A stretch of 64,000 nucleotides of DNA, taken from IMG/VR virus record IMGVR_UViG_3300044700_000221. One strand, 5' to 3'. Numbering within the stretch: the stretch's first letter is position 1; the number at the start of each line of letters is the position of its first letter. The notes below the pieces were generated by a model. The model saw only the letters and a list, made by a program, of their open reading frames with translations, made no database searches and was not told where the DNA came from. Below, piece by piece: positions 1 through 64,000 of the stretch. The position numbers and the translations under genes were made by a program. Source of the DNA: an uncultured virus (IMG/VR IMGVR_UViG_3300044700_000221). Lineage: Duplodnaviria > Heunggongvirae > Uroviricota > Caudoviricetes.

Positions 1-1011
1 CACGCATCCCGGAGCTGCCTTGATGATCGCCCACAAGTCGCTATCACTCAGACTCATTGAGCCTGATTGATCGATGAGGACAACGCCACCGAGACCCCTG
101 GCACGACGGTCAAAGACACGTCGCTCAGGATCAGTGAGCATACGGTTGATACGTCGTGGGTCACGGCCACTGTTAGTAGCAATGCGCTTGCGACCAAGTC
201 GACCTGCTACACGTTCAGTGAGCGGAAGCTTGTCAAGCATCAATGGTGCAAACCCAGTATCGCCACCCTCGTCAGGTACTTCTTCACCACCAGGGAACTC
301 ATCTAGAGGGAACTCACCCTTATGGCGTAGTAGACCAGCTAGCTGTCGGGCAAGCCCAAGAGTGCCAGTCATATACCCAAAAGGAAGCTCAACTTCCTCC
401 TCATTGATATCTACCTCGTACGGCCTTGTACTATCGACCGAATCGGTGTAGCCCTTGTCCCAACTACGCTTGACAACTTTGATGGTCTTGCGCACATTCA
501 ATGCATGCGCAAGCATCGCTGGGTTAGCGCCGTCTTTGACAGCCTTACGGATACCAGCCATGAATGGCCTGATCGCACCAGTGCCCTCCATTGCCGCGAT
601 TGCGTAAGTCACGTCATTGAAGTTATTGGACTTGGCCACGATTTCACCCTCACGCTTCTCGGACCCATCGTAAAGATAGGACATATCGAAGCCTGCTTTG
701 TTGGCAATGTAGTTGACACGGAACTCTTCACATGTAGTGGCGAGATCCGTGTTGATGCCAAGTGATCGATGACTGTCAGGAACTACCGGACCAAGTGCAG
801 GGCTAACCTTGGCGTGCACCATTTCATGTGCACGGATTGCCCGTGATGTGTCGTCCTCGCCAAGAGGAACACGCATGCGTCGACCGTCGATATCGGTCCA
901 TGCGTTACCCCTCGTTGGGCGACCATCCTCAATTTTCCAGGGGGTTGGTTCCCCCTGGAAAATGTCCTCCCTGGACAACCACTCTGGGTATGGGGCGTGA
1001 GTTTTTGTCAT
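1..1011 (-). CDS. Metallopeptidase-like (HExxH) + VWA-domain protein, partner of the MoxR-type ATPase; partial, runs off the window start
   Basis: Not in the ORF track. Both ends translated by hand from ATG 1011 (TGATG overlap with the ATPase stop): MTKTHAPYPEWLSRED...RAIRAHEMVHAK...GGVVLIDQSGSMSLSD. HExxH and the MIDAS DxSxS motif are in the same frame. Confidence 0.8.
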   Translation of the reverse strand, partial: MTKTHAPYPEWLSREDIFQGEPTPWKIEDGRPTRGNAWTDIDGRRMRVPLGEDDTSRAIRAHEMVHAKVSPALGPVVPDSHRSLGINTDLATTCEEFRVNYIANKAGFDMSYLYDGSEKREGEIVAKSNNFNDVTYAIAAMEGTGAIRPFMAGIRKAVKDGANPAMLAHALNVRKTIKVVKRSWDKGYTDSVDSTRPYEVDINEEEVELPFGYMTGTLGLARQLAGLLRHKGEFPLDEFPGGEEVPDEGGDTGFAPLMLDKLPLTERVAGRLGRKRIATNSGRDPRRINRMLTDPERRVFDRRARGLGGVVLIDQSGSMSLSDSDLWAIIKAAPGCV

Positions 1012-1775
1012 CACTCTCCAATGTTGTTGACACGAATGGTGTCCACGATGGACATCCATGAATTGGGGAACAGCAGCTTGGCTGCTTCATTCAACGCTTC
1101 GTCAGCGTCAAGCCCAGTTGATAACAAGTGACTGCGCAACTTGTCAAACGCAGCCCACCCACGTAGTGAGGTGCGTCGCTCACCCTCAAGGTCTGCTGAC
1201 AAAGCAGCAGGCACACGCAGATCTTCTGACAAGAATGTCAGAGCATCTGGGTGGGGGGTGTTGATGCGCAACGCTACAGGGAAACGATCCTTGAGGGCTG
1301 TCGGCAATTCACGCATGTCCTCGATATTGGTTGTCATCACCGCACTAAAGCCTTGACGGGGCTTCATTTCAGTGCCACGTTCTGGGTGCAACCAAGTTGC
1401 ACTTGCTTCGCTGTCAAGCATGCTGAGCAATAGTGACAGTACGTCACCATTGGCACGGTCGATTTCGTCAACGACTAGACGACCGCCCTGGATGCCGTTG
1501 CCTTCCCAGGCACGGACCGCGGAACCATCGTGCCAATGCCAAGCACCACTAGCACTGGGCATGTAGTGACCAACGACGTCTGATGACGTCATTTCTTCCG
1601 TACAGATAAGACGGAAGGCACCCCCAAGGGTGTCGCCGTAGTTAAGGCCAGCAAAGGTTTTGCCGGTTCCTGGGGGCCCAAACAAGATGATCTTGTCGAG
1701 GCCAGCCTCAAGAGCGAGCTTGACGTCTTGCCAGCACTTAGGCAGTTTGTTGTTGTTGTCTGTTGCCATTTTCAT
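1011..1775 (-). CDS. MoxR/CbbQ/CobS-like AAA+ ATPase
   Basis: Walker A GPPGTGKT, Walker B LVVDEIDR, ALKDRF Arg finger. Start moved to ATG 1775 (or 1769), behind GAAAGGGG. Confidence 0.88.
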   Translation of the reverse strand: MKMATDNNNKLPKCWQDVKLALEAGLDKIILFGPPGTGKTFAGLNYGDTLGGAFRLICTEEMTSSDVVGHYMPSASGAWHWHDGSAVRAWEGNGIQGGRLVVDEIDRANGDVLSLLLSMLDSEASATWLHPERGTEMKPRQGFSAVMTTNIEDMRELPTALKDRFPVALRINTPHPDALTFLSEDLRVPAALSADLEGERRTSLRGWAAFDKLRSHLLSTGLDADEALNEAAKLLFPNSWMSIVDTIRVNNIGE

Positions 1776-1806
1776 ATCCCCTTTCAAGGGTTTGGGTGGA
1801 TAACAA

Positions 1807-1841
1807 TGGACGACGGCACGGTTGCACCGTACCGCCGTCCA
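1807..1841 (-). repeat. Leader hairpin repeat, copy 1 (TGGAC..GG...AACCGTG...CGTCCA)
   Basis: Minus strand TGGACGGCGGTACGGT-GCA-ACCGTGCCGTCGTCCA pairs fully using two G-U pairs. Related copies at 3458-3492 and 5141-5175. Confidence 0.75.
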
Positions 1842-1860
1842 GAAAGAACTACTAAGGAAT

Positions 1861-2202
1861 CTACGGTGCAGATTCCTCCAGCCCAAGGTGGGCTGGTACA
1901 TCGATGATCTGGTTTGTAAACCAGGGCCACAAGTCTGGCAACACTAATGTCAGCCAGCCTGTCAAGTCATCAAGGGATTCAAACACCTTCCCCTTGACGT
2001 CTACTTTCACACCGACAACGTCGGCGTCCGGGATGTCGGACATGTCGTGACCGTATTGCTCACGAAATGCTTCGTGAACTTGTGAAGGCAGATCTTCTAC
2101 CTTCATAAGAAGATGCTTCGCAGCAATTACTGTCCAGCCTGTCATTGGGTGAAACCCTAACTGCACCATTGGGGGTGGTACGTCTGGCATGTCATCTTCC
2201 AT
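1861..2202 (-). CDS. Hypothetical protein
   Basis: 113-aa ORF with AGGAGG RBS, same strand as neighbours. Confidence 0.75.
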   Translation of the reverse strand: MEDDMPDVPPPMVQLGFHPMTGWTVIAAKHLLMKVEDLPSQVHEAFREQYGHDMSDIPDADVVGVKVDVKGKVFESLDDLTGWLTLVLPDLWPWFTNQIIDVPAHLGLEESAP

Positions 2203-2209
2203 TAGTCCT

Positions 2210-2355
2210 CCTGATGGAATTGGGGGGCCTTACGGTCCCTTATGGGTGGTTTAACTTTTCTATCCGCTTTACACGGACAGAAGGAACCGCAACCACGGTC
2301 GCGGGTACCTACTTCGGGGCCGTGGGCTTTCACCCACGACCACGACTTTCGGATT
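2210..2355 (-). ncRNA. Putative structured intergenic RNA (run of hairpins)
   Basis: GGTCGTGGG-TGAAAG-CCCACGGCC, CCGCGAC-CGTG-GTTGCGG and TTCTGTCCG-TGTAAAG-CGGATAGAA; G-U pairs work on the minus strand. Confidence 0.5.
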
Positions 2356-2362
2356 GTTCTAC

Positions 2363-2746
2363 TCACTCTTCCTCCTCAATGTCACTGAAACACCATGCGT
2401 AACGACAGCACCTATCTTCGAGAGGGACGTTGTCATCGTAGGCAGGGTGCCCGCCAACAAATTGTTGGCGCACATGCTCAGGGAATAATTCCAAGAGCGT
2501 GATCACACAGTCATGACACAAGTGCCATGACCGTTCTTCCTGTGTGTAGGGCCACGACTCGTTGAACATGCCGTAGCCTCCTAACCATTGAAGGCTGATG
2601 CCGTTTTCGACCTGCTCTAAGCAGACCTCTCGGTCTGTGCTGTCGTCGTAGACAAACTTGTCCTCTCCCCTGTACCTAGGCCACTCCTCTGGGGCCATTG
2701 GAGTTTCGCATTTGGTACACCGAAGCCAATCTGCTTTAGTGAGCAT
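2363..2746 (-). CDS. Hypothetical protein, possibly zinc-binding (CTKC ... CHDC)
   Basis: 127-aa ORF, two CxxC motifs, GGGAGGGG RBS, TAATG overlap. Confidence 0.75.
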   Translation of the reverse strand: MLTKADWLRCTKCETPMAPEEWPRYRGEDKFVYDDSTDREVCLEQVENGISLQWLGGYGMFNESWPYTQEERSWHLCHDCVITLLELFPEHVRQQFVGGHPAYDDNVPLEDRCCRYAWCFSDIEEEE

Positions 2747-2943
2747 TACCCCTCCCTCTTACGAGAGAGGAGTTCTGCAACTCTGCCCATCCTGCGGGCA
2801 TGGCGTAGATTCTCAAGAATCTCCAGCTGAAGTCGATGACCGAAGTCATCAACTCCAGACCATCGCCAGATTGGGAGGTCGTTTGAGAGCACACCCTCGA
2901 AATAGTTTTCGAGGAAGTTCTCTTCGTTGTTGTTGTCTTGCAT
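2746..2943 (-). CDS. Hypothetical protein
   Basis: ORF MQDNNNEENF..., AAGGGG RBS, translationally coupled to the next gene. Confidence 0.65.
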   Translation of the reverse strand: MQDNNNEENFLENYFEGVLSNDLPIWRWSGVDDFGHRLQLEILENLRHARRMGRVAELLSRKREG

Positions 2944-3021
2944 TTTTTGTACCCCCTTGGGTAGAAGCCCCACCTGATTGGTGGGGACACTTTGTGCTCA
3001 ATGGCTGAGTATCGTTGTTGA

Positions 3022-3393
3022 TCAGTCCGCTAACAGACTGATCAAAGTACTGGCCTGGTTTGCTAACAACCAGGCTTCCTTTGCGGCTTCCTTAGCCCGC
3101 AAAAGATCATTCAGGGCTACCAGCCGAGCTGGATCGTCGCCCTGTGAAAAGATGATCTTGTCGCTAGCTCGAAGCCCTAAGGCCTTGAGACCAGCGACAA
3201 CTCTGTGCTTATATAGATTGTGCTCATTGTGAGCACCCTCTACTATCCGCACGAGCACGGATTGCTGACGTGTCAGGGGGAGGTTACTAAACTCATCCCC
3301 TAACTCTTTTGCAAATTGGTCCATCAAAATGGCCATCCGGTTTTGAACCCGGTCGTCCATTGCTGGACTTGATTGCTTTTTTTTCTTACCCAT
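3022..3393 (-). CDS. Hypothetical protein (stem-enclosed gene)
   Basis: 123-aa ORF, GAAAGGGG RBS, flanked by inverted repeat 2996-3013/3432-3449. Confidence 0.8.
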   Translation of the reverse strand: MGKKKKQSSPAMDDRVQNRMAILMDQFAKELGDEFSNLPLTRQQSVLVRIVEGAHNEHNLYKHRVVAGLKALGLRASDKIIFSQGDDPARLVALNDLLRAKEAAKEAWLLANQASTLISLLAD

Positions 3394-3457
3394 AACAATT
3401 CCCCTTTCTAGGGATTAGTTGAATTTGTTATGACACTCAGCCATTGAGCGATTTGTT

Positions 3458-3492
3458 TGGACGGTGACACGGTTGCAACGGCGACCAGTCAA
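3458..3492 (-). repeat. Leader hairpin repeat, copy 2
   Basis: Plus strand TGGACGGTGACACGGTTGCAACGGCGACCAGTCAA; imperfect stem. Confidence 0.6.
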
Positions 3493-3510
3493 ACCGCCCG
3501 AGAAAGGTAG

Positions 3511-3631
3511 TGAGGCTGAGGGGAATCGAACCCCTGCGACACTTTCGTGATCCTGCCTACTGGCTTTCGGTTAGTTAATAACCAAGCCGCGGACGCGATA
3601 CTTTAGAGTTTGTGCGCTACCATTCAGCCTC
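3511..3631 (-). ncRNA. tRNA-like RNA (perfect acceptor stem and T arm, non-tRNA core), 121 nt
   Basis: GAGGCTG/CAGCCTC-A acceptor stem and AGGGG-TTCGATT-CCCCT T arm; no canonical D or anticodon arm. Confidence 0.75.
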
Positions 3632-3636
3632 TTGGG

Positions 3637-3668
3637 TGGGTCAGGTTTTACGACATGACCCAGGTCGT
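3637..3668 (-). ncRNA. Putative H-type pseudoknot
   Basis: Stem 1 ACGAC/GTCGT; loop TGGGTCA pairs with downstream TGACCCA across an AAAACC linker. Confidence 0.5.
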
Positions 3669-3783
3669 TGAGTTAGTAATCTTCAAGGCTCACTCACACA
3701 GCCAATACGCAGGCATTACCAACCTGTCATACCTTCGCCGGCATGCTAAGCGACAGATTTACGTCATGTCAGGACGCTCTCCG

Positions 3784-3999
3784 TCAGTCGAACGGAGAGA
3801 ATCTTGGTGACTCTTCGTCACAGCGGAATATGAAATCCGCTGCGTAGAGTTTGTCAATGCTGTCGCATTGACGTATGGTCTTGATTAGACCCTTTCGGGT
3901 CTCACGCAGCAATTGCCGCTCAAACTTCCGAGCTAAGCGTTGTTCCCGCTTGTATTCACGCACCTGGCGGTACGTGGTTGCAACCGACATTGTTTCCAT
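3784..3999 (-). CDS. Hypothetical basic protein
   Basis: 71-aa ORF, GGAGGT RBS. Confidence 0.7.
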   Translation of the reverse strand: METMSVATTYRQVREYKREQRLARKFERQLLRETRKGLIKTIRQCDSIDKLYAADFIFRCDEESPRFSPFD

Positions 4000-4002
4000 G
4001 AT

Positions 4003-4230
4003 TTACCTCCCCGCTTTCGCGGCTTCGATTTGGGCCTTGATCTCGGCGGTCATTTCCTTTACCTGCGTTGTTGCTTGAACAACCAACTTACTGGCTGTAC
4101 TCAACGCTCGGCTTAGGACTTCGTGATCCTCATTAGTCAAGTGGGTCATTAGCCCACGTTCCACGAAAATCCGCAAAGCGGATGTTACGTGGGTGACTTC
4201 TTGAGCAGTGCAAACTAGTTGTACTTCCAT
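4003..4230 (-). CDS. Hypothetical protein
   Basis: 75-aa ORF, GAGGT RBS; shares a 16-nt start context with the next gene. Confidence 0.75.
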   Translation of the reverse strand: MEVQLVCTAQEVTHVTSALRIFVERGLMTHLTNEDHEVLSRALSTASKLVVQATTQVKEMTAEIKAQIEAAKAGR

Positions 4231-4267
4231 GATTTACCTCTTCCTCCAAACCCCCACTGGGCGTGGG

Positions 4268-4340
4268 TGCTCTCGGCAGGATTCGAACCTGCGGCCTACG
4301 GTTTAGGAAACCGTCGCTCTATCCGCTGAGCCACGAGAGC
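4268..4340 (-). tRNA. tRNA-Arg(CCU)
   Basis: Cloverleaf: GCTCTCG/CGAGAGC acceptor, GCTC/GAGC D stem, ACGGT-TTCCTAA-ACCGT anticodon arm, GCAGG-TTCGAAT-CCTGC T arm. Confidence 0.95.
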
Positions 4341-4382
4341 GGGTATTTACTCAATGGTCGAACGCCCCTTACTGCGGGGTTG

Positions 4383-4733
4383 TTATTGAGCTTCCTCAAA
4401 GCTGTCAAGGCGATGAATGTACTCGTCTGTTTCCTGTACTAGCTGTAGAAATTCCTTTTGAAATTTCCCTGCTAAAACTTCGAACACGGCTGGCTTCATG
4501 ATTTCCATGAGCCACTCTTCCGTAGGGTATGTTTCGTACCCATACGCTGCATTGCCGAAACGTCGAACGAGGTGATACATTCCTCGCTCGACATCGTCGA
4601 GTGTCACATCACGCCCCGTGACGGGGCATACTCGGTTGTGGGTTCGTGCCCACTTCTCGAGTAGTTTGTGACTGTCGACGATCTTTTCACGTTGATTTAG
4701 ATCATCCGTGATGTACTTCTTTGGCTTTTCCAT
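4383..4733 (-). CDS. Hypothetical protein (stem-enclosed gene)
   Basis: 116-aa ORF, GAAAGGGG RBS, inverted repeat 4346-4365/4767-4786. Confidence 0.8.
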   Translation of the reverse strand: MEKPKKYITDDLNQREKIVDSHKLLEKWARTHNRVCPVTGRDVTLDDVERGMYHLVRRFGNAAYGYETYPTEEWLMEIMKPAVFEVLAGKFQKEFLQLVQETDEYIHRLDSFEEAQ

Positions 4734-4822
4734 ATTGTCCCCTTTCTAGGACTGGAGCAGCAGGAAGCGTTCGACCATTGGGTAAAAAGGTTGCCAATGA
4801 TTAGGTGGGCCGACCAAGTGGA

Positions 4823-5071
4823 TTACTTATAAATGTGGGCGCCGATTGACCAAGTTGATGAGTATATCTTTCTGATACCCAACATGACCATGGACTCTGC
4901 GCCCGTTTCAAGGTTACGAATTCTCAGTTGGTGAGAGCGCATGCGCCCAAACTCTTCTGAATACCCAACTGCAACAACCTTGCCAAAGACGCCTGGGAAG
5001 TCCAGAACATCTCCAACTTGTGGTTTAGACGGTTCTGTATACACATCAACGTCTTGAAACAAATATGCCAT
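4823..5071 (-). CDS. Hypothetical protein, possibly small beta-barrel (stem-enclosed gene)
   Basis: 82-aa ORF, GAGGT RBS, inverted repeat 4794-4815/5106-5130. Confidence 0.75.
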   Translation of the reverse strand: MAYLFQDVDVYTEPSKPQVGDVLDFPGVFGKVVAVGYSEEFGRMRSHQLRIRNLETGAESMVMLGIRKIYSSTWSIGAHIYK

Positions 5072-5140
5072 AACTACCTCGTTTCTGCCCTAAGGGGCAA
5101 TCAGAGGTCGGTTATCCACCTAACCATTGGGCGATTAGGT

Positions 5141-5175
5141 TGGACGGCTGCACGGTTACGCTGTGCGCCAGTCCA
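5141..5175 (-). repeat. Leader hairpin repeat, copy 3
   Basis: Minus strand TGGACTGGCGCAC-AGCGTAACC-GTGCAGCCGTCCA. Confidence 0.7.
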
Positions 5176-5255
5176 GAACGGTCGATGTCAGGACGTGCTC
5201 GGTTTGTTCTCCAAACCGTGAGGCCTAAGCCTCGTTATGGGGCTTTATGCCCCTA

Positions 5256-5411
5256 TCACTTGGCCTTGACGACCAAGTGGTTGAAGTCGACGCGGTTGTT
5301 CGTCAAACGAGCAACCTTGCTAAGTGCCACGACGGCCATGATGCGGCTTTCACCGCTGGCCTTGATGTGCTTGCCCCAAGGTGTGGGGCAAGATGCCTTG
5401 TACTTCTTCAT
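5256..5411 (-). CDS. Small basic hypothetical protein (51 aa)
   Basis: Not in the track; hand-translated MKKYKASCPTPWGKHIKASGESRIMAVVALSKVARLTNNRVDFNHLVVKAK, GAAAGGGG RBS. Confidence 0.7.
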   Translation of the reverse strand: MKKYKASCPTPWGKHIKASGESRIMAVVALSKVARLTNNRVDFNHLVVKAK

Positions 5412-5523
5412 AGTGTGTTCCCCTTTCTAAAGGGATAAGGAACACGCCCTGCCATCGGGGAGAAATGTTTCCCAACGGTTAGGCACACCTTGCTGGACAC
5501 CAACTAGTTGTTGTTGTTGTTGG

Positions 5524-5754
5524 TCAGTACGGTTTCTGGTTTGAATTCAGATAGATTGACGTCGTGATGGCGCCGTTTAACGCCGGGCTAGCAATGTCGT
5601 TAAGGTAGTAAAACACCTTATTCTTCAAGGCTGCTGCTTCGCCTTCGCTCAATTTATCGATGCCCTTGAGCATTTCGAGGGAATGTTCAATTTCTCGAAT
5701 TGCTTGTTTAAGCATCTTTTTGAGCTCTTTCTTCTTCTCCACTGTTACTCCCAT
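5524..5754 (-). CDS. Hypothetical helical protein (stem-enclosed gene)
   Basis: Start reset to MGVTVEKKK behind GAAAGAGG; inverted repeat 5451-5501/5770-5818. Confidence 0.75.
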   Translation of the reverse strand: MGVTVEKKKELKKMLKQAIREIEHSLEMLKGIDKLSEGEAAALKNKVFYYLNDIASPALNGAITTSIYLNSNQKPY

Positions 5755-5873
5755 GATGCACCTCTTTCCGGTGCCCAGCAAGCAATGCCTAACCATTGGG
5801 GAGAAAGGGACCGATAGCGCTGGCATGGGGGATGCCTGCTGCTTTGATGGGGTCGGTCGACTCCCAAGAGTGT

Positions 5874-6054
5874 GATGGACAGCGCCCCAGTTGCCCAAGG
5901 CGCTGTCCATCGGTACCCAATGGCGAGGGGTCATTCGATACTCATTTTCTAAGCGTCGACATTCTTAGCGTTAGACGCTCCCCTTGCGGGCATCGGCTTT
6001 CACCGATGATGGGTTCTCTTTGCGCCCGAAGGCAGCCCATCGTAACGAATGACC
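5874..6054 (-). ncRNA. Putative multibranch structured RNA plus 13-bp hairpin
   Basis: Closing helix GGTCATTCG/CGAATGACC with four internal hairpins carrying cUUCGg, GAAA and GCAA loops on the minus strand. Confidence 0.6.
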
Positions 6055-6176
6055 TGAGACAGATATACTCCTGAGTGGGCACTTGGTGTGCTAAGACGGT
6101 GGGATAGCGTCCGATGCCCTTCAGAGGGCGCTTCGACACGTGGCTGGGATACTAAGGACAGAGGGGCTCAATCAAG

Positions 6177-6725
6177 TCACTTGGAGACGACCGCCTGAAG
6201 GGCGTTCAAAACGGTCGTCATCTGATCAACCGTCAAGACGCCCAAGCGGACATCTTTCAGGAAGGTATTCACGTGGCGCTCAACGAGGACCGATGACTCG
6301 GTCTTCTTTGGCTCCGGTTTGCCGACAAGCGAAAGCTTGCGAAGCAATGACTCACGGGTTGCCCACTTTGTGAGGTTGCCCTCCGCAGTAAGGGTCAAGT
6401 AGTCACCGATGATGGTTTTGGTGGCCTCGGCGTTCTTGATGAACGCTTCACGCACCGTGCCATCGAGGTCCCAGAGGGTTGCCCCATCGGAAGGAAGAGC
6501 CATCGCCTTAGCGAACAAGACCACATAGTAGCCTCGGCCCTTCTCCTCGCCCAAGAGGAAATCAGCTTCGTCGGCCGAGAGACCGACAACCACCTTCTTC
6601 CATTCGGGATCGGTGACCACGGCATCGAAAGCAGCGATGCTCTCGACAACCGTACCGTGAGCGGTGAGGTACGCATTGATAGCGTCACCGCTGGTGAATT
6701 GGACTTGCATTTGTTGTGTACTCAT
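6177..6725 (-). CDS. Hypothetical protein, first gene of the leftward arm (stem-enclosed)
   Basis: Start reset to MSTQQMQ behind GAAAGGGG; long nested inverted repeats on both sides. Confidence 0.85.
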   Translation of the reverse strand: MSTQQMQVQFTSGDAINAYLTAHGTVVESIAAFDAVVTDPEWKKVVVGLSADEADFLLGEEKGRGYYVVLFAKAMALPSDGATLWDLDGTVREAFIKNAEATKTIIGDYLTLTAEGNLTKWATRESLLRKLSLVGKPEPKKTESSVLVERHVNTFLKDVRLGVLTVDQMTTVLNALQAVVSK

Positions 6726-7081
6726 GATGTCCCCTTTCAAAGGATCAATGTTACTTATGGAAGTAACTTTCACGAGCCCATATCCTAAGCGTAACCAGCC
6801 CCTACCCCTAGGTAGTATCTACAGCCTAAGCCATAGACCTATTCCTAGGGGATCAGAACCGTGCCGAAGCGCCCTATGAGGGGCACCGAACTGACCGACA
6901 CACGACCACACTCAGGGGACTAGCAGCGGGTAGCGCCACTCTGCTAGACTATGCCCCGCACCACCGAAGCAGTGAGGAGTCGTAGGAGTTACCCCCTACA
7001 TCAACCGCTTGAGGCGCACCTAGCGGAGGCAGGACCCAGCCCCCGATAACTGCCTAATTGCTGAATAGCCCTATTCTGAAC

Positions 7082-7150
7082 TGTGGATAACCTCATTGCC
7101 CTGTGGATAACTGGGGGGTTACCTGTGGATAACTGGGCACCTGTGGATAA
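7082..7150 (-). promoter_or_regulatory. Cluster of four perfect DnaA boxes (TTATCCACA)
   Basis: TGTGGATAA at 7082, 7102, 7124 and 7142, all in the same orientation, at the strand switch. Confidence 0.85.
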
Positions 7151-7188
7151 GGTAACATAGACCTATTCCAGAACTAAGGAGCTACACC

Positions 7189-7617
7189 ATGGCCAATGAA
7201 CCAGATCGCCCAACCGTTGATTGGAATCGTCCTAATGCAGAACCCCAACGTCCAACTACCACATGGAGACGCTCGGATACTACGCCAACCCCAGGCAAAC
7301 CAGATACTAGTCGTCACCCAGGGCGTCAAGTTAGCCGACTAGCTCATTTACTGGCTACCCATGCACAAAACACTTTTACAGCTCAAAAAGACAGCTTTAC
7401 ACCAGAAGGCGAGCAACAAGGGCTTGGTTTCTATCGTGAGAGTAGAGACTTCAAAAAAAAGATGGGTTATGATGATCTTGGTGAGACATTTATAGAACCG
7501 GCAATAAGAGCTTCTTTTAAGAATAGACATAATAAAGATTACAGTTACGCAGAGTTATATGGTCCTGACGTCCACCCTGACAAATACTTCTCCAGTGAAT
7601 TTACATTTAAACCCTAA
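7189..7617 (+). CDS. Hypothetical protein
   Basis: 142-aa ORF, AAGGAG RBS; contains DTSRHPGRQV. Confidence 0.8.
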   Translation: MANEPDRPTVDWNRPNAEPQRPTTTWRRSDTTPTPGKPDTSRHPGRQVSRLAHLLATHAQNTFTAQKDSFTPEGEQQGLGFYRESRDFKKKMGYDDLGETFIEPAIRASFKNRHNKDYSYAELYGPDVHPDKYFSSEFTFKP

Positions 7618-7682
7618 ACAGTTTGGCCCAACCGGCATATGGATAATGTAATATAGTTTTATTCTTAACTAAGGAGTTAATC

Positions 7683-7907
7683 ATGGCAACAGATCATAGA
7701 GGCAAACCTTTACACGCAGGTAAGCGTACTGCTGATGAACAGTATCAACAAATGACTTTTGCACCACCCAAATGGAGCGATGCGCCTGGTCGAGTTTGGG
7801 ATGGTAGCGGAGATTTAATTTGGGGTCACCCTGATGATACACGCTCACCAAATAACCCCCCTCCTGCGCAAGCAAGACCACAAGACCTATTCTCTTTGCA
7901 TGACTGA
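7683..7907 (+). CDS. Hypothetical protein, N-terminal paralog of 9901-10113
   Basis: AAGGAG RBS; MATDHRGKPLHAGKRTADE. Confidence 0.8.
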   Translation: MATDHRGKPLHAGKRTADEQYQQMTFAPPKWSDAPGRVWDGSGDLIWGHPDDTRSPNNPPPAQARPQDLFSLHD

Positions 7908-7921
7908 CCTCTTTTCCCTGT

Positions 7922-8377
7922 ATGACTCTTAACCCTAGACAGTTCAACAACCAACTACAGATGTTGATGACCGGTAAAGAGTTAATTAACTACATCAACA
8001 CTCCTAGGCACACAAAGTCAGAATTTAACGAGGATGTTGACTCATCTAACTATTGGTCAAGGAAACTTCAAGAAGCTAAGGCCACACCGGAGCAACACAA
8101 TGTTGAAGTAGATGGCAAGATGCAATGGACAGTCCCTCATGGTTCCGGTATCTACGACAGCGTCAAAGCTCATGGGTACTCTCCTGAAGGTGAGACTATT
8201 GAGTTACGTCATACATCAGACGGTAAGGTGCAACAGCGTGATGGAGCTCACCGTATAGCTGCAGCTGCTGCGTTAGAAGATGCAGGTGGAGACCCTATCT
8301 ACTTCCCAGTAGAGCACACCCTTACTGACACCCTTTGGGGAGAACGCGGTAGCACTAACGGTGGAACCGTTAAGTAA
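7922..8377 (+). CDS. ParB/Srx-like domain protein with MTLNPxQF leader
   Basis: IYDSVKAHGY...IEL...DGAHRIAAA resembles the ParB N-terminal DGxHR motif. Confidence 0.65.
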   Translation: MTLNPRQFNNQLQMLMTGKELINYINTPRHTKSEFNEDVDSSNYWSRKLQEAKATPEQHNVEVDGKMQWTVPHGSGIYDSVKAHGYSPEGETIELRHTSDGKVQQRDGAHRIAAAAALEDAGGDPIYFPVEHTLTDTLWGERGSTNGGTVK

Positions 8378-8412
8378 CACCTTTGGCAAGTATATCGGTG
8401 GTTGTGTAAACT

Positions 8413-8424
8413 TGGTACAGTCAG
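8413..8424 (+). promoter_or_regulatory. Putative promoter element TGGTACAGTCAG
   Basis: Identical intergenic 12-mer at 25213-25224; contains an extended -10-like TGnTAnnnT. Confidence 0.45.
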
Positions 8425-8462
8425 GTGGCGTAAAAATTCGCCGTTAGATTGAGGAGAGCGTT

Positions 8463-8846
8463 ATGGCTAGAGGCGAAGACAGACGAGATGATGAAGGCCG
8501 TCAGGTTGGGCGAGACAAATTTGCACCTCCTAGTCTAGGGAGTGCTGCTGCTCCTGCGTGGAAGACTGGTACTTACGCATTAAAGCTTGCACAAAACCAT
8601 GACACTGATGGCATCCTACAATCAGAGTATGACGCTAGAGAAGCTGGTATTCCTTCCCCTCCTCCAACCGGTTGGCCCACTACTCTGGAAATGGTTCAAA
8701 AAGGTCCTCAAGCTTTTGATAAAGCCGTATCACACGTTGTTAAGCCAAATGAGTACAACAACTCATCAGAAAAAATGTATGAGACTTCACGTGCTTTGGA
8801 CGATCAAAACACTATTCGTCGCTACCACAAAATTATCTTTGGGTAA
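8463..8846 (+). CDS. Hypothetical protein
   Basis: 127-aa ORF, GAGGAG RBS; N-terminus MARGEDRRDDEGRQVG. Confidence 0.8.
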   Translation: MARGEDRRDDEGRQVGRDKFAPPSLGSAAAPAWKTGTYALKLAQNHDTDGILQSEYDAREAGIPSPPPTGWPTTLEMVQKGPQAFDKAVSHVVKPNEYNNSSEKMYETSRALDDQNTIRRYHKIIFG

Positions 8847-8860
8847 AAATAACTTTAAAC

Positions 8861-9865
8861 ATGACTCTCAACCCTAAACAGTTTGGTGAACACCAACAAC
8901 AGCAACTTCCCTTAGATTGGGATGCCTCAGAAGCGGATAACCGTAAGGAAGCTGTTAGTAATTTTAAAGTTACAAAGTCTGAAATAGTTCCAGATCCTAT
9001 CCGGGGCGAAGTTGTTAAGACTCGAGAACTGGGACTTGAGAAGCCAAGCGCGATACATCGAATGCTTTCTACATCAGGTATACCAACAAACATCTTGCAC
9101 GACCTAGCAGGGGAAATCCATGTAGAACCCATTAATAACACTACCATTACACCTTCTCTTCCTCCTCCAAAGTCCGTTGCTGGCATTACTGTAAGAGCTC
9201 TAGGTAAAACTCCTAAACCAGTAGAAGTTCAAATAAATGGAACTTTTAATAGATACACTGACATTATTAAAATGAATGCAAATAACTTACCAGACACCGA
9301 TGCACGTTTTTCTAGAATTTCTAAAACACTCACTCATGAGCTAGGTCATAAACTTGATTATCAAAAATCAGGTAAACATAATGAGTTTAAAAATATTGGT
9401 TTTATGCATTTACGCCGAAAGAAGTTACCTGCTGGGTTTTGGCTGTCAGCAGATCCAAGATTAGAAGGGGCAGCTGACGGGTTTGTAGATCAACATAGTG
9501 GTGTTGACCGACCTGACTTTAGCCACCAATTAGTTGACTTCTATGGAAGAAACCCTGGATGGAGTCCTGGTGAACGTGCCATTTATCATGGTACTCGTGC
9601 ACACTTAGCTAAAACTGGAGAACGTTTTGCTGTAGATGCTCCTATTGATAAAGCAGACATGAACGCAGTTGGAAAGCACCTTCATAAACTTACTAATTTG
9701 TCTCCGCACGCTGGAAAAGCCTTGCAGGATGTTGGCTTGTGGAAAAACGCACAATCCCATATCAATGATTACATCAAGTCACGAGTTAACGGCACTCAAC
9801 TTTCTTTCTTTGGTGACGCAGACTATGATACTCATTACTTCCCTGTTTCACACTTTAGGGACTAA
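8861..9865 (+). CDS. Putative zinc metallopeptidase-domain protein with MTLNPxQF leader
   Basis: TLTHELGH (HExxH) with a downstream EGAAD. Confidence 0.7.
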   Translation: MTLNPKQFGEHQQQQLPLDWDASEADNRKEAVSNFKVTKSEIVPDPIRGEVVKTRELGLEKPSAIHRMLSTSGIPTNILHDLAGEIHVEPINNTTITPSLPPPKSVAGITVRALGKTPKPVEVQINGTFNRYTDIIKMNANNLPDTDARFSRISKTLTHELGHKLDYQKSGKHNEFKNIGFMHLRRKKLPAGFWLSADPRLEGAADGFVDQHSGVDRPDFSHQLVDFYGRNPGWSPGERAIYHGTRAHLAKTGERFAVDAPIDKADMNAVGKHLHKLTNLSPHAGKALQDVGLWKNAQSHINDYIKSRVNGTQLSFFGDADYDTHYFPVSHFRD

Positions 9866-9900
9866 CTAAGCTAATATAGAAGAAACCTTAGGAGATAATC

Positions 9901-10113
9901 ATGGCATCAGACCACAAAGGACGTCCACTTCACGCAGGTAAGCGCACTGCTGACGAGATGTATGCACAAATTAAAAAAAACAGTTCATGGTTTGACGATT
10001 CATACCGTAATACTGGTAGTACTGCTGGGTATCCACACACAGACAAGTACGACAATGAGGGGTTTGCGGTTGATACCACCCCTTATGAAGCAAATGATCC
10101 TATGGGTGCCTAA
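9901..10113 (+). CDS. Hypothetical protein, N-terminal paralog of 7683-7907
   Basis: AGGAG RBS; MASDHKGRPLHAGKRTADE. Confidence 0.8.
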   Translation: MASDHKGRPLHAGKRTADEMYAQIKKNSSWFDDSYRNTGSTAGYPHTDKYDNEGFAVDTTPYEANDPMGA

Positions 10114-10118
10114 TACAA

Positions 10119-10475
10119 ATGGCTATTACTGCTGTTGGGGCAGCTGACCCTAACGAAGAACCCGAGTTTAAAAGTGTCTACGAAGGTTACGTTTCCCATA
10201 ACATGGATCCTAAAGAGATGGATATCATCTCAAAAAAGATGAAGAAGGAAAAACAGGCATGGGAACGCCTACAAAAAACAGGGGATTCACGCCACCCCAA
10301 CTCGATTAGGTCAGCAAATAACAAAGCTGCAGCATCTTGGTACAACAACCCATACAGTCGAACCAACGACGAGGGCGATGTAATCAATCCAGCTGATGCT
10401 AGTGCTTGCAACCAAGCAGGTCGTTACGGTAGTTTCAGTCATGGTAACAACAGCTGCGGCTGTGATGGCTGTTAA
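10119..10475 (+). CDS. Hypothetical protein with Cys-rich C-terminus
   Basis: 118-aa ORF ending SCGCDGC. Confidence 0.7.
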   Translation: MAITAVGAADPNEEPEFKSVYEGYVSHNMDPKEMDIISKKMKKEKQAWERLQKTGDSRHPNSIRSANNKAAASWYNNPYSRTNDEGDVINPADASACNQAGRYGSFSHGNNSCGCDGC

Positions 10476-10485
10476 GGAGACATAA

Positions 10486-10701
10486 ATGGACTTTAATGAA
10501 TGGTTAAAATACGGAATGGACCACAACTGGTGTGGCCCAGCAGTGTGTGAGACCCATGATGGGTTGCCTATGAGCAATGAAGAGGACGAAGAGTTCTGGG
10601 AAAGTGACCCTTGCATTCACATTTTGCGACTTTATGAGAGTGAAGAGCATGGAAAAGCAGTTGAAGCTTCACATTCTGCATCAGTTTGGCGTAAATTATA
10701 A
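10486..10701 (+). CDS. Small Cys/His hypothetical protein
   Basis: AAGGAG RBS; WCGPAVCETHDG...DPCIH. Confidence 0.75.
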   Translation: MDFNEWLKYGMDHNWCGPAVCETHDGLPMSNEEDEEFWESDPCIHILRLYESEEHGKAVEASHSASVWRKL

Positions 10702-11784
10702 CGAATTTAGGTACTCAGCCATCTTTTTACCCGTGGCTTCGAGTGAAAAATGAGTTTCAATGTGTTCTTTAGCGTGCTGACCCATTGTTTTTGCTGAATT
10801 TTGATGCTCGTACACGTATCTCATGGCTTGAGAGGCCGCTGTTATGTCAACTTCAGCCCATTTTGCGGTTGGAGGGTACACATCATTACCCATCCCAACG
10901 TCTATGTAGTCCCATGGCATCAAAAGTGACACATAATCGTTCATGAACTCGGTATTACCAGAGTAATTTGTAGCAATTACTGGTTTTCCAAGAGCCATTG
11001 CTTCTGCAATTGACAATCCGAGCCCCTCAGACCTGTGCAATGACACATAACAGTCAGTTATGTTAAGTAGAGCTGCCAATTTAGTGGGTTCTAACACTTT
11101 ATCTATTATTTTTATGTCAGTTCTACCCTCTGTAAGTGCCTGGAGTTCTTTTAGTTTGCTGTAATGCTTATCTCCATTAGCACTTTTAATTACGAGTACT
11201 GGACCTTCGTTTGGTTTAAAGGCTTTTTTAAAAGCGTTAATAATTGCTGCTGGATTTTTCCTATTTACCATAGAATAAAAACTAAAAGTAAAGAAAAACA
11301 TGTAGCGATCTGGCTCAACCCCAATGTCAATTTTATTTATTTCAGTATCGTACTCGGGTGCCAGTAACGGTAACTGCATTTTGTTAACCTTAACGGTATT
11401 AGGAGCATACTTATCAATAGCTTTAGTAATAAATTCAGTAGGAGACCACACTTCGTTAACGTAATTAAATCCCATATGCATAGAAGGCGGGAAATACTCA
11501 AGTTCCCAAAACCACTGACCAATAACATATTTATTTTTTAAGTAATCTCGTAAATGGTAAGTGGTGTGGGTAAGCTCATTCGAGTTAACCGACATAATAA
11601 CTTTGTTGTATTTCCACTCTTTGTCAATTGTAAATGGTACATTGTTTTTTGAAACAGCAGAAGCTACCCCTATGGTTGATACAGGGTAATCTACTGATCT
11701 AAGGGCCCTTACGAGCAAACGGCCAGCTTCGCCAAGTCCACTCTCAGTGTTCAGGTACCCAAACACGTTAACTCCATCTGACAT
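10696..11784 (-). CDS. Glycosyltransferase, GT-B fold (family 4-like)
   Basis: RKNP...YVSLHRSEGLGLSIAEAMALGKPVIATNYSGNTEF (ExxGxxxxEA signature). Confidence 0.9.
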   Translation of the reverse strand: MSDGVNVFGYLNTESGLGEAGRLLVRALRSVDYPVSTIGVASAVSKNNVPFTIDKEWKYNKVIMSVNSNELTHTTYHLRDYLKNKYVIGQWFWELEYFPPSMHMGFNYVNEVWSPTEFITKAIDKYAPNTVKVNKMQLPLLAPEYDTEINKIDIGVEPDRYMFFFTFSFYSMVNRKNPAAIINAFKKAFKPNEGPVLVIKSANGDKHYSKLKELQALTEGRTDIKIIDKVLEPTKLAALLNITDCYVSLHRSEGLGLSIAEAMALGKPVIATNYSGNTEFMNDYVSLLMPWDYIDVGMGNDVYPPTAKWAEVDITAASQAMRYVYEHQNSAKTMGQHAKEHIETHFSLEATGKKMAEYLNSL

Positions 11785-11831
11785 TGATTCTCCTTGTATT
11801 ACTACTTATTTGACGCTAGCATAACCAAATT

Positions 11832-11905
11832 GCCGGGTGGTGCGTCCGGTTGACGCAAGGTGTCTTATAAACACCCGTAGACGGGTTCAACTCCCGTACT
11901 CGGCA
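11832..11905 (+). tRNA. tRNA-Ile(UAU)
   Basis: GCCGGGT/ACTCGGC-A acceptor, TGCG/CGCA D stem, GGTGT-CTTATAA-ACACC anticodon arm, ACGGG-TTCAACT-CCCGT T arm; G at position 8 is atypical. Confidence 0.85.
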
Positions 11906-12040
11906 CTTTTGATACAATCTATAGGTGACTAAAGAGAACCACCCCACATGTGATACTTCCACGCAGTGTGTTTACTGTGGAGGACAGCTTGTACCTGAAC
12001 ACGCCCACTACAAGTGTAAAGACTGTGGGCAAAGAGACGC

Positions 12041-13345
12041 TTGTTGCGAAGGAGTGTATTGATAAAAAAAGCCTTTCGGAGTATCATAAGTATCTCAAGA
12101 TGGTTTCTTATAGCTTTATCAATATTTCCAATAAGTTCAGCAAAAGCTGACGCCAACCCAATAATTACTGAACCAACTGACTTTTGGTTCTCATACACGG
12201 AACCAACTCAGTTCTTGGCACAAACGTATCAATCTGTTGGATTTGAATCAGACCCCCAACTTTGGTTGTACAACGCTGACACAGGCGTAGAAATTGCAAA
12301 CAATGATGACTACATGGGTCTACAATCTAAAATTGACTTAGAAGTACCAGCAGGCAACTACCGCCTAAGAGCAGCAACTTGTTGTGGTGACCCCAATGGT
12401 TGGCGTAATTCGTGGGGTTGGAACATCCAATATGAGTTATCCTTTAATGGTAATCCCGTAAACACAACAACTACAACCGTACCGGAGACGACTACAACAT
12501 GGGCCCCAACTACAACATCCACGGAACCGCCGACGACGAGTACTACTACTGCCCCAACAACGACTGTGCCTGTAACGGAAGTTCCAACCACCGTGGAAAC
12601 GACGACTACGACTACAACCAGCACAACCTCGCTGCCTCCGGAGACTACGAGCACTACTGTTGCGGATACTGTGGTTCCTTCTACAATGCCAACAACGACG
12701 CAACCTGTTGGTACTGTGGAGGTCCCTCAATCCTCTCTTCCGCCTACTACCACTACTACAAGTCCCTTTTTCCCGACACCCTTGACGACCTCAAGTACGA
12801 GTGCGCCGCCGATTGTTACATTTGCTCCTACGACGACCCCGACTATTACAACGGAGCCTACCGAGCCGCCTACACCCGATACTTTGCCACCTGTGGAGAC
12901 CGCGACTGAGGTAATAGATAATCTAGATGAACTACCTGCAGAGGAGTTAGTCTCAGCAATCACAGAGCTATCTGACGAGGAACTAACGAACCTAGTAGAA
13001 TCTATAGACGTAAGTTCACTAACCGAGGAATCAATCTCTGCTGTCTTTAGCGAAGATGTACTTAACGAACTATCTGATGACCAGGTTACAGAACTTATTG
13101 ACGCAATCGTCCCAAGTGAATTGTCTGATGATCAGGCTTTGGCGCTTTCAGAAGCACTAACTGACGCTCCAGATAGCGTAAAGCAAGAGTTTGAGCAACA
13201 GATTGACGTATTTGGTGGACAGTTTGATACATATGTACCAACTGGCTCTGCCGTCCCAGTAGGCGCACGACGAGTAATTGTAGCTGCGGCAGTAGCAGCT
13301 TTTGCCATGCCCGCCCCTTCTAGCTCCTCAAGGAAGCAATCATGA
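12041..13345 (+). CDS. Secreted/membrane-anchored protein: signal peptide, PPC-like beta domain, Thr/Pro-rich stalk, acidic helical repeats, C-terminal hydrophobic segment
   Basis: RWFLIALSIFPISSAKA|D; DPQLWLY...NDD...AGNYRLRA; long T/P-rich tract; start uncertain. Confidence 0.75.
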   Translation: MLRRSVLIKKAFRSIISISRWFLIALSIFPISSAKADANPIITEPTDFWFSYTEPTQFLAQTYQSVGFESDPQLWLYNADTGVEIANNDDYMGLQSKIDLEVPAGNYRLRAATCCGDPNGWRNSWGWNIQYELSFNGNPVNTTTTTVPETTTTWAPTTTSTEPPTTSTTTAPTTTVPVTEVPTTVETTTTTTTSTTSLPPETTSTTVADTVVPSTMPTTTQPVGTVEVPQSSLPPTTTTTSPFFPTPLTTSSTSAPPIVTFAPTTTPTITTEPTEPPTPDTLPPVETATEVIDNLDELPAEELVSAITELSDEELTNLVESIDVSSLTEESISAVFSEDVLNELSDDQVTELIDAIVPSELSDDQALALSEALTDAPDSVKQEFEQQIDVFGGQFDTYVPTGSAVPVGARRVIVAAAVAAFAMPAPSSSSRKQS

Positions 13346-13530
13346 TTAAGAAATTCTTTAAAGAAACGTCCGCCCTCTCCTGGACCCTTGGTGGTACAGC
13401 TTTAGTACTTATTACACTTAGTGGTCCTACTAAAGTAATTGGTCTCTGGATTTCAGCATTTTCTTTAATTGTCCATTTCTTGGGCGTTCTCTTTAGCCCA
13501 GATGAAGAAAAGGAAGAGGATACAGAATGA
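13342..13530 (+). CDS. Small two-TM membrane protein
   Basis: Two hydrophobic segments, ATGA overlap. Confidence 0.75.
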   Translation: MIKKFFKETSALSWTLGGTALVLITLSGPTKVIGLWISAFSLIVHFLGVLFSPDEEKEEDTE

Positions 13531-13658
13531 AAAAAGTTGTACTATTGTTATTACTCTTAAGCGTTTCCGCATGCACAGACAGATACAGGAACCCAGCAGA
13601 TGACCCAAGAAACCAGACCACGACGATCAGTCCCATCGCGGAAACGTCTCTCCCCTGA
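13527..13658 (+). CDS. Small lipoprotein (43 aa)
   Basis: Not in the track; MKKVVLLLLLLSVSA-CTDRYRNP..., lipobox, ATGA overlap. Confidence 0.7.
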   Translation: MKKVVLLLLLLSVSACTDRYRNPADDPRNQTTTISPIAETSLP

Positions 13659-13896
13659 CGAGATTGAGGCCAGAACACGGGCAATTGTAATTATATGCTT
13701 AGTAAGCGTTTTATTAGGAAGTGTTGGAGCCCTGCTCTATTCTTTGATTTTTGTTTACCAACCGGCGGAGCAATCACCTAATGATGCGGCTTTTCTCAAA
13801 ATCCTTGAGCCTCTTATGTTTAGCATTGGCGGCGCCCTTACTGGTTTGGCTGCTGGTCGTGCTATGTCTTCTGGCAAAAAAGAAGATGATGAGTGA
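13600..13896 (+). CDS. Two-TM membrane protein (holin-like)
   Basis: Two hydrophobic helices, charged C-terminus. Confidence 0.7.
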   Translation: MTQETRPRRSVPSRKRLSPDEIEARTRAIVIICLVSVLLGSVGALLYSLIFVYQPAEQSPNDAAFLKILEPLMFSIGGALTGLAAGRAMSSGKKEDDE

Positions 13897-14147
13897 TGGA
13901 ACCCATCTACATTCCCATCGCCGTGGCCCTTATTGGAGGGCCAGTAATGTGGTTTCTAAGCCGTTTTGACAAACGAAACACAGAACAACACGGTGCAAAC
14001 ATGGAGATACTTGAAAGAGTAGAAACTAAACTTGACCGAATGGATGGGAAAGTAGATCGGGTAGACGAGAAGGTTGAACGGTTAGACAACCGTGTAACCA
14101 ACTTAGAAAAGCCAGTAACCCGCATACCCCGCAAGAAGAGTGTATAA
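13893..14147 (+). CDS. Membrane-anchored coiled-coil protein
   Basis: N-terminal TM then heptads VETKLDRMDGKVDRVDEKVERLDNRV. Confidence 0.75.
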   Translation: MMEPIYIPIAVALIGGPVMWFLSRFDKRNTEQHGANMEILERVETKLDRMDGKVDRVDEKVERLDNRVTNLEKPVTRIPRKKSV

Positions 14148-14167
14148 TTAACTCTAGAGTGCTCCAA

Positions 14168-14203
14168 TGGTGGGCCGTCTGCGGGCGGTCCACCACTACT
14201 CTT
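14168..14203 (+). terminator. Putative terminator hairpin
   Basis: TGGTGGGCCGTC-TGCG-GGCGGTCCACCA followed by a weak U tract. Confidence 0.5.
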
Positions 14204-14222
14204 TATGCGTTAGAATGGTGTT

Positions 14223-14960
14223 ATGACAACTAGCCTTACCTACACTATTTCAAAAGGGCTTCCTTGGGAGCGTTTAATTATTGTGCGGGATCGTGTCACC
14301 CATAGAATCATGAAGCCCACAAAAGCCTGGGGTTCAATTAAGACAAGCACTACTGGTAGAACCTTTTTCTCTACCGCAATCACCGCTGAAGGTGGTGTGC
14401 TAATCACACTTAACAGTGAAGAAACTTACGATCTACCAGCTGGTTCTCTTGAATTTGATGTTATTGCTACAGTACCTAGGGTATATCCATATGCTGGGAC
14501 GGCCACCGAAGTTACACAGCCGATTGCTAAAGGTACAATTACAGTTGAAGACCTTAACAACATCACCCCAATGGAGGACACCCAAGCAATGGAAATCCGA
14601 TTTAAACAACGTGTCGATTTCCGACGTACATTTACTTGGCGCGACTCCACAGACACTATTATCTCTGTACAAAATGCGTACATGCAGGCAAAAAACTCAG
14701 CCGGAGCAACAGTCCTTGACCTTCGGTGGTACAGCACTAAGCCTAGTGAAGAAACAGTTGTTGCACTCACTGCAAACCGACGTGGTTATTTAGCCCCAAT
14801 TGCTGGGGGAACATTAGAAATGCATGTATCGGATAAGAATACAGTTCCAGCAGGAGCTTACCCATTTGATATGTTTGTTCAAGACTCAGCAGGAGATTGG
14901 GATTGTCTCGCATCAGGAACAGTGGTTGTTGAAGCGGCAGTATCGGCTCCCCCCACATGA
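14223..14960 (+). CDS. Virion structural protein, two tandem BppU-like beta-sandwich repeats
   Basis: Internal duplication (LPAGSLEFDV...KGTITVE / VPAGAYPFDM...SGTVVVE); precedes fibre genes. Confidence 0.65.
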   Translation: MTTSLTYTISKGLPWERLIIVRDRVTHRIMKPTKAWGSIKTSTTGRTFFSTAITAEGGVLITLNSEETYDLPAGSLEFDVIATVPRVYPYAGTATEVTQPIAKGTITVEDLNNITPMEDTQAMEIRFKQRVDFRRTFTWRDSTDTIISVQNAYMQAKNSAGATVLDLRWYSTKPSEETVVALTANRRGYLAPIAGGTLEMHVSDKNTVPAGAYPFDMFVQDSAGDWDCLASGTVVVEAAVSAPPT

Positions 14961-15382
14961 CAACAGTAGAAGTAACTAAAACACCTAGTAAATACGTAAC
15001 TGTTACTAAAACATCTACAATCTCTAGTGTTTCTAAGCCATTAGAAGGTGTATTAGAAGTACACGATCCTGGTGTTGCTGGCCCACCCAATACACTAACA
15101 CTTGGATCCGTTACATCAGGAGCTACTGCAGCAGTGTCTATTACTGGCACTGCTCCAACTCAAACTATTAACTTTGTATTACCAGTTGGTGGTAATTACA
15201 CGCATACTCAATCGGTGTCATCTTCAACTTGGACAATCACCCATAACCTTGGATTTCGCCCCGCTGTGTCAGTTGTTGACAGCGGAGGTAGCCATGTTAT
15301 AGGTGATGTAAACTATGTGTCGGTTAACGTTTTAACAGTTTCATTCTCAGCCCCATTTGGGGGTTCGGCTTACTTATCGTGA
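14957..15382 (+). CDS. Minor tail/fibre-associated protein
   Basis: TWTITHNLGFRPAVSVVD...FSAPFGGSAYL. Confidence 0.7.
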   Translation: MTTVEVTKTPSKYVTVTKTSTISSVSKPLEGVLEVHDPGVAGPPNTLTLGSVTSGATAAVSITGTAPTQTINFVLPVGGNYTHTQSVSSSTWTITHNLGFRPAVSVVDSGGSHVIGDVNYVSVNVLTVSFSAPFGGSAYLS

Positions 15383-15388
15383 GGTACC

Positions 15389-16831
15389 ATGTCTAAGTTT
15401 TTAAATAATCTTGATCTCAATGGCAATGAGTTACGCAATGTTAAATTGCAAAACTTAAACACAGCCCCAATATCACCTACCCCTACAGGGGGTGTTATTT
15501 ACTACAATACTGCTAGTAATGTAATTCAGTTTTATAACGGAGGAGCATCAGCATGGACAACCCTATCGGTCGGTGGGCCAAACACTTATCAACCTCTTGA
15601 TGCTGACCTCACGGCTATTGCCGCCCTTACTGGTACAGTAGGTTTCCTCAGGACTAATGGTGCTGGAACTTGGACTATTGACACCAACACTTACTTAACT
15701 CAAAGTACTGGTGTAACCACAGTCAATGGTTCTAGTGGTGCTATTTCTAATGTGGCCCTAACCACTAATACTTTGGCGCAATTTGCTGCTACTACATCTT
15801 CCCAGCTAGCAGGGGTAATTTCAGACGAAACTGGTACTGGCGCGTTGGTGTTTGCTAACACCCCAACATTTGTTAGCCCTATCCTCGGTACTCCTACATC
15901 AGGAACATTGACTAATGCAACTGGTCTCCCCATTACAACTGGTGTTTCTGGGCTTGGTACAGGTGTTGCTACGTTCCTGGCCACCCCGTCATCTGCCAAC
16001 CTGGCATCGGCTGTTACAGATGAAACTGGTTCTGGATTACTAGTTTTTGGTACCAGCCCTGCAATTACTACCTCTATTACTACTGGTAGTGCTTCTTTTG
16101 CCCTAGTTAATACAACTGCTACAGAAGTTAACTTTGCTGGCGCAGCAACTACCCTAAACATTGGTGCTGCTACTGGTACCACTACTATCAATAACAACAC
16201 CGTTATTGGTGGAAACTTGACTGTTAATGGTACAACAACCACCGTAAACAGCACAGTTGTAACTGTTGATGACATCCACATTGAATTGGGTGCAGTAGCG
16301 GTACCAACAGATATTACCGCTGAAAGTGGCGGTATTATCCTTCAGGGTCTAACCAATAAGACCCTTACTTGGATTGGTACTAATACCGCATGGACGTCTT
16401 CAGAAAACTTTGACATTGCTACAGGTAAGACCTACAAGATTAATGGAACTAACGTGCTTTCAAGCACAACTTTGGGTTCTGGAGTTACTGGTTCGTCACT
16501 TACCTCAGTTGGTACAATTACTAGCGGTACTTGGACTGGTACAACCATTGCTGTTGCTAATGGTGGTACTGGTGCAACCACTGCTGCTGGAGCTAAGACA
16601 AACCTTGGCTTTACAACTAAGTTTGCTGAGCCTATTGGTGATGGTTCTGCCACGTCATTTACGGTTTCTCATGGCCTTGCTTCACGCGATGTGCAGGTCT
16701 ATGTGTACGAAACAAACTCACCATGGCAACAAGTGTTCCCTGATGTTAAGCATACCTCTACGTCTGTGGTAACTTTGGAATTTGCAGTCGCCCCAACATC
16801 CGCACAGTACCGAGTTGTAGTTATTGGGTAA
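15389..16831 (+). CDS. Tail fibre protein
   Basis: Gly/Thr-rich fibre repeats (SDETGTGALVF twice), C-terminal HGLASRDV domain. Confidence 0.8.
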   Translation: MSKFLNNLDLNGNELRNVKLQNLNTAPISPTPTGGVIYYNTASNVIQFYNGGASAWTTLSVGGPNTYQPLDADLTAIAALTGTVGFLRTNGAGTWTIDTNTYLTQSTGVTTVNGSSGAISNVALTTNTLAQFAATTSSQLAGVISDETGTGALVFANTPTFVSPILGTPTSGTLTNATGLPITTGVSGLGTGVATFLATPSSANLASAVTDETGSGLLVFGTSPAITTSITTGSASFALVNTTATEVNFAGAATTLNIGAATGTTTINNNTVIGGNLTVNGTTTTVNSTVVTVDDIHIELGAVAVPTDITAESGGIILQGLTNKTLTWIGTNTAWTSSENFDIATGKTYKINGTNVLSSTTLGSGVTGSSLTSVGTITSGTWTGTTIAVANGGTGATTAAGAKTNLGFTTKFAEPIGDGSATSFTVSHGLASRDVQVYVYETNSPWQQVFPDVKHTSTSVVTLEFAVAPTSAQYRVVVIG

Positions 16832-16848
16832 TCCCATAAAGGAAAACA

Positions 16849-18369
16849 ATGGCTAACTTTCTAAAGTCCCTCTTTGTTAAGGGGGTTGAAATTGATACAG
16901 CCAGTGCAACAGCTGGAAAAGTACTCACATACGATGGAACTAAGTTTGCTCCTGCAACCCCTGGTTCGGGTTCTTTAGCCCTTGATGACCTTTCAGATGT
17001 TGTTATTACAACTCCTGCTACAACCCAATTTGTAAGATATAACGGAACTAACTGGGTAAACACAACTATTAGTGCAGGAGATGTTCCTACACTTAATCAA
17101 AACACCACAGGTTCGGCTGCAGTATGGACTACTTCAAGAACAATAACTCTTGCAGGAGACCTAACTGGCAACGTATTAATTAATGGTTCTGCTGATGTTA
17201 CTTTAACTGCAACTGTTGCCGCTAATTCAGTTGCTCTTGGTACCGACACTACGGGAAACTATATGTCAGGTATCTCTGGTACTAGTCCTGTATCTGTGGC
17301 ACATACTGCTGGTGAAGGTTCGTCGGCTACCGTTTCTTTGGCGGCTAGTTATGGTGATACTCAGAACCCGTATGCATCTAAGACTGCTAACTACGTCTTA
17401 GCGGCCCCTAATGGTTCTAGTGGTGCACCTACGTTTAGGGCAATTGTTGCTGCTGATATTCCTACCCTTCCTAACTCTGCTACTACAGCCACAAGTGCGA
17501 ATACTTCTTCTGCGATTGTTGCTCGTGATGCTTCAGGAAACTTCACAGCAGGAACTATCACTGCCGCATTGACAGGCACGGCTTCAGGTAACTTGGTTTC
17601 TGGAGGTGCGCTTGGCACTCCTTCAAGCGGCACACTTACTAACTGTACGTTCCCAACATTAAATCAAAGCACAACTGGTAGTGCAGCAACTTTAACTACA
17701 GCAAGAACACTTTGGGGTCAAAGTTTTAATGGTTCAGCAGCAATATCGGGATCACTAACTGGAGTTGGTGATATAAATACCGCCGCAAGTCCTATAAGTA
17801 CAATATACGCCTCTAACTGGTTTAGGTCAACCGGCACGAGTGGTTGGTATAACGAATCTTATGGTGGTGGAACATTTATGCAAGACACTACGTTTGTTCG
17901 TATATATAACTCTAAAATATTTTATGCTACAGGTGGTATTTGGTCAGTAGATGGAGGAACGGCGTCTACGTCAGGGTATAACTATCTTTTGCGTGGTGGT
18001 ACTTATGGTAACTATGCACCTTTCACATCTACTAGAGATGTTAAAAGAAATATTCAACCATTAGTTGATAGCGGTTCAATGATTGACCAGTTAAATCCGG
18101 TTACGTTTCAAGAAAAAATAACAGAACAAGATGATGAAATTTCTACTGCTTGGAAAGACGCTGATCTTGAGTATGGATTTATTGCTGAAGAAGTGGCAGA
18201 GGTTGCTGCTGGACACTTAGCACAATATAAAGGTATGCCAGACGGAACATTAAAACCTGTTGGTTGGTCATTCCATGGTGTAGTCTCTGTACTTGTTGCA
18301 GAAGTAAAAGAACTTCGTAAACGAATAGCCCAACTTGAATTAACTCAACAAGGAGAAAATAATGGCTGA
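16849..18369 (+). CDS. Tail fibre with C-terminal intramolecular chaperone (peptidase S74-like)
   Basis: STRDVKRNI...LNPVTF...YGFIAEEV...LVAEVKEL. Confidence 0.85.
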   Translation: MANFLKSLFVKGVEIDTASATAGKVLTYDGTKFAPATPGSGSLALDDLSDVVITTPATTQFVRYNGTNWVNTTISAGDVPTLNQNTTGSAAVWTTSRTITLAGDLTGNVLINGSADVTLTATVAANSVALGTDTTGNYMSGISGTSPVSVAHTAGEGSSATVSLAASYGDTQNPYASKTANYVLAAPNGSSGAPTFRAIVAADIPTLPNSATTATSANTSSAIVARDASGNFTAGTITAALTGTASGNLVSGGALGTPSSGTLTNCTFPTLNQSTTGSAATLTTARTLWGQSFNGSAAISGSLTGVGDINTAASPISTIYASNWFRSTGTSGWYNESYGGGTFMQDTTFVRIYNSKIFYATGGIWSVDGGTASTSGYNYLLRGGTYGNYAPFTSTRDVKRNIQPLVDSGSMIDQLNPVTFQEKITEQDDEISTAWKDADLEYGFIAEEVAEVAAGHLAQYKGMPDGTLKPVGWSFHGVVSVLVAEVKELRKRIAQLELTQQGENNG

Positions 18370-18511
18370 CATTCAGTTAGACGTAAACAAAATTGTGGAA
18401 TCACTGGTAAACCAGATCTCACAGCAAGCCCAGCGTATCGCTGTCCTAGAAGCTACAATTGATGCTATACAGAAAGCCCCTAATGCACCTGGTTCTCAGG
18501 AGGAAGAGTGA
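18362..18511 (+). CDS. Small coiled-coil protein (49 aa)
   Basis: Not in the track; MADIQLDVNKIVESLVNQISQQAQRIAVLEATID..., AAGGAG RBS. Confidence 0.7.
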   Translation: MADIQLDVNKIVESLVNQISQQAQRIAVLEATIDAIQKAPNAPGSQEEE

Positions 18512-18711
18512 TTACGCGCATGTATCTTACAAAACAAAATAAGGCTTTGATTGCCTCTTACGCCCGTAGCGTCCTCGGAGCGGCTGTTGCTACCTACACC
18601 GCCACACAGGACGTAAAGCTTACCCTTAATGCCCTCTGGGCTGCGGCTTTGCCAGTTGCTATTCGTTTCTTTAACCCTAAAGACGAAGCTTTTGGTAAGG
18701 GCGAAAAGTGA
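18508..18711 (+). CDS. Holin
   Basis: Small two-TM protein directly upstream of the endolysin; ends NPKDEAFG. Confidence 0.7.
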   Translation: MITRMYLTKQNKALIASYARSVLGAAVATYTATQDVKLTLNALWAAALPVAIRFFNPKDEAFGKGEK

Positions 18712-19499
18712 GTTTACCCTTTATTAAACTAACTGTACCTACCGCTCTTAGACAGTATAAGAACGGTCAGTTGGCTGAAAGCGTCCTTGCCCCAATTAAA
18801 ACTGGTGGCAAGATGTACGCACCAGTTGCAGCAGAGTTCAACAAGCTATATGACGCAGCAATTGCTGCTGGTATCAAGCTAAAGAACGTTGGCGACTACC
18901 GCTCATTCCAGGGCCAGTTAGACATGTTCATGGATCGTTATGTAACAACTGATACTGGTACTGGTGTTACCCGTCAATATGAGGGTAAGACATGGTGGCT
19001 TAAGAAGGGTAAGGCACCCTCAGCGGCCCCAGATCCTACCGGTCTTAAGGGCTCTAACCATGGTTGGGGGCTTGCAATTGACCTTGGTTATGACGTTAAC
19101 GGCAAATTGACGTCAATGGGTGGGGCTTGTTTTGACTGGATGTGCGCTAACGCCCCCAAGTATGGTTTCTACCTCCAAGGTAACAACCCTGCTTCTAAGG
19201 AGTTTGAAGCATGGCACTGGCAGTATTGCCTAGGTGACGCAGCCCCGGATGGTTCAGTACAAGTTGCTCCAGCGGCAGCGCCTGCTGGCGGTGGCATGAA
19301 GTTTGATTACCCAGGAACACCAGTTGGTCTTGGCTCAAAGGGCGCTGCTGCCTCGCTAGTTCAGGCAATCATTGGAGCAAAAGCAGACGGCGATTTTGGT
19401 CCTAAGTCTGTGGCTTCACTTAAAGCATGGCAAACAGCTAATGGCCTAACTGCAGATGGTTCAGTTGGTCCTGTAACATGGAAGAAGATGTTCGGCTGA
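18708..19499 (+). CDS. Endolysin: M15-family peptidase + peptidoglycan-binding domain
   Basis: YRS...SNHGWGLAID...EAWHW; C-terminal ADGDFGPKS...WQTANGLTADGSVGPVTW. Confidence 0.9.
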   Translation: MSLPFIKLTVPTALRQYKNGQLAESVLAPIKTGGKMYAPVAAEFNKLYDAAIAAGIKLKNVGDYRSFQGQLDMFMDRYVTTDTGTGVTRQYEGKTWWLKKGKAPSAAPDPTGLKGSNHGWGLAIDLGYDVNGKLTSMGGACFDWMCANAPKYGFYLQGNNPASKEFEAWHWQYCLGDAAPDGSVQVAPAAAPAGGGMKFDYPGTPVGLGSKGAAASLVQAIIGAKADGDFGPKSVASLKAWQTANGLTADGSVGPVTWKKMFG

Positions 19500-19513
19500 T
19501 AAGGAGCCACTAA

Positions 19514-20362
19514 ATGGCTGTTAGAATTCAATTTAGACGCGGTACTGGTACTGAGTGGTATGACAACAACCCAGTTCTTGCCGTTGGCGAAATGGGTTAT
19601 GTTACTGAAAAATATCCAACTTCAGGTACTGTTCTATACCCAAAAGGTGGTATTAAGTTTGGTGATGGCACTACCGCCTGGAGATCTCTTGATTTTGCTG
19701 CAGCCGGTGACATCTTTGAAGTTAATGCTGGAAATGGCCTAACAGGTGGTGCAAACACTGGAGCTGCAACTCTAGCTATTGACACAACAAAAGTATTTAG
19801 TACATCTTCAATTACTGCTAAAGGTGACCTTTTGGTAGGTAGTGGAGCTAACACTTTTGTATCCGCAACTGTTGGAAGTAACTTTTCAGTATTGACTGCG
19901 AACTCAGCCTCTGCTGGAGGTATTGCGTGGGATAGTACTCTTACCAGAGTTTCTTTAAAATCACCGTTAGAAGCATGGAGTATTGTAAATGCAGCTCCAT
20001 CATCTACAACTGGTGGTGTGCGTAACCTAGATGTTGTTACTGCTAGCGCATGGTATACGACCATTGCTGCTACCCACACATGGACACTGAACATTAGAGG
20101 AGATGGCTCTACCTCTTTAAATAGCCTTCTTCAAACTAACCAAAGTATTACAGTTTCGTTTGCAGCAAATATGGGGGCAACCGGCTATGTGCAATCAAGT
20201 CTTACAATTGATGGCGGGAGTGCTCAAACCATTCAATGGCAAAACGCTCTAGCCCCTTCGGCAAACACAAGCGCAATTGATGTGTACACTTACACTATTG
20301 TTAAAACAGCTGACGCTACCTATACCGTTTTTGGTTCACGCACTAAATTTGATTCGGTGTAA
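19514..20362 (+). CDS. Minor tail protein with Mtd-N-like N-terminus
   Basis: IQFRRGT..EW..NNPVLAVGEMG...KFGDGTTAW. Confidence 0.75.
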   Translation: MAVRIQFRRGTGTEWYDNNPVLAVGEMGYVTEKYPTSGTVLYPKGGIKFGDGTTAWRSLDFAAAGDIFEVNAGNGLTGGANTGAATLAIDTTKVFSTSSITAKGDLLVGSGANTFVSATVGSNFSVLTANSASAGGIAWDSTLTRVSLKSPLEAWSIVNAAPSSTTGGVRNLDVVTASAWYTTIAATHTWTLNIRGDGSTSLNSLLQTNQSITVSFAANMGATGYVQSSLTIDGGSAQTIQWQNALAPSANTSAIDVYTYTIVKTADATYTVFGSRTKFDSV

Positions 20363-20365
20363 TTT

Positions 20366-21814
20366 ATGCCGCTGTTCAATACCTTCACTGGTGGTTCAGC
20401 TAGGGCGTTAGGTAATATTAGCGCTGAACCGCCTGGTAAACCAGTACTAACGGTTACTATTTCCGCTACTTACTTAACTATAGATTTCACCTTTTCTAAT
20501 GGTGCTTTCCCAATTAGCGCTATTGAATATCGATATAGTAGCGGTGCCTTAGGCGACTGGGTAATCTTATCCCCATTATTACGAACCGTAACTTTTTCAA
20601 ATTTAACTCCTAATACTCCTTACAACTATGAGTTCCGTGTTAAAGACCAAGCTAATCAGTATGGATTATCAACAGTTGGGTCAAGCGAAACACTTAATGA
20701 AACAGCTCCTAGCGCCGTAAGCTCCCTTACAGTTAACCCCACTGGTACATCTCAGCTAACCATTTCTTTTGGACCTTCTACTGCGGGTACTTACCCAATC
20801 ACAAAATATCAATATCGCGTAGGTAGTGGTAGTTTCATTGATACCCCAGTTACGGCAAACACCCCGTTTAACATAACCTCATTAAACCCAGAGACTTCAT
20901 ACACTATTTCCGTACGCGCATATGCGTCCTCTGGAACTACAAGTTCTGCCTCATCTGCTTCAGCTACTACAAACCCAACTATTTCTAGTGTTCCAACAAT
21001 CAGTTGGTCACGTATGACATCTAGTGACCGTACAACCGCAAAGTTGTCTTGGAACAATGTTGCAAACTCTTCTACTGGAGCACTTACTTACTATGTGTAC
21101 TCTTACGAAGTAAATGATTCTGAACAAGTAATAACCCAGTTAACAACCCAGTCAACTACGAGCACTACCGCAGATGTTGCAATTGCTGAAGGTAAGAACT
21201 ACAGATTTTATATTTATGCAAACAACCGGTTGAACCAGAACAACGGACCCTCATATAGAGGTGCTCTTACCACAGGTAGGACAAACGTTGAAGATGTTAT
21301 TACAACTGGTCTTACTGAAGTTCACCTCGGCAGACAACGTTCAACAACAGGAACTGCTGGCGCCATAGTCATTAACTTTCCCACTGTGCCGGTTAACTCT
21401 TGGGATGATGGTTATATTTTTGTAGAAAGTGCAAGTATCTATATTAGGAGAGCTACAAATGACGGTGACGCCCCTTTCACTTCCGGTTCGTTTGGGCACA
21501 CCGACGGTTTAAAGTTTGTATTAATGGACGGACAAAATGGTGGGGTCAATGAAGTAACCACATGGGTTCTTCCTACTACAGTGAATCCTAATTTTTTCAA
21601 CGTGACAAACCAGTACATTGCATTTATTACAACCATTAACTTAGGTGGAGGTTCAATTAGTGGGCGCTCCATGAAAGTGACAGCAACCGGTACTAGTGCC
21701 ACAAAGTTTTCACAAGTTCAAACTAACGGCATATTTGCTAACCTAAGTAACAACCTCTTAGGCACTAGCTTTGCGTTAACTATCAAGAAGTCAACTGGGT
21801 CTACCTACAACTAG
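20366..21814 (+). CDS. Fibronectin type III repeat virion protein
   Basis: Repeats NLTPNTPYNYEFRV / SLNPETSYTISVRA / EGKNYRFYIYA. Confidence 0.8.
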   Translation: MPLFNTFTGGSARALGNISAEPPGKPVLTVTISATYLTIDFTFSNGAFPISAIEYRYSSGALGDWVILSPLLRTVTFSNLTPNTPYNYEFRVKDQANQYGLSTVGSSETLNETAPSAVSSLTVNPTGTSQLTISFGPSTAGTYPITKYQYRVGSGSFIDTPVTANTPFNITSLNPETSYTISVRAYASSGTTSSASSASATTNPTISSVPTISWSRMTSSDRTTAKLSWNNVANSSTGALTYYVYSYEVNDSEQVITQLTTQSTTSTTADVAIAEGKNYRFYIYANNRLNQNNGPSYRGALTTGRTNVEDVITTGLTEVHLGRQRSTTGTAGAIVINFPTVPVNSWDDGYIFVESASIYIRRATNDGDAPFTSGSFGHTDGLKFVLMDGQNGGVNEVTTWVLPTTVNPNFFNVTNQYIAFITTINLGGGSISGRSMKVTATGTSATKFSQVQTNGIFANLSNNLLGTSFALTIKKSTGSTYN

Positions 21815-21822
21815 GAGTCATA

Positions 21823-22599
21823 ATGGCGAGAGAGCCACTTTCAAAGTATGACGCAGAAAGGCTTGCGTTTTTTAAGAAGACGCGCAGGTCTTTAAAACAA
21901 TTTGACATTGATCCAACTGAGGGGTCTGGATGGACCACAAAAATTGGTATGTCAACATCATTTCCTGCTGATGAAGAATTTGAAAGCACTGAAGACTCCG
22001 GTACAGATGAAGCTATTATTGAACCACCGCCGACTACACCTCTCCCACCACCATCAGAAATCCTTACTTTAAAGCAATCCTCAAAGATAAAAAAGTCAAC
22101 GCCTCGACCAGACCTCCACCCACTGTTCTATGAAGCTGGACCTAAGCAATCAACGGCAGTTCAAGCTATGCAATGGATTCCAACCCGAATATCTAAGGTT
22201 GACTCTGAACTTGAATCAGACGGAGAGGCTAGTGGGGTGTTTGGTGACATCATTGTTGTGTTTGCTAGACCCTCAAAAGTACAAGAAGGTCTCCGTACCG
22301 GAGCTATGTATGTGTACAAAAACAACACAGAAAGTATGTGGAATACTCTCTCTAAAGCAAGTTCAGTAGGGAGGACCATCAAACTATTAGTTGGTGGAGG
22401 GTTATTTTCTGATAGTGATGGCGACTATTATAAAGACCTACATTCAGACACTATAGACTCCGAAACTGGGAGTGCATGGGCAATGTGGATTTTTGATGAC
22501 TCATGGGGATTGCGTGCTGATAACGCTACAGTAGAGTATCGTGGAATGGAAGAACGGGAGAAGAAGATTAAAGCGCCAATTAAACGCCGCTTTGATTAA
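21823..22599 (+). CDS. Hypothetical protein with KTSC-like segment
   Basis: IIVVF...GAMYVYKN...WNTLSKASSVG. Confidence 0.55.
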   Translation: MAREPLSKYDAERLAFFKKTRRSLKQFDIDPTEGSGWTTKIGMSTSFPADEEFESTEDSGTDEAIIEPPPTTPLPPPSEILTLKQSSKIKKSTPRPDLHPLFYEAGPKQSTAVQAMQWIPTRISKVDSELESDGEASGVFGDIIVVFARPSKVQEGLRTGAMYVYKNNTESMWNTLSKASSVGRTIKLLVGGGLFSDSDGDYYKDLHSDTIDSETGSAWAMWIFDDSWGLRADNATVEYRGMEEREKKIKAPIKRRFD

Positions 22600-22605
22600 C
22601 TAGTA

Positions 22606-22881
22606 ATGAGTTACCTAAACGTAGTACACAAATTTGGTCCAACATATTTAATAACTAGAGACACTGGTATTCCTAAATCTAGGGTGCTGGCTGTTGGGTT
22701 TATGCGTCAAACCGCTCCTCCTTGGGGTACTGGCAAAGGCCTTCAGGTACGTGTTGGTAAGTACATAACACAGTTTGGTATTTGGAAAAATCCAAAGAAC
22801 TTGTCTGAACAAGATGGCCTACTGCACGCTATGCAGGGACGTATACTTGACACATCTGTAGATGAAATTGGAGATTGGTAA
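22606..22881 (+). CDS. Hypothetical protein
   Basis: 91-aa ORF in the operon. Confidence 0.7.
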   Translation: MSYLNVVHKFGPTYLITRDTGIPKSRVLAVGFMRQTAPPWGTGKGLQVRVGKYITQFGIWKNPKNLSEQDGLLHAMQGRILDTSVDEIGDW

Positions 22882-23114
22882 TGAAACTGTTTATGCGTTC
22901 TAAAGCGGAAGAATCATTCAGAGGTTCAAGTATCCCTCGAATTCAGAAAATGGAAACGTCTCAACTGGCTTCCTGGTTTGGCAACATTATTGTTGGGTTA
23001 GGTCAATCTTTTGACCAGTGGAATTACAACGATGGTTCATCCTCTGATGTAACCACAGCGTTAAACAGTTTAGATGAGATATGGAAAGAATTGAGCTCTA
23101 GGTCTAATGGATGA
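22881..23114 (+). CDS. Hypothetical protein
   Basis: TAATG-coupled ORF overlapping the terminase start. Confidence 0.7.
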   Translation: MKLFMRSKAEESFRGSSIPRIQKMETSQLASWFGNIIVGLGQSFDQWNYNDGSSSDVTTALNSLDEIWKELSSRSNG

Positions 23115-24684
23115 GTCCTCTATTGACGAAGAACTTCGTGAGGAACAAGAAGAAGTATTAGATAACTCTAACGAGCTAGACGAAGCTTCTGCTGAATTTG
23201 TAGACCAATTAGTTCTTAAACTCATTTTATTTACAGAAGAATTCTGTAACGTAAAGTTATTTCCATACCAAGTCCCAATTGCATATCGGATTATTGAGTC
23301 CATTGTATTAGGTGATGGTGAAGAAGTGACGCTAATCGCAACCCGTCAGTCCGGTAAGTCTGAGGTGCTATCTAATGTAATGGCATCAATGATGGTTATC
23401 CTCCCTAAGCTTTCTAAGGTCTATCCAACGTGGTTAGGCAAGTTTGAAAAGGGATTCTGGTGTGGTGTGTTTGCCCCAGTTGAAGACCAGGCAGACACCG
23501 TCTTTAGTCGTATCGTTAACAAGCTAACCAGCGACCACGCCATGGACTTTTTGCTTGACCCTGAGATTGACGACAAAGCTACGTCAGGTGGATCACGAGG
23601 TAAGGGCCGAATCATTAGCCTTAAACACTCTGGTTCTTTATGTCGTATGCAGACTTGTAACCCCAAGGCAAAGATTGAATCTAAGACTTACCACTTTGTA
23701 ATGATTGACGAAGCTCAAGAAGCTGACGAGTTCATGATTACCAAATCAATTAAACCAATGTTGGCGTTCAATAACGGTTCTGTTGTTCTTACCGGAACAG
23801 CTACCCGTAACAAATCTTATTTTTATAAGATGATCCAATACAACCGACGTCGCGACATTAATGGTAAACGAAACCATAGACAATCTCATTTTGAGTATGA
23901 CTGGCGTACAGCATCTAAATACAACTCAAACTACGCAAAGTTTATTTCAAAAGAAAAAGTTCGTATTGGTGAAGACTCTGATGAATTCCAAATGTCGTAC
24001 TGTAACAAGTGGATTCTTGAAAAGGGTATGTTCGTAAGCGACGACAGACTAAACAGAATGTATGATGTCTCAATGCCATTGGTTAAACAATGGTGGAGAA
24101 CCCCTGTTGTTGTGGGTATCGACGTAGCCAGAACAAATGACTCTACAGTAGTAAGTGTTGTGTGGGTTGACTGGGACCACCCTGATGGTTTTGGTTTTTA
24201 TGAACACCGAGTTCTCAACTGGCTTGAAATAAACAACACCGAATGGGAACAACAGTACTTTGAAATAATTGACTTCCTACGCAACTATGAGGTGTACAGA
24301 ATAGGTGTAGACGCTCAGGGTGTAGGTGGAGCCGTTGCTGAACGGTTGCAAATTCTAATGCCCCAAATAGAGGTTACAGCTATATCATCTGACGCTAAGG
24401 CTCAAAACGAGCGATGGGTTCACCTAACTGAACTTATTCAAAGAGAGCAACTCATTATTCCTGGGCACTCCAAAGCTAGGCGTACAAGGGTTTGGAAGAA
24501 ATTTAATCAACAAATGTCTGACCTTGAAAAGGTGTACAGAGGTCCTTACCTTTTGGCTGCCGCCCCTGATGAAAAGGGTGCGTTTGATGACTTCCCAGAC
24601 TCCCTAGCAATTGCGTGCTCTTTGTCTGTGGCTGATACCATGCCTGTTGTGACAGTAAGTGAATCGCCCTTCTTTGGGCGCTGA
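23107..24684 (+). CDS. terL: Terminase large subunit
   Basis: Walker A TRQSGKS, Walker B VMIDEAQ, nuclease GIDVA and DDFPDSLA. Confidence 0.93.
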   Translation: MDESSIDEELREEQEEVLDNSNELDEASAEFVDQLVLKLILFTEEFCNVKLFPYQVPIAYRIIESIVLGDGEEVTLIATRQSGKSEVLSNVMASMMVILPKLSKVYPTWLGKFEKGFWCGVFAPVEDQADTVFSRIVNKLTSDHAMDFLLDPEIDDKATSGGSRGKGRIISLKHSGSLCRMQTCNPKAKIESKTYHFVMIDEAQEADEFMITKSIKPMLAFNNGSVVLTGTATRNKSYFYKMIQYNRRRDINGKRNHRQSHFEYDWRTASKYNSNYAKFISKEKVRIGEDSDEFQMSYCNKWILEKGMFVSDDRLNRMYDVSMPLVKQWWRTPVVVGIDVARTNDSTVVSVVWVDWDHPDGFGFYEHRVLNWLEINNTEWEQQYFEIIDFLRNYEVYRIGVDAQGVGGAVAERLQILMPQIEVTAISSDAKAQNERWVHLTELIQREQLIIPGHSKARRTRVWKKFNQQMSDLEKVYRGPYLLAAAPDEKGAFDDFPDSLAIACSLSVADTMPVVTVSESPFFGR

Positions 24685-24737
24685 CTACAAAAAGGTGCTA
24701 ATCTTTACATATACCGAGCTCCTATAGGAGGATTTAA

Positions 24738-25139
24738 ATGGCCGTAGCTCCAAACCCCATGTTTCCAGAAACCGGAATGACTAACTTTGAGCGTACCCTT
24801 GCTCCAAGTATTCCCGGTAACCGTGGACCACTCCGCTTTGAAGAAGGCGTAGCCACCGACACTGACGTCCCTATGGACTTTGGTATTGGTGCTTACGAGG
24901 ACACCGCTCCTTCTCCGTTGCGCCAGAACCACAACAACCCTGAAATGTTTTACAAGTACCCAGAGGAGACTATGCGCGAACGCGCTCACGTCGGCTCGGC
25001 TACTTGGATTGAAGCTCCTGCAATGTTGGGAGACTTTATGCAGGGTTCAATGTCCGGTGAGGGTATGCCTCAGTTTGAGTACGCATACGGTTCAGGTGGC
25101 TATATGAAGCGCCCGAACCCAACAGTTGTCTACGACTGA
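24738..25139 (+). CDS. Hypothetical (probable virion) protein
   Basis: AGGAGG RBS, followed by a strong terminator. Confidence 0.8.
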   Translation: MAVAPNPMFPETGMTNFERTLAPSIPGNRGPLRFEEGVATDTDVPMDFGIGAYEDTAPSPLRQNHNNPEMFYKYPEETMRERAHVGSATWIEAPAMLGDFMQGSMSGEGMPQFEYAYGSGGYMKRPNPTVVYD

Positions 25140-25161
25140 TAGTTCCACCGACAAGGACGGG

Positions 25162-25190
25162 AAAGGCGGGGGTAATTCCCCGCCTTTTCT
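25162..25190 (+). terminator. Intrinsic terminator
   Basis: AAAGGCGGGG-GTAATT-CCCCGCCTTT TCT. Confidence 0.8.
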
Positions 25191-25212
25191 GCATCCTGTA
25201 ATCTAGAAAATC

Positions 25213-25224
25213 TGGTACAGTCAG
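25213..25224 (+). promoter_or_regulatory. Putative promoter element TGGTACAGTCAG
   Basis: Second copy, directly after a terminator and before a new operon. Confidence 0.45.
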
Positions 25225-25251
25225 TGCCTCACCTAAACACAAGGAGCACCG

Positions 25252-25422
25252 ATGACCCCTCAAGATTTTCAAACAGTTCTTCATTATTTGAACCGCGTTA
25301 CAGTTCGTGGGTTTGAAGAAGAGCAAGAATTAGTTAAATTGGTTGCAAAAATAAAAGCACAAACAGTGCGCAACGACCAAAGCACAAATGTGTATACTAA
25401 TGGGAGCACAAAAGCCGCGTAA
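25252..25422 (+). CDS. Small hypothetical protein (56 aa)
   Basis: Not in the track; MTPQDFQTVLHYLNRVTVRGFEEEQELVKL..., AAGGAG RBS. Confidence 0.65.
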   Translation: MTPQDFQTVLHYLNRVTVRGFEEEQELVKLVAKIKAQTVRNDQSTNVYTNGSTKAA

Positions 25423-25444
25423 CGCGGAGTACAAGGAGCAAAAT

Positions 25445-25720
25445 ATGACGCAGGAATCCAACCTGGTCGATGATCTGCTTTCAAGATCCATTGAAGAGAT
25501 CAAGACAAAGTGCGGGTTAACAAAGCTTCGTGAGTCGATGTCTACTGAAGAAGTAGAGGCACTTGATAAAGCTTTGGAGTTAATTAAAACTGACCACAAC
25601 TCAGGTAGGGCTAAGGTGTACTCAGCAGAATGGCTGACAGCCGTGTTAAATAAACACGGGCATCCTATTAGCTCAAGCACTATCTCTAGGCACCTATCAA
25701 AGAGGTGCAGCTGTGAGTGA
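25445..25720 (+). CDS. Hypothetical protein, possibly HTH/zinc-binding
   Basis: AAGGAG RBS; KCG...ISSSTISRHLSKRCSC. Confidence 0.7.
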   Translation: MTQESNLVDDLLSRSIEEIKTKCGLTKLRESMSTEEVEALDKALELIKTDHNSGRAKVYSAEWLTAVLNKHGHPISSSTISRHLSKRCSCE

Positions 25721-26846
25721 TCTATCCAAAGACTTAAATAGCGCGTATTCATTGGGTAAAGTTGCTGACTTACTCAAAAGGAACAACATTGATTTAGATG
25801 AAATTGGTGAAGTAAAACGCGTCTCCTTTTACCAATCTCTAACTAAGAATGAAGCCGGCGAGGCAGAGATCCATGACCTCATGGGTATCCAGTTTTCTCC
25901 TGCTTGGGAATCTGGTCCAGCATGGCCTGTGGTACAACCAGGCCCTTCTGTAAAGCTACCTACAGTTAAAGCTAAGGCAGATAAGGTTACGGACCATCAA
26001 GTGTGTGTGGTTCTTCCTGATATGCAGATTGGTTACTTCCGTGCTATGGATGGAGAACTCCAGCCAACACATGATGAAGCAGCGATTGATATTGCATTAG
26101 CAATCACTAAGAGCCTTAACCCAGATCTAGTTGTAATGGTTGGAGACAACCTTGACTTTCCTGAGTTTGGTAAATACCGCCTTAGTAGTGCTTATGCCCT
26201 AACAACTCAAGCTTCTGTAGACAGGGCTACAACGCTGTGCGCCCAAGTAAGGGCTGCGGCACCAAACGCCAAGATTATTTGGTTAGCTGGAAATCACGAA
26301 GAAAGATTGGTGAACTTTGTTCTCGACAACGCGAAAGCTGCTTTCGGTATCCGTAAAGGTAATACGCCTGAGTCCTGGCCTGTGCTTAGCATTCCTTATC
26401 TCTGTCGTTTCGACGATTACGGGGTTGCTTACGTACCTGGCTATCCGGCTGGACAATTCTGGGTCAACGAACGGCTCCGCATCATCCACGGCACAAAAGT
26501 ACGGAGTAACGGGTCGACAGCGCACGCGTACCTCGGCAGTGAAAAGACATCCGTCTTATATGGCCACATCCACAGGCGTGAATGGGCAGAGCGGTCACGT
26601 GAAGATTACGATGGCGCAAAGACCATCATGGCCGCATCCCCTGGTACGTTGGCCCGATGCGACGGGGCCGTCCCATCTACCAAAGGATCCATCGACCTGG
26701 ACGGTCGACCTATGACAATTGTTGAAGACTGGCAACAAGGTATTGGGGTTGTCACCTTTAAGCCAGGAGATGGTCCGTTCTGGTATGAACAGGTACCCTT
26801 TCATAACGGATCAGCTATGTACCGTGGTAAGTTGTACACTTCATAA
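25713..26846 (+). CDS. Calcineurin-like metallophosphoesterase
   Basis: PDMQ, GDNLD, GNHE, HG and GHIH motifs. Confidence 0.88.
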   Translation: MSDLSKDLNSAYSLGKVADLLKRNNIDLDEIGEVKRVSFYQSLTKNEAGEAEIHDLMGIQFSPAWESGPAWPVVQPGPSVKLPTVKAKADKVTDHQVCVVLPDMQIGYFRAMDGELQPTHDEAAIDIALAITKSLNPDLVVMVGDNLDFPEFGKYRLSSAYALTTQASVDRATTLCAQVRAAAPNAKIIWLAGNHEERLVNFVLDNAKAAFGIRKGNTPESWPVLSIPYLCRFDDYGVAYVPGYPAGQFWVNERLRIIHGTKVRSNGSTAHAYLGSEKTSVLYGHIHRREWAERSREDYDGAKTIMAASPGTLARCDGAVPSTKGSIDLDGRPMTIVEDWQQGIGVVTFKPGDGPFWYEQVPFHNGSAMYRGKLYTS

Positions 26847-26863
26847 AAGAGTATCATTTTAAA

Positions 26864-27172
26864 ATGACTTACCCTTACAAAGCCGCCATAATTGAATGGG
26901 TTGACGCTTTTGATGGTGAAGACACGTGGGTATACAAGGGTGATTACAAAATAGATCCTGCTTTACCAGTGACCATTGGGTGGGTTCTTGAAGACCAACA
27001 TCCAGAGTACGTCACAATGATTTCAACATTTTGTGTGTTTAACGATAAGCCAGATTTATACAGCAATGTTATGCATGTTCCAGTAGGCATGGTTAAATCG
27101 TTAACTTACATTGATATTCCTGCTAAGATAAGTAAACAGAAAAAGCGTAGGTCGGAGTCTAATGCCCGTTGA
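26864..27172 (+). CDS. Hypothetical protein
   Basis: IEWVDA...TIGWV...VPVGMV. Confidence 0.7.
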   Translation: MTYPYKAAIIEWVDAFDGEDTWVYKGDYKIDPALPVTIGWVLEDQHPEYVTMISTFCVFNDKPDLYSNVMHVPVGMVKSLTYIDIPAKISKQKKRRSESNAR

Positions 27173-28850
27173 TTTTTGGTCACCAAGTTATCGAGCATCT
27201 TCAAGCGACTTAACTGTCGCTATCTCTCCGCTTGGTCTAGTTGAATTAGCCGATGAAGAGTTTGAAGTTCATGGCCCTCGCCTAAACCGCTATAGCTCTT
27301 GTTGGGCATGGTACCTCGGCCACCACTGGTCGTACCGTCGTGAGATGGGTGAACAGAACATCACCCTGAACTACACCAAGACAATGTCTGATTACATTAC
27401 AAACTTTTGTTTTGGTAAAGGTGTTCAATGGAAAGTACCTCCTCAAAACGGTGCAGTCATTCCTCACCTTCTTCACAAGGTCTGGGAATCAGACAACTCA
27501 AAGCACTTTGTCCTTTGGGAAATGGGTCAGCTTGCAGGGGTAACCGGAGACTGCTTTGTAAAAGTAGCTTTTGAAGATCCGTATGTGGACACACTGGGCA
27601 TTACACACGAGGGTCGCATACGCATCCTAACCCTAAACCCTGCCCATTGTTTCCCTGAATACCACCCTCACGACCGTGACCGCTTATTGCGCTTTAAACT
27701 TAAGTATCGTTTTTGGGGAACTAGCCCTGAAGGTACTCGTCAGGTTTACACCTTTACTGAAATCTTGACTGAAGAAACAATCGAACAGTACATCAACGAC
27801 GAATTGATCGATCAGTACCCCAATCCGACAGGGTGTATTCCGATTGTTCATATTCCTAATATGACTATCTCGTCTTCCCCCTGGGGCCAATCAGACATCT
27901 GGGATATCATTCCTCTCAACCGTGAACTGAATGAGAAGATGACCGAAGTATCGGACATCATTAACTACCATGCTGCACCAATCACAATTATTACTGGTGC
28001 TAAAGCAAGTCAGCTAGAGCGCGGACCAAAGAAGGTATGGGCTGGACTTCCAAAAGACGCTACGGTTCATAACCTTGAATCAAGCGGAAACATGGCTGGA
28101 GCTTTGGAGTACATCACTTTCTTAAAGCGAACTATGCATGAAATTACTGGTGTACCTGAAACTGCTCTTGGTCAATTTCAACCAGTATCAAATACCTCTG
28201 GTGTAGCTCTTTCAATCCAATATCAGCCTTTGATGAACCGCTTTAACATGAAGCGAATTCACTTCACTAAAGGTCTTGAAAAGATTAATGAAATCATTAT
28301 TCGTACAGCAGCAGTATTTCAACCAGAACTTCTTGTGTATGACCCCAGTAAGGGTGAGCCACCTGAAGTAGATCAGTTGCCACAGCTTGACCCATCTGAC
28401 CCGCTTACCTACAAGACGCAAGTGCACTGGCCTGAACCACTTCCTGTGGATGTCCTTATCAAGCTTAATGAAGCTCAAGCCAAAATGGCTATGGGCTTGG
28501 AATCTAAAGAAGGCGCTATGCGCATGCTTGGTGAAGAGTTCCCACGTGAGAAGCTTGCTGAAATCTTTGAAGAACTCCGTGATGACGCTATTGACCAGGG
28601 AGCACTTGACATGCTTCGTGCTCAAATTAATCAAGCTGTCATGATGGCAACAGGTTTGTTACCTGGCCCAAGCGGTACCAGCACGGTACCTGCCGGAGGT
28701 GCTAATGTAACAAATGCAGGAGGTCCTCAGGAAACTGAGGGTCCAATGCCCGGTACTCAGGTAGCCCCTGATGCTGGAATGTTAAACAATATAGTTGCAA
28801 AGGCATACGGAGCTAGGTTCGCCCAGCGTCGTGTACCTGACGAAGAATAA
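27162..28850 (+). CDS. Portal protein (SPP1 gp6-like)
   Basis: 562 aa, TGDCFVKV, NTSGVAL; upstream of scaffold and capsid. Confidence 0.88.
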   Translation: MPVDFWSPSYRASSSDLTVAISPLGLVELADEEFEVHGPRLNRYSSCWAWYLGHHWSYRREMGEQNITLNYTKTMSDYITNFCFGKGVQWKVPPQNGAVIPHLLHKVWESDNSKHFVLWEMGQLAGVTGDCFVKVAFEDPYVDTLGITHEGRIRILTLNPAHCFPEYHPHDRDRLLRFKLKYRFWGTSPEGTRQVYTFTEILTEETIEQYINDELIDQYPNPTGCIPIVHIPNMTISSSPWGQSDIWDIIPLNRELNEKMTEVSDIINYHAAPITIITGAKASQLERGPKKVWAGLPKDATVHNLESSGNMAGALEYITFLKRTMHEITGVPETALGQFQPVSNTSGVALSIQYQPLMNRFNMKRIHFTKGLEKINEIIIRTAAVFQPELLVYDPSKGEPPEVDQLPQLDPSDPLTYKTQVHWPEPLPVDVLIKLNEAQAKMAMGLESKEGAMRMLGEEFPREKLAEIFEELRDDAIDQGALDMLRAQINQAVMMATGLLPGPSGTSTVPAGGANVTNAGGPQETEGPMPGTQVAPDAGMLNNIVAKAYGARFAQRRVPDEE

Positions 28851-28900
28851 ACAGTCTTATAACACCAGACAACATAAGCTCAACTAACCGAGGTAAAGAC

Positions 28901-29680
28901 ATGGCAATTCACCCTAACGAAGATGGTATTCAGATTCCCGCAGAGCCAAAGCAAGAGGCAACCCAGGACATGAACCAAAATTCAAAGCTCTTTTCAGAAG
29001 ACGAAGTCCATAAGATTCGTCAGCAAGAAAAGGACAAAATGTACAAGCGTCTTGAAGATGCAGATGGCCGCACAAAAGCCATGGAAGAGCAACTAGCTTT
29101 GCTCTCTCGTGAGCGCGAACAGGCAATCAAGGAAGCGGAAGATCGCGCCCGTAAGGATGCAGAAATTATCCGTCAGCGAGAAATTGAAGAGTTGTCCGCC
29201 AAAGACCTCCTTGCCAAACGAGAAGATGAGTTTAATCAACGCATCAATCAGGTTGAGCAGGAGTGGGGACAAAAGTTTGCTGAAATGGAAAAGGACCGTC
29301 AAGCCAAGGACGCAATGCTGGAAAAGGAACGATACTTCCAGCAAATCGAAACTTACCGCAACCGTCGCGTGCAGGCCGAAAACGAAAACATTATTCCAGA
29401 ATTGATTGATTTAGTAACAGGAAATTCGGAAGAAGAAATCGAAAATAGTATTGCCGTACTTCGTGAACGCAGTAATGCTATAATCGATTCTATCCAGAGG
29501 ACGAGTCAGCCGAATCGTCCTAAGGGGGCGTCATTAACGGCTCCCCCAACTGGGCCACTGGATAACCAACAGGAACACCAGACGTTGACTGCGGAGGACA
29601 TCCGCAATATGCCGATGGATCAGTACGTCAAGATGCGCGACCGGCTACTGCAGGCTCGACCTAACCGTGGTCGTTTCTAA
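28901..29680 (+). CDS. Capsid scaffolding protein
   Basis: Charged coiled coil between portal and major capsid genes. Confidence 0.8.
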   Translation: MAIHPNEDGIQIPAEPKQEATQDMNQNSKLFSEDEVHKIRQQEKDKMYKRLEDADGRTKAMEEQLALLSREREQAIKEAEDRARKDAEIIRQREIEELSAKDLLAKREDEFNQRINQVEQEWGQKFAEMEKDRQAKDAMLEKERYFQQIETYRNRRVQAENENIIPELIDLVTGNSEEEIENSIAVLRERSNAIIDSIQRTSQPNRPKGASLTAPPTGPLDNQQEHQTLTAEDIRNMPMDQYVKMRDRLLQARPNRGRF

Positions 29681-29717
29681 CAAAACCCAACTAACCCTAT
29701 CCATCGGAGGATAAACA

Positions 29718-30848
29718 ATGGCATACCCCACACCAGCAGGCGGTGCAATTACCGGCACAACTGCAATCTCAGGAGCACCGACTGGCTATACCGATTCCGG
29801 TAGTGCTCTCACCCCCGCAATCCAGACGATTTGGTCAAAGGAAATTCTTTTCCAGGCCATGCCGGTTCTGCGCTTCGAACAGTTCGCTGTTAAGAAGACC
29901 GAACTTGGTGTTCAGCCTGGTTTGACCATCAACTTCATGCGCTACAACAACCTCACCATCAATGAGGACGTTGGTGCAGTACTGAGTGAAGGCGTGCGTA
30001 TGGATCCGAAGGCCCTCTCGGCCAGCCAGATCCAGATCACCGTTAAGGAAAACGGTCAGGCAGTTGCAGTTACTGAGCTCCTTTTGAACGCATCATTTGA
30101 TGACGTCATGGCCTCAGCTTCACGCTTGCTTGGTCGCCACATGGCACAGAGCATGGACGCCCAGGCTCGTAACACCTTGTACTCGAAGGGCATTCCTTTC
30201 GGTACCGCTGGTGCTTACGATTCTGGCAACGCTGTTGCTCCGAACGTGGTCTTCGGTCGCACCTCGGCTTCGGCACGTGGCGCAATCAGCCCGTACGACG
30301 CTGGTACCCTTGGCTCAGCCTCGGCTCCTGGCTACCTTAGCCCCGCAACCATTAAGGACGCAGTCGAAGTTCTTGCTGGTCAGAACATCCCGCGTTTGGG
30401 CGACACCTACGTGTGCTTCGTCCACCCGTCGCAGAGCCGCTCGCTCCGTGACTGGCCGGAATTCATTGAAGTCACGAAGTACGCCGCTCCTGGTAACTTC
30501 ATGCTTGGTGAAATTGGTCGCTTGTACGACGTCGTGTTCATCGAAACCACTCAGGTTAAGAAGGGCCTTGATGCAACTGACGCAACTGACGCCCTCTACG
30601 GCCTTGGTGCAAGCCTTGACACCAGCGCATCATCTGGCTTCCAAGAGAACGCTAATGCTTACAACGCCATCATGATTGGTGACAACGCATTTGGTCACGC
30701 CATCGCATTGCCGGTGGAACTCCGTGACGGTGGCGTCATCGACTTCGGTCGTGAGCATGGTCTTGCTTGGTACGCAATCTGGGGCTTTGGTGTCATTACC
30801 CACGAATCCCGCGTTATCCTTAACACCTTGGGTGGCGCAATCTCCTGA
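29718..30848 (+). CDS. Major capsid protein (N4-gp56-like)
   Basis: GGAGG RBS, strongly biased codons, FEQFA...PGLTINFMRY...YVCFVHP...GEIGRL; terminator follows. Confidence 0.9.
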   Translation: MAYPTPAGGAITGTTAISGAPTGYTDSGSALTPAIQTIWSKEILFQAMPVLRFEQFAVKKTELGVQPGLTINFMRYNNLTINEDVGAVLSEGVRMDPKALSASQIQITVKENGQAVAVTELLLNASFDDVMASASRLLGRHMAQSMDAQARNTLYSKGIPFGTAGAYDSGNAVAPNVVFGRTSASARGAISPYDAGTLGSASAPGYLSPATIKDAVEVLAGQNIPRLGDTYVCFVHPSQSRSLRDWPEFIEVTKYAAPGNFMLGEIGRLYDVVFIETTQVKKGLDATDATDALYGLGASLDTSASSGFQENANAYNAIMIGDNAFGHAIALPVELRDGGVIDFGREHGLAWYAIWGFGVITHESRVILNTLGGAIS

Positions 30849-30875
30849 ACCTAACCAGTTCAATGATGTAGTATT

Positions 30876-30908
30876 GTGGGGGTGGGAAACCACCCCCACT
30901 TTACATTT
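30876..30908 (+). terminator. Intrinsic terminator
   Basis: GTGGGGGTGG-GAAA-CCACCCCCAC TTTACATTT. Confidence 0.85.
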
Positions 30909-30931
30909 ACCGTACTCAACAAGGAGTTAAC

Positions 30932-31189
30932 ATGGCAGCTAAGAAAAAGCCCGCAGCATTTACAGAAGTTGAAGAAGTAGTAGAAACTACTCCTGATGAA
31001 GTAGTTATTGAAGAGCCAGTTGTAGTTGTAAACACTGATTCTGATTTTGTTAACGCACGCGTAAAAGGAACCTGGACAATGTACTGGGGAACCGCAAGGT
31101 ATGAATTTGAAGACGGAAAGCGCTTCAAACTTCCAAAAGATCTTTTCAACTACCTCCGTAGCCACGGAAACATTTACAACACCCTCTGA
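30932..31189 (+). CDS. Hypothetical head-associated protein
   Basis: AAGGAG RBS, follows the capsid gene. Confidence 0.75.
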   Translation: MAAKKKPAAFTEVEEVVETTPDEVVIEEPVVVVNTDSDFVNARVKGTWTMYWGTARYEFEDGKRFKLPKDLFNYLRSHGNIYNTL

Positions 31190-31197
31190 GGTAACTA

Positions 31198-32562
31198 ATG
31201 CCCTTCATTATCCCCAATGCCAATGACACTACTGGCGGTAATAAATATACTGCCTTAGACCAGGCTGAACCAGATTCCCTAGACTTTGAAGTCTTGGGTA
31301 ATGAGTCGTCAGGGGTAATTAGTGGTGGAGAAGTAACTTCGGTTTCTGCTCCTAGCACTGTAAAAGTTACTGCTGCAACAGTAGTAATCGATGGTGTTGT
31401 TTATAATGTAGATGGTAAAGACTCCCTGTCTTTAAACGCCACCCCAACAAACAAAAGGTTTGACCTTGTTGTTGCCCGTAAAGCCGGGTCAACGGTTAGC
31501 TTTGTTTGTTTGGGTGGTGGAGACAGCTCGTCAAACCCCACGTTTCCTAAATCCAATAGCAATGTTGTTACCTCAAATACTTCGAATTACACCCCTAGCA
31601 CCGACATTTTAATTGCTGCGGTGTACCGAGAGGGTGCCAATATTGTAAGCGGAAACATTGTTGATAAACGAAAGTTTATTCGAACAGCAACGCCATACCA
31701 AGGTTCTGTTGCACCCACGTCAACCCAGGGGACCACTGGTGATATGTACGTGAAAACAGGTTCAGTTCCTAATGGTGAATCTGGGGTGTACGTAAAGCGC
31801 AGCACAAGTGGAGACTGGACTCAACTTGCTCCCGCTTTTGCAGACCCAGGTGTTCCTATTGGGGGCATCATGATGTGGGCTGCGCCAGTTGCACCTAACA
31901 CTGGTGTATGGGCACTTTGCAATGGTGGCGCTCTTTCAAAGAGTACTTATTCTCAATTGTACAATGTGCTTAGTAGCAACGGGTCAATACCCGCTGTGTA
32001 TGGGGAATCTGGTTCTAACTTTTTACTTCCTAACTTTATGGGAATGTATCTAGTTGGTGCTGCAGAAGCATTGAGTGCAAGTGTGCTATCCACAGCAGTA
32101 GGAAACATAGGTAATGAGGTTGCCCTTGTTGCTAACAATGTTCCACAGCATACGCACCCAATTGACCATGGTCATACAGGGACTGCTAACCCTGGTGGAT
32201 CCCACTACCATGTTACTGGCGGTATAGATAGTGAACGTTACGACTTTGCTTTGCGCCGTCATAGTGTTGGGGTTGGTGACACTAACGCGTACGCACCAGG
32301 TCACTATGTATCACCGTACGACAGGTACGGTAGTGGTTACGCGTCAAAGTACTCATACGAGACTGGCGATAACATTAATGATTTACCAGGAATGTCTATC
32401 TGGTCTACAGACAGGACAAGTGAGGCGGCAGCCCACACCCACACTGTAACGGTAGGCACCACTAGTAATTTATACTCTGGGCAGGGTGGGCAAGCGTCTC
32501 CTACTAAGGTAAACATACGACCACGTTCAATGCAGATTGCTTACTACATCCGATACGCATGA
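31198..32562 (+). CDS. Tail collar-domain fibre protein
   Basis: PIGGIMMW...WALCNG..LSKSTYSQLY...FLLPNFMG; H-x-H repeats; ends YYIRY. Confidence 0.8.
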   Translation: MPFIIPNANDTTGGNKYTALDQAEPDSLDFEVLGNESSGVISGGEVTSVSAPSTVKVTAATVVIDGVVYNVDGKDSLSLNATPTNKRFDLVVARKAGSTVSFVCLGGGDSSSNPTFPKSNSNVVTSNTSNYTPSTDILIAAVYREGANIVSGNIVDKRKFIRTATPYQGSVAPTSTQGTTGDMYVKTGSVPNGESGVYVKRSTSGDWTQLAPAFADPGVPIGGIMMWAAPVAPNTGVWALCNGGALSKSTYSQLYNVLSSNGSIPAVYGESGSNFLLPNFMGMYLVGAAEALSASVLSTAVGNIGNEVALVANNVPQHTHPIDHGHTGTANPGGSHYHVTGGIDSERYDFALRRHSVGVGDTNAYAPGHYVSPYDRYGSGYASKYSYETGDNINDLPGMSIWSTDRTSEAAAHTHTVTVGTTSNLYSGQGGQASPTKVNIRPRSMQIAYYIRYA

Positions 32563-32719
32563 CTCTAAATAAGCCAACCGGAGTACCAGCAGAACAGCTA
32601 CTTTTAAAAAGGCAAGTAACAACCCCTCGTCACAGAGAACAACAACCTGCTTACAATCAGCCAGCCCAGGACACCCTTCCACCTAACAGCTCTAACGATT
32701 CGTAAGACAGGACAACGTA

Positions 32720-33517
32720 ATGGCTACGTTTGCAGACATCACTAACATTGCGAGAACCTACCTTAGGGATTTTCCTAAGTTCTTTCAAACAACTTTTGAT
32801 GCCGCTGGTAGGACCTATCAGTTGGGTCATACCAATATTGATTCATCCAGTTTATGGATTGCGGTGTACACAGTTGGGGGTTCAACAACGGAGTTGACCC
32901 CTAGTCAGTACTCTATTGATGAGCGCAACGGTGTTTTACGATTATCTTCATTGCCTTCTGCAAATACCAAGATCCTTATTGAAGGTTATTACTATGAGTG
33001 GGTTACCCCCACTGACCTGGACTTTTATGCACATAGGGCTCTCGAAAAGCACTTACATACTTTAAATATTCCTATTGAACGGCTTGCCGATGTTGTTGTG
33101 AATGCTATTGGAATTGCTGCTATCTGTGAAGCCTTGTGGGCTTTGATGACAGAATTTAGTCGTGATATCGACGTAATTACTTCAGAATCTATACACATCC
33201 CAGCAAGCCAAAGATTCAGAATGATTCAAGGGTTGTTGGCACAATGGGAAGCTGAATATCAACGCCATGCAGCAAACCTAAACATTGGGTTTGACCGCCT
33301 TGAGGTAATGAACTTGCGACGTGTATCTCGTACTACAAACCGGTTAATACCATTGTACAAACAAAAAGAGTTTGGGGATTACTCTCCATTAGAACGCTTA
33401 TGGCCAGATATTGATGATGGTGTGGTTACACCAGAAACTAAAGATGACAATTTGCGTGAAGATGTTTTCATTGACAACGTGCCCAGGTCAGGGCAGACAA
33501 CGAATGCGTATTACTAA
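32720..33517 (+). CDS. Head-tail adaptor/neck protein
   Basis: Position and size. Confidence 0.6.
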   Translation: MATFADITNIARTYLRDFPKFFQTTFDAAGRTYQLGHTNIDSSSLWIAVYTVGGSTTELTPSQYSIDERNGVLRLSSLPSANTKILIEGYYYEWVTPTDLDFYAHRALEKHLHTLNIPIERLADVVVNAIGIAAICEALWALMTEFSRDIDVITSESIHIPASQRFRMIQGLLAQWEAEYQRHAANLNIGFDRLEVMNLRRVSRTTNRLIPLYKQKEFGDYSPLERLWPDIDDGVVTPETKDDNLREDVFIDNVPRSGQTTNAYY

Positions 33518-34053
33518 TGGATCCTCGTCGAGAACTGGATCTTATTAACAAACACTTTCGTAAACACCACTCAACAGTAGGTGAAACTGTAATTTGGTAC
33601 GAGTTCAATCCTCTTGGTTCGGCCAGTGTAACTAGTCAATACGATGATGTCTACGACGAAGGTACTCCTGGCTTGGGTGGTAAACGCTATTTGCCAGGTG
33701 TTGTTTTACCTACACTACTAATTAGTGAAACAGAAGACCAGCGTCGGGCTATACCAGAAGGTCGTCAACCTGTACAGAACATTGACTTAACTATCGCAAT
33801 TCAAGACATGCGGGATGCTGGGATATCCACTCCTTATGAATATCGTAACCACCTTAACGATCTTCTGTTTTATGACGGTAGGTATTATTCGGTGTTTGAC
33901 TACCGTGTAAGGGGTCGTTTACAGGACGACATTTTCGTTATGGTCCAAGGGCTTGAGTTATACATTAATCAGGAATTTTTAAATGACCCTGACCCAGGTA
34001 TCATAGAAGTTACAAACTACCCTTGGCCAGCGTCACTTCCCAGTTTGGGCTAA
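33517..34053 (+). CDS. Head closure (stopper) protein
   Basis: Position; NDLLFYDGRYYSV. Confidence 0.6.
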   Translation: MDPRRELDLINKHFRKHHSTVGETVIWYEFNPLGSASVTSQYDDVYDEGTPGLGGKRYLPGVVLPTLLISETEDQRRAIPEGRQPVQNIDLTIAIQDMRDAGISTPYEYRNHLNDLLFYDGRYYSVFDYRVRGRLQDDIFVMVQGLELYINQEFLNDPDPGIIEVTNYPWPASLPSLG

Positions 34054-34112
34054 ACTATAGGTAGCTTAACGTGCGTTAAGCACTCACTTGCCTAGAACCT
34101 CGGAGACCAGCC

Positions 34113-34511
34113 ATGAATAAGGCTTACTCTAACTTCATACATCCCCGTGGTTCTAAATCTTTTATGCCTTCAAACTTAGGTATTCTTGACCAGTTTGAAG
34201 AGATCGAAGCAACTTATCTTGCTATTTTAAATGATGTAATTGAAAAAGCAACAAAAGAATATGAAGAGTCAATCCAAGAAACAGCCTCACAACCAGAAAA
34301 TTGGGGTGAGTTTGGTAAGTCTTTAACGGCCTATTTTGATCAAACTGATTACTCTATAAATGTTGGAGTTGTTGGTGATGAAGAAACAATGATGCAAGCA
34401 ATGGAGCTTGAGTACGGAACAGGTATGGTTCCCCCAAAAGCTATGATCCGTAATGCTGCGTTAGGTGTTACAACTGAGTTTCCAAGCATGCTTAACGGGT
34501 ATCTTCGATGA
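34113..34511 (+). CDS. Neck/tail completion protein
   Basis: LEYGTGMVPPKAMIR, HK97-gp10-like motif. Confidence 0.55.
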   Translation: MNKAYSNFIHPRGSKSFMPSNLGILDQFEEIEATYLAILNDVIEKATKEYEESIQETASQPENWGEFGKSLTAYFDQTDYSINVGVVGDEETMMQAMELEYGTGMVPPKAMIRNAALGVTTEFPSMLNGYLR

Positions 34512-35209
34512 GTAACAAAGGCTTTCTACTGGCAGAAGACGCTGCCGTAAAGCGTCGTTTTTCAAACATTTCGGTAACTGACGACCGCGAACAAACACGT
34601 GTTGCCAAGGTGTTCTTTAGGTACCCAGAGGGGGAAACAGAACGTGAGTACCCTTTTATAACCATAGAGAATATTGGCATAGCCCATGACAGGTCACGCC
34701 AACACTCGGAACAGACTTACTATTTTTCTTCCTCCGGGTCAGCCTCCTCTGGTCCGGTGTACGTTAACTACTTTCCTTCAGAATTAGATTCTGCCGGTAT
34801 GGTAGCCGCATTGGGTAACAATCCATTTTTGGCTTTCGATTCCTTTATACCTGTGATGCTTATGTACCAGGTATCAACATACGCTCGTAGTGCTTTGCAT
34901 GACCGTCAACTAACGGCAAAGATGCTACGAAGAGTAACCCCGTTTAGACGAGGGTTTATAGAAGTACCCGAAGACAATACGATTAGAAGGTTTGATCTTA
35001 TGTCTTGGGGAAACAGCGATCTTCTTGACGGAGAAGCCGCATATAGGAAAAGGATCTTTCGCAAAGTGTACAGCTTACAAATGACAGCTGAGATACCTGC
35101 GTCTGATTACTACGCTCTCAAGCAAGTTACATCAGTTGTTGGTACTATTAAAAACGAAGACAACCAGAATCCCACTGTATTCACCACCCCGTTTTCGGAG
35201 GACTTTTAA
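34508..35209 (+). CDS. Tail terminator/completion protein
   Basis: YPFITI motif, directly upstream of the sheath. Confidence 0.6.
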   Translation: MSNKGFLLAEDAAVKRRFSNISVTDDREQTRVAKVFFRYPEGETEREYPFITIENIGIAHDRSRQHSEQTYYFSSSGSASSGPVYVNYFPSELDSAGMVAALGNNPFLAFDSFIPVMLMYQVSTYARSALHDRQLTAKMLRRVTPFRRGFIEVPEDNTIRRFDLMSWGNSDLLDGEAAYRKRIFRKVYSLQMTAEIPASDYYALKQVTSVVGTIKNEDNQNPTVFTTPFSEDF

Positions 35210-36792
35210 TGCCCACATATAAAAACCCAGGAGTTTACGTTAGCGAATCCCCTCTCGTAAGCAACTCCCAACGTTCCAACCTTTCAACTGCTACTGCTGT
35301 ATTTTTTGGTACAGCAATTCGTGGCCCGTTGACGGCAACCCTTATTGATTCATGGAGTTCATACAAATCCTATTACGGAGATATTGATCCAAACCATGAA
35401 CTTGGTTATGCCGTATACCACTACTTTGCTAATGGTGGCCGCCAGGCTTATGTTGTGCGAGTGTTGCACACATCCGGTAGCGGTACGCTTGCTTCAGCAG
35501 CATCGGTGAACGTTACATACACCGCAGATGGTAGTGCCTCTGCTCCTGTGTACACCACTTTGTTTAACGCTACAGCAGCAAACAAGGGTGCTTGGGGTAA
35601 CAACTTAAAAGTTCGTACCTACGCAGGAACCCCTTCTGTTGGTGCCTCGGTTAGCCCAGTTCCTTTGGGTGGTGCTTCAGCAACTTGGTTTGGTTTTGAT
35701 CTTTCTGTTTTGCTTGACGATGTAGAAGTTGAACGTTGGAATAACGTTTCTGCAAACCAAGCTGACAACCGATTTGTTAAGGCAGTTGTTAATACTTACT
35801 CAAAGTACATTACAATCCCAACAACCTCGTGGCCTGTTGCTAGCGTAGGGTCTGCACCAAAGACTGACGCCGCATTTACTTTGGCTGGTGGTGTTGAAGG
35901 AAATGTTTCTGGCGTAAACTATAGTGATGCAGACTTTGAAGCAGCCATTGGTTCGCAATTAGATAACATTGAGGGTGTTCTCATTTTGAATGCCGTTGGA
36001 CGTACTTCTAATACAGTTGTTACTGCACTTAACACACTGGCAGTTTCTCGTGGAAACGCATTTGTTGTAGTTGATGCTGCTACAACAGATGACTACACCG
36101 CAGCTACAAGTCTTATTTCTAGCTATCCACAATCGTCGTATGTTTCGGTGTACTACCCGAAACTTAAGATGGTTGACCCAACCAAGACTGGACCTGGTGC
36201 ACTTAGGGACACCTTCCCTGGTGGAGCAATCCTTGGAGCTTACTCACGAGTTGATTCAACTCGTGGCGTTGCAAAAGCTCCTGCTGGGTATGACGTGGAT
36301 ATTCGAAATGCGGTAGGCTTAGTAACAAATTACTCAACAGCAAACACCGAAACAATGTACGCAACGTACGGTATTAACTTGTTTAAGAGTATCCCTGGTG
36401 GCGGAATCATTATTAACGGCGCACGTACCCTTGATAAGACTACACCAGGTCGTTACATCCCAATCCGTAGGTCATTGAACTACTTGAAGCAGGCACTCTC
36501 TGACGCAACAGAGTTTGCTGTTTTTGAACCTAACGACGAGCGGTTATGGACACGCATTACAATGACGGTGTCTTCATTGTTGAGTGAGTTCTGGCGTTCA
36601 GGTGGACTCAAGGGTGCTAATGCCAACCAAGCTTTCTATGTAACTTGTAACTCGACAAACAACACGTCTACCACGATTAACAATGGGGAAGTTCACATTG
36701 AGGTAGGTGTTGCGCTCCAGTACCCAGCCGAATTCATCGTTATCAACCTAAGCCAATGGACCGGCGGCTCTAACGCAGTTTCAACCCTCTGA
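35209..36792 (+). CDS. Contractile tail sheath protein
   Basis: PGVYVSE, YFANGG, GVAKAPAG, GARTL, VFEPN, PAEFIVI. Confidence 0.95.
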   Translation: MPTYKNPGVYVSESPLVSNSQRSNLSTATAVFFGTAIRGPLTATLIDSWSSYKSYYGDIDPNHELGYAVYHYFANGGRQAYVVRVLHTSGSGTLASAASVNVTYTADGSASAPVYTTLFNATAANKGAWGNNLKVRTYAGTPSVGASVSPVPLGGASATWFGFDLSVLLDDVEVERWNNVSANQADNRFVKAVVNTYSKYITIPTTSWPVASVGSAPKTDAAFTLAGGVEGNVSGVNYSDADFEAAIGSQLDNIEGVLILNAVGRTSNTVVTALNTLAVSRGNAFVVVDAATTDDYTAATSLISSYPQSSYVSVYYPKLKMVDPTKTGPGALRDTFPGGAILGAYSRVDSTRGVAKAPAGYDVDIRNAVGLVTNYSTANTETMYATYGINLFKSIPGGGIIINGARTLDKTTPGRYIPIRRSLNYLKQALSDATEFAVFEPNDERLWTRITMTVSSLLSEFWRSGGLKGANANQAFYVTCNSTNNTSTTINNGEVHIEVGVALQYPAEFIVINLSQWTGGSNAVSTL

Positions 36793-36804
36793 TAGGAGAC
36801 ATAT

Positions 36805-37410
36805 ATGGCACGCGCCACAATTACAGACCCAGTACGTAACTTTAAATTCCAGGTGACAATCAATGCCACCGGTAACCTTGCTTCGCAGACTAACGGTCTT
36901 GACAAAATCGGTTTTGCCGTTATGTCAGGACTGTCAGTTCAAAACGAAATGGTTGGTTACCGTGAAGGTGGAATGAACACACACCCGCACAAGTTTGTAG
37001 GACAGTCTGACTTTGCACCCATCACGTTTAGTCGTGGTGTGTTTGCAGGCCAAGACCAGTTGTACAAGTGGCAGCAGTTTATGCATGCCTGGAACCAAGG
37101 TTCAGCTAACACTGGTAGCACCAGCGGTGGCAACAACTACCGTTGCGACATCATTGTAAAAGTGTTTGACCACCCAGTTTCAGCTGGTTCGTACTCTACA
37201 CCTGGAGCTGTAAACGGAGTTGCACCAAGTCCTGGTAACGCACGTCTTGGCTTTAAGTTGTTTGACTGCTGGCCGGGAGCTTACTCTTTGAGTGACCTTA
37301 ACGCGGCTGACAGTGGCATCATGGTCCAGCAGTTAACCGTTCACCACGAAGGTTTTGTGGTAGCTTGGGATGACACTGGTATTGAAGGCCTCGCCTCAAT
37401 CGGCGGCTGA
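36805..37410 (+). CDS. Tail tube protein (T4 gp19-like)
   Basis: DPVRNFKF...YREGG...ITFSRG...CWP..YSLSDLNA. Confidence 0.9.
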   Translation: MARATITDPVRNFKFQVTINATGNLASQTNGLDKIGFAVMSGLSVQNEMVGYREGGMNTHPHKFVGQSDFAPITFSRGVFAGQDQLYKWQQFMHAWNQGSANTGSTSGGNNYRCDIIVKVFDHPVSAGSYSTPGAVNGVAPSPGNARLGFKLFDCWPGAYSLSDLNAADSGIMVQQLTVHHEGFVVAWDDTGIEGLASIGG

Positions 37411-37432
37411 CGTAACACATAGGAGATAACAA

Positions 37433-38230
37433 TTGAGTTCACAATTTGAAGCGTCAGCTGTTAACGCAGCAGCTGACGATCCTGTACCCACAATGGGAGA
37501 ACCAGAAGGTTTAATTGCGCATCTTCAACGTGGTGTGGTTGACCCCTTAACTGGGGAATGGCACACCAACATTGAAGTCCGCGAGATGAACGGTGCCGAC
37601 GAAGAGTACCTGGCTACCTTGGAAAACAAGGATAACCTTACGTACTCTGAGTACATGGTTGCATTACTCAAACGAGCTGTAGTTAAAGTAGGGGCTATCA
37701 ACGTAAGTGATACCCCATCTGTTATCGACACAGTAAGTATGGGCGACCGTGACATCATGTTCATGACTGTTATTAAGGCAACTTATGGAAGTGAACGAAC
37801 CTTTGTTACGAGGTGCCCACACTGCAACAAGTCTAATGATGTAACAATCGATCTAAACGAAGACTTTCCCTTGAGGGAGCCATCAATAGATCTACGTTCA
37901 CCTATAATTAAGAAACTTAAGAATGGTAAAACTGTTAAGTTACGTGTACCAAACGCATCAGATAGTTCTTTTGTAGGTAAAAAAGCTGCTTCTATTGCAG
38001 TACAGAATACCCTCATGCTCTCACGATGTGCCATGTGGGAAGATGGGGAACGGCCTGTTAACACTGAAGAGTGGGCCAGGTCACTAAGCATTGCTGATCG
38101 TGCATTATTGGTTGAATCTCTGCTCAACATTGAGGCAGGGCCTAAGATGGAAGGGGTGAATATCCAATGCGCCGAGTGTGGAGAAAGTATCTCCATAGTC
38201 GTCGATTGGATATCCCTTTTACTTAGTTAA
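37433..38230 (+). CDS. Tail assembly chaperone / baseplate hub assembly protein (T4 gp26-like, Zn ribbons)
   Basis: VREMNGADEE, GDRD, CPHC and CAEC; between tube and tape measure genes. Confidence 0.75.
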   Translation: MSSQFEASAVNAAADDPVPTMGEPEGLIAHLQRGVVDPLTGEWHTNIEVREMNGADEEYLATLENKDNLTYSEYMVALLKRAVVKVGAINVSDTPSVIDTVSMGDRDIMFMTVIKATYGSERTFVTRCPHCNKSNDVTIDLNEDFPLREPSIDLRSPIIKKLKNGKTVKLRVPNASDSSFVGKKAASIAVQNTLMLSRCAMWEDGERPVNTEEWARSLSIADRALLVESLLNIEAGPKMEGVNIQCAECGESISIVVDWISLLLS

Positions 38231-38363
38231 CTTAACAAACGTTTATTACGAATACGAACTCATAGCTTCCGTCTACAACGGGTTTAACCTATCGGATTTA
38301 CGGTTTATGACCGTCCGCCAAAGGGACTTTTGGTTCCGTATGGCAAAATGGAGAAACAAGTAA
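38199..38363 (+). CDS. Start-less +1-frame extension of the tail assembly chaperone (probable frameshift product)
   Basis: ...LTNVYYEYELIASVYNGFNLSDLRFMTVRQRDFWFRMAKWRNK*; no start codon before the internal Met. Confidence 0.6.
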   Translation, partial: SSIGYPFYLVNLTNVYYEYELIASVYNGFNLSDLRFMTVRQRDFWFRMAKWRNK

Positions 38364-38375
38364 CGGAGGAAAGCT

Positions 38376-40772
38376 ATGGCAATATCTAATCCTGGTGATG
38401 AGCCCTCAATAGGTGGGGTTGGCAGCCGCATTATGGGAGCTGTTAAAACGGCTCTGGATATTGACAGTAGTACTCTTACTAAGATTACAAAAGACCTAAA
38501 GTCTCTTAAGCAGGTTATTAAAGAAACCAAACAAGAGATTCAAGAGCTTTCTGATGCTGCCTCTGGCGCGCAGACCGGCCTCTCCAATATGACCCAAGCT
38601 GGTTCTGGTAGTGGTAAGCGTGGCCCTGCTGGAACCCCAATGGCTAACATGGGTACGAGTAGGTCTAGCCGTATTGCACGCAGGGCAATTGTTGATGGCT
38701 TAGATCAAATGGAAGATGCTGAGGGTTCTGCGGTTGGTGGAACCAAGATGCAGTTAATGCGTACTGCTACATCAAAGTACCTAAAGGCCCAAGGCTTTGA
38801 GGGGGCAGCAGCTCGCGTTGGCGCTGGTGGTGCAGGGGCCGCAGCAGGGTATGCGGCAGGCGGAGCAATGGCGGCAGTCTCTGCTTACAACATGGTTGCA
38901 AACGCTTCAGCATCCCGTATGGACCGAAGTAGGGAGTACGCACTACAGGCTGACAAGATGTCTGTGCTGTACCAGCAGATGACCGGAAAGTCAATGCTTG
39001 GGGTTAGCTCAACTTATCGAATGCCCCTAACCCAATACAGGTTAGGTGATGGTGGTATCAACGCACTTATGTCTATGGAAGCTGCTACCGGTATCAGCGG
39101 ACGCAAGCAAGCATCAAGCGTTGAGGCCGTACGAACCCTAAGCGGCTACACAATGAGTGCTTCTGATGTTGTTGGTCAGATTGGTTCTCTAGCTTCTGCA
39201 GGTACTGCAAACCGCATGTTTATGATGGGTGGCATTGGCATGGTAGGGGTTGGTGGAAAACAACGCACCCTTATGGATGTTATGCAAAGCGTTGTAAAAT
39301 CAGCAAACCTAACTGACGAGAAGACTTTAAATAGTGCTTTTGCCCCAGGGTCTGTTACTCGCTCTAAGCTCCGCCTTATGGGTGTACCCGAAGATATGCA
39401 GACTCAAATTCTTCAGTACGCAAAATCAAACCTTGAATATAAGAAAAAGGGCGGCGGTGGGATGTACAACCCAAGCCGTGAGAACGACAGACGTCGAATG
39501 GGTATTGAAGAGAACTTTGCTACACAAGCAGAAGAGACATCTCGTTTAGAAACAAAACGAGAAGAACAGTTCTACCGTCGACAGGCTGACAACTACGCGT
39601 ACCTTGAAAGGCAAACTCAAAGCCTTACCCGTGCGTTTGGTTCTCTAGAAGACAGCCTATCTGGGATTATTGGGTTCACTGGTTCAAACCGTATTGCTAG
39701 CACCGTTACAAACGGCATCATGGCTGGTGGTGGTGACCCACATATTGGTGATGGGTCAACACCCAAGGTAGTGGCTTCAACCCACTCATCAAGCCAAGCT
39801 GACTCTAAAAAAGATGCACGTACTTACGTCCCACTAGGGGATAGTGGGAAACTTGTTTCATTAGCAAACATTCAACAACGTGCAGACTTCAAAGGTTTAA
39901 ATCCAAAAGTTAAAGACCGTGTTCTTAATATGATGCGAGACAACCCTGACATTGGTTGGGGTGGTGGCACACGAGATACCAAAAACCAAGAGCGGATGTT
40001 TACAAGTAGGTACAACCGTACGAGTGAATCTACTGGTGCTAACGGTAAACCTAACTGGTATTGGCAAGGTTCTTACTGGACACTTAAGCCAGGCAACAAC
40101 CCAGCAGCACCCCCAGGAATGTCAATGCATGAAATTGGGTTAGCTGTTGACTTAGCTGGCAACGTTAAAAAGGTTCCTAAGGTTGCTGCTAAGTATGGAC
40201 TAAAGCACTTTGGGGATAAGAACGGCGAACCTTGGCATGTACAGCCAGCGGAGTTACCAGACGGTCGTAAGGGTTACGAAAAAGCAGGAGCTGCTTGGGG
40301 CTTTTCTTCCGGTGGACCAGCAACTGCAGATTCTGCTGAACGTTCTATGAACGCTTCTGGTAGTGCTACTTCAACAAATAAAAGTTCTTATAACACAAGC
40401 TTTTTGCGCTATTCGCCTACTGAACACTCTTCCCCGACATCCTCGTCCCCCTCTGATAAGACAGCGTTTAGTGGGACTGGCATTGGTATTAGTTCAAAAC
40501 TTACGTACACCCCTATCTCAAGCAAGATTAGGTTAGGGGACCCAGAAATAACGACACCAATGAGTTCCCCCTCATCTGGGTACACTCCTGCTATGTCTAC
40601 GTCACAGACGTCAACTGCTTCTAATGGTGGGCAACACAACCTAACGTTTAATGTTAACCCTGTGTTTAATGTGACTAACAGTAGCGGCCAGTTTGACATG
40701 AAAAAAGCCGCAAAAGAATTGGTTACCATTATTAAAAAAGAACTTGAAAACGAAGCAATGAGGAGATACTGA
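38376..40772 (+). CDS. Tape measure protein with M15-type peptidase domain
   Basis: Ala/Gly-rich helical body; AAPPGMSMHEIGLAVD...EPWHVQ. Confidence 0.85.
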   Translation: MAISNPGDEPSIGGVGSRIMGAVKTALDIDSSTLTKITKDLKSLKQVIKETKQEIQELSDAASGAQTGLSNMTQAGSGSGKRGPAGTPMANMGTSRSSRIARRAIVDGLDQMEDAEGSAVGGTKMQLMRTATSKYLKAQGFEGAAARVGAGGAGAAAGYAAGGAMAAVSAYNMVANASASRMDRSREYALQADKMSVLYQQMTGKSMLGVSSTYRMPLTQYRLGDGGINALMSMEAATGISGRKQASSVEAVRTLSGYTMSASDVVGQIGSLASAGTANRMFMMGGIGMVGVGGKQRTLMDVMQSVVKSANLTDEKTLNSAFAPGSVTRSKLRLMGVPEDMQTQILQYAKSNLEYKKKGGGGMYNPSRENDRRRMGIEENFATQAEETSRLETKREEQFYRRQADNYAYLERQTQSLTRAFGSLEDSLSGIIGFTGSNRIASTVTNGIMAGGGDPHIGDGSTPKVVASTHSSSQADSKKDARTYVPLGDSGKLVSLANIQQRADFKGLNPKVKDRVLNMMRDNPDIGWGGGTRDTKNQERMFTSRYNRTSESTGANGKPNWYWQGSYWTLKPGNNPAAPPGMSMHEIGLAVDLAGNVKKVPKVAAKYGLKHFGDKNGEPWHVQPAELPDGRKGYEKAGAAWGFSSGGPATADSAERSMNASGSATSTNKSSYNTSFLRYSPTEHSSPTSSSPSDKTAFSGTGIGISSKLTYTPISSKIRLGDPEITTPMSSPSSGYTPAMSTSQTSTASNGGQHNLTFNVNPVFNVTNSSGQFDMKKAAKELVTIIKKELENEAMRRY

Positions 40773-42556
40773 TGGGGTACCGCAACGAATCAAACTACAC
40801 AGTTGCTCCAATTAATGAACCCTTTATGGAGGCTCAGCAGAGCAACCCTCCTTTTACAAAGTACTTTCAAGGAAACATTAGATTCCTTGAAGCACAAGCT
40901 GAGCTTGATAAAAACCCGCAGAGTTTTCAATTAAGTAGAGGGTATATCCGTAACCTAAAACTACCAGTTATAAATAAAACAACAATTTATAAATGTAAAT
41001 TTCAATTTAATCCTCAAGAAATAAAACAAAGTGTGAGTATGCGAGAGGATATGTACCTGGCAATCCTTCAGGACCCGGCGCAGCTTGCTCAACCAATTGG
41101 TGCTCAAATGAACTTTCAATTTGATTTGTTCTTTGATCGTCAGTATGAAATGTCACGAGGAACAAACGCAAAAGTTGATCCATTTTCTGCGGTTAGTGTA
41201 AACACCGTTAGTGGCGACCCCTATCAGATATCTGATCCAACTCCTTATGACATTGGTGTTTACGCAGATTTGCGTGTTTTATATGCTGTGATTGGACAAG
41301 GTTTTAATAAAAACCTTATAGATCAGCAACTACAAACAACAGCTGCAGGAGCTGCTCGGGTGTTCTCAAACAACTCATCTCCTGCATCCACTGGCACGAC
41401 TACTGACACCACAGGTTCTCAAGAAAGCACCTTTAGTTTCAATGACGCAGACGCGATGGCTGCATTGACTGCAAACATTGGTAACGCTGCAATCCTTATG
41501 CCAAACCCTGTTCGAGTAATGTTCTCGGGTCTTTTAATGGTTGACGGGTTTGTCACTGCAACACAGGTTGACTTTTTAAAGTTCAACACAAAAATGGTTC
41601 CCGTACAATGTCGAGTGACCATAAACATGAATGCTGTGTATGTTGGGTTTGCAACAGAGGATTCATTCTTGACAATCCAGTTTAACCAAGCAATCAAAGA
41701 GCTCGAAGACCAGAAAGCAAGAAGCGAAGCAGCTAACAAAGCCCTAGCAGGTATCTTGCAGAGTGGAGTTAGGTCAGTTACTTTTGGTTGGGGTCGTGAC
41801 ATTGATGAAATGACTCAAAAAGCTAAAATTGACATATTTGATACTGACAAATATTCAATGCTTACTCTTGAACAAACTGGTGCAAAGAATTACTCAGAAA
41901 GAAACTTCTTCTTTAGATTTAACGATGTAATTCCTCGCGCCGGTACCGGGGCAGATACGGACACTATTCTAGAAGCTTACGAAACTGGTGAAAATTTAAC
42001 AGTAACTTACAACTGGACGTACACTGTTTATGGTTTTGAAGACACCTCAAAAACACAAAACCAAATCTTTACTGCTGCTCAATGCGTAAACGTCAACACT
42101 GGCGAAATTGATAGTACACAACCAGGGTATGATGTAAACTTTAAAGTACTTGGCTCATACGGTGGGTCTAAGTCTGCCTCATCCAAAGATGAGTGGGGAT
42201 CTGGTGTATCAGGTGAAGGTGCTAATTGGAGTAAGGCACGTAGGTACTCAAGACATGATGAAGACGACGACGAAAACATTAATAATGCTGATGGTGCCTC
42301 AGGTGAAGAGGGACCTGGAAATTCATCTACTTACCTTCAAAAGTCCAATTCAAGATTGCCAGCAACGGGTTACTGTCTTGTAATATGGACACTAGAACTG
42401 TCAATTCAAAAAGATGACTTTGACCCCGTGTACCCAGACAACAAGAGCACTGGAAATGGACAGTACCCTTCTGGGAACAAACTGGTGATTAAAAAGGTTG
42501 TTTCAAACTCTTCAAGAAGCGTTGCAACCTTCAGCTTCCACTGGCCCTGGCAGTAA
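40772..42556 (+). CDS. Baseplate/tail tube initiator-like protein
   Basis: FQFNPQEI...FDLFFDR; follows the tape measure gene. Confidence 0.65.
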   Translation: MGYRNESNYTVAPINEPFMEAQQSNPPFTKYFQGNIRFLEAQAELDKNPQSFQLSRGYIRNLKLPVINKTTIYKCKFQFNPQEIKQSVSMREDMYLAILQDPAQLAQPIGAQMNFQFDLFFDRQYEMSRGTNAKVDPFSAVSVNTVSGDPYQISDPTPYDIGVYADLRVLYAVIGQGFNKNLIDQQLQTTAAGAARVFSNNSSPASTGTTTDTTGSQESTFSFNDADAMAALTANIGNAAILMPNPVRVMFSGLLMVDGFVTATQVDFLKFNTKMVPVQCRVTINMNAVYVGFATEDSFLTIQFNQAIKELEDQKARSEAANKALAGILQSGVRSVTFGWGRDIDEMTQKAKIDIFDTDKYSMLTLEQTGAKNYSERNFFFRFNDVIPRAGTGADTDTILEAYETGENLTVTYNWTYTVYGFEDTSKTQNQIFTAAQCVNVNTGEIDSTQPGYDVNFKVLGSYGGSKSASSKDEWGSGVSGEGANWSKARRYSRHDEDDDENINNADGASGEEGPGNSSTYLQKSNSRLPATGYCLVIWTLELSIQKDDFDPVYPDNKSTGNGQYPSGNKLVIKKVVSNSSRSVATFSFHWPWQ

Positions 42557-42566
42557 GGAGACAACT

Positions 42567-42809
42567 ATGGCATCGTACCGCACGTCAAGTCGTTACCGTT
42601 TATCTTCTGGTGGCATGCTTGCTGAAAGAGTAGATCAAGAAGCAAGGGTGTACTACCAGTACGTTTCTAGGCAAAACGATACCTTTCAGCTACTGGCAGC
42701 TAAGTTATTGAATGATAGTAATAGGTACTGGGAAATTGCTGATATTAATCCTCAAGTTCAATGGCCAGATGTTATCCCAACTGGCACAGTACTGCGGATG
42801 CCTACATGA
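42567..42809 (+). CDS. LysM/tail X-like baseplate protein
   Basis: DTFQLLAAKLL..SNRYWEIADINP...PTGTVLRMP. Confidence 0.8.
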   Translation: MASYRTSSRYRLSSGGMLAERVDQEARVYYQYVSRQNDTFQLLAAKLLNDSNRYWEIADINPQVQWPDVIPTGTVLRMPT

Positions 42810-43966
42810 TAATTAATTCAGGTAATCCACTATCCCCAAAAACTTACATTGCGTTTAACGGTGTTGAAGTTAATTACCGTTCAATACAATCCGCTTCGTT
42901 GAAGCTTTCAACAAACATGCATGATGTTCTAACCATAACAATGGCTGGTATACCTCCTAAAGGAATTACCGATTACATTGACGCAGCCGTTGAAATGAAT
43001 ATTTCATCTGGCCAAAATCGCACTCAAGAGTTTCGTGGGTACGTCATGTACGTAGAGCCAGAGTCGGATAGTAGATCTTCTATTATTAATAGCAGCCCAT
43101 TCCAAACAGCAAAGATTGTTTGCTTTGGAGTGTCTATGAATTTAATGGGCAAGAAACAACGGGTGTGGGATAACGTTGGCATAAAAGCCATAGCATCTGA
43201 AATTTGTAGTAGTTACCATTTAAGTTTGGATGTTCTTGATGACTCTTTTGTGCTTCCAAGAGTAGTGCAGGCAGGAGAATCTGATTGGGCCTTTCTACTT
43301 AGAATTTGTGAACGCTACGGGTACTCAGTAACCGTTCATGGAACTCATATGCATATCTGGGATCCATATAAAGCCATAGGTAGACGCCCATCCTTTGAAC
43401 AACTTGTACCACTGACCAGTACTGCAAAACCACGTCCTGGTGGGATCCTTCATTTTGAAGGTACGTTTGGGTATCTTACCCCAGATGGGTATTCAACTGA
43501 ATACGAAATGAATGTTCTTGATAACTCTGGAAATCTGCTAAGTGTGCAGAGCACCTACTTGGAAACTAGTCTTTCCGGAGTTACTCCTCGTTCTAAGTTT
43601 CATAGTTCGTTAGTTGAATCAGCTCAAACCTTTGAAGAGGCTGAGAAGATTTTAGAGGCTAAGAGAAAGCAAAAGTTTCCGTTTACTGCAAGAGCACAGA
43701 TTAGTGCTGGTGCTGGAATTGTACCTGGCGGGGTTGTAGAGGTTGTTGGGTACAACACAAACTTTGAAGGCCTTTGGTACGTTAAAGATGTAGAACATGT
43801 AATAGGAGGTACTACCTATTACACTAACCTTATATTAGGTAAAGACTTTAATACCACAACTAAGTATGTTGTACCACCAGTAGAACTATCTCAAAAAGCA
43901 CCAGATGCAAAATTTGTTGCAGGCGAATGGCGCGCAAGTTCAGAAAGGGTAAACGCATATGTATAA
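42806..43966 (+). CDS. Baseplate hub protein (gpD/gp27-like)
   Basis: QAGESDWAFLLRICERYGY; GLWYVKDVEHVI. Confidence 0.85.
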   Translation: MIINSGNPLSPKTYIAFNGVEVNYRSIQSASLKLSTNMHDVLTITMAGIPPKGITDYIDAAVEMNISSGQNRTQEFRGYVMYVEPESDSRSSIINSSPFQTAKIVCFGVSMNLMGKKQRVWDNVGIKAIASEICSSYHLSLDVLDDSFVLPRVVQAGESDWAFLLRICERYGYSVTVHGTHMHIWDPYKAIGRRPSFEQLVPLTSTAKPRPGGILHFEGTFGYLTPDGYSTEYEMNVLDNSGNLLSVQSTYLETSLSGVTPRSKFHSSLVESAQTFEEAEKILEAKRKQKFPFTARAQISAGAGIVPGGVVEVVGYNTNFEGLWYVKDVEHVIGGTTYYTNLILGKDFNTTTKYVVPPVELSQKAPDAKFVAGEWRASSERVNAYV

Positions 43967-45020
43967 CGGGATGCAAATATATCGAGCAGTAGTAACCGCA
44001 TCGTCCTCAACTACCGGTTCTATTTACGTTTCTATTCCTTCAGTTCTTGGCACAACCACAAGTATTGCTGTATCTACTATTGGCCGAGCAGCAGTGTCTG
44101 GTGTGTGGGCTGTTCCTGATGTTGGGGATCAAGTCCTTGTAGCAGTAGAAGACGACAAGTTTTCTAATGTGTATATTATCTCCCTTACTGGTGCAGCTTC
44201 AAATGACGTACCTATTGTTATCCCCACATTTTCTGCCAGTGGTGGCACTATCACAAATAGTGGTGGTTATCGTTACCACACTTTTAATGCTTCGGGAAGC
44301 TTTGTTGTAACGGGTAGTAAACTTATGGATATCCTTGTTGTAGGCGGTGGAGGTTCAGGCGCAGGAGGTTCTTCCGACCCATGGGATGGATACAGTCTTT
44401 ATGGTGGCGGAGGCGGTGGTGCAGGTAGATTTGCAACTTCCACTACAAATGTTACCGCAGCAACTTATGTTGTAACTGTCGGCGCTGGTGCTACCGCTGT
44501 TGGTATGGGTGAAGTTCAAGGCCTAAACGGAAATACTTCTTCTTTTAGCACAATAACCGCATTAGGTGGAAATGGCGGCGGAGCACCTAGTTACCCAGAT
44601 GGTGGCACTGGTGGTTCAAGTACATTTAATGGAGGTACAAGAACTTCAGATGGTGGTTCAGGTGGCGGTGGTACTTCTGCTGTTGGCGCAAATACAAGTA
44701 ATCAAAATGGGTCCAATGGTGGTGCTGGGTCTACTTGGAACTCGTTTAAGTTTTTTGGTGGTGGCGGAGGCGGAGGCGGAGGCGGATATACTAACGATGG
44801 CGGCGCACTTCCTAGTCCTATATACAGTACTGGTGGTACTGGTGGTACTGGTGGTGGAGGAAACGGTGGATACTATAATGGTCCCACCCCCCCAAACGCT
44901 ACTGCTGGAACAGCAAATACTGGTGGTGGTGGTGGTGGTCAAAATGTTATTGGTTATAGCGATGCGTCTACTACTGGCGCAGGCGGTTCAGGTGTTGTTA
45001 TTGTGAGGTACCTGCTATGA
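43959..45020 (+). CDS. Baseplate spike-like OB-fold fused to a glycine-rich domain
   Basis: IYRAVV...WAVPDVGDQVLVAVE then YRYHTF...GGGG repeats...GGSGVVIVRY. Confidence 0.7.
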   Translation: MYNGMQIYRAVVTASSSTTGSIYVSIPSVLGTTTSIAVSTIGRAAVSGVWAVPDVGDQVLVAVEDDKFSNVYIISLTGAASNDVPIVIPTFSASGGTITNSGGYRYHTFNASGSFVVTGSKLMDILVVGGGGSGAGGSSDPWDGYSLYGGGGGGAGRFATSTTNVTAATYVVTVGAGATAVGMGEVQGLNGNTSSFSTITALGGNGGGAPSYPDGGTGGSSTFNGGTRTSDGGSGGGGTSAVGANTSNQNGSNGGAGSTWNSFKFFGGGGGGGGGGYTNDGGALPSPIYSTGGTGGTGGGGNGGYYNGPTPPNATAGTANTGGGGGGQNVIGYSDASTTGAGGSGVVIVRYLL

Positions 45021-45247
45021 GCCATTTTGCCGAATTAGATGAAAACAATGTTGTCATTCGTGTACTTGTTGGAGACAACGACATGCCTAACGAAGGGTAC
45101 GATTGGTTTGTGGAAAACCTAGGTGGCCGTTGGGTACAAACAAGTTACAACAGTAACTTTAGAGGTCGTTTTGCTGGAATTGGGTTTACTTATGATGAAA
45201 CAAATGACGTTTTTATAAACCCCGCAGAAATTAAAAATGAGGATTAA
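45017..45247 (+). CDS. Small protein associated with Gly-rich tail genes
   Basis: MSHFAELDENNVV...WVQTSYN..FRGRFAGIGFTYD. Confidence 0.75.
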   Translation: MSHFAELDENNVVIRVLVGDNDMPNEGYDWFVENLGGRWVQTSYNSNFRGRFAGIGFTYDETNDVFINPAEIKNED

Positions 45248-45249
45248 CT

Positions 45250-45660
45250 ATGAAAGCTATTAAAATTCCATTTCAATTTAACGGTGGCAGAGTTAGCACA
45301 ACCACATCTGAATCTACTATTGCTGAACAAAAGATAGTAGATGTTCTTACTACTAGTAACTTTGAACGTGTAATGAATCATCAATACGGCGCAGGTATAA
45401 ATAATTTATTGTTTGAACCTATTGATGAATTGGTTGTTCTTGACTTTAAAACAGACGCAATAGCTGAGATTCGATCAAATGTTTCCAGAGTAAACGTGAT
45501 GGATATCCGTATGTCACCAAGTAATTCTGTGGCAGCGTATGGTTCTCCAGAAACGACAATGGGTGTAACTGTGGTGTACCGCCTTCCCCTTGGTTCAGCA
45601 CAAATTGTAAAATTTAACGTAGCAATTCCAGGGGATCTTAACGAAGACTCAATTATTTAG
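45250..45660 (+). CDS. Baseplate wedge subunit (gp25/gpW-like)
   Basis: ERVMNHQYGAGINNLLFEP. Confidence 0.85.
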   Translation: MKAIKIPFQFNGGRVSTTTSESTIAEQKIVDVLTTSNFERVMNHQYGAGINNLLFEPIDELVVLDFKTDAIAEIRSNVSRVNVMDIRMSPSNSVAAYGSPETTMGVTVVYRLPLGSAQIVKFNVAIPGDLNEDSII

Positions 45661-45668
45661 GAGTAATT

Positions 45669-47141
45669 ATGGCACTTGAACGACCAGGGTTTGACTTTGC
45701 AAGTCGAGACTATGACAACATTAGGCGTGATCTGCTAGCTCGCGCTTCTATTACTGTTCCGGAATGGACTGACAGGGACAACTCTGACTTTGCCATGATG
45801 ATGGTTGATATGTGGGCGTACATGGGAGACATCATGCACTACTACATTGACAGAGCTGCAGCTGAGGCATTTTTAACAACTGCGACACAACGTGAAAGCG
45901 TTCTAGCAATTGCTAACTTGTTTGACTACACCCCCCGTAACCGCACTGCGGCAACAGCAACGGTTTATGTTTCTAACTCTTCTGCATCCTCAGTTTCGCT
46001 GCCGGCTGGTACGACCTTCTCAGCTATAACCGATGGTGGATTGTTTAATTTCTATTCAACAACCACAACAACAATTGGAGCAAGTGCTGGTTCTGTAGCA
46101 GTGGCGGTTAGGGAGGGTAAGCTAGTAGCTTCTGAACAGCTTACAACTGGATCGTCTGGACAGGTTGGTCAGAGATACACCCTTTCTCAAGCAAATGTTC
46201 TACCATCATCAGTTAGGGTTTACGTTTATGAAAATGGAACTGACCCGATTGAATGGACACGTGTTGACGACATCAACACAGTAGCGTCTGGTATTAACGC
46301 ATTCTCTGTTTACGTGTCGGCCAACAACGAAACACAGGTTGTGTTTGGTAACCGACTAAGCGGTCGGGTTCCTCCTACTGGTACAAAAATAACGTCTACG
46401 TATTACACTACTAGTGGTTTAAAGGGTAACATTCCTTCCGGAAAGATAACAGCATTTAAGGGGACCACTCCAAGTGGTTTGTTTGTTAGTTCTTCAACTT
46501 CTGCAATTGGCGGAACTGACGGAGAAACAATTGACTCACTAAAAGTATCTGTGAAGTCCTTGTTGAAAGCTCAAACTCGAGCAGTTACTTTGCAAGACTT
46601 TGTAGATAAAGCAACACTTGTTGAAGGTGTCAACAAAGCAGTAGCGCAATGGTCTCCTACCACCTCTGGAAACGCTGGGGGTAGCGTAACTGTCCATGCT
46701 CTTCCTTATATTGAGAATTACTCAACCGGAACTGGTGCTTCTACCCCAGTAGTAATTACTGTAGACAACGTTGTAGCTGCTATGCGGGGCAATATTGTTG
46801 CTGCGCTACAACCTCAAGCAATGCTTGGTGCAAGCGTATACGCAGCCGCTACTATCACCACAATTCCAAAAGCAGTTACGGCCACAGTTACTATTGAAGA
46901 TAACTATGTAAGTGTCAGTGTCAAAGCCCTTGTTCAAAACGCAATCTTAAACTTGTTTGGGTTAGAGAACGTTAAGTTTGGCCAAGACCTAAACCCTGGA
47001 ATGGTTTATAAAGCAATTCACGATATCCCTGGGGTGTTGTATTCAACTGTAACAATTACAGGGTCCACTCCAACTGCTATTCAACTTATACGAAACAACG
47101 CAATAACTGTCACTATTGTTGGTGGCATTAGCACTACCTAA
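45669..47141 (+). CDS. Baseplate wedge protein (gpJ/gp6-like)
   Basis: DFASRDYD...PEWTD...EAFLTTA; RAVTLQDF. Confidence 0.88.
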   Translation: MALERPGFDFASRDYDNIRRDLLARASITVPEWTDRDNSDFAMMMVDMWAYMGDIMHYYIDRAAAEAFLTTATQRESVLAIANLFDYTPRNRTAATATVYVSNSSASSVSLPAGTTFSAITDGGLFNFYSTTTTTIGASAGSVAVAVREGKLVASEQLTTGSSGQVGQRYTLSQANVLPSSVRVYVYENGTDPIEWTRVDDINTVASGINAFSVYVSANNETQVVFGNRLSGRVPPTGTKITSTYYTTSGLKGNIPSGKITAFKGTTPSGLFVSSSTSAIGGTDGETIDSLKVSVKSLLKAQTRAVTLQDFVDKATLVEGVNKAVAQWSPTTSGNAGGSVTVHALPYIENYSTGTGASTPVVITVDNVVAAMRGNIVAALQPQAMLGASVYAAATITTIPKAVTATVTIEDNYVSVSVKALVQNAILNLFGLENVKFGQDLNPGMVYKAIHDIPGVLYSTVTITGSTPTAIQLIRNNAITVTIVGGISTT

Positions 47142-47149
47142 GGAACCTA

Positions 47150-49210
47150 ATGGCACGTAAATCTTTTGTAGTACGCAACACATCTGATTCAGGACAAGCA
47201 GTTGGTTCATGGCTTAGGTATGAACCAGGTGTAGGAGTTGACGACGACACCAAACTTAGGTCAGATAATCTAATAACTGCACCAGTCCTGTCTGACATCT
47301 TTAACGAACGTTACCCTTCCTACAGTGTTGGGTTCTTTGAAGGTTACATTGACACATACAACACTGTTAACTTGTCTTGGGATGCCCCTTTACAAACCAC
47401 GTTGGGTGTAACCCCAATTCCCACAAAGTTGATTTTAGTCTATTCAACATTGGGAGAACCAGTGACCATCAATGATGGTGTTTACTTGCTTGAAACATCT
47501 ACGGCAACTGATTACACGCATGTTGTTCCTGAAGGTAAATGGGCGTACTACAGTATTTTTGTAAAGTACGAAGACAACGCTGGCAACGTTTTTTATGAAC
47601 TAGGTACAACCCTTTCAATCTTGGTTCCTAAAAACTACAACAGTGCTTCTGACCTATTCTCTAAGGTGCCTGTGTATTATAGATTGCAGGATGGCACGAT
47701 GGACACTGCTGGAATAGGCGGGCCATTAGAAAGGTTTATCTCAACCTTTGGATTTGAAGTTGATCGTATGCGCACAACGATTGACTTCTTAATGACTTGC
47801 AAAGACCCTGAAATTGCAAACAGCTATATCTTAGACGTGTTGTCAAATGACTTAAGTGTTGGGTTACTGAGTGAAGAACTAGGACCCTATAGATTACGAA
47901 GCATTCTCAATAACATTGGTAATCTCCGTAGGACCAACGGCACAGAGCAGGGTATTAAAGATTTTTACACAGCTCTTACTGGTTCTAACGTAACAGTTGA
48001 CTCTGTTAACAAGAAAATTAAAGTGTACGCGCAACGCGTAAACCTGCTAAAGGACCCAAACATTTTCTACGGGTTAAGTAGTAGTCTCGATGCAGGTTCT
48101 CCCGGAACTGCAGCTTTCCCTATACTGTACGATGCCGGTTCACCAGCTACCGCAAGTAGTCCTAGTGGTTTTACGGGCACAAGCGCAGACCTTTTAATCA
48201 GCACTACTGGTGCATCGGTTGGTACAATTTCTGGTTCTGGAACCGCAAGTGTTCCTTGGGTAGCGACAGTGACTGGTGCTGCTTCTGCAAGTTTATTAAC
48301 AGTTGGTGACGGTGTAGTTGCTACAAACGGAACTGGTTCTTTGTTTGGTGGGTCACCAACAACAGTTGAAGTAACAAGTAAGTCATCTACTTCATTTACG
48401 TACAAAGTTATTGGTGGAACTATCCCAACTGCTGGAACAGTAACTAACATTCGTAGAGTCTTTTCTACTATGTACGATGGCGGTAACGTTGCAGGAACTG
48501 GGCTTGTTGACATTAACACAAACCAACCTTTGTGGGTTATGTCCCCTGACACAGTTACAGCTAACACTAACGTTTTACAAACAGCAAACGCTGATGTGTA
48601 CGCGATATACGGAGATACTCTTTATTTCTCTGTTCAAAACGAAGCAGTCGCACAAGTTCAAAACTTGATTACTAAAGTTGCCTTGTACAGTACTGCGGGG
48701 TATGGGAACAGTGGAGCTGTATTGGTTGCAGAAGCAACCACAGCTAGAATCAGTGGTGGAACCAGGTATTGGGAATTGGTAATACCATCAAGTGTTGCCA
48801 GCTACACAGGCATGTTCCTATGTGTGTTTATCCCATCTGTAACACCCATTGAATCTTTTAAAAGAATGCTTTTAGAACGAAGCATTAACGCGGAGTACTT
48901 TGACGGAACTACTGTGCTTGGTGGATGGATTCGAGACGCCGGGGGTGGATCACGTTCTGACTATCGATGGTATAACCCAGCATCTCCAGATGCAATTGGT
49001 GACCAAACAGCCAGTGGTTTAAAAAACAAAAACTACTCTGTGTACAACTCCAACTACCAAAAAACAAGAACTATTGCAAGACGCTTATTACCCTCTGTAA
49101 TACCAGTGACAGAATTGACCACTGCTGCTACTGTGTACAGCAACCGCCCAATAGATTCTGCTGACTCTAGGTGGTCAATAACCTTTAATCACATACCAGG
49201 AGTATCATGA
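47150..49210 (+). CDS. Baseplate wedge/tail protein (gpI-like central domain)
   Basis: VPVYYRLQD...LERF...RTNGTEQGI; follows the gpJ-like gene. Confidence 0.7.
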   Translation: MARKSFVVRNTSDSGQAVGSWLRYEPGVGVDDDTKLRSDNLITAPVLSDIFNERYPSYSVGFFEGYIDTYNTVNLSWDAPLQTTLGVTPIPTKLILVYSTLGEPVTINDGVYLLETSTATDYTHVVPEGKWAYYSIFVKYEDNAGNVFYELGTTLSILVPKNYNSASDLFSKVPVYYRLQDGTMDTAGIGGPLERFISTFGFEVDRMRTTIDFLMTCKDPEIANSYILDVLSNDLSVGLLSEELGPYRLRSILNNIGNLRRTNGTEQGIKDFYTALTGSNVTVDSVNKKIKVYAQRVNLLKDPNIFYGLSSSLDAGSPGTAAFPILYDAGSPATASSPSGFTGTSADLLISTTGASVGTISGSGTASVPWVATVTGAASASLLTVGDGVVATNGTGSLFGGSPTTVEVTSKSSTSFTYKVIGGTIPTAGTVTNIRRVFSTMYDGGNVAGTGLVDINTNQPLWVMSPDTVTANTNVLQTANADVYAIYGDTLYFSVQNEAVAQVQNLITKVALYSTAGYGNSGAVLVAEATTARISGGTRYWELVIPSSVASYTGMFLCVFIPSVTPIESFKRMLLERSINAEYFDGTTVLGGWIRDAGGGSRSDYRWYNPASPDAIGDQTASGLKNKNYSVYNSNYQKTRTIARRLLPSVIPVTELTTAATVYSNRPIDSADSRWSITFNHIPGVS

Positions 49211-49461
49211 CTTTTTTATTGTGTTCACTAGCGGCGTACAAAGTGTTACAGGTAGCTGATGCGTTAACCCCGAAGGAAGCGATGCCCTGGGTAAAAGTTG
49301 TTTTTGGGGTAGCGGTAGGTTATGGAGCGGCGTTTTCTTTGCACTTGTATAACCCATGGATCTCGGGGTTGGCTATTGCAACTTCTTCAGGTATCGTGCA
49401 TTCTGTGCTACGACTTCTAACGTATGTTGGAGACGCAGCACATCGACGAAGCCTAAAGTAA
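49207..49461 (+). CDS. Small membrane protein
   Basis: Hydrophobic 84-aa ORF, ATGA overlap. Confidence 0.65.
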   Translation: MTFLLCSLAAYKVLQVADALTPKEAMPWVKVVFGVAVGYGAAFSLHLYNPWISGLAIATSSGIVHSVLRLLTYVGDAAHRRSLK

Positions 49462-49471
49462 AGGAACCACC

Positions 49472-50203
49472 ATGAAAGAAACCTATGGTGTCTTAGGATC
49501 AGGATCGGCTCCACGTAAAGTAATTGAAGCCGCACTCAATGACCTAGGCACTTCAACTGTGCAATTTGTTATACCTTGGTATGGCCGAATGGCCTCAGGG
49601 CTAGAAGCTGTGTATGACTGGGTGCTCGATAACGAAGCTTCATTCATACTCATTTCAAATGAGACTGGTAAGACTCCACCTAAGGTACTTCTAACTTCAG
49701 CAGCCGCTGTTGAGTACAGTGAAGACGTAAACTTTTCTATCCTGCAGCGTTTGAGTGGGCTGGAAGTACCAGGACTTTCTTTGGTGCTGTGGAACCAAGA
49801 AGATGAAGAGGAATCAATTAGAGTTTCCTCAATGTCAATTGACATGAAGTTGCCAACACTTGAGTTGACTAATGGACTTACCCCAATAGTAATTGATATG
49901 CCTATTGAAGAAGTTCAAGATGATGAGTTACCTGACATTGGAGATACCTCGTACAGCAAAGAAACTCTTGAAGTTATGCCAGCGGCTTTGGTAAAGAGAA
50001 TGGCCAAGGATAAGGGCATTGTTGTTAAAACAAAAGAGGAAGGCATTGCTGCGCTAACTCAAGAAGTAAAAGAGGAAGTTCCCCAAGAGATTGGTTCAAT
50101 TATTATCTTGATGAAGAACGGGGATGAACTTGGGTTCACACTAACTCAGGATCTTTTTCAAAAAGTTATGTCACTGGTTGTGGAGCACCAACGTCCTTGG
50201 TAA
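49472..50203 (+). CDS. Hypothetical protein
   Basis: 243-aa acidic ORF, AAGGA RBS. Confidence 0.8.
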   Translation: MKETYGVLGSGSAPRKVIEAALNDLGTSTVQFVIPWYGRMASGLEAVYDWVLDNEASFILISNETGKTPPKVLLTSAAAVEYSEDVNFSILQRLSGLEVPGLSLVLWNQEDEEESIRVSSMSIDMKLPTLELTNGLTPIVIDMPIEEVQDDELPDIGDTSYSKETLEVMPAALVKRMAKDKGIVVKTKEEGIAALTQEVKEEVPQEIGSIIILMKNGDELGFTLTQDLFQKVMSLVVEHQRPW

Positions 50204-50234
50204 AGTAACTTTTGTGTAGTTCCCCCAACTACAG

Positions 50235-50268
50235 ATGAACCCCCCTGACTAGAGACAGGGGGGTTCAT
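50235..50268. terminator. Terminator between convergent operons
   Basis: ATGAACCCCCCTG-ACTAGAGA-CAGGGGGGTTCAT, 13-bp stem. Confidence 0.8.
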
Positions 50269-50308
50269 TGTTAGATAGGGTCACCTCCAGTTACCTGTTA
50301 ACGGAGCT

Positions 50309-50419
50309 TCACTTCTTCTTTTTGGGGGCTGCTTTCTTTGCAGGGGCCTTCTTAGCTGGTCCCTTGCCGTAAGCGGGGTCTTTCTTATCTTTGAGACCAC
50401 ATCCACATGCTGTACACAT
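50309..50419 (-). CDS. 36-aa peptide: CxxCGC + Lys/Ala/Pro-rich tail
   Basis: Not in the track; MCTACGCGLKDKKDPAYGKGPAKKAPAKKAAPKKKK, GGAGGT RBS. Confidence 0.7.
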   Translation of the reverse strand: MCTACGCGLKDKKDPAYGKGPAKKAPAKKAAPKKKK

Positions 50420-50466
50420 ATTACTTACCTCCCTTCCTATACTTGCTTGTTTTTTTAGTAGCCATG

Positions 50467-50766
50467 TCAGCAATCCCAAGCCCGAAGAGATTTGTTAATA
50501 CGGGAGTTAGGGTCGTTAGCTGTCTTGGATGAAGTGTTCTTCTTCTTCATACCTTCCATGCGTGCACAGAAAGAGTCACGACGCGCTGCTGACTTCTCAG
50601 ACTTAGCTGCCTGCTCTTTCTTTACCGGAGGCTTAAGGTTGCTTCCAGGGTTCTCCTTTTCATAGGACTTTCGTCCCTTTTCATTAAGCCCACCCTTTGG
50701 GTCTTTACCCTCTGAGCGTGACCAAGCTGCTGTCTTTTTAGCTGGAGCTTTTTTCTTTTCTGCCAT
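50467..50766 (-). CDS. Basic phage protein
   Basis: AWSRSEGKDPKGGLNEKGR...RRDSFCARM...SLRAWDC; recalled as a widespread phage family of unknown function. Confidence 0.8.
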   Translation of the reverse strand: MAEKKKAPAKKTAAWSRSEGKDPKGGLNEKGRKSYEKENPGSNLKPPVKKEQAAKSEKSAARRDSFCARMEGMKKKNTSSKTANDPNSRINKSLRAWDC

Positions 50767-50775
50767 AACTTCTCC

Positions 50776-51210
50776 TTACTTAGTTGAGGCCTTGAGTTGC
50801 CAAGACCACTTTTGGTGGTGGTCAATTCGATCAGCAAGGAAGTTCATAATTCCCTGCTCGTCAGCTTTTTCAGCTTCGGTAAAAGCCTTTTTCAAAGTTT
50901 TAATTACAGCTTCATTTGCTGTAAGCAAAGACTTTGCCATCGCTTTCGGGTTTGGTTGAACATCCTTGAAGTCTAAAGTACGGAGATCCAAGAACTTCTG
51001 AAGACTAAAGGGAGCATAATCATCAAGTTTTCGAATGTTCTCCGCAATCGGATCAATAGACCCGTATGCGTCTTCGTAGATGTCAGAAAACAAAGCATGG
51101 TACTGACTGAAGTCAGAGCCTTCTACATTCCAGTGGTACCCATGAGCCATGAAATAAAAGGTAACAACGTCCGAGACAAGTACCTTAAGTGACTTAACAA
51201 GTGATTCCAT
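50776..51210 (-). CDS. dps: Dps-family ferritin-like protein
   Basis: HGYHWNVEGSDFSQYHALF..IYE.....DPIAENIR; C-terminal HQKWSWQL. Confidence 0.92.
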   Translation of the reverse strand: MESLVKSLKVLVSDVVTFYFMAHGYHWNVEGSDFSQYHALFSDIYEDAYGSIDPIAENIRKLDDYAPFSLQKFLDLRTLDFKDVQPNPKAMAKSLLTANEAVIKTLKKAFTEAEKADEQGIMNFLADRIDHHQKWSWQLKASTK

Positions 51211-51389
51211 TACATCTCCTAAAAGCAAAAGCCAGAGGCTATCAAAGTTTATCCGATAACCCCTGGCTTTGCCTGAAAGGAGCCGGAAAGGAGAACCACC
51301 AACTTGTCCAGCGGTGTAAACCTACCACACAAATTTAAAGAAAGCAACCTGTTGCAAGAAAGAGTTTTGGGGTGTACAGTTCTCGACCC

Positions 51390-52634
51390 ATGACCACCAA
51401 CGCATTCCAAGGACCGTTCCTAGCCATCCCAGTATGGGCTGTGGAAGTTATAAAGAACTACGGGCAACCCCGTGACCTACAAGTTCTTGTAGGTATGGTT
51501 GCGCTAATGGATCGCCGCAACAGAGAAATTACAGCGTCAGTACAGCAGGTTGCGGAACACGTTGGGGTCTCTAAAGAGACTGTTAAGAGATCGTTAAGGT
51601 GGCTTAATGAGTATGGGATCATTACAACTCGGCGTCGTAAAAACCCTAACGTAAATGTGTACACAGTTCATTATGTTGATGCAAAGATGGGGTCACGGGT
51701 GACCCTAGCTGGGGTCATGGGTGACCCTATAGGGGGGTCACGGGTGACCCTAGGTAAGGGGGGTGATGGGGTCACGGGTGACCCTAGTCAACCCCACTTT
51801 TGTGATGATCTAGCTGGGGAAACGCAATCTTCTATAGAAGTATTAATAAAGAGAGTATTAATAGATAGTAAAGAGAGGGCCGCAAGCGGCGGGGAGGACA
51901 GCATGATTATTGGAGCAGATCCAGATGAACCACAAGAAAGAGAGCAGCCAGTTTCCAAGAAACAACCTGCACGAAAAACCAACAAGTTGTTAAACCACTT
52001 TGTCAGCAATCGCCAAGCCATCATGTCAGCGAGTTACGACCAGAGATCATTGGTCATCTTGAGAAGAACTTTTAATATCCTTACGGACTCTGGTTTAACT
52101 GAGTTCACGGTTATGCAGATGATCAACAAGTTCTTTGCTATGGAGAAATGGCGGAACGCCGAAAACCCAGCTCTGCTGTTCTGTAGTAAAGACATTCAAC
52201 GCAAGTTGATGGAGCAAGTTGATACAACGGTAGAAGTTGATGACCCTGTGTTGTCGCTGATGCTTAATGATTTTACTCGTGACACTTTAGAATTACCTTG
52301 GCCACAAGCGCACGACAATGTTCTCAGAAAAGCAATTGTCATGCATGGTACAGACATCTGCTACAGGTACCCTGAACTTGTCTCAATTGTAGTGCACCAG
52401 TACTCAGGAGATTTTGGGAACAGTGACTTTGTTAATTACCTAACTGCGCTAAACTCATTAGTGAGGTACATCAACGGTGAAGAAGAAACAGATCCAACGG
52501 AGGTGCTCAACACACTAAGAGGATTTGCGTTACCAATCGAGTTACAAAAAATGTCAAAGACATCACTCAGACCATCGGCAAGCTCGATATCTGAAGCGGT
52601 GTACAACTACAGGAGGCTTTCTCATGGATCGTGA
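51390..52634 (+). CDS. Replication initiator-like protein, N-terminal winged HTH
   Basis: SVQQVAEHVGVSKETVKRSLRWLNEYGII; internal iterons; upstream of DnaC-like and DnaB genes. Confidence 0.75.
   Translation: MTTNAFQGPFLAIPVWAVEVIKNYGQPRDLQVLVGMVALMDRRNREITASVQQVAEHVGVSKETVKRSLRWLNEYGIITTRRRKNPNVNVYTVHYVDAKMGSRVTLAGVMGDPIGGSRVTLGKGGDGVTGDPSQPHFCDDLAGETQSSIEVLIKRVLIDSKERAASGGEDSMIIGADPDEPQEREQPVSKKQPARKTNKLLNHFVSNRQAIMSASYDQRSLVILRRTFNILTDSGLTEFTVMQMINKFFAMEKWRNAENPALLFCSKDIQRKLMEQVDTTVEVDDPVLSLMLNDFTRDTLELPWPQAHDNVLRKAIVMHGTDICYRYPELVSIVVHQYSGDFGNSDFVNYLTALNSLVRYINGEEETDPTEVLNTLRGFALPIELQKMSKTSLRPSASSISEAVYNYRRLSHGS
51689..51786. repeat. Four 19-bp palindromic iterons (putative origin)
   Basis: GGGGTCAYGGGTGACCCTA at 51689, 51711, 51734 and 51768; AT-rich tract at about 51830-51877. 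Confidence 0.85.
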
Positions 52635-52968
52635 GAACGAGTACATTTTTTATAACATCGAAGATATCCTTACCTTTGCTGAGTGGGTACAAACCAACTT
52701 TGAATCAACCGACGAGTACTCAGATTGGTTTGACACCTCGCTGGATGTCTACGTCCCAGCCAACGTTTTTTGCACTAGGAAAACAAATCGTCTACAGGAA
52801 ATGCACGAATGCCTGTTGTGTGGTGCTAAGTTCTTTACCCCAGCAGGTTTAGATGTCCACAGAACAGTCCTGCACCAGAAGTCATCAATGGTTGATACCT
52901 TCTGGGAGATCATAAACACGGAGTATCAAAAGGAGAACCATGACAACGAACTTCCCGACACCGACTGA
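52624..52968 (+). CDS. C2H2 zinc-finger-containing protein
   Basis: HECLLCGAKFFTPAGLDVHRTVLH. Confidence 0.75.
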   Translation: MDRENEYIFYNIEDILTFAEWVQTNFESTDEYSDWFDTSLDVYVPANVFCTRKTNRLQEMHECLLCGAKFFTPAGLDVHRTVLHQKSSMVDTFWEIINTEYQKENHDNELPDTD

Positions 52969-53539
52969 TTGGAAATCAGCAGCGTGGTGGCGCAACAGAG
53001 GACCAGAGGAACGTTTATTCCACTCTAAGATTCCTCGTAGATTCCTAGAGTGTGACTTTTCAGAGTACAACGACATTTCAAATGCCAAGCTTGCAGCATG
53101 GGTGTTGGATTACAAACCAGGAGACAACCTGTTTATACAAGGTAAACCAGGTACTGGGAAGTCAACAATGGCTCAAGCAGTTCTAAAAGCATTGGTTGTT
53201 GACAACCCTTTATCAGGGCGCTTCGTTACAGCCGACAGGTACATCGAAATGCTCAAAGACCAATTTGATAACGACAACCTCTTACCAGAGATGTACTCAA
53301 GTCCGTACCTCATCAAGTACATCCAAGGAGTCTTTGACGTCGTGGTGCTTGACGGAGTGGGGCAGGAACGCGAAACAGATTTCTCTATTCACGAAGTCGG
53401 TAGCTTGATTCGTAGGCGTTACGAAGACATGCGAACAACAATCATCACTACCACTCTTGGTGTAACAGATTTTACTCGTAGGTATGGAGAACGCGTTAAG
53501 AGCGCCGTACTTGACATGCCAGAAATCAAGGTGCCGTGA
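52940..53539 (+). CDS. DnaC/IstB-like ATPase (helicase loader)
   Basis: IPRRF, Walker A GKPGTGKS, VVVLDGVGQE, TIITT, RYGERV. Confidence 0.85.
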   Translation: MTTNFPTPTDWKSAAWWRNRGPEERLFHSKIPRRFLECDFSEYNDISNAKLAAWVLDYKPGDNLFIQGKPGTGKSTMAQAVLKALVVDNPLSGRFVTADRYIEMLKDQFDNDNLLPEMYSSPYLIKYIQGVFDVVVLDGVGQERETDFSIHEVGSLIRRRYEDMRTTIITTTLGVTDFTRRYGERVKSAVLDMPEIKVP

Positions 53540-53979
53540 TGGAACGTGGGGAGATTGCTGAATTTTCAAGAGTTGGACAAGCTTGTATTTTTGAAGGCTT
53601 GTTGGCAACACCACCAACTGGTGCGTCCTTACTAAAAGAAAAGTTCCATGAACGTAATAACAACTGGACCTCTGCCTTAAAGCTCTGGAGGCCCAACGAC
53701 TTACCCATCAAGTCATTGATTGACTCTTCAATCCGACTAGGGATTGCTACGGACATTATTACTTTCCTGTCAGAAGACGCAGTAGAGCCAATTTACCAAT
53801 GGCTATTGCGTAAAGGGATTACATGCCCAGTGTTCCACTATGAAGACATTTCATCCTACGAACTTGACCTGCGTTACAACAGGGCAGTTCGGGTTGTTTA
53901 TGTCTCTAATCAAGAAGACGCACGAGTTCTAGGAATGCGTGCTACCGTAGTGCCCCCAACTACAGCGTGGAGTCTCTGA
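53539..53979 (+). CDS. Hypothetical protein (possibly degenerate HAD-like)
   Basis: Coupled ORF between the loader and helicase genes. Confidence 0.7.
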   Translation: MERGEIAEFSRVGQACIFEGLLATPPTGASLLKEKFHERNNNWTSALKLWRPNDLPIKSLIDSSIRLGIATDIITFLSEDAVEPIYQWLLRKGITCPVFHYEDISSYELDLRYNRAVRVVYVSNQEDARVLGMRATVVPPTTAWSL

Positions 53980-55232
53980 TGTCATCAAGCGAACTGCATT
54001 TAATTTCTAAAGTCATTCAAGAAAAAGACATCACAATCCCAGTACGCCTTGGTGTAAAACCAGATCACATGACTGGTGAGTGGGCGGAGATTTGGCGCTG
54101 GATGCTGGAGTTCTACCGAACACACGGAGCTGTACCAACTGAACGTGTGTTTGTTCAAGAGCATGGAGCAATCACTCTTTATGATTCAACTGACGAAACT
54201 TTTACTCGTCTTACTGAAGAGATCTTTGATGCTTACCGTAAGCGTTGCGTCATGGACGCACTACAACCAGCAATCAACTCACTAAACAATGACGATGTAT
54301 CTGCGGCAGTTGCTGCGTTATCTTCGGGCCTGCAGAAAGCAGCGGTTGAAACAGCACGCCTTAGGGACATTGACATTATTCAAAACTGGGAGAACCGTCT
54401 TTCTCGTTATGAAGAAATGCGCAACACACCCAATGCTCTGCGAGGTATCCCAACAGGGTTCCACGGCCTTGACAAGATCACACACGGTCTTCGCCCTCAA
54501 CAATTTATTGTGTTCGCAGGTGAACCAAAGCGTGGTAAGTCATTGTTTGCTCTGATCCTTGCAAACTCAGCGCACACACATGGCAAGCGCCCGCTCTTTG
54601 TGTCATTCGAAATGAGCATTGAAGAACAAGAAGCTAGGTATGACTCACTGATCTCTCGTGTCCCTTACAACAGAATCCTTTCAGGAGACTTGGATGCCAA
54701 AGACATGGGGCGTATTAGGAAAGCGTTGTCAATCCGAAAGAACATGCATCCGTTTGTGTTCAGTGAGGACACATCATCATTAACAACTGTAAGTGCCTTG
54801 ACCAGCAAGGTAAGGGAGTACTCTCCTGATGTTTTGTTTGTTGATGGTGTGTACTTGATGGACGATGAAGAGGGTGAAGCAAAGGGTTCTCCTCAAGCAC
54901 TCACTAACATCACACGTGCCCTTAAACGCATGGCGCAGCAGTTTGATATTCCTGTAGTAGCTACAACGCAGGTGCTCTCATGGAAACTTCAAAACAGAAA
55001 GACGCGTGCCGTTACTGCAGATGCAATTGGGTACACTTCATCTTTTGCTCAAGACGCTGACTTAATCCTTGGCGTAGAGCGCAACCCTGATTTGGATGAC
55101 CAAGCAATCATCCGTGTTGTATTGGCACGCACAGCACCTACTGGGGAAGTCCACGTTAAGTGGGACTGGTCTACCATGGAGTTTGAGGAGGTACTAGGTG
55201 ATGGTCACGGCATCGACCCATCTCTCGACTGA
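53979..55232 (+). CDS. dnaB: Replicative DNA helicase
   Basis: GIPTGF..LD..T.GL, GEPKRGKS, SFEMS, FVDGVYLM, QDAD. Confidence 0.92.
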   Translation: MSSSELHLISKVIQEKDITIPVRLGVKPDHMTGEWAEIWRWMLEFYRTHGAVPTERVFVQEHGAITLYDSTDETFTRLTEEIFDAYRKRCVMDALQPAINSLNNDDVSAAVAALSSGLQKAAVETARLRDIDIIQNWENRLSRYEEMRNTPNALRGIPTGFHGLDKITHGLRPQQFIVFAGEPKRGKSLFALILANSAHTHGKRPLFVSFEMSIEEQEARYDSLISRVPYNRILSGDLDAKDMGRIRKALSIRKNMHPFVFSEDTSSLTTVSALTSKVREYSPDVLFVDGVYLMDDEEGEAKGSPQALTNITRALKRMAQQFDIPVVATTQVLSWKLQNRKTRAVTADAIGYTSSFAQDADLILGVERNPDLDDQAIIRVVLARTAPTGEVHVKWDWSTMEFEEVLGDGHGIDPSLD

Positions 55233-56118
55233 TGTTGCCTCCATCCTTGAATCCGCAGGGGTAGAGATTTCTCGTACTGGAGATAGGGAAATCACAGGTA
55301 AATGCCCTGTTCACATTCGTACAGTAGGGAAAGAGGATAGGTCTCCATCGTGGAGCATTAACGCCGAAACCGGTCTATGGATTTGTTTTTCTTGTGGTGC
55401 TCGTGGTTCCCTCTCTTCATTGCTTTACGAGTTAATTGGTGCTGACGCACTAGGCGCTCAACAGTTCCTTATTCAATCAGGAATGGATAGGCTTACTGCT
55501 TCCAAGCCTTTGGAGAAGCAGGCACCAGTACTTAACGTTGAAGCGTTTTACAAATTTGAACGAGTTCCGGATAAGTACTGTTTTGCTCGTGGTCTAAACC
55601 CTGACATTGTCTACAAGTTTGGTGTTCGGTGGAACCCCACCAACAAGTCATGGGCCATCCCAGTAGTCTCACCTTTAGGTCAACTCATGGGTTGGCAGGA
55701 AAAGAAAAAGGGGTGGGTTCGTAACTACCCAGTTGGTGTTTCTAAAGGCGCAACACTGTTTGGTGTTGAACGTTTTCGTGGTAAGACTGCAGTCATTGTG
55801 GAGTCCCCACTTGACATCATTAGGTTTGCTGCAGTTTTTGATTCCCCTCAAGCTCTAGCATCCTTTGGCGCCCACATGACTAAAGTCCAAATGGACTTGC
55901 TGCTTCACCTTGCTGACAAGGTGGTCGTTGCTATGGATAACGATGAAGCTGGTATTGAATCCAGCAAGAAGCTCTACAAGCTTATGGGAACTCCCCGTAA
56001 AGGTATACGTTGGTGGAACTACACAGGTGTAGACTGTAAAGACATTGGTGACATGACTGACACCGAGATTGAAAACGGCTTGCTAGGAGCAACAGTTATA
56101 CCCCCCTGGATTGCATAA
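55198..56118 (+). CDS. DNA primase (CHC2 zinc finger + TOPRIM)
   Basis: CPVH...CFSC; IVESPLD; MDNDEAG. Confidence 0.9.
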   Translation: MMVTASTHLSTDVASILESAGVEISRTGDREITGKCPVHIRTVGKEDRSPSWSINAETGLWICFSCGARGSLSSLLYELIGADALGAQQFLIQSGMDRLTASKPLEKQAPVLNVEAFYKFERVPDKYCFARGLNPDIVYKFGVRWNPTNKSWAIPVVSPLGQLMGWQEKKKGWVRNYPVGVSKGATLFGVERFRGKTAVIVESPLDIIRFAAVFDSPQALASFGAHMTKVQMDLLLHLADKVVVAMDNDEAGIESSKKLYKLMGTPRKGIRWWNYTGVDCKDIGDMTDTEIENGLLGATVIPPWIA

Positions 56119-57665
56119 TGTTTAACGGAACCCTCTACCCATACCAGCAAGAATCAGTTGACTCCATGGTTGACCGTGGCCAAATGCTATTAGGACTGGT
56201 TATGGGTGCAGGTAAAACGGTTACAACCATTGCTGCTATCGAAATGCTTTTTGACCAAGGCGACATTGACAGGTGCCTCGTGATTGTCCCAGCCTCCTTG
56301 AAATACCAATGGGAACGGGAGATCAAGAAGTTCACAAACTCGAGAGTTACTGTTATTGATGGTTCCCCTAAAGTAAGGGAAAAGTGTTGGCGCGCAGCGA
56401 TCTCTGCTAGGTATGTAGTTGTAAACCCTGAGACACTTTCACGAGATGTGTCTCAGCTCTCATCATGCAAAGTGCAATCGGTAGTTGTAGACGAAGCAAC
56501 CATTATTAAGTCCAGGGTGAGTAAACGTTCTAAGTTGATTAAGAAGATTGGTAAGACAGCTCACTACCGGTTTGCACTTACTGGGCAACCTATTGAAAAC
56601 CGTCCAGAAGAACTGTTCTCAATTATGGAATTTGTGGATCCCTCAATACTTGGACGCTTTGATTTGTTTGACCGCACCTTCATTGTGCGTGACCACTTTG
56701 GTAAACCTACGCGTTACAAAAATTTAAAGACTCTTCATGATTCACTTAAAGATTGTATGATCCGCAAAACCAGAGAAGACATTGCCGACCAGTTACCAAA
56801 AATTATTCACCAAGTTATCCCAATACCTTTTGATGATAAGGGCGCGACGCTATACAAACTCATTGCAAATGACCTTCTTAATCAATTACAAAAAGCAATG
56901 AGCATGCACGGTGGTTCTTTTAACCTGTGGAAACACTACAATGACCCTCAATCAAATGAAGCTCAAGGGCAAATTATGTCTAGGCTTACTGTGCTTCGAA
57001 TGCTTTGTGACAACCCCCATTTAGTTACAGGCTCCGCCAAAAACTACAACGATAGAACAAAGCCCAATCAAGGAAGCGCTTACGCAGACGTAATTGTTAC
57101 TAAGGGGTTATTAGAAGGTGTAGTACAAGCACCAAAGCTTGACGCTGTAGTTGACTACATAACAGAAGTACTTGGTGAGGATCCTAAAAACAAAGTTGTT
57201 TTGTTTTCGTTCTTTAAAGAAAACTTAAGGTTGATTCAACAATCTACCTCAAAGATTACAAACTCAGTATTGTTTACTGGTGACATATCAGCAGAAGACA
57301 AAGACACTGCTAAACAACAGTTTGGCAATGACCCTAACACTCGGTTGTTCTTATCATCAGACGCAGGTGGTTATGGTGTTGACTTACCCATGGCCAACTA
57401 CCTGATTTCTTATGACCTGCCATGGAGTAGCGGAAAACTAGAACAAAGAGAAGCTCGTATTATTAGGTTGTCTTCACAATTTCCTCATGTTACGATTGCC
57501 ACATTCGTTATGCAAGGTTCCATTGAAGAACGACAGTACGACATGCTTCAACAGAAGCGTTCTATCAACGAAGCTTTTGTTGACGGTAAGCACCACGACA
57601 TTCGTGGTGGTTTTGATATCACACTAAGTAGCCTATCTTCTTTCCTAAAAGACTCAGAGGTATAA
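56118..57665 (+). CDS. SNF2-family helicase
   Basis: MGAGKT, VVDEA, LTGQPIEN, GGYGVDL, QREARIIR. Confidence 0.9.
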   Translation: MFNGTLYPYQQESVDSMVDRGQMLLGLVMGAGKTVTTIAAIEMLFDQGDIDRCLVIVPASLKYQWEREIKKFTNSRVTVIDGSPKVREKCWRAAISARYVVVNPETLSRDVSQLSSCKVQSVVVDEATIIKSRVSKRSKLIKKIGKTAHYRFALTGQPIENRPEELFSIMEFVDPSILGRFDLFDRTFIVRDHFGKPTRYKNLKTLHDSLKDCMIRKTREDIADQLPKIIHQVIPIPFDDKGATLYKLIANDLLNQLQKAMSMHGGSFNLWKHYNDPQSNEAQGQIMSRLTVLRMLCDNPHLVTGSAKNYNDRTKPNQGSAYADVIVTKGLLEGVVQAPKLDAVVDYITEVLGEDPKNKVVLFSFFKENLRLIQQSTSKITNSVLFTGDISAEDKDTAKQQFGNDPNTRLFLSSDAGGYGVDLPMANYLISYDLPWSSGKLEQREARIIRLSSQFPHVTIATFVMQGSIEERQYDMLQQKRSINEAFVDGKHHDIRGGFDITLSSLSSFLKDSEV

Positions 57666-57666
57666 A

Positions 57667-58128
57667 ATGATTAACGAACCAAAGCACGTAAGCTTGCCAG
57701 AGAGGGATGGCAAAATAAAGCCAACCCGTCAACTGCTTGGCCGTTTGGCGGCTGAGTACAAAGAATCAAAAGAGTTTGGAGAACGCATTCAAAAGCGTAC
57801 TGACGAACTTAAGAAAGTCTTAATAGACAACCTACGAGAGTACGGGGTTCCTGATGACAAAGGCCATAAGTGGTTAGCTGCTGGTGACATGCAGGTAAAG
57901 CATGAACGTCGCGTAAGCTCTGGCTTTGATTTGCAGAGTGCAATTGAATGGATTAAACAAATGGATGCCTGGGATGAAGTCAAAGAAGTCATTGAAACCA
58001 CCAATGAAGACCGCATCCTTCAGTACGCATGGGCTAACGAGTACAAAGATGTTGTTGCTAAGTTTTACACCGAGCGTGAAACATGGGCATTTAAATTGAT
58101 TGAACAGAAGAGCTATGACGACGAATGA
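57667..58128 (+). CDS. Hypothetical protein
   Basis: 153-aa ORF in the replication operon. Confidence 0.75.
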   Translation: MINEPKHVSLPERDGKIKPTRQLLGRLAAEYKESKEFGERIQKRTDELKKVLIDNLREYGVPDDKGHKWLAAGDMQVKHERRVSSGFDLQSAIEWIKQMDAWDEVKEVIETTNEDRILQYAWANEYKDVVAKFYTERETWAFKLIEQKSYDDE

Positions 58129-58288
58129 GCTTTATGAATGGCTGAAAGACAAGTCGACGGTAGTTACTGCGTCTGGCCAAACCTATGACATTGTAAAGTT
58201 TAAACAGGCCGTGTCTCTTATAGAGTTTCTTATGGAAGAGCGGGACTACTGGAAAAGAGCATACGAAGAGGCGCGTAGTGACTCGTGA
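58115..58288 (+). CDS. Small hypothetical protein
   Basis: Fills the gap and overlaps both neighbours. Confidence 0.6.
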   Translation: MTTNELYEWLKDKSTVVTASGQTYDIVKFKQAVSLIEFLMEERDYWKRAYEEARSDS

Positions 58289-58715
58289 TCCTCTAGACAT
58301 GTTCAACGCACTTCCAGACTTTCCTGGTAAGACCCCTCCTAAAAACAGGCCAAGCAAAGTACGCGATTCAATTATTGAGGATCGTTTTAATGGCGCTAAG
58401 TCCAAGATGATGAAGGTCAATGGGGTCGAAAGACAGTTCTTTACGGTTGGTGAATTAGCAAAAGCTCTTAACCGTAAGCCGGTTACAATCAGGTCATGGG
58501 AGCTTAACGGTTGGCTTCCAAAAGCTAAGTACAGGACACCCGCTCCACGTGGCGTACAAATTCCTGGAAAAGTTGCAAAAGGACGTAGGCTTTACTCGCT
58601 AGAGCAGGTAGAGTTTCTACTTACCGCGTTGTCGCGGTTTGAGATAGACGACCCAGCCAAGGCCAACTGGGTCGGCTTCAGACAACACATCAAAAACAAA
58701 TGGCCCAACGATTAA
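58278..58715 (+). CDS. MerR-like HTH DNA-binding protein
   Basis: FTVGELAKALNRKPVTIRSWELNGWLP...GRRLYS. Confidence 0.82.
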   Translation: MTRDPLDMFNALPDFPGKTPPKNRPSKVRDSIIEDRFNGAKSKMMKVNGVERQFFTVGELAKALNRKPVTIRSWELNGWLPKAKYRTPAPRGVQIPGKVAKGRRLYSLEQVEFLLTALSRFEIDDPAKANWVGFRQHIKNKWPND

Positions 58716-58725
58716 GGAAAAAAGC

Positions 58726-59421
58726 ATGAGTAGATACGATGACGAAGACGAGATCATGGAAGATGCGCCAGTTCGCAATACTTCAGGTCTCAAACTAGTA
58801 GTAGAAGACGCAGAGGAAGCACCAGCGCCATCAGGCGCACGTGTTATCCGACGTGGTTGGGGAGCGGCAGAAGCAGTAAAGCACGCCGACTCACCTTTCG
58901 CACAGCGTCTTCGTGTGATGGATGACCCCATCGTTATTAAGTTCTTGGAAGATGAACCCTACGCCTCGTTCCGTCAACACTGGATTGAGCGCAGCGGTCA
59001 GAAGTCATTTACTTGTATTGCAGACATTGACCCCAAGGGTTGCCCACTTTGTGACGCAGGCAGTCGCCCATCAACACGTTTTGCGTTTAACGTTGTGTTG
59101 TTAAGCAACGACGCTGAACCGTCAGTCAAGTCCTATGAAGTTGGTCCTCGTGTTATTGACCAACTCAAGAACTTTCACAATGATCCACGTCAGGGACCTT
59201 TGTCAAAGCACTTCTGGGCAGTAAGCCGTTCAGGTAAAGGTGCAACCTCAGCGACCAATCACCAGTTGGTTAAAGAGCGAGACCTTGAAGAGTGGGGCTT
59301 AGACATCCTTAGTGAATCTGACATCAAGGATTTACGTGGCAAAGCATACAGTCCAGACATCATTACAATTCCATCTCGCAAGGATCTACAGCAGATTGCT
59401 CTAGAAGACTTGTCAGACTGA
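58726..59421 (+). CDS. Single-stranded DNA-binding protein (T4 gp32-like)
   Basis: IKFL...RQHWI...C...CPLC...FAFNV; upstream of the polymerase. Confidence 0.75.
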   Translation: MSRYDDEDEIMEDAPVRNTSGLKLVVEDAEEAPAPSGARVIRRGWGAAEAVKHADSPFAQRLRVMDDPIVIKFLEDEPYASFRQHWIERSGQKSFTCIADIDPKGCPLCDAGSRPSTRFAFNVVLLSNDAEPSVKSYEVGPRVIDQLKNFHNDPRQGPLSKHFWAVSRSGKGATSATNHQLVKERDLEEWGLDILSESDIKDLRGKAYSPDIITIPSRKDLQQIALEDLSD

Positions 59422-59426
59422 CACCT

Positions 59427-61517
59427 ATGACACTCAGTGTTAGAAACGTGGGGGGCCTCCGTGCCCCCCACGTTGTATCTTCAATAGAAGAACTACAAGA
59501 GATTGTTCAAATTGTTTCTGAGGTTGGCGCATTCGCTTTTGACGTCGAGACCATGGGCGCTGTTGATAGACACCCCGATGTGCTTGGGTGGATTGAGAAA
59601 GAATGGAAAGACCACATTGCCACTCTCAAGAATCAATCTGAAGACATAAAAGCTCGTGCTAAAGACATCATTACAGCACGTTGGAAAAACACACTTGCTT
59701 TAGACCCTCTACGCAACAGTGTCTTTTGGTTAGGCATTGCAACCAAAGGCAGGTCTTGGGCTATTCCAATGGGGCACCCAAATGGTGAAGTAGTTATTCC
59801 AGAAGAACGTGGTGATGGGACAACAACACCCCCACCAGGGTTTAGGAAGTTTACTGCTAGTGGTAAAGAGTCCATGGCAAAAGCTCGGTACTTCAAGCCC
59901 GCAGTATTTAGCCCAGCACCTAAACAACTATCTTGTTCAGAAGTGTTTGAGGCACTGAGGCCAATCTTCTTTAGTGACATTGTTAAAGTTGGGCACAACG
60001 TAAAGTTTGACGCCAGGTCTATCCGTAAGTACTACGGAGGTGAGTTACCTCCAGGTCCTTATCTAGACACGATGATTATGCAGCACGTGGTTAACGAGAA
60101 CTTGTCAGAGTACAGTCTTGATCATTTGATTGCCCATAACTTTGAGGGGCACAGCGCGTACGCAAAAGACGGAAAGCTTGGAAAGATAATCACTGAAGTG
60201 CCTTTCACCAAGGCGACTAGGTATGTACATCTTGATGTCAGGTGGACATGGTTGTTGTATACCCGACTGTACCCACGCATTACGTCAGCTCCAGAACTGC
60301 TCTCTTGCCTACGTCAGGACATGGGTGTTCTACATGTCCTAATGGAAATGGAAGACGAAGGCATTCCAGTAGACCATAGGGCAATGACAAAGCTGGGTAA
60401 GAGTTTAGAAAAACGACTTCAAGAGCTTCTGCTTGATATGACACAGTACGCACCACCAGGGTTTAACCCCGACAGTACAAAGCATAAGCAACAGCTTCTA
60501 TTTAATAAGAAGCGAGAGGGTGGATTAGCCCTTAGGCCTTCCAAGCTAACTCCTAGCGGTGCTGCATCTGTGGATGAAGAGACTCTTCATAAACTTGAAA
60601 CCAAGCACCCCATCATCCCAATGCTTATTGAATGGTCAGAAACAAAGAAACTAGTTTCAACCTACGTTGACGGCCTGCTTCCAAAACTAGTTCACAATCG
60701 TCTACATCCGTCGTTCCACCTGCACCGAACTGCAACCGGACGCCTGTCTTCTAGTAACCCTAATCTCCAGAACATCCCACGAGATAGCAGCGTACGAAGT
60801 TTGTTTGTTGCCCCTCCTGGCTATGAATTGTTAGTAGCCGACTACGACCAAATTGAATTGCGTGTCATGTGTATGTTTTCGCATGACCCAAAAATGAGTG
60901 AGTTCTTTCTAACGGGAGAAGACATTCATGCTGGAGCGGCTGCCCTTGTGTTGAACAAATCAGTATCTGAAGTAACCCCAGAGGAACGCCAACTTGGCAA
61001 AGGAGTAAACTTCCTAACCGCCTACGGCGGTGGCGCACAGAAGCTTGCTCGAACAACTGGCATTGACGAAGACCACGCCAAGTTTGTGATTGACAGGTAT
61101 TACAAACAGTTCTCAGGGATTACCAAATGGAAACAAGATGTAATTGCCTTTGGCAAAGCTAAGGGTTACGTTTCCACGATGTCTGGCCGTAGGCGCCACC
61201 TTGTGGACCTCATGTCCCCAGACTCCCAACTTAGGTCACGTGCTGAACGACAAGCAGTTAATGCTGTGGTTCAAGGCTCAGCGGCAGACATCTGTAAGAA
61301 AGCAATGATCGATGTCTACCAGGCATTACAAGCCCACGAAGCACAGATGCTTGTTCAGGTTCACGACGAACTTGTGGTCATGGTCAAAGAAGAAGAAGCG
61401 GACAAATTACTTCCTGTCCTGGTCTCAGCCATGGGTGACGGGGTGTCCTATGAAGGTATACCATTAAAAGTATCTTGCCACTCAGCACGTAGCTGGGCGG
61501 AGGCCAAAGGAAAATGA
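59427..61517 (+). CDS. polA: Family A DNA polymerase (3'-5' exonuclease + polymerase, no 5'-3' exonuclease)
   Basis: FDVET, GHNVKFD, TGRLSSSNPNLQNIP, DYDQIELR, KGVNFLTAYG, VHDEL. Confidence 0.95.
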   Translation: MTLSVRNVGGLRAPHVVSSIEELQEIVQIVSEVGAFAFDVETMGAVDRHPDVLGWIEKEWKDHIATLKNQSEDIKARAKDIITARWKNTLALDPLRNSVFWLGIATKGRSWAIPMGHPNGEVVIPEERGDGTTTPPPGFRKFTASGKESMAKARYFKPAVFSPAPKQLSCSEVFEALRPIFFSDIVKVGHNVKFDARSIRKYYGGELPPGPYLDTMIMQHVVNENLSEYSLDHLIAHNFEGHSAYAKDGKLGKIITEVPFTKATRYVHLDVRWTWLLYTRLYPRITSAPELLSCLRQDMGVLHVLMEMEDEGIPVDHRAMTKLGKSLEKRLQELLLDMTQYAPPGFNPDSTKHKQQLLFNKKREGGLALRPSKLTPSGAASVDEETLHKLETKHPIIPMLIEWSETKKLVSTYVDGLLPKLVHNRLHPSFHLHRTATGRLSSSNPNLQNIPRDSSVRSLFVAPPGYELLVADYDQIELRVMCMFSHDPKMSEFFLTGEDIHAGAAALVLNKSVSEVTPEERQLGKGVNFLTAYGGGAQKLARTTGIDEDHAKFVIDRYYKQFSGITKWKQDVIAFGKAKGYVSTMSGRRRHLVDLMSPDSQLRSRAERQAVNAVVQGSAADICKKAMIDVYQALQAHEAQMLVQVHDELVVMVKEEEADKLLPVLVSAMGDGVSYEGIPLKVSCHSARSWAEAKGK
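59445..59474 (+). terminator. 12-bp GC hairpin (terminator/attenuator) inside the polA 5' end
   Basis: AACGTGGGGGGC-CTCCGT-GCCCCCCACGTT. Confidence 0.55.
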
Positions 61518-61942
61518 TAATGTCAATGACCCCAGTAGACAAACGAAACTTTTATCTGGCGCTATCCATATTGGAGGGCCAGAGGCTTGCTTCAACTGCT
61601 GGGTTCTCCTCACCTTCTGAAGAAGTTCAAGAAAGTGAGATTATGGATGTAATCCGTAAATGGCTAGTCCTTACATCCATTGGTTGCTTTGACAACGTAA
61701 AAGAGTGTTCAAACTGGATGCTTGAAGTTGTTAAAGCTAATAACAACCTGACAGAATCAGAAATTGAAAACACTCGGAATGTCTTAGTGTCTTTCGGTAT
61801 GGGACTGATCTCTCACTTGGTTGATAGTGATGTCCTTGTACTTCCAAATGACACAGAGGAACTTTCGATGGCTCCTGAAACTGCAGCTACATTTATTACA
61901 TTAATGACCGTTATCGCAGAGGAAGATGATTTAGATGAGTGA
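61514..61942 (+). CDS. Hypothetical protein
   Basis: Coupled 142-aa ORF. Confidence 0.75.
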   Translation: MIMSMTPVDKRNFYLALSILEGQRLASTAGFSSPSEEVQESEIMDVIRKWLVLTSIGCFDNVKECSNWMLEVVKANNNLTESEIENTRNVLVSFGMGLISHLVDSDVLVLPNDTEELSMAPETAATFITLMTVIAEEDDLDE

Positions 61943-62333
61943 TTGGTGGGCACGTCGCCTAGCTTCAAACAACCAACCAGACCAACAGCCCCGTCAAGGC
62001 ACGTCGTTGCCCCCAACGTCGGCACCATTAAGGTTTCCACCAGCAGTTCCCGCTAACCCCTATCCAACAACAAGTCAAAAGGTATTAGACGAACGCCGCG
62101 CTCCACAAGATGAGCTCACCATGGGCGAAGCTATTCGTTTATGGAAGGGTGGAGAAGCTGCTCGCAAACAAGGGGACATGACATGCCCTGAGTGCGGAAG
62201 TGCCCACGTGTTTTCTAGAACTTCCAAGGGTGGTAACAGCACAATTAATGGTAAACCTCCTGCCCCCAGATGCTTTGAATGTGGGTGGAATGGCATGTAT
62301 GATCAAGGCCTGCAGTCTTCCTGGGCTGTTTAA
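61935..62333 (+). CDS. Zinc-ribbon protein
   Basis: CPECGS...RCFECG. Confidence 0.75.
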   Translation: MSDWWARRLASNNQPDQQPRQGTSLPPTSAPLRFPPAVPANPYPTTSQKVLDERRAPQDELTMGEAIRLWKGGEAARKQGDMTCPECGSAHVFSRTSKGGNSTINGKPPAPRCFECGWNGMYDQGLQSSWAV

Positions 62334-62346
62334 TTAGGAGCACAAA

Positions 62347-63363
62347 TTGAAAAACGAAAACCATGAGACGCTTGCGTCTATCATTGCGTCAATCAACAAG
62401 AAGTACGGCGAAGACATTGTCGTTCAAGGTAACAGGGTAAAAGAAGAACTACCACGCATTACAACTGGAATTCTTGCTTATGACCTCATGCTTGGTGGTG
62501 GCTGGCCAATGAACCAATGGTCTGAGATTATTGGTGATGAGTCGTCAGGCAAAACAGCTATTGCGTATAAGACCATCGCGGCTAACCAAGCATTAGATCC
62601 TGATTGGATTGCTATGTGGGTTGCTGCCGAAGAGTTTGTACCAGAGTATGCAGCAGCACTAGGTGTTGACTTAGAGCGCCTGTGGGTTGTTGAAACCAAC
62701 ATTATGGAACACGCTTACGACTTAATTATTAAAACTATGGAGAATCGTGCAGTTGACTGTATTGTTCTTGACTCCATGCCAGCCCTTGTACCTGGTGACG
62801 AAGACGAAAAAACTATGTCTGAGTTTCAAATGGGTCTTGGTGCACGACTTACTGGCAAATTCTTCCGTAAATCATCAAAGGCTCAAAAGCGTTCAATGAT
62901 CCATGAAGATCGTGGGTGTACTGGCTTAGTTATTAACCAGTGGCGTGAAAAGATTGGCGTCATGTACGGTGACCCTCGCACTACTCCAGGTGGTAAAGCA
63001 AAGAACTTCCACTATTTTGTTCGCATTGAATTAAAGCGTGATGAGTGGATTAAAGAAAAAGATGAGCCAGTTGGTCAAACGATTCGTGGTCGCACACTCA
63101 AAAACAAAACTTACCGCCCTCAGCAAGTTGCAGTAGTTGACTTCTACTTTGCACCTTCAGGCATCTTTAAGCTTGGGGAGTTTGACACCATAAAAGATAT
63201 CGTCAACATCTGCATTGCTACCGAAATTGTGACGCGAACTGGTGCGTACTACAACTACAATGGCCAAAAGTGGCAGGGTAAAGAAGCTTTACTGCAAGGG
63301 GTTAGAGAGGACCTTGGGCTTCAAGCAGACCTTAAGCAGAAAGCCAAAGAAAAGTTTGTATGA
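62347..63363 (+). CDS. recA: RecA-like recombinase
   Basis: GDESSGKT, IVLDS, INQWREKIGVMYGDPRTTPGG. Confidence 0.93.
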   Translation: MKNENHETLASIIASINKKYGEDIVVQGNRVKEELPRITTGILAYDLMLGGGWPMNQWSEIIGDESSGKTAIAYKTIAANQALDPDWIAMWVAAEEFVPEYAAALGVDLERLWVVETNIMEHAYDLIIKTMENRAVDCIVLDSMPALVPGDEDEKTMSEFQMGLGARLTGKFFRKSSKAQKRSMIHEDRGCTGLVINQWREKIGVMYGDPRTTPGGKAKNFHYFVRIELKRDEWIKEKDEPVGQTIRGRTLKNKTYRPQQVAVVDFYFAPSGIFKLGEFDTIKDIVNICIATEIVTRTGAYYNYNGQKWQGKEALLQGVREDLGLQADLKQKAKEKFV

Positions 63364-63698
63364 TTCTTGGGCGTGAAAATCCAAAAGATAAACAACGCCA
63401 AATAATGAAAGCCTCAAAAAAGCAGGAACTACGTTCTGCTAAGGCTTACAATGGCAGCCGTAATGCCGGGTCAGGCTCCGGGTGGTTACGCAAGAATGAT
63501 GTGCGTACCCACGACATGCTCATAGAAAATAAGTTGACCTACAATGAGAAGTCTTATTCAATTAAGGCCAAAGAACTACAGGAGTTAACACAACGTGCTG
63601 TACTTGAAGATAGGCTCCCTGTGTTGCAGTTCGATCTTGGCGGGCGTAATTACGTCATTCTTAATGAAGCAGACTTCCAAATGATTATCGGAGAATAA
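63360..63698 (+). CDS. Holliday junction resolvase-like PD-(D/E)xK nuclease
   Basis: QE...GSGS...KNDV...LIENK. Confidence 0.78.
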   Translation: MILGRENPKDKQRQIMKASKKQELRSAKAYNGSRNAGSGSGWLRKNDVRTHDMLIENKLTYNEKSYSIKAKELQELTQRAVLEDRLPVLQFDLGGRNYVILNEADFQMIIGE

Positions 63699-64000
63699 TG
63701 ACTGACACCCCGTGGAACTTACAAGACTACAAAAAAGCCATGAGGTCTCGTGGTCGTCTAATCCCTCTTGTTGAAAACGTGGCACGCCAAGAAGCTGCTG
63801 CAAAAAATAGCAAGCGAGATACTGAGCATCTTCACCCCAGTGAACTTTCTAAAAAAGAGTGGTGTGGAAGAGCAGCTGTTTACAAAATTACAAACGTCGA
63901 AGGCGCTGCTGAATCAAATGCATTTGGTAGACTCAATGTGTTTGCTGAAGGCAACGCCATTCATACAAAATGGCAAACTTGGTTATGGGAAGCTGGGGTG
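63698..64000 (+). CDS. Cas4/RecB-like exonuclease, partial
   Basis: Hand-translated: ...EHLHPSELSKKEWCGRAAVY...VFAEGNAIH...; open to the window end. Confidence 0.7.
   Translation, partial: MTDTPWNLQDYKKAMRSRGRLIPLVENVARQEAAAKNSKRDTEHLHPSELSKKEWCGRAAVYKITNVEGAAESNAFGRLNVFAEGNAIHTKWQTWLWEAGV

Follow-up and report, generated by a model that had tools for sequence, protein, structure and literature searches.

The early region of an uncultured freshwater phage (Caudoviricetes; IMG/VR record IMGVR_UViG_3300044700_000221), analysed here as a window of 64,000 nucleotides, contains several small genes, each of which lies between flanks that can pair with one another. Six such units (g5, g4, g51, g3, g2 and g1, in 5' to 3' order) share one orientation, 6/6, in a minus-strand early cluster that begins beside a DnaA-box region; all features named below lie on this strand. 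The array is headed by a leader (7028–7076) that is conserved in this phage and in the syntenic relatives L001 and L002. In the g5 unit, the 5' strand of the closing helix (6771–6917) pairs with a 3' strand at 6069–6195 (−126 kcal/mol) that overlaps the last codons of the ORF (6177–6725, 182 aa). The g5 product matched no Pfam or PHROG family, and its predicted structure has a pLDDT of 43; eight metagenomic orthologues with 68–98% identity mark it as a real, conserved protein. The g4 ORF (5524–5754, 76 aa; RBS GGAAAGAGG) is enclosed by a 5' strand at 5761–5828, which consists of outer 'socket' helices, the core CCCAATGGTT and a unit-specific inner arm, and by a 3' strand at 5442–5508. Upstream of this unit lies a GGAC...GTCCA hairpin (5877–5908) that is conserved in L001 and L002, where compensatory changes have occurred.

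The g51 ORF (5256–5411, 51 aa) is flanked by strands at 5440–5456 and 5184–5200 that form a 16-pair helix in the minimum free energy (MFE) fold of the whole array. As read by eye, a 15-codon mini-ORF terminates on the g51 start. A second GGAC...GTCCA hairpin (5142–5174) directly precedes the 5' strand of g3 (5105–5149, with the core CCAATGGTTAGGTGG at 5116–5130), followed by the g3 ORF (4823–5071, 82 aa) and its 3' strand (4773–4816). The g2 unit comprises a 5' strand (4757–4786), an ORF of 116 aa (4383–4733) and a 3' strand (4346–4375), past which lies tRNA-Arg(CCT) (4266–4340). Further along the array, a tRNA-like element (3508–3631) scores 26.7 bits with the tmRNA model, which is below the gathering score of 47; it is kept in L001 and L002. 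In L001, a tRNA-like element lies 3–4 nt past a stem. Finally, another hairpin of the GGAC...GTCCA family (3459–3491) stands directly upstream of the g1 unit, with its 5' strand at 3432–3449, its ORF at 3022–3393 (123 aa) and its 3' strand at 2996–3013.

The flank pairs of g1 to g5 had been proposed in a preliminary description of the sequence. All five are found where it placed them and outrank every other long-range inverted repeat in the early cluster; its spacings of 7 nt between the stems of g3 and g2 and 5 nt between the g2 stem and tRNA-Arg are likewise correct. Scored without gaps (Watson–Crick pair +2, G-U +1, mismatch −3), the stems reach 51 for g5 (6891–6860 with 6140–6109), 51 for g4, 47 for g2, 35 for g1 and 29 for g3 as minus-strand RNA, and stems read as plus-strand RNA score 43, 43, 36 and 29. 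Among 300 dinucleotide shuffles of positions 1–7300, none contained a stem of at least 47 or five or more stems of at least 29, and five contained one of at least 35. The level of g3 (at least 29) was attained in 106 of the 300, and its ungapped core is thus not significant by itself. The best stem in the remaining 56.7 kb of the window scores 37. With gaps allowed, the closing helices comprise 83 Watson–Crick and 12 G-U pairs in g5, 40 and 7 in g4, 23 and 3 in g3, 25 and 3 in g2, and 17 and 1 in g1. Near-continuous duplex of at least 20 bp, or about two turns, is present in g5, g4, g2 and, when gapped, g3; that of g1 has 18 bp. All five stems appear in the MFE fold, singly and in the whole array, with mean pair probabilities of 0.82–0.99. 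The sixth enclosed gene, g51, had been missed earlier; its stem folds at −32.2 kcal/mol, as compared with −16.7 (sd 3.5) in shuffles, none of 300 being as good.

The arms had further been described as differing between genes while staying complementary within each pair. Cognate arms pair at −35 to −121 kcal/mol versus −11 to −45 for non-cognate combinations, with the g3 5' arm and the g4 3' arm as the single exception. In register, inner arms are 96% paired with their cognate partner and 41% with others, a descriptive figure, since the stems were picked for pairing. A cruder and noisier test with RNAduplex on 90-nt flanks (non-cognate background −43, sd 7) singles out g4 and g2, for which 0 and 2 of 132 non-cognate combinations were as good; g5 (6/132), g3 (16/132) and g1 (19/132) do not stand out. 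The enclosing stems are regarded as real and probably functional. Absent from the preliminary description is that four of the five stems carry, at their outer ends, a shared CAATGG/CCATTG core. Pairing extends for 20–85 pairs past the cores of about 10 nt, in sequence that is unique to each unit. Inner arms of different units are 30% alike. An origin as a transposon with terminal inverted repeats or a MITE was rejected on this low similarity, and no flanking direct repeat, as target-site duplication would leave, was seen by eye in the flanks inspected.

The placement of the arms around the genes is regular. Core arms lie 264–719 nt apart, the 5' arms end 6–45 nt upstream of the start codon, and in g1 to g3 the 3' arm starts 6–8 nt past the stop codon. 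The main helices leave ribosome binding site and start codon free, and every unit carries a CCCT..AGGG-type hairpin over the Shine–Dalgarno sequence.

That the stems act as RNA had been argued from G-U wobbles with a single C-A exception. In favor of this view, stability is higher for the sense than for the antisense duplex in 10 of 10 stems, in all five extended helices and in g51; on the other hand, the strand-neutral count of G-U against A-C is weak (26:15, p=0.12), and g2 actually contains two C-A mismatches. A strand-biased mutation pattern could also yield the sense bias. A scan for sigma-70 promoters returned 6 matches against 7.8 expected, with none in the arms, and the host's own promoters may differ from this model. 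The shared orientation of the genes and the lack of sigma-70-like promoters are consistent with co-transcription. Of the words sampled from the region, 0.00 occurred in the two RNA-labelled sequencing runs, and no run on record as RNA contained it. Processing of one early transcript into end-protected mRNAs is plausible, as judged from the sequence, because the helices are more stable in the sense strand, leave the start sites clear and lie directly next to tRNA or tRNA-like genes. Circularisation of such mRNAs, likewise raised in the preliminary description, found no support.

Comparison with close relatives shows that stem and gene travel together. At the same slots, L001 and L002 carry equally strong stems, two units each, and a further syntenic relative, L038, has one stem-enclosed unit. 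Their stems comprise 53–80 pairs, lie 3.8–7 sd below shuffles and contain 30–35 bp of duplex with 0–3 mismatches, while neither the arms nor the genes are related; in L001 and L002, the extended helices reach the initiation region. Homology among the site-1 genes was considered and rejected (BLASTP E values of 1.7, 51 and 0.002, the last for a 40-aa N-terminal stretch only; hhalign probability below 1%). In a strain of about 90–95% identity from run X8, 402 other letters stand in place of the g4 unit, and the breakpoints fall at the cores: the part of the g4 5' strand from 5791 upward is retained, and homology returns at 5464. Between L001 and L002, whose genomes are 90–96% identical, whole stem-plus-gene units differ at sites 1 and 2. 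The earlier proposal of exchangeable cassettes is thus supported by three close-strain comparisons, in each of which stem and gene were swapped together at conserved outer cores. A joint of 4358 to 5103 was also seen among the matches listed for X8 and is not read as an empty site.

GenBank phages gave tRNA matches only. In scans of viral contigs, neither the proteins of g5, g2 and g1 nor a junction probe of 20 nt gave a match; a 22-nt probe recovered L001 and L002, the latter also as a duplicate, and nothing else. Genome contigs contained only relatives of at most 58% identity, in Actinomycetota MAGs. Together with a terminase that is 45% identical to that of a Streptomyces phage, this binning hints at a host among the Actinomycetota. 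The first 26 kb of Streptomyces phage LuckySocke contain no such stems (best score 31, the shuffle level).

In more distant relatives, similar inverted repeats turn out to be ordinary promoter or leader modules in both orientations, much like PeSLs (promoter-early stem-loops), an aspect absent from the preliminary description. In L015, L017, L020, L042, L057, L059 and L065, the two arms derive from one type of leader, CACCTACTA-N-GAAAGGGACA-N-ATG: the 5' arm shows it in reverse complement, where it serves an opposite-strand gene, and the 3' arm shows it directly, ahead of the next gene; arms of L004, L046 and L065 carry TTGAC(A/T)-17-TATAAT-like promoters. The repeats could be boundary elements without an RNA role, namely inverted promoter or leader copies or insertion scars that are kept by module shuffling, as are PeSLs. 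The g4 5' arm, when inverted, indeed resembles the leader module of these distant relatives, swaps break at the conserved cores, and PeSLs are known to flank cassettes of ORFans and to bring about their replacement (PMC2839356, PMC4122927). We nevertheless hold this explanation to be rather improbable: in this phage, L001, L002 and L038, co-oriented genes are closely surrounded by the arms, with no opposite-strand gene evident, pairing continues far beyond the cores in unit-unique sequence, and the repeats lack sigma-70 promoters and are inverted and unit-specific rather than direct and shared. Breakpoints at the cores would equally be expected if the arms were DNA-level, structure-specific sites, i.e. 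giant attC-like hairpins of single-stranded or cruciform DNA, with the gene in the loop and a recombinase or nuclease acting at the outer cores to take up and swap units. As in attC, only the short inverse outer cores are conserved and the remainder keeps its pairing rather than its sequence, and folding of just one of the two DNA strands would also fit the strand bias. This seems unlikely, however, as RecA is the sole recombinase among 75 proteins scanned in the window, which included no integrase or transposase, and arms 300–800 nt apart make poor DNA hairpins. Moreover, the junction of adjacent units has only a weak fold (−11.2 kcal/mol for RNA and −5.1 for DNA), no circle or inversion joints appeared among the matches listed in contig-level DNA runs, from which rare forms escape, and homologous recombination within the 92–99% identical flanks would be enough for the swaps.

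A purely translational role, in which closing helix and RBS hairpin gate ribosomes or couple neighboring genes without cleavage, would account for the hairpin over every Shine–Dalgarno sequence, for the extended helices of L001 and L002 that enter the initiation region, for 3' arms within reach of a terminating ribosome at 6–8 nt past the stops, and for the mini-ORF that ends on the g51 start. Since the main helices leave the ribosome binding sites and start codons free, we give it very little credence.

We did not find the layout described in the literature, but several known systems share parts of it. In bacterial rRNA operons, leader and trailer sequences pair into processing helices that are cut by RNase III. 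As in these operons, each product of what would be a multi-unit precursor if the array is co-transcribed lies between flanks that pair with one another over a long range, tRNA genes lie between units, and a local hairpin stands ahead of the 5' strand. Unlike in rRNA operons, the enclosed products are small protein-coding ORFans, and every unit has a helix of its own that is swapped along with the gene. The rrn leader is arranged as boxB-boxA-boxC (PMC2724277). No boxA was found before the arms of the present array: E. coli-type boxA, whose consensus may not be that of the host, gave 88 matches against 75 expected, none of them before the arms; in the vicinity, the sequence at 7058–7069 matches best, with 9/12. 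The early transcript of phage T7 contains RNase III sites in the form of local hairpins between genes. In our case, a polycistronic phage early RNA may similarly be divided into individual messages whose ends are structured, with the difference that the helices span whole genes. In integrons, attC is a local palindrome of 57–141 bp behind the gene and needs the integrase IntI. The phage units resemble integrons in being arrays of promoterless single-gene units in which structure is conserved over sequence, except for the short inverse outer cores. They differ in that the palindrome encloses the gene, no local palindrome exists at the unit junction and no integrase was found within the window.

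Two further systems come from phages. The PeSLs of T4-type phages are shared direct repeats that contain a local hairpin terminator as well as a sigma-70 promoter (PMC2839356, PMC4122927). Both they and the present motifs are repeated and regulatory or putatively so, border ORFans in a hyperplastic early region and coincide with the breakpoints at which close relatives differ by insertion, deletion or replacement; unlike PeSLs, the repeats described here are inverted, gene-enclosing, unit-unique besides the core of about 10 nt, and devoid of sigma-70 promoters. The ESAS repeats of Cluster K mycobacteriophages are 17 bp long with spacers of 4–13 bp, local and shared (PMC3203893). The likeness to these start-associated sequences (SAS/ESAS) lies in conserved motifs at translation starts of actinobacteriophage non-structural genes, some with inverted repeats next to them, and the difference from the Cluster K repeats in stems that enclose genes.

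To the interpretation that the array consists of self-contained early-gene cassettes, whose closing helices serve to release messages and which are exchanged whole, we assign about an even chance. A unit begins with an outer core and an inner arm specific to it, continues with a small hairpin at the RBS and the ORFan gene, and ends with the complementary arm; the units follow one another head to tail in one cluster with tRNA and tRNA-like genes in between. In a long early transcript, the arms of each unit could pair over 18 to 95 pairs as a closing helix and fold the gene into an insulated domain, which would provide a double-stranded substrate or a clamp. Single-gene messages that may keep both ends paired and protected could then be freed by host RNase III, along with RNase P where tRNAs adjoin. 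Related phages do trade whole units, through recombination at conserved flanks and short cores; because each carries its own helix, a unit would function wherever inserted. A wider interpretation, according to which the helix is both an RNA signal for expression in any early operon and, through its conserved inverse cores, a handle for recombination into standard 'sockets' in a general gene-capture system of lytic phages, is speculative and probably wrong; if true, this system would work like an integron that lacks an integrase.

ORFans for host takeover and counter-defence reside mainly in the early regions of phages, and how these genes are acquired and rendered expressible is poorly understood. 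The swapping of stem plus gene suggests modular expression and exchange of accessory genes, which would be new to print. If a private closing helix defines each message, it would explain how unrelated genes can be inserted into an operon with predictable expression. This would furthermore provide a sequence signature for spotting exchangeable accessory genes in metagenomes, suggest a natural design for gene insulation in synthetic operons and extend the processing logic of rRNA to protein-coding genes.

At least six ORFan genes in the early region of the phage are enclosed by real, unit-specific closing helices, in which the 5' flank of a gene pairs with its own 3' flank. The five flank pairs of the preliminary description are all present, around the minus-strand genes g1 (3022-3393), g2 (4383-4733), g3 (4823-5071), g4 (5524-5754) and g5 (6177-6725). 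When the minus strand is read as RNA, the pairs have ungapped scores of 51, 51, 47, 35 and 29 and are the five top long-range stems of the region; the best score elsewhere in the window (the other 56.7 kb) is 37. The set also stands out from shuffled sequence: among 300 dinucleotide shuffles, a score of at least 47 was reached in none and of at least 35 in 5, and none contained five stems of at least 29. The exception is the ungapped core of the g3 stem, which is not significant when taken singly because 106 of the shuffles reach 29 or more. With gaps allowed, the helices far exceed the minimal arms first described, comprising 83 Watson-Crick and 12 G-U pairs for g5, 40 and 7 for g4, 23 and 3 for g3, 25 and 3 for g2, and 17 and 1 for g1. 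Folding likewise recovers them, in the MFE structures of single units with mean pair probabilities of 0.82-0.99 and once more in the fold of the whole 3.9-kb array. The latter revealed a sixth helix, enclosing g51 (5256-5411), whose flank duplex of -32.2 kcal/mol compares with -16.7 (sd 3.5) in shuffles, 0 of 300 being as good. The pairing energy is -35 to -121 kcal/mol for cognate arms and -11 to -45 for non-cognate ones; the sole exception to cognate specificity is the g3 5' arm with the g4 3' arm, which have a core in common. In a cruder and noisy test of 90-nt flanks, g4 and g2 alone stood out. No enclosing stems were found around six other minus-strand genes (g75, g71, g68, g127, g113 and the ATPase gene).

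At the outer end of the helix, four of the five stems have a short conserved core, CAATGG in the 5' strand and a CCATTG-like sequence in the 3' strand, which the preliminary description missed. Several 5' strands, and also the ATPase gene, are directly preceded by a G+C-rich GGAC...GTCCA hairpin; seven copies of it in four genomes adopt the same fold of 14 pairs, five of which show changes on both sides. In the gapped helices, the 5' strand stops 6-45 nt ahead of the start codon, and a small CCCT..AGGG hairpin covers the Shine-Dalgarno sequence of every gene. The 3' strand starts 6-8 nt past the stop codon in g1, g2 and g3, and the g2 helix is followed after 5 nt by tRNA-Arg. A mini-ORF of 15 codons (5408-5457, minus strand), read by eye, begins in the g4 3' arm region; its TGA overlaps the ATG of g51 (ATGA), which suggests possible translational coupling.

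The same arrangement is found again in related phages, where it surrounds unrelated genes. Using the ATPase as an anchor, 134 loci were gathered from viral, metagenome and genome collections, none of which holds a homologue of g1-g5. Eight orthologues of g5, at 68-98% identity, were identified on metagenomic contigs. Two lineages are syntenic, L001 (identical to L037) and L002 (identical to L003 and L116), and have in common with the window the DnaA-box leader, the GGAC hairpin, a tRNA-like element and tRNA-Arg. In each lineage, both of the first two slots following the leader contain a very strong stem; the cores are of 30-35 bp with 0-3 mismatches, the extended stems have 59-80 pairs, and the energies lie 3.8-7 sd below shuffles. 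Different ORFs do occupy the same stem slots, the genes held there being unrelated to those of the window and to each other. One additional such stem is found in L038. This stem, those at site 2 (the second slot) of L001 and L002, and that of g3 share a 5' core and, 31-34 nt past the arm, a translation-initiation region GGGCAGAAAYGAGTA...ATG, while their inner arms and genes are all unlike.

Closer comparisons confirm that units are exchanged whole, as proposed with the term exchangeable gene cassettes, at g4 and at two sites in the relatives. Most of the length of L001 and L002 aligns at 90-96% identity, and the alignment is broken at exactly two places (L001 2422-3506 versus L002 5446-6488, and L001 3621-4185 versus L002 6603-7367). 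At the second, homology stops 2 nt before the L001 5' arm (3623) and restarts 10 nt past the 3' arm (4175). In a strain assembled from sequencing run X8, with roughly 90-95% identity to the window, 402 other letters stand in place of the g4 unit, on a contig with matching flanks of 341 and 531 nt. Similarity extends through CCCAATGGTT (to 5791) and picks up again at 5464; the outer 'socket' helices were therefore retained and the inner helix and gene replaced. This strain lacks g75 (TCT in place of 233 nt), and X8 offers no cover across g2-g3. The 71-aa product of a further gene (3784-3999, minus strand) is 82% identical to its L002 counterpart (7107-7319), the neighbouring ATPases being 61% identical; DNA similarity runs from the RBS to the stop, and this gene thus represents a gene-sized mosaic piece without stems.

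A tRNA-like element of approximately 120 nt lies within the array (3508-3631, minus strand; L001 4447-4563; L002 7749-7871). It consists of acceptor and T arms with a long insertion and is 79-84% conserved across the three genomes. Against the Rfam tmRNA model it scores 26.7, 32.2 and 28.8 bits (window, L001 and L002; gathering score 47), and ARAGORN makes no call on any of the three. A second tRNA-like sequence, with T-loop GGTTCGATTCC and a CCACC end, is 99% identical between L001 (4179-4270) and L002 (7361-7455), begins 3-4 nt past the L001 3' arm and is missing from the window.

The window represents the larger part of the genome of an uncultured, myovirus-type freshwater phage. Among the proteins scanned, plus-strand genes encode terminase, SPP1-type portal, capsid, sheath, tube and baseplate as well as DnaB, a DnaC/IstB-like loader, primase, SNF2 helicase, PolA and RecA. 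Positions 1-7200 are taken up by a divergent cluster of small minus-strand genes that belong to no Pfam or PHROG family; the cluster ends with an AAA_5 ATPase gene. G+C is 51-53% in this early cluster (1-8000) and 42-47% outside it. In runs X3, X4 and X6, assemblies made independently from other samples show zero differences in the region, e.g. in a 2735-nt contig spanning 4788-7522, and the repeats are therefore not an assembly artefact. The cluster begins beside four direct copies of TTATCCACA (7081-7150, minus strand), the DnaA-box consensus, located between the divergent early clusters. This stretch is 71% conserved in L001 and L002, and similar repeats are seen again in L004, L031 and L114. 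Together with the DnaB, loader and primase genes, the boxes suggest a phage replication origin to which host DnaA is recruited. Two non-coding islands (7625-7739 and 8401-8450) lie at the 5' ends of plus-strand genes. Their identity to L001 and L002 is 85% and 92%, and within them is a 29-nt invariant stretch containing a small hairpin. Other products are an Mtd_N-domain (major tropism determinant N-terminal domain) protein (19514-20362, plus strand), a ferritin-like protein (50776-51228, minus strand) and a GT4 glycosyltransferase (10696-11784, minus strand) that also matches a 'conflict systems' GT4 model. By terminase, the closest cultured relatives are Streptomyces phages (45% identity), and no such stems were found in the first 26 kb of one of these. 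Distant loci (L120-L134, ATPase at most 58% identical) occur in MAGs, and the labels of these (Actinomycetota, Ilumatobacteraceae and Acidimicrobiia) hint at the host group; two assignments to Bifidobacterium breve and one to a Poseidoniaceae archaeon are probably binning errors.

Could the arms be boundary repeats without an RNA role, resembling the promoter-early stem-loop cassettes (PeSLs) of T4-type phages? Among more distant relatives, whose ATPases are 49-59% identical, many 'stems' that score just as high can be explained in an ordinary way: a gene on the opposite strand has a conserved leader, CACCTACTA-N-GAAAGGGACA-N-ATG, whose reverse complement forms the 5' arm, the 3' arm is that leader again, ahead of the next gene, and in some cases TTGAC(A/T)-17-TATAAT-like promoters are present. 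Such 'stems' are promoter/leader modules repeated in either orientation; they are akin to PeSLs (PMC2839356, PMC4122927) and to the start-associated sequences known from Cluster K mycobacteriophages (PMC3203893). The cores of the window may descend from such modules, since the g4 5' arm, reversed, resembles the leader. Yet the modules leave unexplained the unit-specific inner arms, which extend 20-85 pairs past the cores around co-oriented genes, and we consider boundary repeats an unlikely account of the units. Somewhat less probable still are attC-like DNA sites. Against a purely DNA-level mechanism, RecA is the sole recombinase among 75 window proteins scanned (25 + 50), the junction of adjacent units folds weakly, and flanks of 92-99% identity make ordinary homologous exchange possible.

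Several features count for RNA. All units have the orientation of the cluster, and the helices leave start sites free and adjoin tRNA and tRNA-like genes, at which cleavage by RNase P would be expected. In 10 of 10 stems, in all five extended helices and in g51, the duplex of the sense strand is more stable than that of the antisense strand. This sense bias could stem from a strand-biased mutation pattern, and the wobble argument originally advanced for RNA proved weak (G-U versus A-C 26:15, p=0.12, in stems extended treating both alike). Among sequencing runs recorded as RNA, none contained the region. Translational control by the helices appears very improbable. No E. coli-type boxA, the rrn antitermination signal, was found before the stems. 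A literature search, conducted largely outside subscription journals, found no description of a phage early operon whose protein genes are enclosed by long-range helices; the nearest matches concerned PeSLs, SAS/ESAS and rrn antitermination. Taken together, we give about even credence to what appears the most likely function, which would be exerted at the RNA level: defining and insulating single-gene messages and protecting their ends, probably with RNase III.

Follow-up and report, generated by a model that had tools for sequence, protein, structure and literature searches.

tRNA look-alikes that lack an anticodon appear in the records of phages T4 and T5 as RNAs without an assigned function. 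In the T4 record (AF158101), rnaC (species 1 RNA) is 139 nt long, with CCGGG-UUCGAAU-CCCGG as its T arm, and is encoded shortly after tRNA-Arg and rnaD. The T5 record (AY543070) annotates RNA1 (144 nt) and RNA2 (125 nt) as 'tRNA-like stable RNA with unknown functions', and in both the fold joins an acceptor and a T arm to a middle part that is enlarged. Our full-text literature search on phage tRNA-like stable RNAs returned nothing on those of T4 or T5. Mycobacteriophage DS6A is listed, in a passage of Hudson, Lau & Williams 2014 (PMC4131195), as carrying little beyond the tRNA-like domain of tmRNA; another passage of that article, citing Mao et al. 2009, states that a similar domain-only molecule is a strong inhibitor of tmRNA regardless of whether it can be charged, and that titration of SmpB may be the cause. 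We located the DS6A element at JN698994 28478-28560, where it spans 83 nt, scores 43.2 bits against the Rfam tmRNA model (RF00023), has G3·U70 and starts with GGGGCCG-CAAUGGUGG. Followed to its end (JN698994 28478-28563; 1501-1586 of our locus L175), the DS6A element closes with ACUA, not ACCA. According to passages of a review (PMC3968760), alanyl-tRNA synthetase recognizes its substrates by G3·U70 together with A73, and every ssrA sequence keeps G3·U70. YrlA, a bacterial Y RNA-like RNA, likewise bears a tRNA-like module that includes a T arm (see PMC4201824). A passage of the Lak megaphage paper reports that Lak tRNAs contain introns.

Here we analyzed a stretch of 64,000 nucleotides, referred to throughout as the window, which is part of an uncultured freshwater tailed phage with a contractile tail (myophage) and encodes terminase, portal, capsid, sheath, tube, baseplate, DnaB, primase, PolA and RecA. 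The stretch or part of it was found in the DNA runs of 11 studies, the listed runs being mostly freshwater metagenomes by record; among the 22 listed runs with the stretch, none is an RNA run. The window contains a 121-nt element that is a real, conserved, structured and non-decoding tRNA-like RNA gene, and its identity and architecture can be regarded as established with high confidence.

Architecture and detection of the 121-nt element

The gene for this tRNA/tmRNA-like RNA lies on the minus strand and runs from G1 at position 3631 to the discriminator A at position 3511. It belongs to a block of small genes on that strand and has same-strand genes on both sides. All parts named below are given in window coordinates and read on the minus strand. 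The acceptor 5' strand GAGGCUG (3625..3631) forms seven Watson-Crick pairs with the 3' strand CAGCCUC (3512..3518), in which both sequence and alignment place C at position 70. The T arm AGGGG-UUCGAUU-CCCCU (3519..3535) is invariant in all copies and is matched by the tmRNA, tRNA and mascRNA models. Between acceptor and T arm lie 89 nt, most of them a conserved structured insert of approximately 80-90 nt that stands where a tRNA has its anticodon arm. The acceptor is followed at once by (U)A-AUGGUA, without the 5' strand of a D stem, and AAUGGUAG stands directly 3' of the acceptor 5' strand. The GG of the linker AAUGGUA (3618..3624) matches the D-loop GG of tRNA and tmRNA, and the tmRNA model treats the linker as a stem-less D-loop. 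In the fold termed A below, the insert is closed by a basal helix whose 5' strand GCG-C-ACA (3611..3617) is the counterpart of tmRNA helix 2a and whose 3' strand UGU-CGC (3536..3541) lies immediately 5' of the T arm. Within the insert, we observed a variable stretch (3601..3610) with the lowest conservation of both length and sequence, a long interrupted hairpin (3555..3594; GUC/GGC, GGCUU/AAGCC and GGUUA/UAACC with the apical loop UUAAC), and a CAC-GAAA-GUG hairpin with a GNRA-type loop (3540..3549), which competes with the ACA/UGU part of the basal helix. There is no 5-pair anticodon stem with a 7-nt loop, the sole long arm having 12-13 pairs and a 5-nt loop. The discriminator A and the trailer CUA (3508..3511) form an ACUA that is kept in all three lineages with a full sequence, and conservation ends right after it.

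A preliminary description, made from the letters of the window, had listed the acceptor, the T arm, the A followed by CUA, AAUGGUAG, GGCUU/AAGCC, GGUUA/UAACC and CAC-GAAA-GUG, all of which are present on the minus strand. Its outer hairpin pair UCC/GGA is unsupported by the relatives and gives way to GUC with GGC (GUC/GAC in the relatives), which fits all sequences. The remark that CCA is not encoded is accurate for the element, which ends in A-CUA, but does not set it apart, the tRNA-Arg and tRNA-Ile of the phage and the tRNA-Arg of a relative likewise being without CCA.

The element exceeds what chance would yield. We scanned the 64-kb window for acceptor/T-arm halves, each of which had to combine a T stem of five Watson-Crick pairs and a UUCRANN loop with an acceptor of seven Watson-Crick pairs lying 40-260 nt upstream. 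The scan gave two matches, the true tRNA-Arg and the element at 3511..3631; applied to 100 simulated sequences of equal dinucleotide frequencies, it gave a mean of 0.01, with a match in one of the 100. The predicted fold of the element, at -41.9 kcal/mol, is more stable than that of its shuffles, at -32.85 +/- 3.39 (z -2.67), of which 1 in 200 was as good.

ARAGORN reported no credible tRNA or tmRNA at the element, either by default or with introns allowed, in tmRNA mode or at lowered thresholds. An intron-containing tRNA was considered and rejected: with introns allowed ARAGORN was silent at its default, and at an 80% threshold it produced a spurious 'tRNA-His' with another acceptor and a 127-nt intron. 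At gathering score, Rfam returned nothing at the element and called tRNA-Arg alone in the window.

Below the curated cut-offs, which are 47 bits for tmRNA (RF00023) and 29 bits for tRNA (RF00005), the best match of the tRNA clan was tmRNA, with 26.7 bits for the window (E 3.2e-08), 32.2 for the homologous locus L001 and 28.8 for the homologous locus L002. The RF00023 E-values of these three copies, from 3e-08 to 3e-10, indicate a real likeness, confined to the ends. Given little flank, cmscan matched the T arm or the 3' part only; given 3 kb, the tmRNA model aligned both ends (model 1-374) over window 3508-3631. This window alignment consists of the acceptor, the GG loop and the T arm alone, and tRNA-Ala has two of these three parts. 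The tRNA model gave 24.5 and 24.1 bits for the L001 and L002 copies. Since the RF00023 and RF00005 scores are under the cut-offs, the element belongs to neither family; the ends of tmRNA come nearest to it among catalogued RNAs. A 121-nt RNA has no room for pseudoknots, and none are present. We also rejected a tag-peptide reading of the tmRNA kind, because the frames are not conserved: in the only one from GCA to UAA, L001 and L002 differ by a 7-nt indel, and this frame passes through the stretch with the lowest conservation. Among the three roles that the preliminary description had proposed, a reduced tmRNA-like molecule fits best, given the RF00023 ends, but with all scores below 47 bits. 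Its likeness to Y RNA or YrlA found no Rfam match even at E up to 10, and the ends of the RNA build an acceptor, not a Ro-binding stem.

Two canonical tRNA genes were found in the window. tRNA-Arg(CCU) on the minus strand (4268..4340; ARAGORN call at 4266-4340), also called by Rfam, lies 636 nt upstream of the element; tRNA-Ile(UAU), at 11832-11906 on the plus strand, was called by ARAGORN and is absent from the Rfam list at gathering score. Neither encodes CCA. The anticodon UAU of the phage tRNA-Ile is an uncommon bacterial way to read AUA. A complete related phage genome contained no SmpB and no CCA-adding enzyme, and in a search with Phage_integrase, limited to tyrosine integrases, it gave no match. 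Because CCA is not encoded and the complete relative has no CCA-adding enzyme, host enzymes must finish the 3' ends of the phage tRNAs.

Directly upstream of the RNA region, a minus-strand ORF (3784..3999) encodes an arginine/lysine-rich product of 71 aa, and the 152 nt between it and the element (3632-3783) are untranslated. This ORF is 82% identical to L002 3107-3322, which is also upstream of the RNA cassette, and it belongs to no Pfam or PHROG family. Its product could be an RNA-binding partner; as a constant companion of the RNA the ORF was rejected, being present in the window and in L002-type contigs and absent from the L001 locus. Downstream of the element, a 123-aa ORF has no relatives in IMG/VR, and the downstream genes are unrelated between the window and L002. 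An AAA_5 ATPase (1011-1901, minus strand) matching a PHROG annotated 'porphyrin biosynthesis' is followed by a large ORF (1-1059, minus strand) of PHROG 33218, and this conserved pair led us to the related phages. Elsewhere in the window, an ORF at 19514-20362 on the plus strand has the N-terminal domain of a major tropism determinant (Mtd_N), a hint of a diversity-generating retroelement target among the tail fibre genes.

Conservation and competing folds

The search for homologues, which the preliminary description had put forward together with a covariance model, found the element in close phage relatives. Homologues are limited to three further lineages, namely two in IMG/VR and one variant contig of the public run X8. 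Among 35 IMG/VR loci reached through the neighboring AAA ATPase, three carry a homologue: L001 (3512-3625) and the near-identical L002 (3749-3868) and L003. Our covariance model, R1, gave 123.6 bits for the window, 128.6 for L001 and 146.7 for L002, and found no other homologue in 450,310 bases from 35 sources; run over the whole contigs of five related phages, it matched the contig of L002 only. Catalogued phages in INPHARED gave no match to the element by blastn or to 12 kb by megablast. Exact patterns of 20 and 25 bases had no matches in IMG/VR, and a pattern scan there returned four loci, all from known lineages. In metagenomes, the pattern scan returned two loci, the L001 contig and a chance match within a coding gene, and a gapped pattern in IMG/VR returned six. 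Four of these six were known already; of the other two, which are unrelated, one is a Ser-type tRNA and one is a tRNA with a further T loop behind it. The element is 80-84% identical at the nucleotide level among relatives, and both of its flanks are unalignable.

Changes between the copies fall in loops or leave the base pairing intact. In the alignment of the window, L001 and L002 (A3), 98.9% of the cells are paired and four pairs are changed on both sides, a result reached by 7 of 500 shuffles and by none of the slid controls. At one of the four (columns 41-77) the window row is probably misaligned, so that the count is three or four double changes, and the covariation rests on few events because it comes from only four sequence variants of one narrow phage clade. 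At acceptor pair 2-71 the window has A-U where L001 and L002 have G-C, both sides having changed, and at pair 5-68 it has C-G where L001 and L002 have U·G. The middle pair of the basal helix, C-G in the window, is A-U in L001, L002 and the X8 contig, again with both sides changed; in the X8 contig, the G to U change at 3537 comes together with the partner change at 3616, and in L001 the tmRNA model pairs the same basal-helix strands. In the inner hairpin, GUUG/CAAU of L001 stands against GUUA/UAAC of L002 with one pair double-changed, and the window hairpin has gained an extra G-C pair through an inserted G on the 5' side and a U to C change on the 3' side. The X8 variant has 13 listed substitutions and three indels within the element, all in loops or preserving pairs; several of the substitutions and an insertion fall in the variable stretch, which also holds the 7-nt length difference between L001 and L002. 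No change is listed in the CAC-GAAA-GUG hairpin of the X8 contig, and as this hairpin is invariant in the three aligned sequences, covariation neither supports nor refutes it. The U·G and G·U pairs exist on the minus-strand reading only, indicating that the minus strand is the one transcribed.

The core of the RNA has two competing folds. In fold A, the basal helix GxG-C-ACA/UGU-CxC adjoins the T arm, as it does in the tRNA-like domain of tmRNA. Fold B, a five-way cloverleaf resembling that of class II tRNAs, combines the long arm with a D-like stem (U/C)GGUA/UA(U/C)CG, formed in the window by 3618-3622 and 3596-3600, and with a further arm GGAxCAC-GAAA-GUGUCx (GGA-CAC-GAAA-GUG-UCG in the window); its D-like stem (UGGUA/UAUCG) is possible in all three sequences, with one-sided changes only. 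Under constraint, fold A is calculated to be better by 3.3 kcal/mol in the window and fold B by 3.2-3.6 kcal/mol in L001 and L002. A pseudoknot might also accommodate both.

The relatives carry further RNA features around the element. In L001 (3244-3337) and L002 (3359-3454), a second tRNA-like RNA, which no detector called, lies upstream of the homologue. Its acceptor is GGAGGGG or GGGGGGA with UCCCUCC, its T arm is AGAGG-UUCGAUU-CCUCU, and its body is unlike that of a tRNA. In L002 this second RNA has G3·U70 and A73 followed by CC; in L001 it has A3-U70. R1 scores these L001 and L002 copies at 22 bits, and there is no copy in the window. Between the two tRNA-like RNAs lies a strongly structured spacer (L001 3338-3511, L002 3455-3748; -99 kcal/mol and z -2.3 in L002), to which the 152-nt spacer of the window bears only a faint likeness. 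A 53-nt block just downstream of the element (window 3456-3507, minus strand) is 79% identical to L002 3009-3061, where it lies upstream of the 71-aa ORF, i.e. at the opposite end of the cassette; since TTGACT and a palindrome rich in GC lie within this block, it may be a promoter or terminator.

Alanine-type ends and candidate functions

The 21-mer running from the T stem into the acceptor 3' strand occurs in at least 120 bacterial loci; among those listed, ARAGORN called 90 tRNA-Ala and 15 tmRNA and left 15 uncalled, these being cut loci or 3' fragments. In 120 of the 120 bacterial loci among the matches listed, the 21-mer is followed by UCCA, i.e. by U70. The pair G3-C70, which the preliminary description had pointed out for the window, recurs in L001 and L002 and so holds for each of the three full sequences, none of which has G3·U70; C70 in the phage copies means that the G3·U70 mark of alanine has been lost. 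The 5' part of L001, GGGGUUGUA...UGGUAGAGCAC, is similar to the starts of tRNA-Ala and tmRNA alike. The element is built on an alanine-type acceptor/T-arm minihelix, a type common to tRNA-Ala and tmRNA. Among the bacterial loci, five (L043, L053, L070, L110 and L123) hold tRNA-Ala 3' halves without a 5' half, as found beside integrated elements, which shows this tRNA-Ala end to be a frequent integration site.

Tentatively, the best overall explanation is that the element is a non-decoding RNA of alanine/tmRNA type acting as a stable, uncharged mimic of the acceptor/T half. Host RNase P would cut its 5' end, and 3' tRNA-processing enzymes and the CCA-adding enzyme would mature its 3' end by the same route as the phage tRNAs. 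Alanyl-tRNA synthetase would leave the RNA uncharged, and the stable product would then occupy a protein that reads the acceptor/T half of tRNA or tmRNA. The base pair that lets alanyl-tRNA synthetase charge such ends is replaced in every copy, which makes an uncharged tmRNA-end decoy a testable idea. The preliminary description had also suggested a decoy for anticodon nucleases; the element offers them no 7-nt anticodon loop, its apical loop being 5 nt.

The leading candidate target is SmpB, whose occupation would damp host trans-translation. This step, proposed by analogy, is a leading guess that we consider rather doubtful. It draws on the architecture, on the loss of the identity pair and on the remark published alongside DS6A (in a passage of PMC4131195), which supports a decoy by stating that molecules with nothing but the tRNA-like domain inhibit trans-translation, chargeable or not. 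The tmRNA consensus bases around helix 2a are lost, so SmpB binding is not implied by sequence. An SmpB decoy is further weakened by the two competing folds and by the conserved insert of about 80 nt, which a pure SmpB decoy leaves unexplained. A fuller version, which we think unlikely, is that this phage clade makes an uncharged mimic of the tmRNA domain from which G3·U70 was removed so that it is never charged and never productively enters the ribosome; the mimic would sequester SmpB, or else a different protein that reads the end of tmRNA (RNase R, for instance), and would shut off host ribosome rescue and tagging during infection, with the insert as a second binding surface. If true, this would be an RNA-only anti-host device aimed at trans-translation; should the decoy idea prove wrong, the element remains a clear case, taken from nature, of a tRNA scaffold that carries a structured RNA.

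The alternative that survives best, though we rate it as somewhat less probable than a stable uncharged mimic, is a cargo RNA of the kind of T4 rnaC or T5 RNA1 and RNA2, in which the acceptor/T half is a handle for maturation and stability and the insert acts on a protein or RNA unrelated to trans-translation. The comparable tRNA-like plan of T5 RNA1 and RNA2 and of T4 rnaC is consistent with this, as is an insert whose conservation equals that of the ends and whose helices are maintained by compensating changes; L001 and L002, moreover, carry a second, different tRNA-like RNA nearby. The cargo reading, however, has no nameable target or partner and no homology to rnaC to draw on (9.9 bits with R1), and it leaves unaccounted for an alanine/tmRNA-type minihelix from which the identity pair has been removed.

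Still less probable is a processing signal only, in which cuts by RNase P and 3' tRNA nucleases would define where the upstream transcript ends and where the downstream mRNA begins, and the RNA released between them would have no role. The location between same-strand genes, directly after an untranslated stretch of about 150 nt, would suit such a signal, and in L001 and L002 the element is the 3' bracket of a structured spacer of 174-294 nt whose 5' bracket is another tRNA-like RNA. A minihelix would suffice for processing, yet the insert is 80-84% conserved with compensating changes next to unalignable flanks, and the genes downstream in the window and in L002 are unrelated.

It is improbable that the element is what remains, in decay and without present function, of a tRNA-Ala or tmRNA end once captured, e.g. 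as an old attachment site. Loss of G3·U70 and of the D-stem strand does resemble pseudogene damage, and several of the 15 uncalled pieces among the at least 120 loci with the 21-mer are tRNA-Ala 3' fragments as left at integration sites. Against decay, both acceptor strands are kept and co-vary, all 16 of the listed X8 differences in the element spare the pairing, and conservation stops sharply at the element borders; the complete relative genome, for its part, gave no match in the search limited to tyrosine integrases.

Charging by a synthetase that ignores the anticodon, with the amino acid donated in or outside translation, is the least probable alternative: leucine identity in tRNA depends mainly on A73 and tertiary elements, and leucyl-tRNA synthetase would find the discriminator A, the five-way junction of fold B with its long extra arm and an apical loop UUAAY in all copies, but the 5-nt apical loop on a 12-13-pair arm is too long for decoding geometry and the D-like loop of fold B has no GG to meet the T loop.

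Comparison with known tRNA-like RNAs

Collectively, these findings set the element beside several described RNAs, from which it differs to varying degrees. In YrlA, the ends of the RNA form the Ro-binding stem and the acceptor is closed, whereas the ends of the window RNA form the acceptor. Shared with tRNA-Ala are the 5' start GGGGYUGUA, the GGUAGAGC motif of D-loop and D-stem, and the whole T arm with the first four bases of the acceptor 3' strand, which are identical to those of many bacterial tRNA-Ala genes. The window RNA differs from tRNA-Ala in being without the D-stem 5' strand and the anticodon arm, in C70, in its length of 121 nt and in the silence of ARAGORN.

The stable RNAs of T4 and T5 share with the window RNA their size class (119-144 nt), nearby tRNA genes on the same strand, an acceptor-like pairing of the ends, a T arm and an enlarged non-tRNA middle. 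By contrast, the acceptor of T4 rnaC has two U·U mismatches as annotated, and the score of 9.9 bits that R1 gives on rnaC shows no homology; T5 RNA1 keeps a D arm like that of leucine tRNA, whereas the window RNA has the alanine-type minihelix. We rejected T4 rnaD as an analogue, as it is without a T arm.

The tRNA-like domain of tmRNA and the DS6A element share more with the window RNA: an acceptor made from the two ends, a canonical T arm, the discriminator A and, if fold A holds for the window RNA, a short GG-containing loop after the acceptor without a 5' stem strand of its own and a helix that closes the interior and adjoins the T arm. The Rfam tmRNA consensus GAC...GGAC flanking helix 2a, however, is not kept in the element (GAGCACA...UGUCUC). 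Like the window RNA, the DS6A element is phage-borne, is without an mRNA-like part, has a similar 5' start and ends in ACUA, which is conserved in all copies of the window element. The two differ in that the window RNA has G3-C70 where DS6A keeps G3·U70, in the insert (approximately 80 nt and conserved in the window RNA, approximately 20-35 nt in DS6A), and in the RF00023 score, which is 43.2 bits for DS6A and 26.7-32.2 bits for the window RNA and its relatives, with the cut-off at 47. Taken as a phage-borne domain of which RF00023 aligns both ends, the DS6A type includes the window RNA. The preliminary description had called the element a new tRNA-like ncRNA; it is real, conserved and non-decoding, but its kind was already known from the T4 and T5 records and the published DS6A element. 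In kind, the element resembles the known tRNA-like stable RNAs of phages (T4 rnaC, T5 RNA1 and RNA2) and the domain-only gene of DS6A.

Follow-up and report, generated by a model that had tools for sequence, protein, structure and literature searches.

A tetraloop-rich five-way-junction RNA candidate in the probable early operon of a BRock-like phage

Results

A non-coding gap in the genome of an uncultured virus carries, on its minus strand, a compact 126-base sequence whose predicted fold is a five-way junction bearing a cluster of UUCG and GNRA loops found only once in that genome. We propose this junction RNA as an uncatalogued phage RNA candidate. All positions below refer to the window, the whole 64,000-nt stretch that we analysed, which makes up the opening 64 kb of an IMG/VR record of 88,089 bases (96% complete).

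Genomic setting

The major capsid protein shares 58.8% identity with that of Streptomyces phage BRock and 75-77% identity with contigs from two GTDB assemblies, and the labels of the sequencing runs containing this region read freshwater, riverine or simply metagenome. Judged by such sequence comparisons, the phage is BRock-like and its host likely actinobacterial. The junction lies in a minus-strand series of small genes without known function that extends from about 6900 to 1000 and resumes at the other end of the record; we call this series the early operon, a likely timing drawn by analogy. The gap itself was described at first pass as a 400-nt non-coding stretch with structured RNA, a description that stands except for the size, which is 422 nt (6176-5755) between genes of 182 and 76 aa (Table 1).

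The upstream 182-aa protein matched nothing in Pfam or PHROG, its predicted structure (pLDDT 41) is too low in confidence for use, and none of its look-alikes in the Atlas was named at a score of at least 0.9. The downstream 76-aa gene is called on just 2 contigs. A search for loci of both flanking genes found none, despite homologues in the protein collection. Neither a sigma-70-like promoter nor a U-tailed terminator was found near the junction. A tRNA-Arg gene lies on the same strand, 1.6 kb downstream.

Table 1. Features of the junction RNA and its surroundings (window positions).
Feature	Position	Strand	Remarks
5' arm, upstream-gene duplex	6860..6916	-	pairs with 6140-6070
Upstream gene, 182 aa	6177..6725	-	first gene of the probable minus-strand early operon; no known family
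3' arm, upstream-gene duplex	6070..6140	-	inverted repeat I1; pairs with 6860-6916
65-aa ORF	5942..6139	-	GTG start, no ribosome-binding site; judged no gene
5' tail of likely mature RNA	6055..6101	-	contigs reach 6101, 6114, 6101
Predicted pseudoknot, 5' half, UCUUAGC	6090..6096	-	perfect complement of 5969-5963
Core five-way junction	5929..6054	-	126 bases; from sequence, folds and tetraloop statistics
P1	6054-6046/5937-5929 (9 bp) + 6044-6042/5941-5939 (3 bp)	-	closes junction; pair probability 0.95
P2	6041-6036/6013-6008	-	GCC-UUCG-GGC, 10-nt A-rich bulge; pair probability 0.91
P3	6007-6002/5997-5992	-	GAAA loop; pair probability 0.93
P4	5990-5988/5983-5981	-	GCAA loop; pair probability 0.89
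P5	5980-5974/5957-5951	-	16-nt capping region; pair probability 0.92
Pseudoknot 3' half, GCUAAGA, P5 loop	5963..5969	-	predicted 7 bp
Joining strand	5950-5942	-	9 nt, purine-rich
Arm a, CCU-C-GCCAUUGGG	5916..5928	-	inverted repeat I11; contigs end at 5930, 5918, 5924
Hairpin, GCAA loop	5911-5895/5890-5874	-	17 bp; z -8.9; repeat family D1
Arm a'	5770..5800	-	inverted repeats I2, I11; complements arm a and 5501-5471
Downstream gene, 76 aa	5524..5754	-	no known family; ribosome-binding site present

Fold of the core and strand

The first-pass annotation had drawn a closing helix and four hairpins on the minus strand, and both the sequence and the folds place every one of them as drawn. In the whole-gap fold from which the pair probabilities of P1-P5 are taken, the small UUCG hairpin has a mean pair probability of 0.73. 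The core, taken as 127 nt, folds at -49.3 kcal/mol (z -3.98), with none of 200 shuffles as good, and P1-P5 persist when 1.5 kb is folded; the extended piece of 197 nt gives z -1.2, no better than shuffles. The plus strand folds equally well (z -5.5), so the energy of the fold does not tell the strand. A good fold is by itself nothing special here, since 19 of 55 folding windows in the early minus-strand region have z<-3 (2 of 55 in the late region). Junctions with at least five helices occur in the minimum-energy fold of 111 of 716 windows. The over-structuring spans the whole early region (1-7000, minus strand), coding sequence included.

The strand is given by the loops instead of the energy. 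The minus strand of the core carries three UUCG/GNRA loops and the plus strand none, which bears out the earlier assignment of these loops to the transcribed strand, and none of 1000 shuffles gives three. Nowhere else on either strand of the 88-kb genome do three such hairpins follow each other inside 70 nt, and no such cluster occurs in 604,191 bases from 35 related phage loci; these two results come from a sequence-level scan, a fold-based scan (0 of 4400 windows) having missed the junction itself and been set aside. Of the genome's 29 UUCG/GNRA hairpins on the minus strand, 18 belong to the early region (1-7000). The hairpin GGUGAAAGCC is present in three copies, at 6004, 5354 and 2334, each of them minus-strand and within the early region; two copies lie inside small ORFs, and there is none in the close relatives L001 or L002.

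RNA contigs and predicted release

For the interval 5000-7000, 21 sequencing runs are listed, 7 of them RNA. The runs were picked for containing part of this interval, and four RNA runs were aligned to 3000-7300, with RNA runs X18, X19 and X21 and the DNA runs left out. Three of the four yielded one contig each over the core, from three studies (2025, 2024 and 2018), aligning over their full length at a depth of about 3: 5930-6101 (172 nt, 0 differences), 5918-6114 (198 nt, 2 differences) and 5924-6101 (178 nt, 1 difference). The contig of the fourth run, at 6312-6464, lies within the upstream gene, and the remaining pieces are tRNA matches from other organisms plus one diverged piece at 5251-5430. 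Coverage of the core by three of four runs has a P of about 1e-4 under uniform placement over 5000-7000, a figure that ignores library bias toward stable folds. The four runs have no contig over the tmRNA-like element described below or over most coding sequence, an absence that carries no weight. Taken together, the contigs hint weakly that an RNA of about 175-195 nt is released, its ends lying near 6101-6114 and 5918-5930; they give neither strand, true ends nor level, and may stem from DNA in the libraries. The diverged piece, a 230-nt RNA contig that run X15 yields from a diverged relative, matches both ends of the 51-aa ORF region at 5251-5430, which is itself hairpin-rich.

The first pass had placed the junction between two gene-enclosing stems and suggested that it could be released as a discrete RNA. 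The contig ends hint weakly at such a release, but the extent originally drawn has to be shifted: the likely RNA begins about 50-60 nt further upstream and ends before the hairpin at 5911-5874. On the 5' side, the contigs end (6101, 6101, 6114) at or just before an asymmetric internal loop, 6108-6101, in the duplex around the upstream gene, and this loop is our candidate 5' cut site in the modelled pairing. The duplex (-85 kcal/mol, with runs of 16 and 11 bp) is longer than the repeat finder reported, and its distal part is formed by what would become the 5' tail of the mature RNA. On the 3' side, all three contig ends (5930, 5924, 5918) fall on arm a, the modelled candidate for the 3' cut site, which pairs over 12 of 13 bp with 5800-5788 at a pair probability of 0.99. 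The second partner of arm a', 5501-5471, lies beyond the downstream gene, and the two partners are mutually exclusive. Both flanking duplexes offer at least 12 bp at the product junctions, the size criterion for RNase III given in PMC8708148.

The 5' tail could also contact the core. A 7-bp match to the P5 loop is reached by 0.8% of 5000 tail shuffles, with the loop picked post hoc, and the chance rises to about 3-4% once the choice among loops is allowed for. Two letter differences in the RNA contigs, each backed by one shallow contig, keep predicted pairs: C5974U leaves a U-G pair at the end of P5, and A5965G, seen in one contig, retains the pseudoknot pair as G-U.

The downstream hairpin and the slot in relatives

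The hairpin at 5911-5874, first recorded as a 13-bp stem, has 17 pairs and is a member of a repeated GGAC...GUCCA element. Across three lineages 14 of 14 pairs are kept, 2 of them changed on both sides. By these sequence comparisons it is a separate, covarying punctuation element, and it likely lies outside the mature RNA.

Close syntenic relatives among the IMG/VR records number four, namely L001 together with L002, L003 and L041; since the last three are nearly identical, they amount to two further lineages. Both keep the hairpin without the junction, which makes the hairpin punctuation and the junction an accessory cassette. The layout of arm a, hairpin, arm a', gene and arm a'' is also found in the relatives, with different sequences. 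Because the flanking genes vary between relatives, the RNA in the slot is not bound to any one gene. In the relatives the same slot holds another structured element of about 60 nt (L001 3500-3560; L002 6485-6545), whose inner 44 bases are identical across the two lineages while the outer stem varies and the flanking genes differ. This element has no Rfam match (tested in L041) and no sequence likeness to the junction. We also observed that a' can pair with either a or a'', with cores of the CCAAUGG/CCAUUG type or CUAAUC/GAUUAG in the gene-enclosing duplexes, which are located at 5928-5471, 5132-4810, 4786-4346 and 3449-2996 in the window, at 3578-4176 in L001 and at 6548-6960 in L002.

Searches for homologues and families

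The first-pass annotation had matched the structure to no known riboswitch and suggested a search of Rfam. That covariance-model search came back empty: Rfam 15, with its riboswitches, ribozymes, GOLLD, ROOL, OLE, tmRNA, 6S and SRP, gave no hit at the gathering threshold, and extending it to E 10 added only four chance-level matches (9.5-14.9 bits, far under the thresholds). Searches of INPHARED phages and PLSDB plasmids with blastn at E 1 found no homologue. Exact patterns in IMG/VR returned 0 and 1 match, the single one (L045) without a model score, and a second pattern scan with 28 matches recovered the four close records and otherwise ordinary tRNAs. A pattern search of JGI metagenomes gave 102 loci, none of them a homologue (best model E 0.035-0.08, 16S). 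Among the matches listed these loci are mostly 16S rRNA and FMN-riboswitch-like, which we take them to be from their sequence.

Covariance models, which were built from a single sequence and which distant homologues can escape, found no homologue in 36 viral records, including the complete close relative G002. There was likewise no junction homologue in 29 GTDB genomes with related capsid genes or in 151 genomes of the class of G045, although the collections searched may lack the records nearest to the window. One weak model match, L176, covers only the unpaired tail and not the junction, and was rejected. Six short motifs had no match in 6 of the 9 supplement files of Fremin 2023 (PMC10690425; 10,006 candidates), and a matching candidate may sit in files 1, 2 and 4, which were outside this motif search. 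Word searches of open papers found no description of the junction RNA.

Possible roles of the junction RNA

Our tentative preference, which we regard as possible rather than probable, is that a stable RNA is cut out of the early message and would work in trans, as a decoy to which a host protein binds. The junction would be transcribed with the minus-strand early operon, and a host RNase III-type enzyme would cut the upstream duplex at its internal loop (about 6101-6114) as well as the CCAUUGG duplex (about 5918-5930). The freed 5' tail could then pair with the P5 loop, and the folded RNA may bind a host factor such as a defence or translation protein. Release is supported indirectly; the decoy step is suggested by context only, namely that the slot is accessory and the early region around it variable, with a tRNA and a tmRNA-like mini-RNA encoded there as well. 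This reading draws together the fold and its minus-strand tetraloops, the only such cluster in the genome, with the confinement of three of four RNA runs to 6114-5918, both ends on predicted duplexes. It is also consistent with the resemblance of these duplexes to the T7 R1.1 RNase III substrate (PMC8708148), with letter differences that both keep predicted pairs, with an overlapping ORF that has neither ribosome-binding site nor homologue, with the nearby tRNA-Arg and covarying tmRNA-like mini-RNA, and with flanking genes that vary among relatives. Against it stand the lack of a homologue in the viral, GTDB, INPHARED, PLSDB and JGI searches, the shallow contigs (depth about 3) without strand or true ends, the z of -1.2 for the 197-nt piece, and the over-structured early region, in which a stable leftover without a role would fit equally.

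We consider it somewhat unlikely that the junction is a cis element on its own transcript, serving antitermination or processing and stability after the first early gene, with the RNA in the libraries being the remainder after cutting. Its position directly behind the first gene of a long operon would suit such a role, and two other lineages fill the slot with a different conserved structure of about 60 nt, as if a structure were required there. The put sequence of HK022 is an element of the nascent RNA from early genes (PMC9378689). However, the junction is single-copy, and the adjacent repeated module of hairpin and arms already fills the punctuation role; with 126 nt and four branches it is larger than put, and it bears no sequence likeness to the slot element of the relatives.

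An unlikely further reading makes the junction a new RNA class, armed only when RNase III frees a pseudoknot partner that had been locked in the gene-enclosing duplex. It would then be an RNA-only anti-defence or translation decoy, one interchangeable cassette among several carried by freshwater actinophages in their early operon, with the mimic of the tmRNA domain as another such cassette.

Decidedly unlikely, in our view, is an RNA that serves no function in itself, arising as a side effect of general selection for tight folding of the early transcript and resisting decay through its compactness. The frequency of strong folds (19 of 55 early windows), of five-way or larger junctions (111 of 716) and of early-region tetraloop hairpins (18 of 29 on the minus strand) would agree with such an origin, as would the absence of the junction from the close relatives searched. 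Yet the three-tetraloop cluster has no second instance in the genome, a compact phage retains 126 non-coding bases, and the contigs favour the junction over equally folded neighbours, in runs picked for 5000-7000.

It is very doubtful that we are dealing with a new ribozyme or ligand-binding RNA, which would cleave itself near 6101 or, on binding a small molecule, control the downstream gene through an a/a' switch. The compact multi-helix junction with its A-rich strands and possible pseudoknot would be in keeping with this, two contigs from different studies both begin at 6101, and arm a' has two mutually exclusive partners; but no Rfam ribozyme or riboswitch matches to E 10, arm a lies outside P1, the a/a'/a'' layout also occurs in relatives that lack the junction, and the downstream gene is rare and of no known family.

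Hardly credible is the notion that the 65-aa ORF is a true gene and the structure incidental mRNA folding: the frame is open and, of the two letter differences, one leaves the residue unchanged (Leu56), but the other turns Arg59 into Gly, the GTG start is buried in the long duplex without the purine-rich ribosome-binding site present at 6 of 6 neighbouring genes checked, and the ORF has no homologue among 5.8 billion proteins, a collection in which the upstream protein has 8 clusters at 68-98% identity.

Comparison with known RNAs

As a stable RNA excised from its message, the junction RNA would resemble T4 RNA C and RNA D in being a small stable phage RNA. The function of these two is given as unknown in PMC9697503; according to the record annotation, rnaC and rnaD (species 1 and 2 RNAs) measure 139 and 119 nt and adjoin tRNA genes. 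The junction model does not match them (best E 0.15, T4 region). RNA C has a tRNA-like fold with a T arm, whereas the junction RNA lacks both a T loop and an acceptor end, and RNA C and D are late RNAs, in contrast to its position in a likely early operon. GOLLD, ROOL, OLE and raiA are similar in that they consist of many helices and have no known function; phages carry GOLLD and ROOL, frequently close to tRNA islands, and OLE contains a five-way junction (PMC12286853). In size they differ from the 126-nt core, with GOLLD often exceeding 800 nt, OLE about 600 nt and raiA 205 nt, and the core falls short of the 200-800 nt with a family-specific core that define ornate large RNAs. What T4 RNA C and D, GOLLD and ROOL do has been asked for a long time, and counter-defence by means of RNA has become a theme of late; the junction RNA is a candidate both small and synthesizable, for which ends and a route of release are predicted, with an expression hint from rivers and lakes. 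Covariation screens would miss such RNAs because the accessory slot is filled differently in close relatives. Were it a mere leftover of mRNA processing, the junction would still mark cut sites of the early message.

In T7 early mRNA, RNase III makes single-strand cuts in imperfect intergenic duplexes that mature and protect the pieces (PMC8708148). The likeness to R1.1 lies in the long duplexes, imperfectly paired, that sit between the genes of a polycistronic early message. Unlike in T7, entire genes are enclosed here by arms that lie hundreds of bases from each other, the cutting is predicted, and the piece between the two duplexes is a non-coding RNA. HK022 put and lambda nut are likewise structured RNAs early in a phage early operon, and the position of the junction is compatible with such an element. 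The put RNA has two stems and remains with the polymerase, whereas the junction is made of five helices and seems to build up as a piece of its own.

The FMN riboswitch and the V6 region of 16S rRNA have the local hairpin pair GGUGAAAGCC...CCCGCAAGGG in common with the junction, resembling P3 and P4. This likeness is limited to 26 bases (best 15.7 and 16.4 bits, against 161.8 bits for the junction itself). An FMN riboswitch was rejected, as it requires a six-helix junction with a conserved core and T-loop hairpins; there are five helices here and no Rfam match to E 10. In a phage single-guide RNA (vsgRNA) or Racr, hairpins stand in linear series behind a CRISPR repeat or a repeat:anti-repeat duplex. 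The junction differs from this guide-RNA layout in that P1 encloses all hairpins; the best Rfam repeat match to the junction region (14.9 bits) is on the opposite strand.

Other RNA elements and repeats nearby

A 122-nt tRNA-like RNA is encoded at 3508-3631 (minus strand) in the window, at 4447-4561 in L001 and at 7749-7869 in L002. It matches the tRNA-like domain of tmRNA alone (26.7 bits, E 6e-9, below threshold), with acceptor and T arms and two inner hairpins and no tag region. Over the three lineages, 3 of its 30 pairs are changed on both sides, and a G3-C70 pair stands where the alanine G3-U70 pair would be. From these features it is possibly an SmpB decoy or an analogue of T4 RNA C, and it is arguably a stronger candidate than the junction RNA. 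Inspection by eye showed a further tRNA-like element, again with a T arm, that is nearly the same in L001 (4181-4272) and L002 (7358-7455); no counterpart was noticed in the window. ARAGORN, but not Rfam at threshold, calls a tRNA-Ile with a TAT anticodon at 11832-11906 (plus strand).

The head of the early operon (7082-7150, minus strand) contains four TTATCCACA boxes and repeated AATAGGGCTA motifs, which are conserved in the relatives (L001 2300-2370, L002 5325-5385). We take TTATCCACA to be the DnaA-box consensus, and the cluster is a possible origin or DnaA-binding site.

Follow-up and report, generated by a model that had tools for sequence, protein, structure and literature searches.

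Why do the two flanks of a single small phage gene pair with each other across the whole gene, and what would such a stem do for the message that it encloses? The question is raised by a locus in a 64,000-nucleotide stretch of DNA from an uncultured virus (IMG/VR IMGVR_UViG_3300044700_000221), hereafter called the window. The window is part of a tailed phage genome with recognizable terminase, capsid and tail sheath families. Its terminase is 45% identical to those of Streptomyces phages BRock, LuckySocke and their kin, and its AAA ATPase shows a weak match to Actinomycetia phage DSL-LC01; together with the capsid and tail sheath families, these matches point to an actinobacterial host.

Left of ~7050, small orphan genes form a leftward block together with a tRNA-Arg and a short pair of tmRNA-like ends, and the genes to the right of the DnaA-box region run rightward. 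The gene at 6725-6177 (−) is the first of the leftward genes, and gene size and position suggest that it is early. Neighbouring genes possess stems of their own. At the Rfam gathering score, the whole window gave one match, a tRNA. ARAGORN predicted a tRNA-Ile(TAT) at 11832-11906 (+), which has no Rfam match at this score. A 124-nt RNA with tmRNA/tRNA-like ends at 3508-3631 (−) matched the Rfam tmRNA model (E 5e-8, 26.7 bits, gathering score 47); it is 84% identical to a segment at 7707-7829 of a related phage locus, L003, and was not called by ARAGORN.

Results

A long nested stem encloses the first leftward gene

Duplex folding of the minus-strand flanks of the 182-aa gene predicted 82 pairs, comprising 51 in an outer stem (−81.9 kcal/mol) and 31 in an inner stem (−43.1 kcal/mol) (Table 1). 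An original prediction made from the sequence alone had placed three blocks of a very long nested minus-strand stem around this gene, and all three were recovered in place. The terminal helix (6909-6916/6070-6077) is a perfect 8-bp helix. The outer core (6860-6891/6109-6140) contains 31-32 bp with two mismatches (C.A and U.C) and three G-U pairs; as a 32-bp near-regular helix with two single mismatches, it lies above both the 11-bp minimum and the ~22-bp ideal for RNase III, and both of its arms are weakly self-complementary. In the inner stem, four blocks pair with 6182-6142, and the innermost helix, AAGUUACUU/AAGUGACUU, holds the UGA stop codon at 6179-6177, which bears out the earlier claim that the stem covers the stop codon. 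That description lacked two elements. One is a set of three short helices (6907-6894 with 6100-6078) lying between the terminal helix and the core, and the other is a folded side arm of 59 nt that interrupts the 5′ strand. The stem is real and larger than originally stated.

When folded as a unit, the minus strand of 6050-6940 reached −407.7 kcal/mol (z −13.3, with 0/20 shuffles as good), compared with z −4.2 for the plus strand. Since the ORF alone is over-folded (z −6.9 vs 14 synonymous shuffles) and supplies part of the unit's z, tests restricted to the arms weigh more. Cofolding of the two arms, which had been put forward as a check, yielded a flank duplex of −151.1 kcal/mol, more stable than every one of 132 mismatched pairings of flanks taken from this region (mean −93.7, sd 11.3, best −129.8). 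Moreover, the core helix score of 66 is the highest of any long-range helix in the 64 kb on either strand, compared with best scores of 35-51 in each of 30 shuffles of the 7.2-kb region. An Rfam search of 2900-7300 at E up to 2 gave no match on 5800-6960.

Over-folding relative to synonymous shuffles was also observed for most leftward ORFs (21/21 tested in window 1011-6725 (−) and in the related loci L001 and L003; z −1.5 to −9.3) and for the portal and DNA polymerase genes (z −5.7 and −4.5). Four rightward ORFs at 7189-9409, unlike the leftward ones, gave z +2.0 to −0.2.

Table 1 Features of the first leftward gene and its surroundings in the window
Feature	Position	Strand	Basis
Upstream control region: four TTATCCACA DnaA boxes (7082-7150), operator-like motif (7063-7076 and 7158-7168)	7063-7168		Motif search
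Outer stem, 5′ arm: 8-bp terminal helix (6916-6909), short helices (6907-6894), 32-bp core (6891-6860)	6860-6916	−	Folding
Side arm, 59 nt; hairpin with G-U pairs, looped out of the 5′ strand	6801-6859	−	Folding
Operator-like motif RAATAGnnCTA in the side arm	6834-6844	−	Motif counts, three phages
Inner stem, 5′ arm, four helices	6761-6800	−	Duplex folding
Top candidate RNase III site; partner strand 6160-6153; GG 6785-6784 / CC 6157-6156 at its centre	6781-6788	−	Site pattern, inferred
Ribosome-binding site AAAGGGG, outside the long-range stem	6731-6737	−	Sequence
Enclosed gene, 182 aa, ATG start	6177-6725	−	ORF
Inner stem, 3′ arm; starts in the last codon and covers the stop codon	6142-6182	−	Folding
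Outer stem, 3′ arm	6070-6140	−	Folding
Multi-hairpin non-coding segment directly behind the stem; candidate released RNA	5928-6053	−	Sequence, folding

Related phages keep the layout of the stem

Through the AAA gene of the window we obtained 33 loci, 3 of which share its control region: L001 and the near-identical L002 and L003. A hairpin pattern (4 loci) additionally found L045, which is identical to L003 over the stem. Searches with control-region DNA patterns recovered only the three known phage types: one search returned 3 loci, another returned 6 of which 3 were chance, the single metagenome match was the L001 contig again, and genomes gave none. The control region is absent from L044. 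The same first gene was found in none of the candidate viral contigs (0/34 by protein, 0/35 by alignment A1), in none of 347 metagenome contigs and in none of five large related records; blastn of 5800-7300 against 50,697 phage records matched only at the DnaA-box array (5 records).

In L001 and L003, the first leftward genes (2788-3408 and 5771-6340, respectively) are likewise enclosed by flank stems, with whole-unit fold z-scores of −13.3, −12.8 and −16.1 in the window, L001 and L003 (the same order is used below). The dimensions are similar throughout: the leader measures 191/192/199 nt, the side arm 59/66/68 nt, the interval from inner stem to ATG 75/77/76 nt and the trailer 107/89/105 nt. 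The leaders are only weakly alike in sequence, and the first-gene coding sequences are over-folded in all three (z −6.9/−6.4/−6.6). Among the ORFs tested (13 in the early part of the window, 27 in L001 and 27 in L003), the first gene has the most stable flank duplex, while for single helices the second gene outscores the first-gene core in L001 (69 vs 62) and L003 (67 vs 59). When a UAGG common to the cores is taken as the anchor, 20, 11 and 13 of 31 columns differ at both partners of a pair, which, for three sequences and a rough anchor, shows sequence replacement under kept predicted pairing rather than formal covariation. What is kept across arms and cargo is the geometry; sequence and enclosed gene vary.

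The original prediction had set this stem apart from the stems with a CAAUGG core as a distinct version. The window stem does lack that core, but its L003 equivalent holds CAGUGG paired with CCAUUG, plus CUAUGG, and the CAAUGG core fits the RNase III site pattern described below. A division into two classes is therefore not supported, and the window stem looks like the largest member of one series with the CAAUGG stems.

A long-range helix scan of 25 of the 33 AAA-gene loci (near-duplicates L002, L007, L009, L011, L012, L013, L027 and L031 were left out) also gave high scores in L004, L008, L018, L030 and L032. Gene clamps were rejected as the source of the scores in L004 and L018, and the DNA of these more distant loci, when read, showed no clamp; instead, each small gene is preceded by a promoter-and-ribosome-site cassette, ACACCCC...TATAAT...ACCTACTA, and copies of this cassette stand in opposite orientations (L004 400-3600, L018 1300-3500). 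Comparison of L045 with L003 revealed an identical leftward region and a sequence that differs from the conserved control block rightward, placing a mosaic boundary just upstream of the clamped gene.

Pairing preferences point to the mRNA

In a strand-neutral alignment, the six first-gene half-stems contain 220 Watson-Crick, 30 G-U, 9 A-C and 11 other pairs (P 5e-4). The excess of G-U over A-C argues for selection on the coding strand as RNA; in six other stems, the corresponding counts of 14 vs 10 are not significant (P 0.27). The sense strand outperforms the antisense strand by 26-32 kcal/mol with RNA energies and by 3-9 kcal/mol with DNA energies. The stem thus most likely exists in RNA, and these preferences point to the mRNA. 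For the side arm, the fold z-scores are −4.5/−2.3/−3.9 on the sense strand vs −2.5/−0.1/−0.7 on the antisense strand. This preference in all three phages suggests that the RNA includes the side arm and hence starts upstream of it. Pairing potential, strand bias and conservation of the stem are shown by these predictions and comparisons.

The inner stem contains a candidate RNase III site

RNase III substrates have a minimum of 11 bp (PMC1540722), and the dimer covers 22 bp (PMC3867540). E. coli RNase III sites in mRNA have strands 16-1080 nt apart, with a median of 58 (PMC6212723), and the B. subtilis enzyme cuts 10-36-bp mRNA duplexes with strands up to 505 nt apart (bioRxiv 2023.03.12.532304). 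We scored stems with a simplified site pattern, W-x-W-S-S-W-x-W, reduced from PMC1540722, PMC6212723, PMC3867540 and PMC3074117, in which A-U pairs at proximal-box positions 2 and 4 and a W-S-S-W centre count as permissive; the underlying rules come from E. coli, Aquifex and B. subtilis and may not be those of the host.

The inner helix 6788-6781/6160-6153 fits 6/6 pattern positions (P 0.013 vs shuffled pair order). It is the only one of 12 stems to beat its own shuffles, which is not significant after 12 tests; the sum over the 12 stems is 61.5 vs 58.0 ± 1.8 for shuffled pair order (P 0.039). The outer core scores 4.5/6 (P 0.73), the first-gene half-stems of L001 and L003 score 4.5-5 (P 0.56-0.81), and the CAAUGG stems score 5-5.5 of 6. 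The helix that holds the candidate site has 10 bp with a U.U mismatch and lies between internal loops, at or below the substrate minimum given in PMC1540722. Judged by this pattern, the window appears to have one good cleavage site and the GC-rich outer core none, and cleavage by RNase III is plausible. None of five related phage records, three of them near-complete, contains an RNase III gene, so the enzyme would be the host's; the RNase III family is present in the actinobacterial control Corynebacterium glutamicum.

We propose that the stem is an rRNA-style leader-trailer stalk that would be cut by host RNase III to release an end-paired mRNA, a reading to which we give about an even chance. 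A long leftward transcript would start upstream of 6916, near the DnaA-box region. After the first gene has been transcribed, the ~190-nt leader would pair with the 107-nt trailer over ~80 bp, with the GC-rich outer core acting as a zipper. Host RNase III would then cleave the two strands, and the likeliest place is near 6784/6156 in the inner helix, which is richer in A-U. The ends of the freed single-gene mRNA would still be held together by ~20 bp, a duplex that would include the stop codon and leave the ribosome site free. The cut would separate the first message from what lies downstream, namely the structured RNA and the next gene in a clamp, and may yield a longer-lived, separately dosed message.

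Alternatively, the stem may remain uncut and serve as an end-clamp and folding scaffold. Transcription would start near 6916 and end, or be trimmed by other means, near 6070, and the 80-bp helix would shield the ends from exonucleases and give a long-lived message. The GC-rich outer core, which lacks the site pattern, suits this alternative, since RNase III fails to bind or to cut where proximal-box positions 2 and 4 are GC pairs (PMC1540722). So do the over-folded coding sequences inside the stem and its length of 80 bp, far above what an RNase III dimer covers. However, we found neither a start nor a terminator at the base of the stem, RNase III by default attacks long regular helices, and the core common to the sister stems agrees with the site pattern. 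We regard an uncut clamp as unlikely, though worth weighing.

The side arm carries an operator-like motif

The motif RAATAGnnCTA in the side arm of the window ends 34 nt upstream of the inner stem and 109 nt upstream of the ATG; the corresponding distances are 33 and 110 nt in L001 and 36 and 112 nt in L003. The motif occurs more often than expected in all three phages (4 matches vs 0.66 expected in the window, 5 vs 0.21 in L001 and 5 vs 0.31 in L003), and all of these copies are located in the control region or the side arm. Those outside the side arm lie beside DnaA boxes and behind presumed rightward promoters, and one copy is a palindrome. Three further copies in G001 fall inside structural-gene coding sequence and are uninformative. 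The motif resembles a DNA element recognized by a protein and could signal a promoter within the side arm. Clues to whether transcription starts only below ~6800, the case that would undo the original prediction, are divided, with the strand-specific folding of the side arm on one side and the fixed distance of the motif from the inner stem on the other. Helix-turn-helix (HTH) proteins encoded at window 51372-52634 and 58278-58715 are candidate binders of the motif. A promoter scan of 5000-7600 found no site, and no −10 hexamer is common to the three phages at the expected place in the side arm.

The motif raises the prospect of a switch between two promoters. An operator-controlled promoter in the side arm would produce a short message from ~6800 with the inner stem only, and the outer stem, present on read-through RNA from upstream, would mark another fate; the DnaA-box region and the rightward promoters would have this operator too, and the protein encoded inside the stem might be what binds it. 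Such a switch would account for the enrichment and confinement of the motif, for its palindromic copy and for its position 33-36 nt before the inner stem in 3/3 phages, where a −35 or activator site would lie, in leaders that are otherwise little alike. An Atlas search also gave the DUF3102 and DUF6192 clusters for two of the first proteins, as low leads only. The lack of a shared −10 hexamer and of a promoter match there weighs against the switch, as does the better folding of the side arm on the sense strand, which argues for its transcription. In addition, the first-gene proteins of the window, L001 and L003 gave no BLASTP alignment with one another while the motif is constant, which argues against an operator bound by the enclosed protein. 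We consider the switch quite unlikely. Even with a side-arm promoter, the outer stem would have to form in some RNA, because the G-U bias and the kept geometry would otherwise be unexplained; two start sites would reconcile both.

The four DnaA-box 9-mers of the window are perfect, share one orientation and are spaced 18-22 nt. L001 and L003 have three or four boxes, clusters also occur in L004, L005, L008 and L028, and a DnaA-box-like array is found at the genome end of Klebsiella phage ZK1. Candidate readings of the array are an origin, DnaA titration or an entry signal. A repeat, CCAACC...TGGATAAnGTAAyAT, precedes rightward genes at window 7140-7160 and 7625-7655 (+) and is kept in L001, L003 and L045; it is a candidate rightward promoter.

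A multi-hairpin segment lies directly behind the stem

The segment at 5928-6053 is closed by a 9-bp helix and has UUCG, GAAA and GCAA loops on the minus strand. It has no Rfam match, and its fold z-scores (−2.5 minus, −3.0 plus) do not fix the strand. Freshwater metatranscriptomes of two studies each provided one contig behind the stem, 5930-6101 (0 differences) and 5918-6114 (2 differences), at depth ~3, and 5928-6053 is the only part of 5400-9000 that lies under near-identical contigs in two RNA studies. This check covered 3/5 listed runs as assembled contigs, which cannot show ends, strand or absence; no contig over the gene or leader and no joints were seen, which contigs at depth ~3 cannot turn into absence. 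The contigs are a weak hint of a stable RNA, with DNA carry-over possible.

The corresponding slot in L001 and L003 is occupied by a different structured element (L001 3500-3620, L003 6440-6560), which is very stable (z −6.7 in L001) and has possible loop-loop pairings, GAUUA/UAAUC and CCUCC/GGAGG, suggesting a pseudoknot. Hairpins bounded by GGAC...GTCCA precede several leftward genes in the window (5876-5909 (−), 1807-1841, 3458-3495 and 5141-5178), and the one at 5876-5909 is kept in L001, L003 and L045.

A variant of the cleavage model gives this RNA a role of its own. In it, the first gene would be cut out much as an intron is, but without any splicing. The inner-helix cut would free the end-paired mRNA, and the leader and side arm would stay joined to the trailer and multi-hairpin RNA by the 50-bp GC-rich helix, bound but uncut by RNase III. 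The first transcript would then yield both a protein and a dsRNA decoy that ties up host RNase III or another dsRNA-binding defence, and the phage lineage would conserve geometry rather than sequence or cargo. We put this variant forward tentatively, as one with a slim chance of being correct.

The enclosed protein has no assigned family

The protein of the enclosed gene has 8 relatives at 68-98% identity and 3 matches in the 50% library. All nine members of alignment A1 end in lysine, which would fit an AAG-stop held by the innermost helix. The protein is predicted to be all-helical (model pLDDT 65; a first AlphaFold model had pLDDT 43). It had been proposed as a candidate host-takeover or processing factor, and structure prediction with a Foldseek search had been suggested for it. 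No family was assigned by Pfam (best E 0.05) or PHROGs (best E 0.01), PDB sequences gave a best E of 0.078, and a fold search of the pLDDT 65 model reached a best Z of 5.5 over 45 residues, with no Foldseek match at E up to 0.001. Its Atlas neighbours are hypothetical phage proteins. Nothing in these searches supports a nuclease, host-takeover or RNA-processing role. Profile comparison with the first genes of the relatives revealed only a C-terminal two-helix piece of 41-44 columns that resembles the piece in the L003 family (probability 55%, E 1e-4) and, weakly, that in L001 (probability 6%, E 0.007).

The ribosome site AAAGGGG lies in a weak local hairpin that is common to five leftward genes (1778-1790, 3400-3414, 4738-4750, 5419-5433 and 6730-6745).

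A translation lock, in which the clamp would silence a toxic early protein until processing, as in type I toxin mRNAs, is very unlikely: the 5′ and 3′ untranslated regions do pair, and the nascent leader of the window has an alternative fold (z −3.4), but L001 (z −0.6) and L003 (z −1.2) show no significant fold of this kind, and the ribosome site is at least 24 nt outside the stem, with the same predicted accessibility in the full, nascent, short and cut forms.

Equally improbable is a DNA-level element, in which the arms would be inverted repeats for cassette exchange or would fold as ssDNA while the phage enters or replicates, next to DnaA boxes in the manner of the T5 injection-stop region; the slot holds different genes in relatives, DnaA boxes lie 170 nt upstream, inverted repeats accompany DnaA boxes in T5-like phages (bioRxiv 866236) and both core arms are weakly self-complementary. 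Against it, the arms are interrupted, are not conserved from gene to gene or phage to phage and show G-U enrichment on the coding strand alone, and with DNA energies neither strand is much preferred. L045 and L003, moreover, have all of the clamped region in common, and their difference lies just upstream of it, so that this exchange did not use the arms.

Discussion

The stem at this locus is probably a real device for cutting out or protecting the first message. Its closest counterparts are the leader-trailer stems from which RNase III processes 16S and 23S rRNA (PMC6582327, PMC6212723). As in those stems, a long helix is formed from the flanks of one cistron, which is looped out, and several stems follow one another within a single operon, where tRNA-like RNAs also occur. 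Unlike in rRNA, the cargo is a protein-coding gene, the helix of ~80 bp has a side arm and reaches into the last codon, the arms are unconserved, and cleavage is a proposal here. A boxA-like motif in its mycobacterial form, possibly not that of the host, has 31 matches in the window (32 expected) and none in 6725-7200.

The long-range RNase III sites in mRNAs of B. subtilis and E. coli are also intramolecular duplexes with strands hundreds of nucleotides apart; the window duplex exceeds them more than twofold in length, uses untranslated flanks to bracket an entire gene, and is of a type that recurs gene by gene and is kept across phages. In phage T7, host RNase III divides the early transcript into single-gene messages. 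At the T7 early sites, R1.1 and its kin, the outcome resembles what we propose here, in that host RNase III would split a phage early transcript into single-gene messages. R1.1 itself is an RNase III substrate (PMC1540722). Whereas the T7 sites are local hairpins between genes, the strands in the window come from opposite sides of a gene, and the product would have paired ends.

Type I toxin mRNAs such as hok and aapA pair their 5′ and 3′ ends, leader with trailer, across the ORF. The leader and trailer of the window pair in the same way; unlike in those mRNAs, the ribosome site lies outside the long-range helix with no predicted change in accessibility, no antisense RNA was found in the window case, and the protein has 182 aa. 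No phage gene enclosed by its own flanking stem was described in the literature searched (titles and abstract starts, with subscription journals mostly outside). The window case adds to these systems the length of the stem, a conserved motif carried in a side arm, and a geometry that persists although arms and cargo are unrelated.

If the cleavage model is correct, this phage lineage would handle protein genes as bacteria handle rRNA, with the flanks of each message looping it out so that it can be cut or shielded as one unit, and a message under translation would form long-range pairs over distances of 550-850 nt. A measuring device, consisting of a 190-nt leader, a 60-70-nt side arm and 76 nt to the start codon, would outlast both the arm sequences and the gene. 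The stem would then allow the first-expressed genes of uncultured phages to be recognized independently of sequence. It would also offer a substrate for testing the RNase III of actinobacteria, an enzyme that has received little study, and a natural design for end-protected bacterial mRNA.
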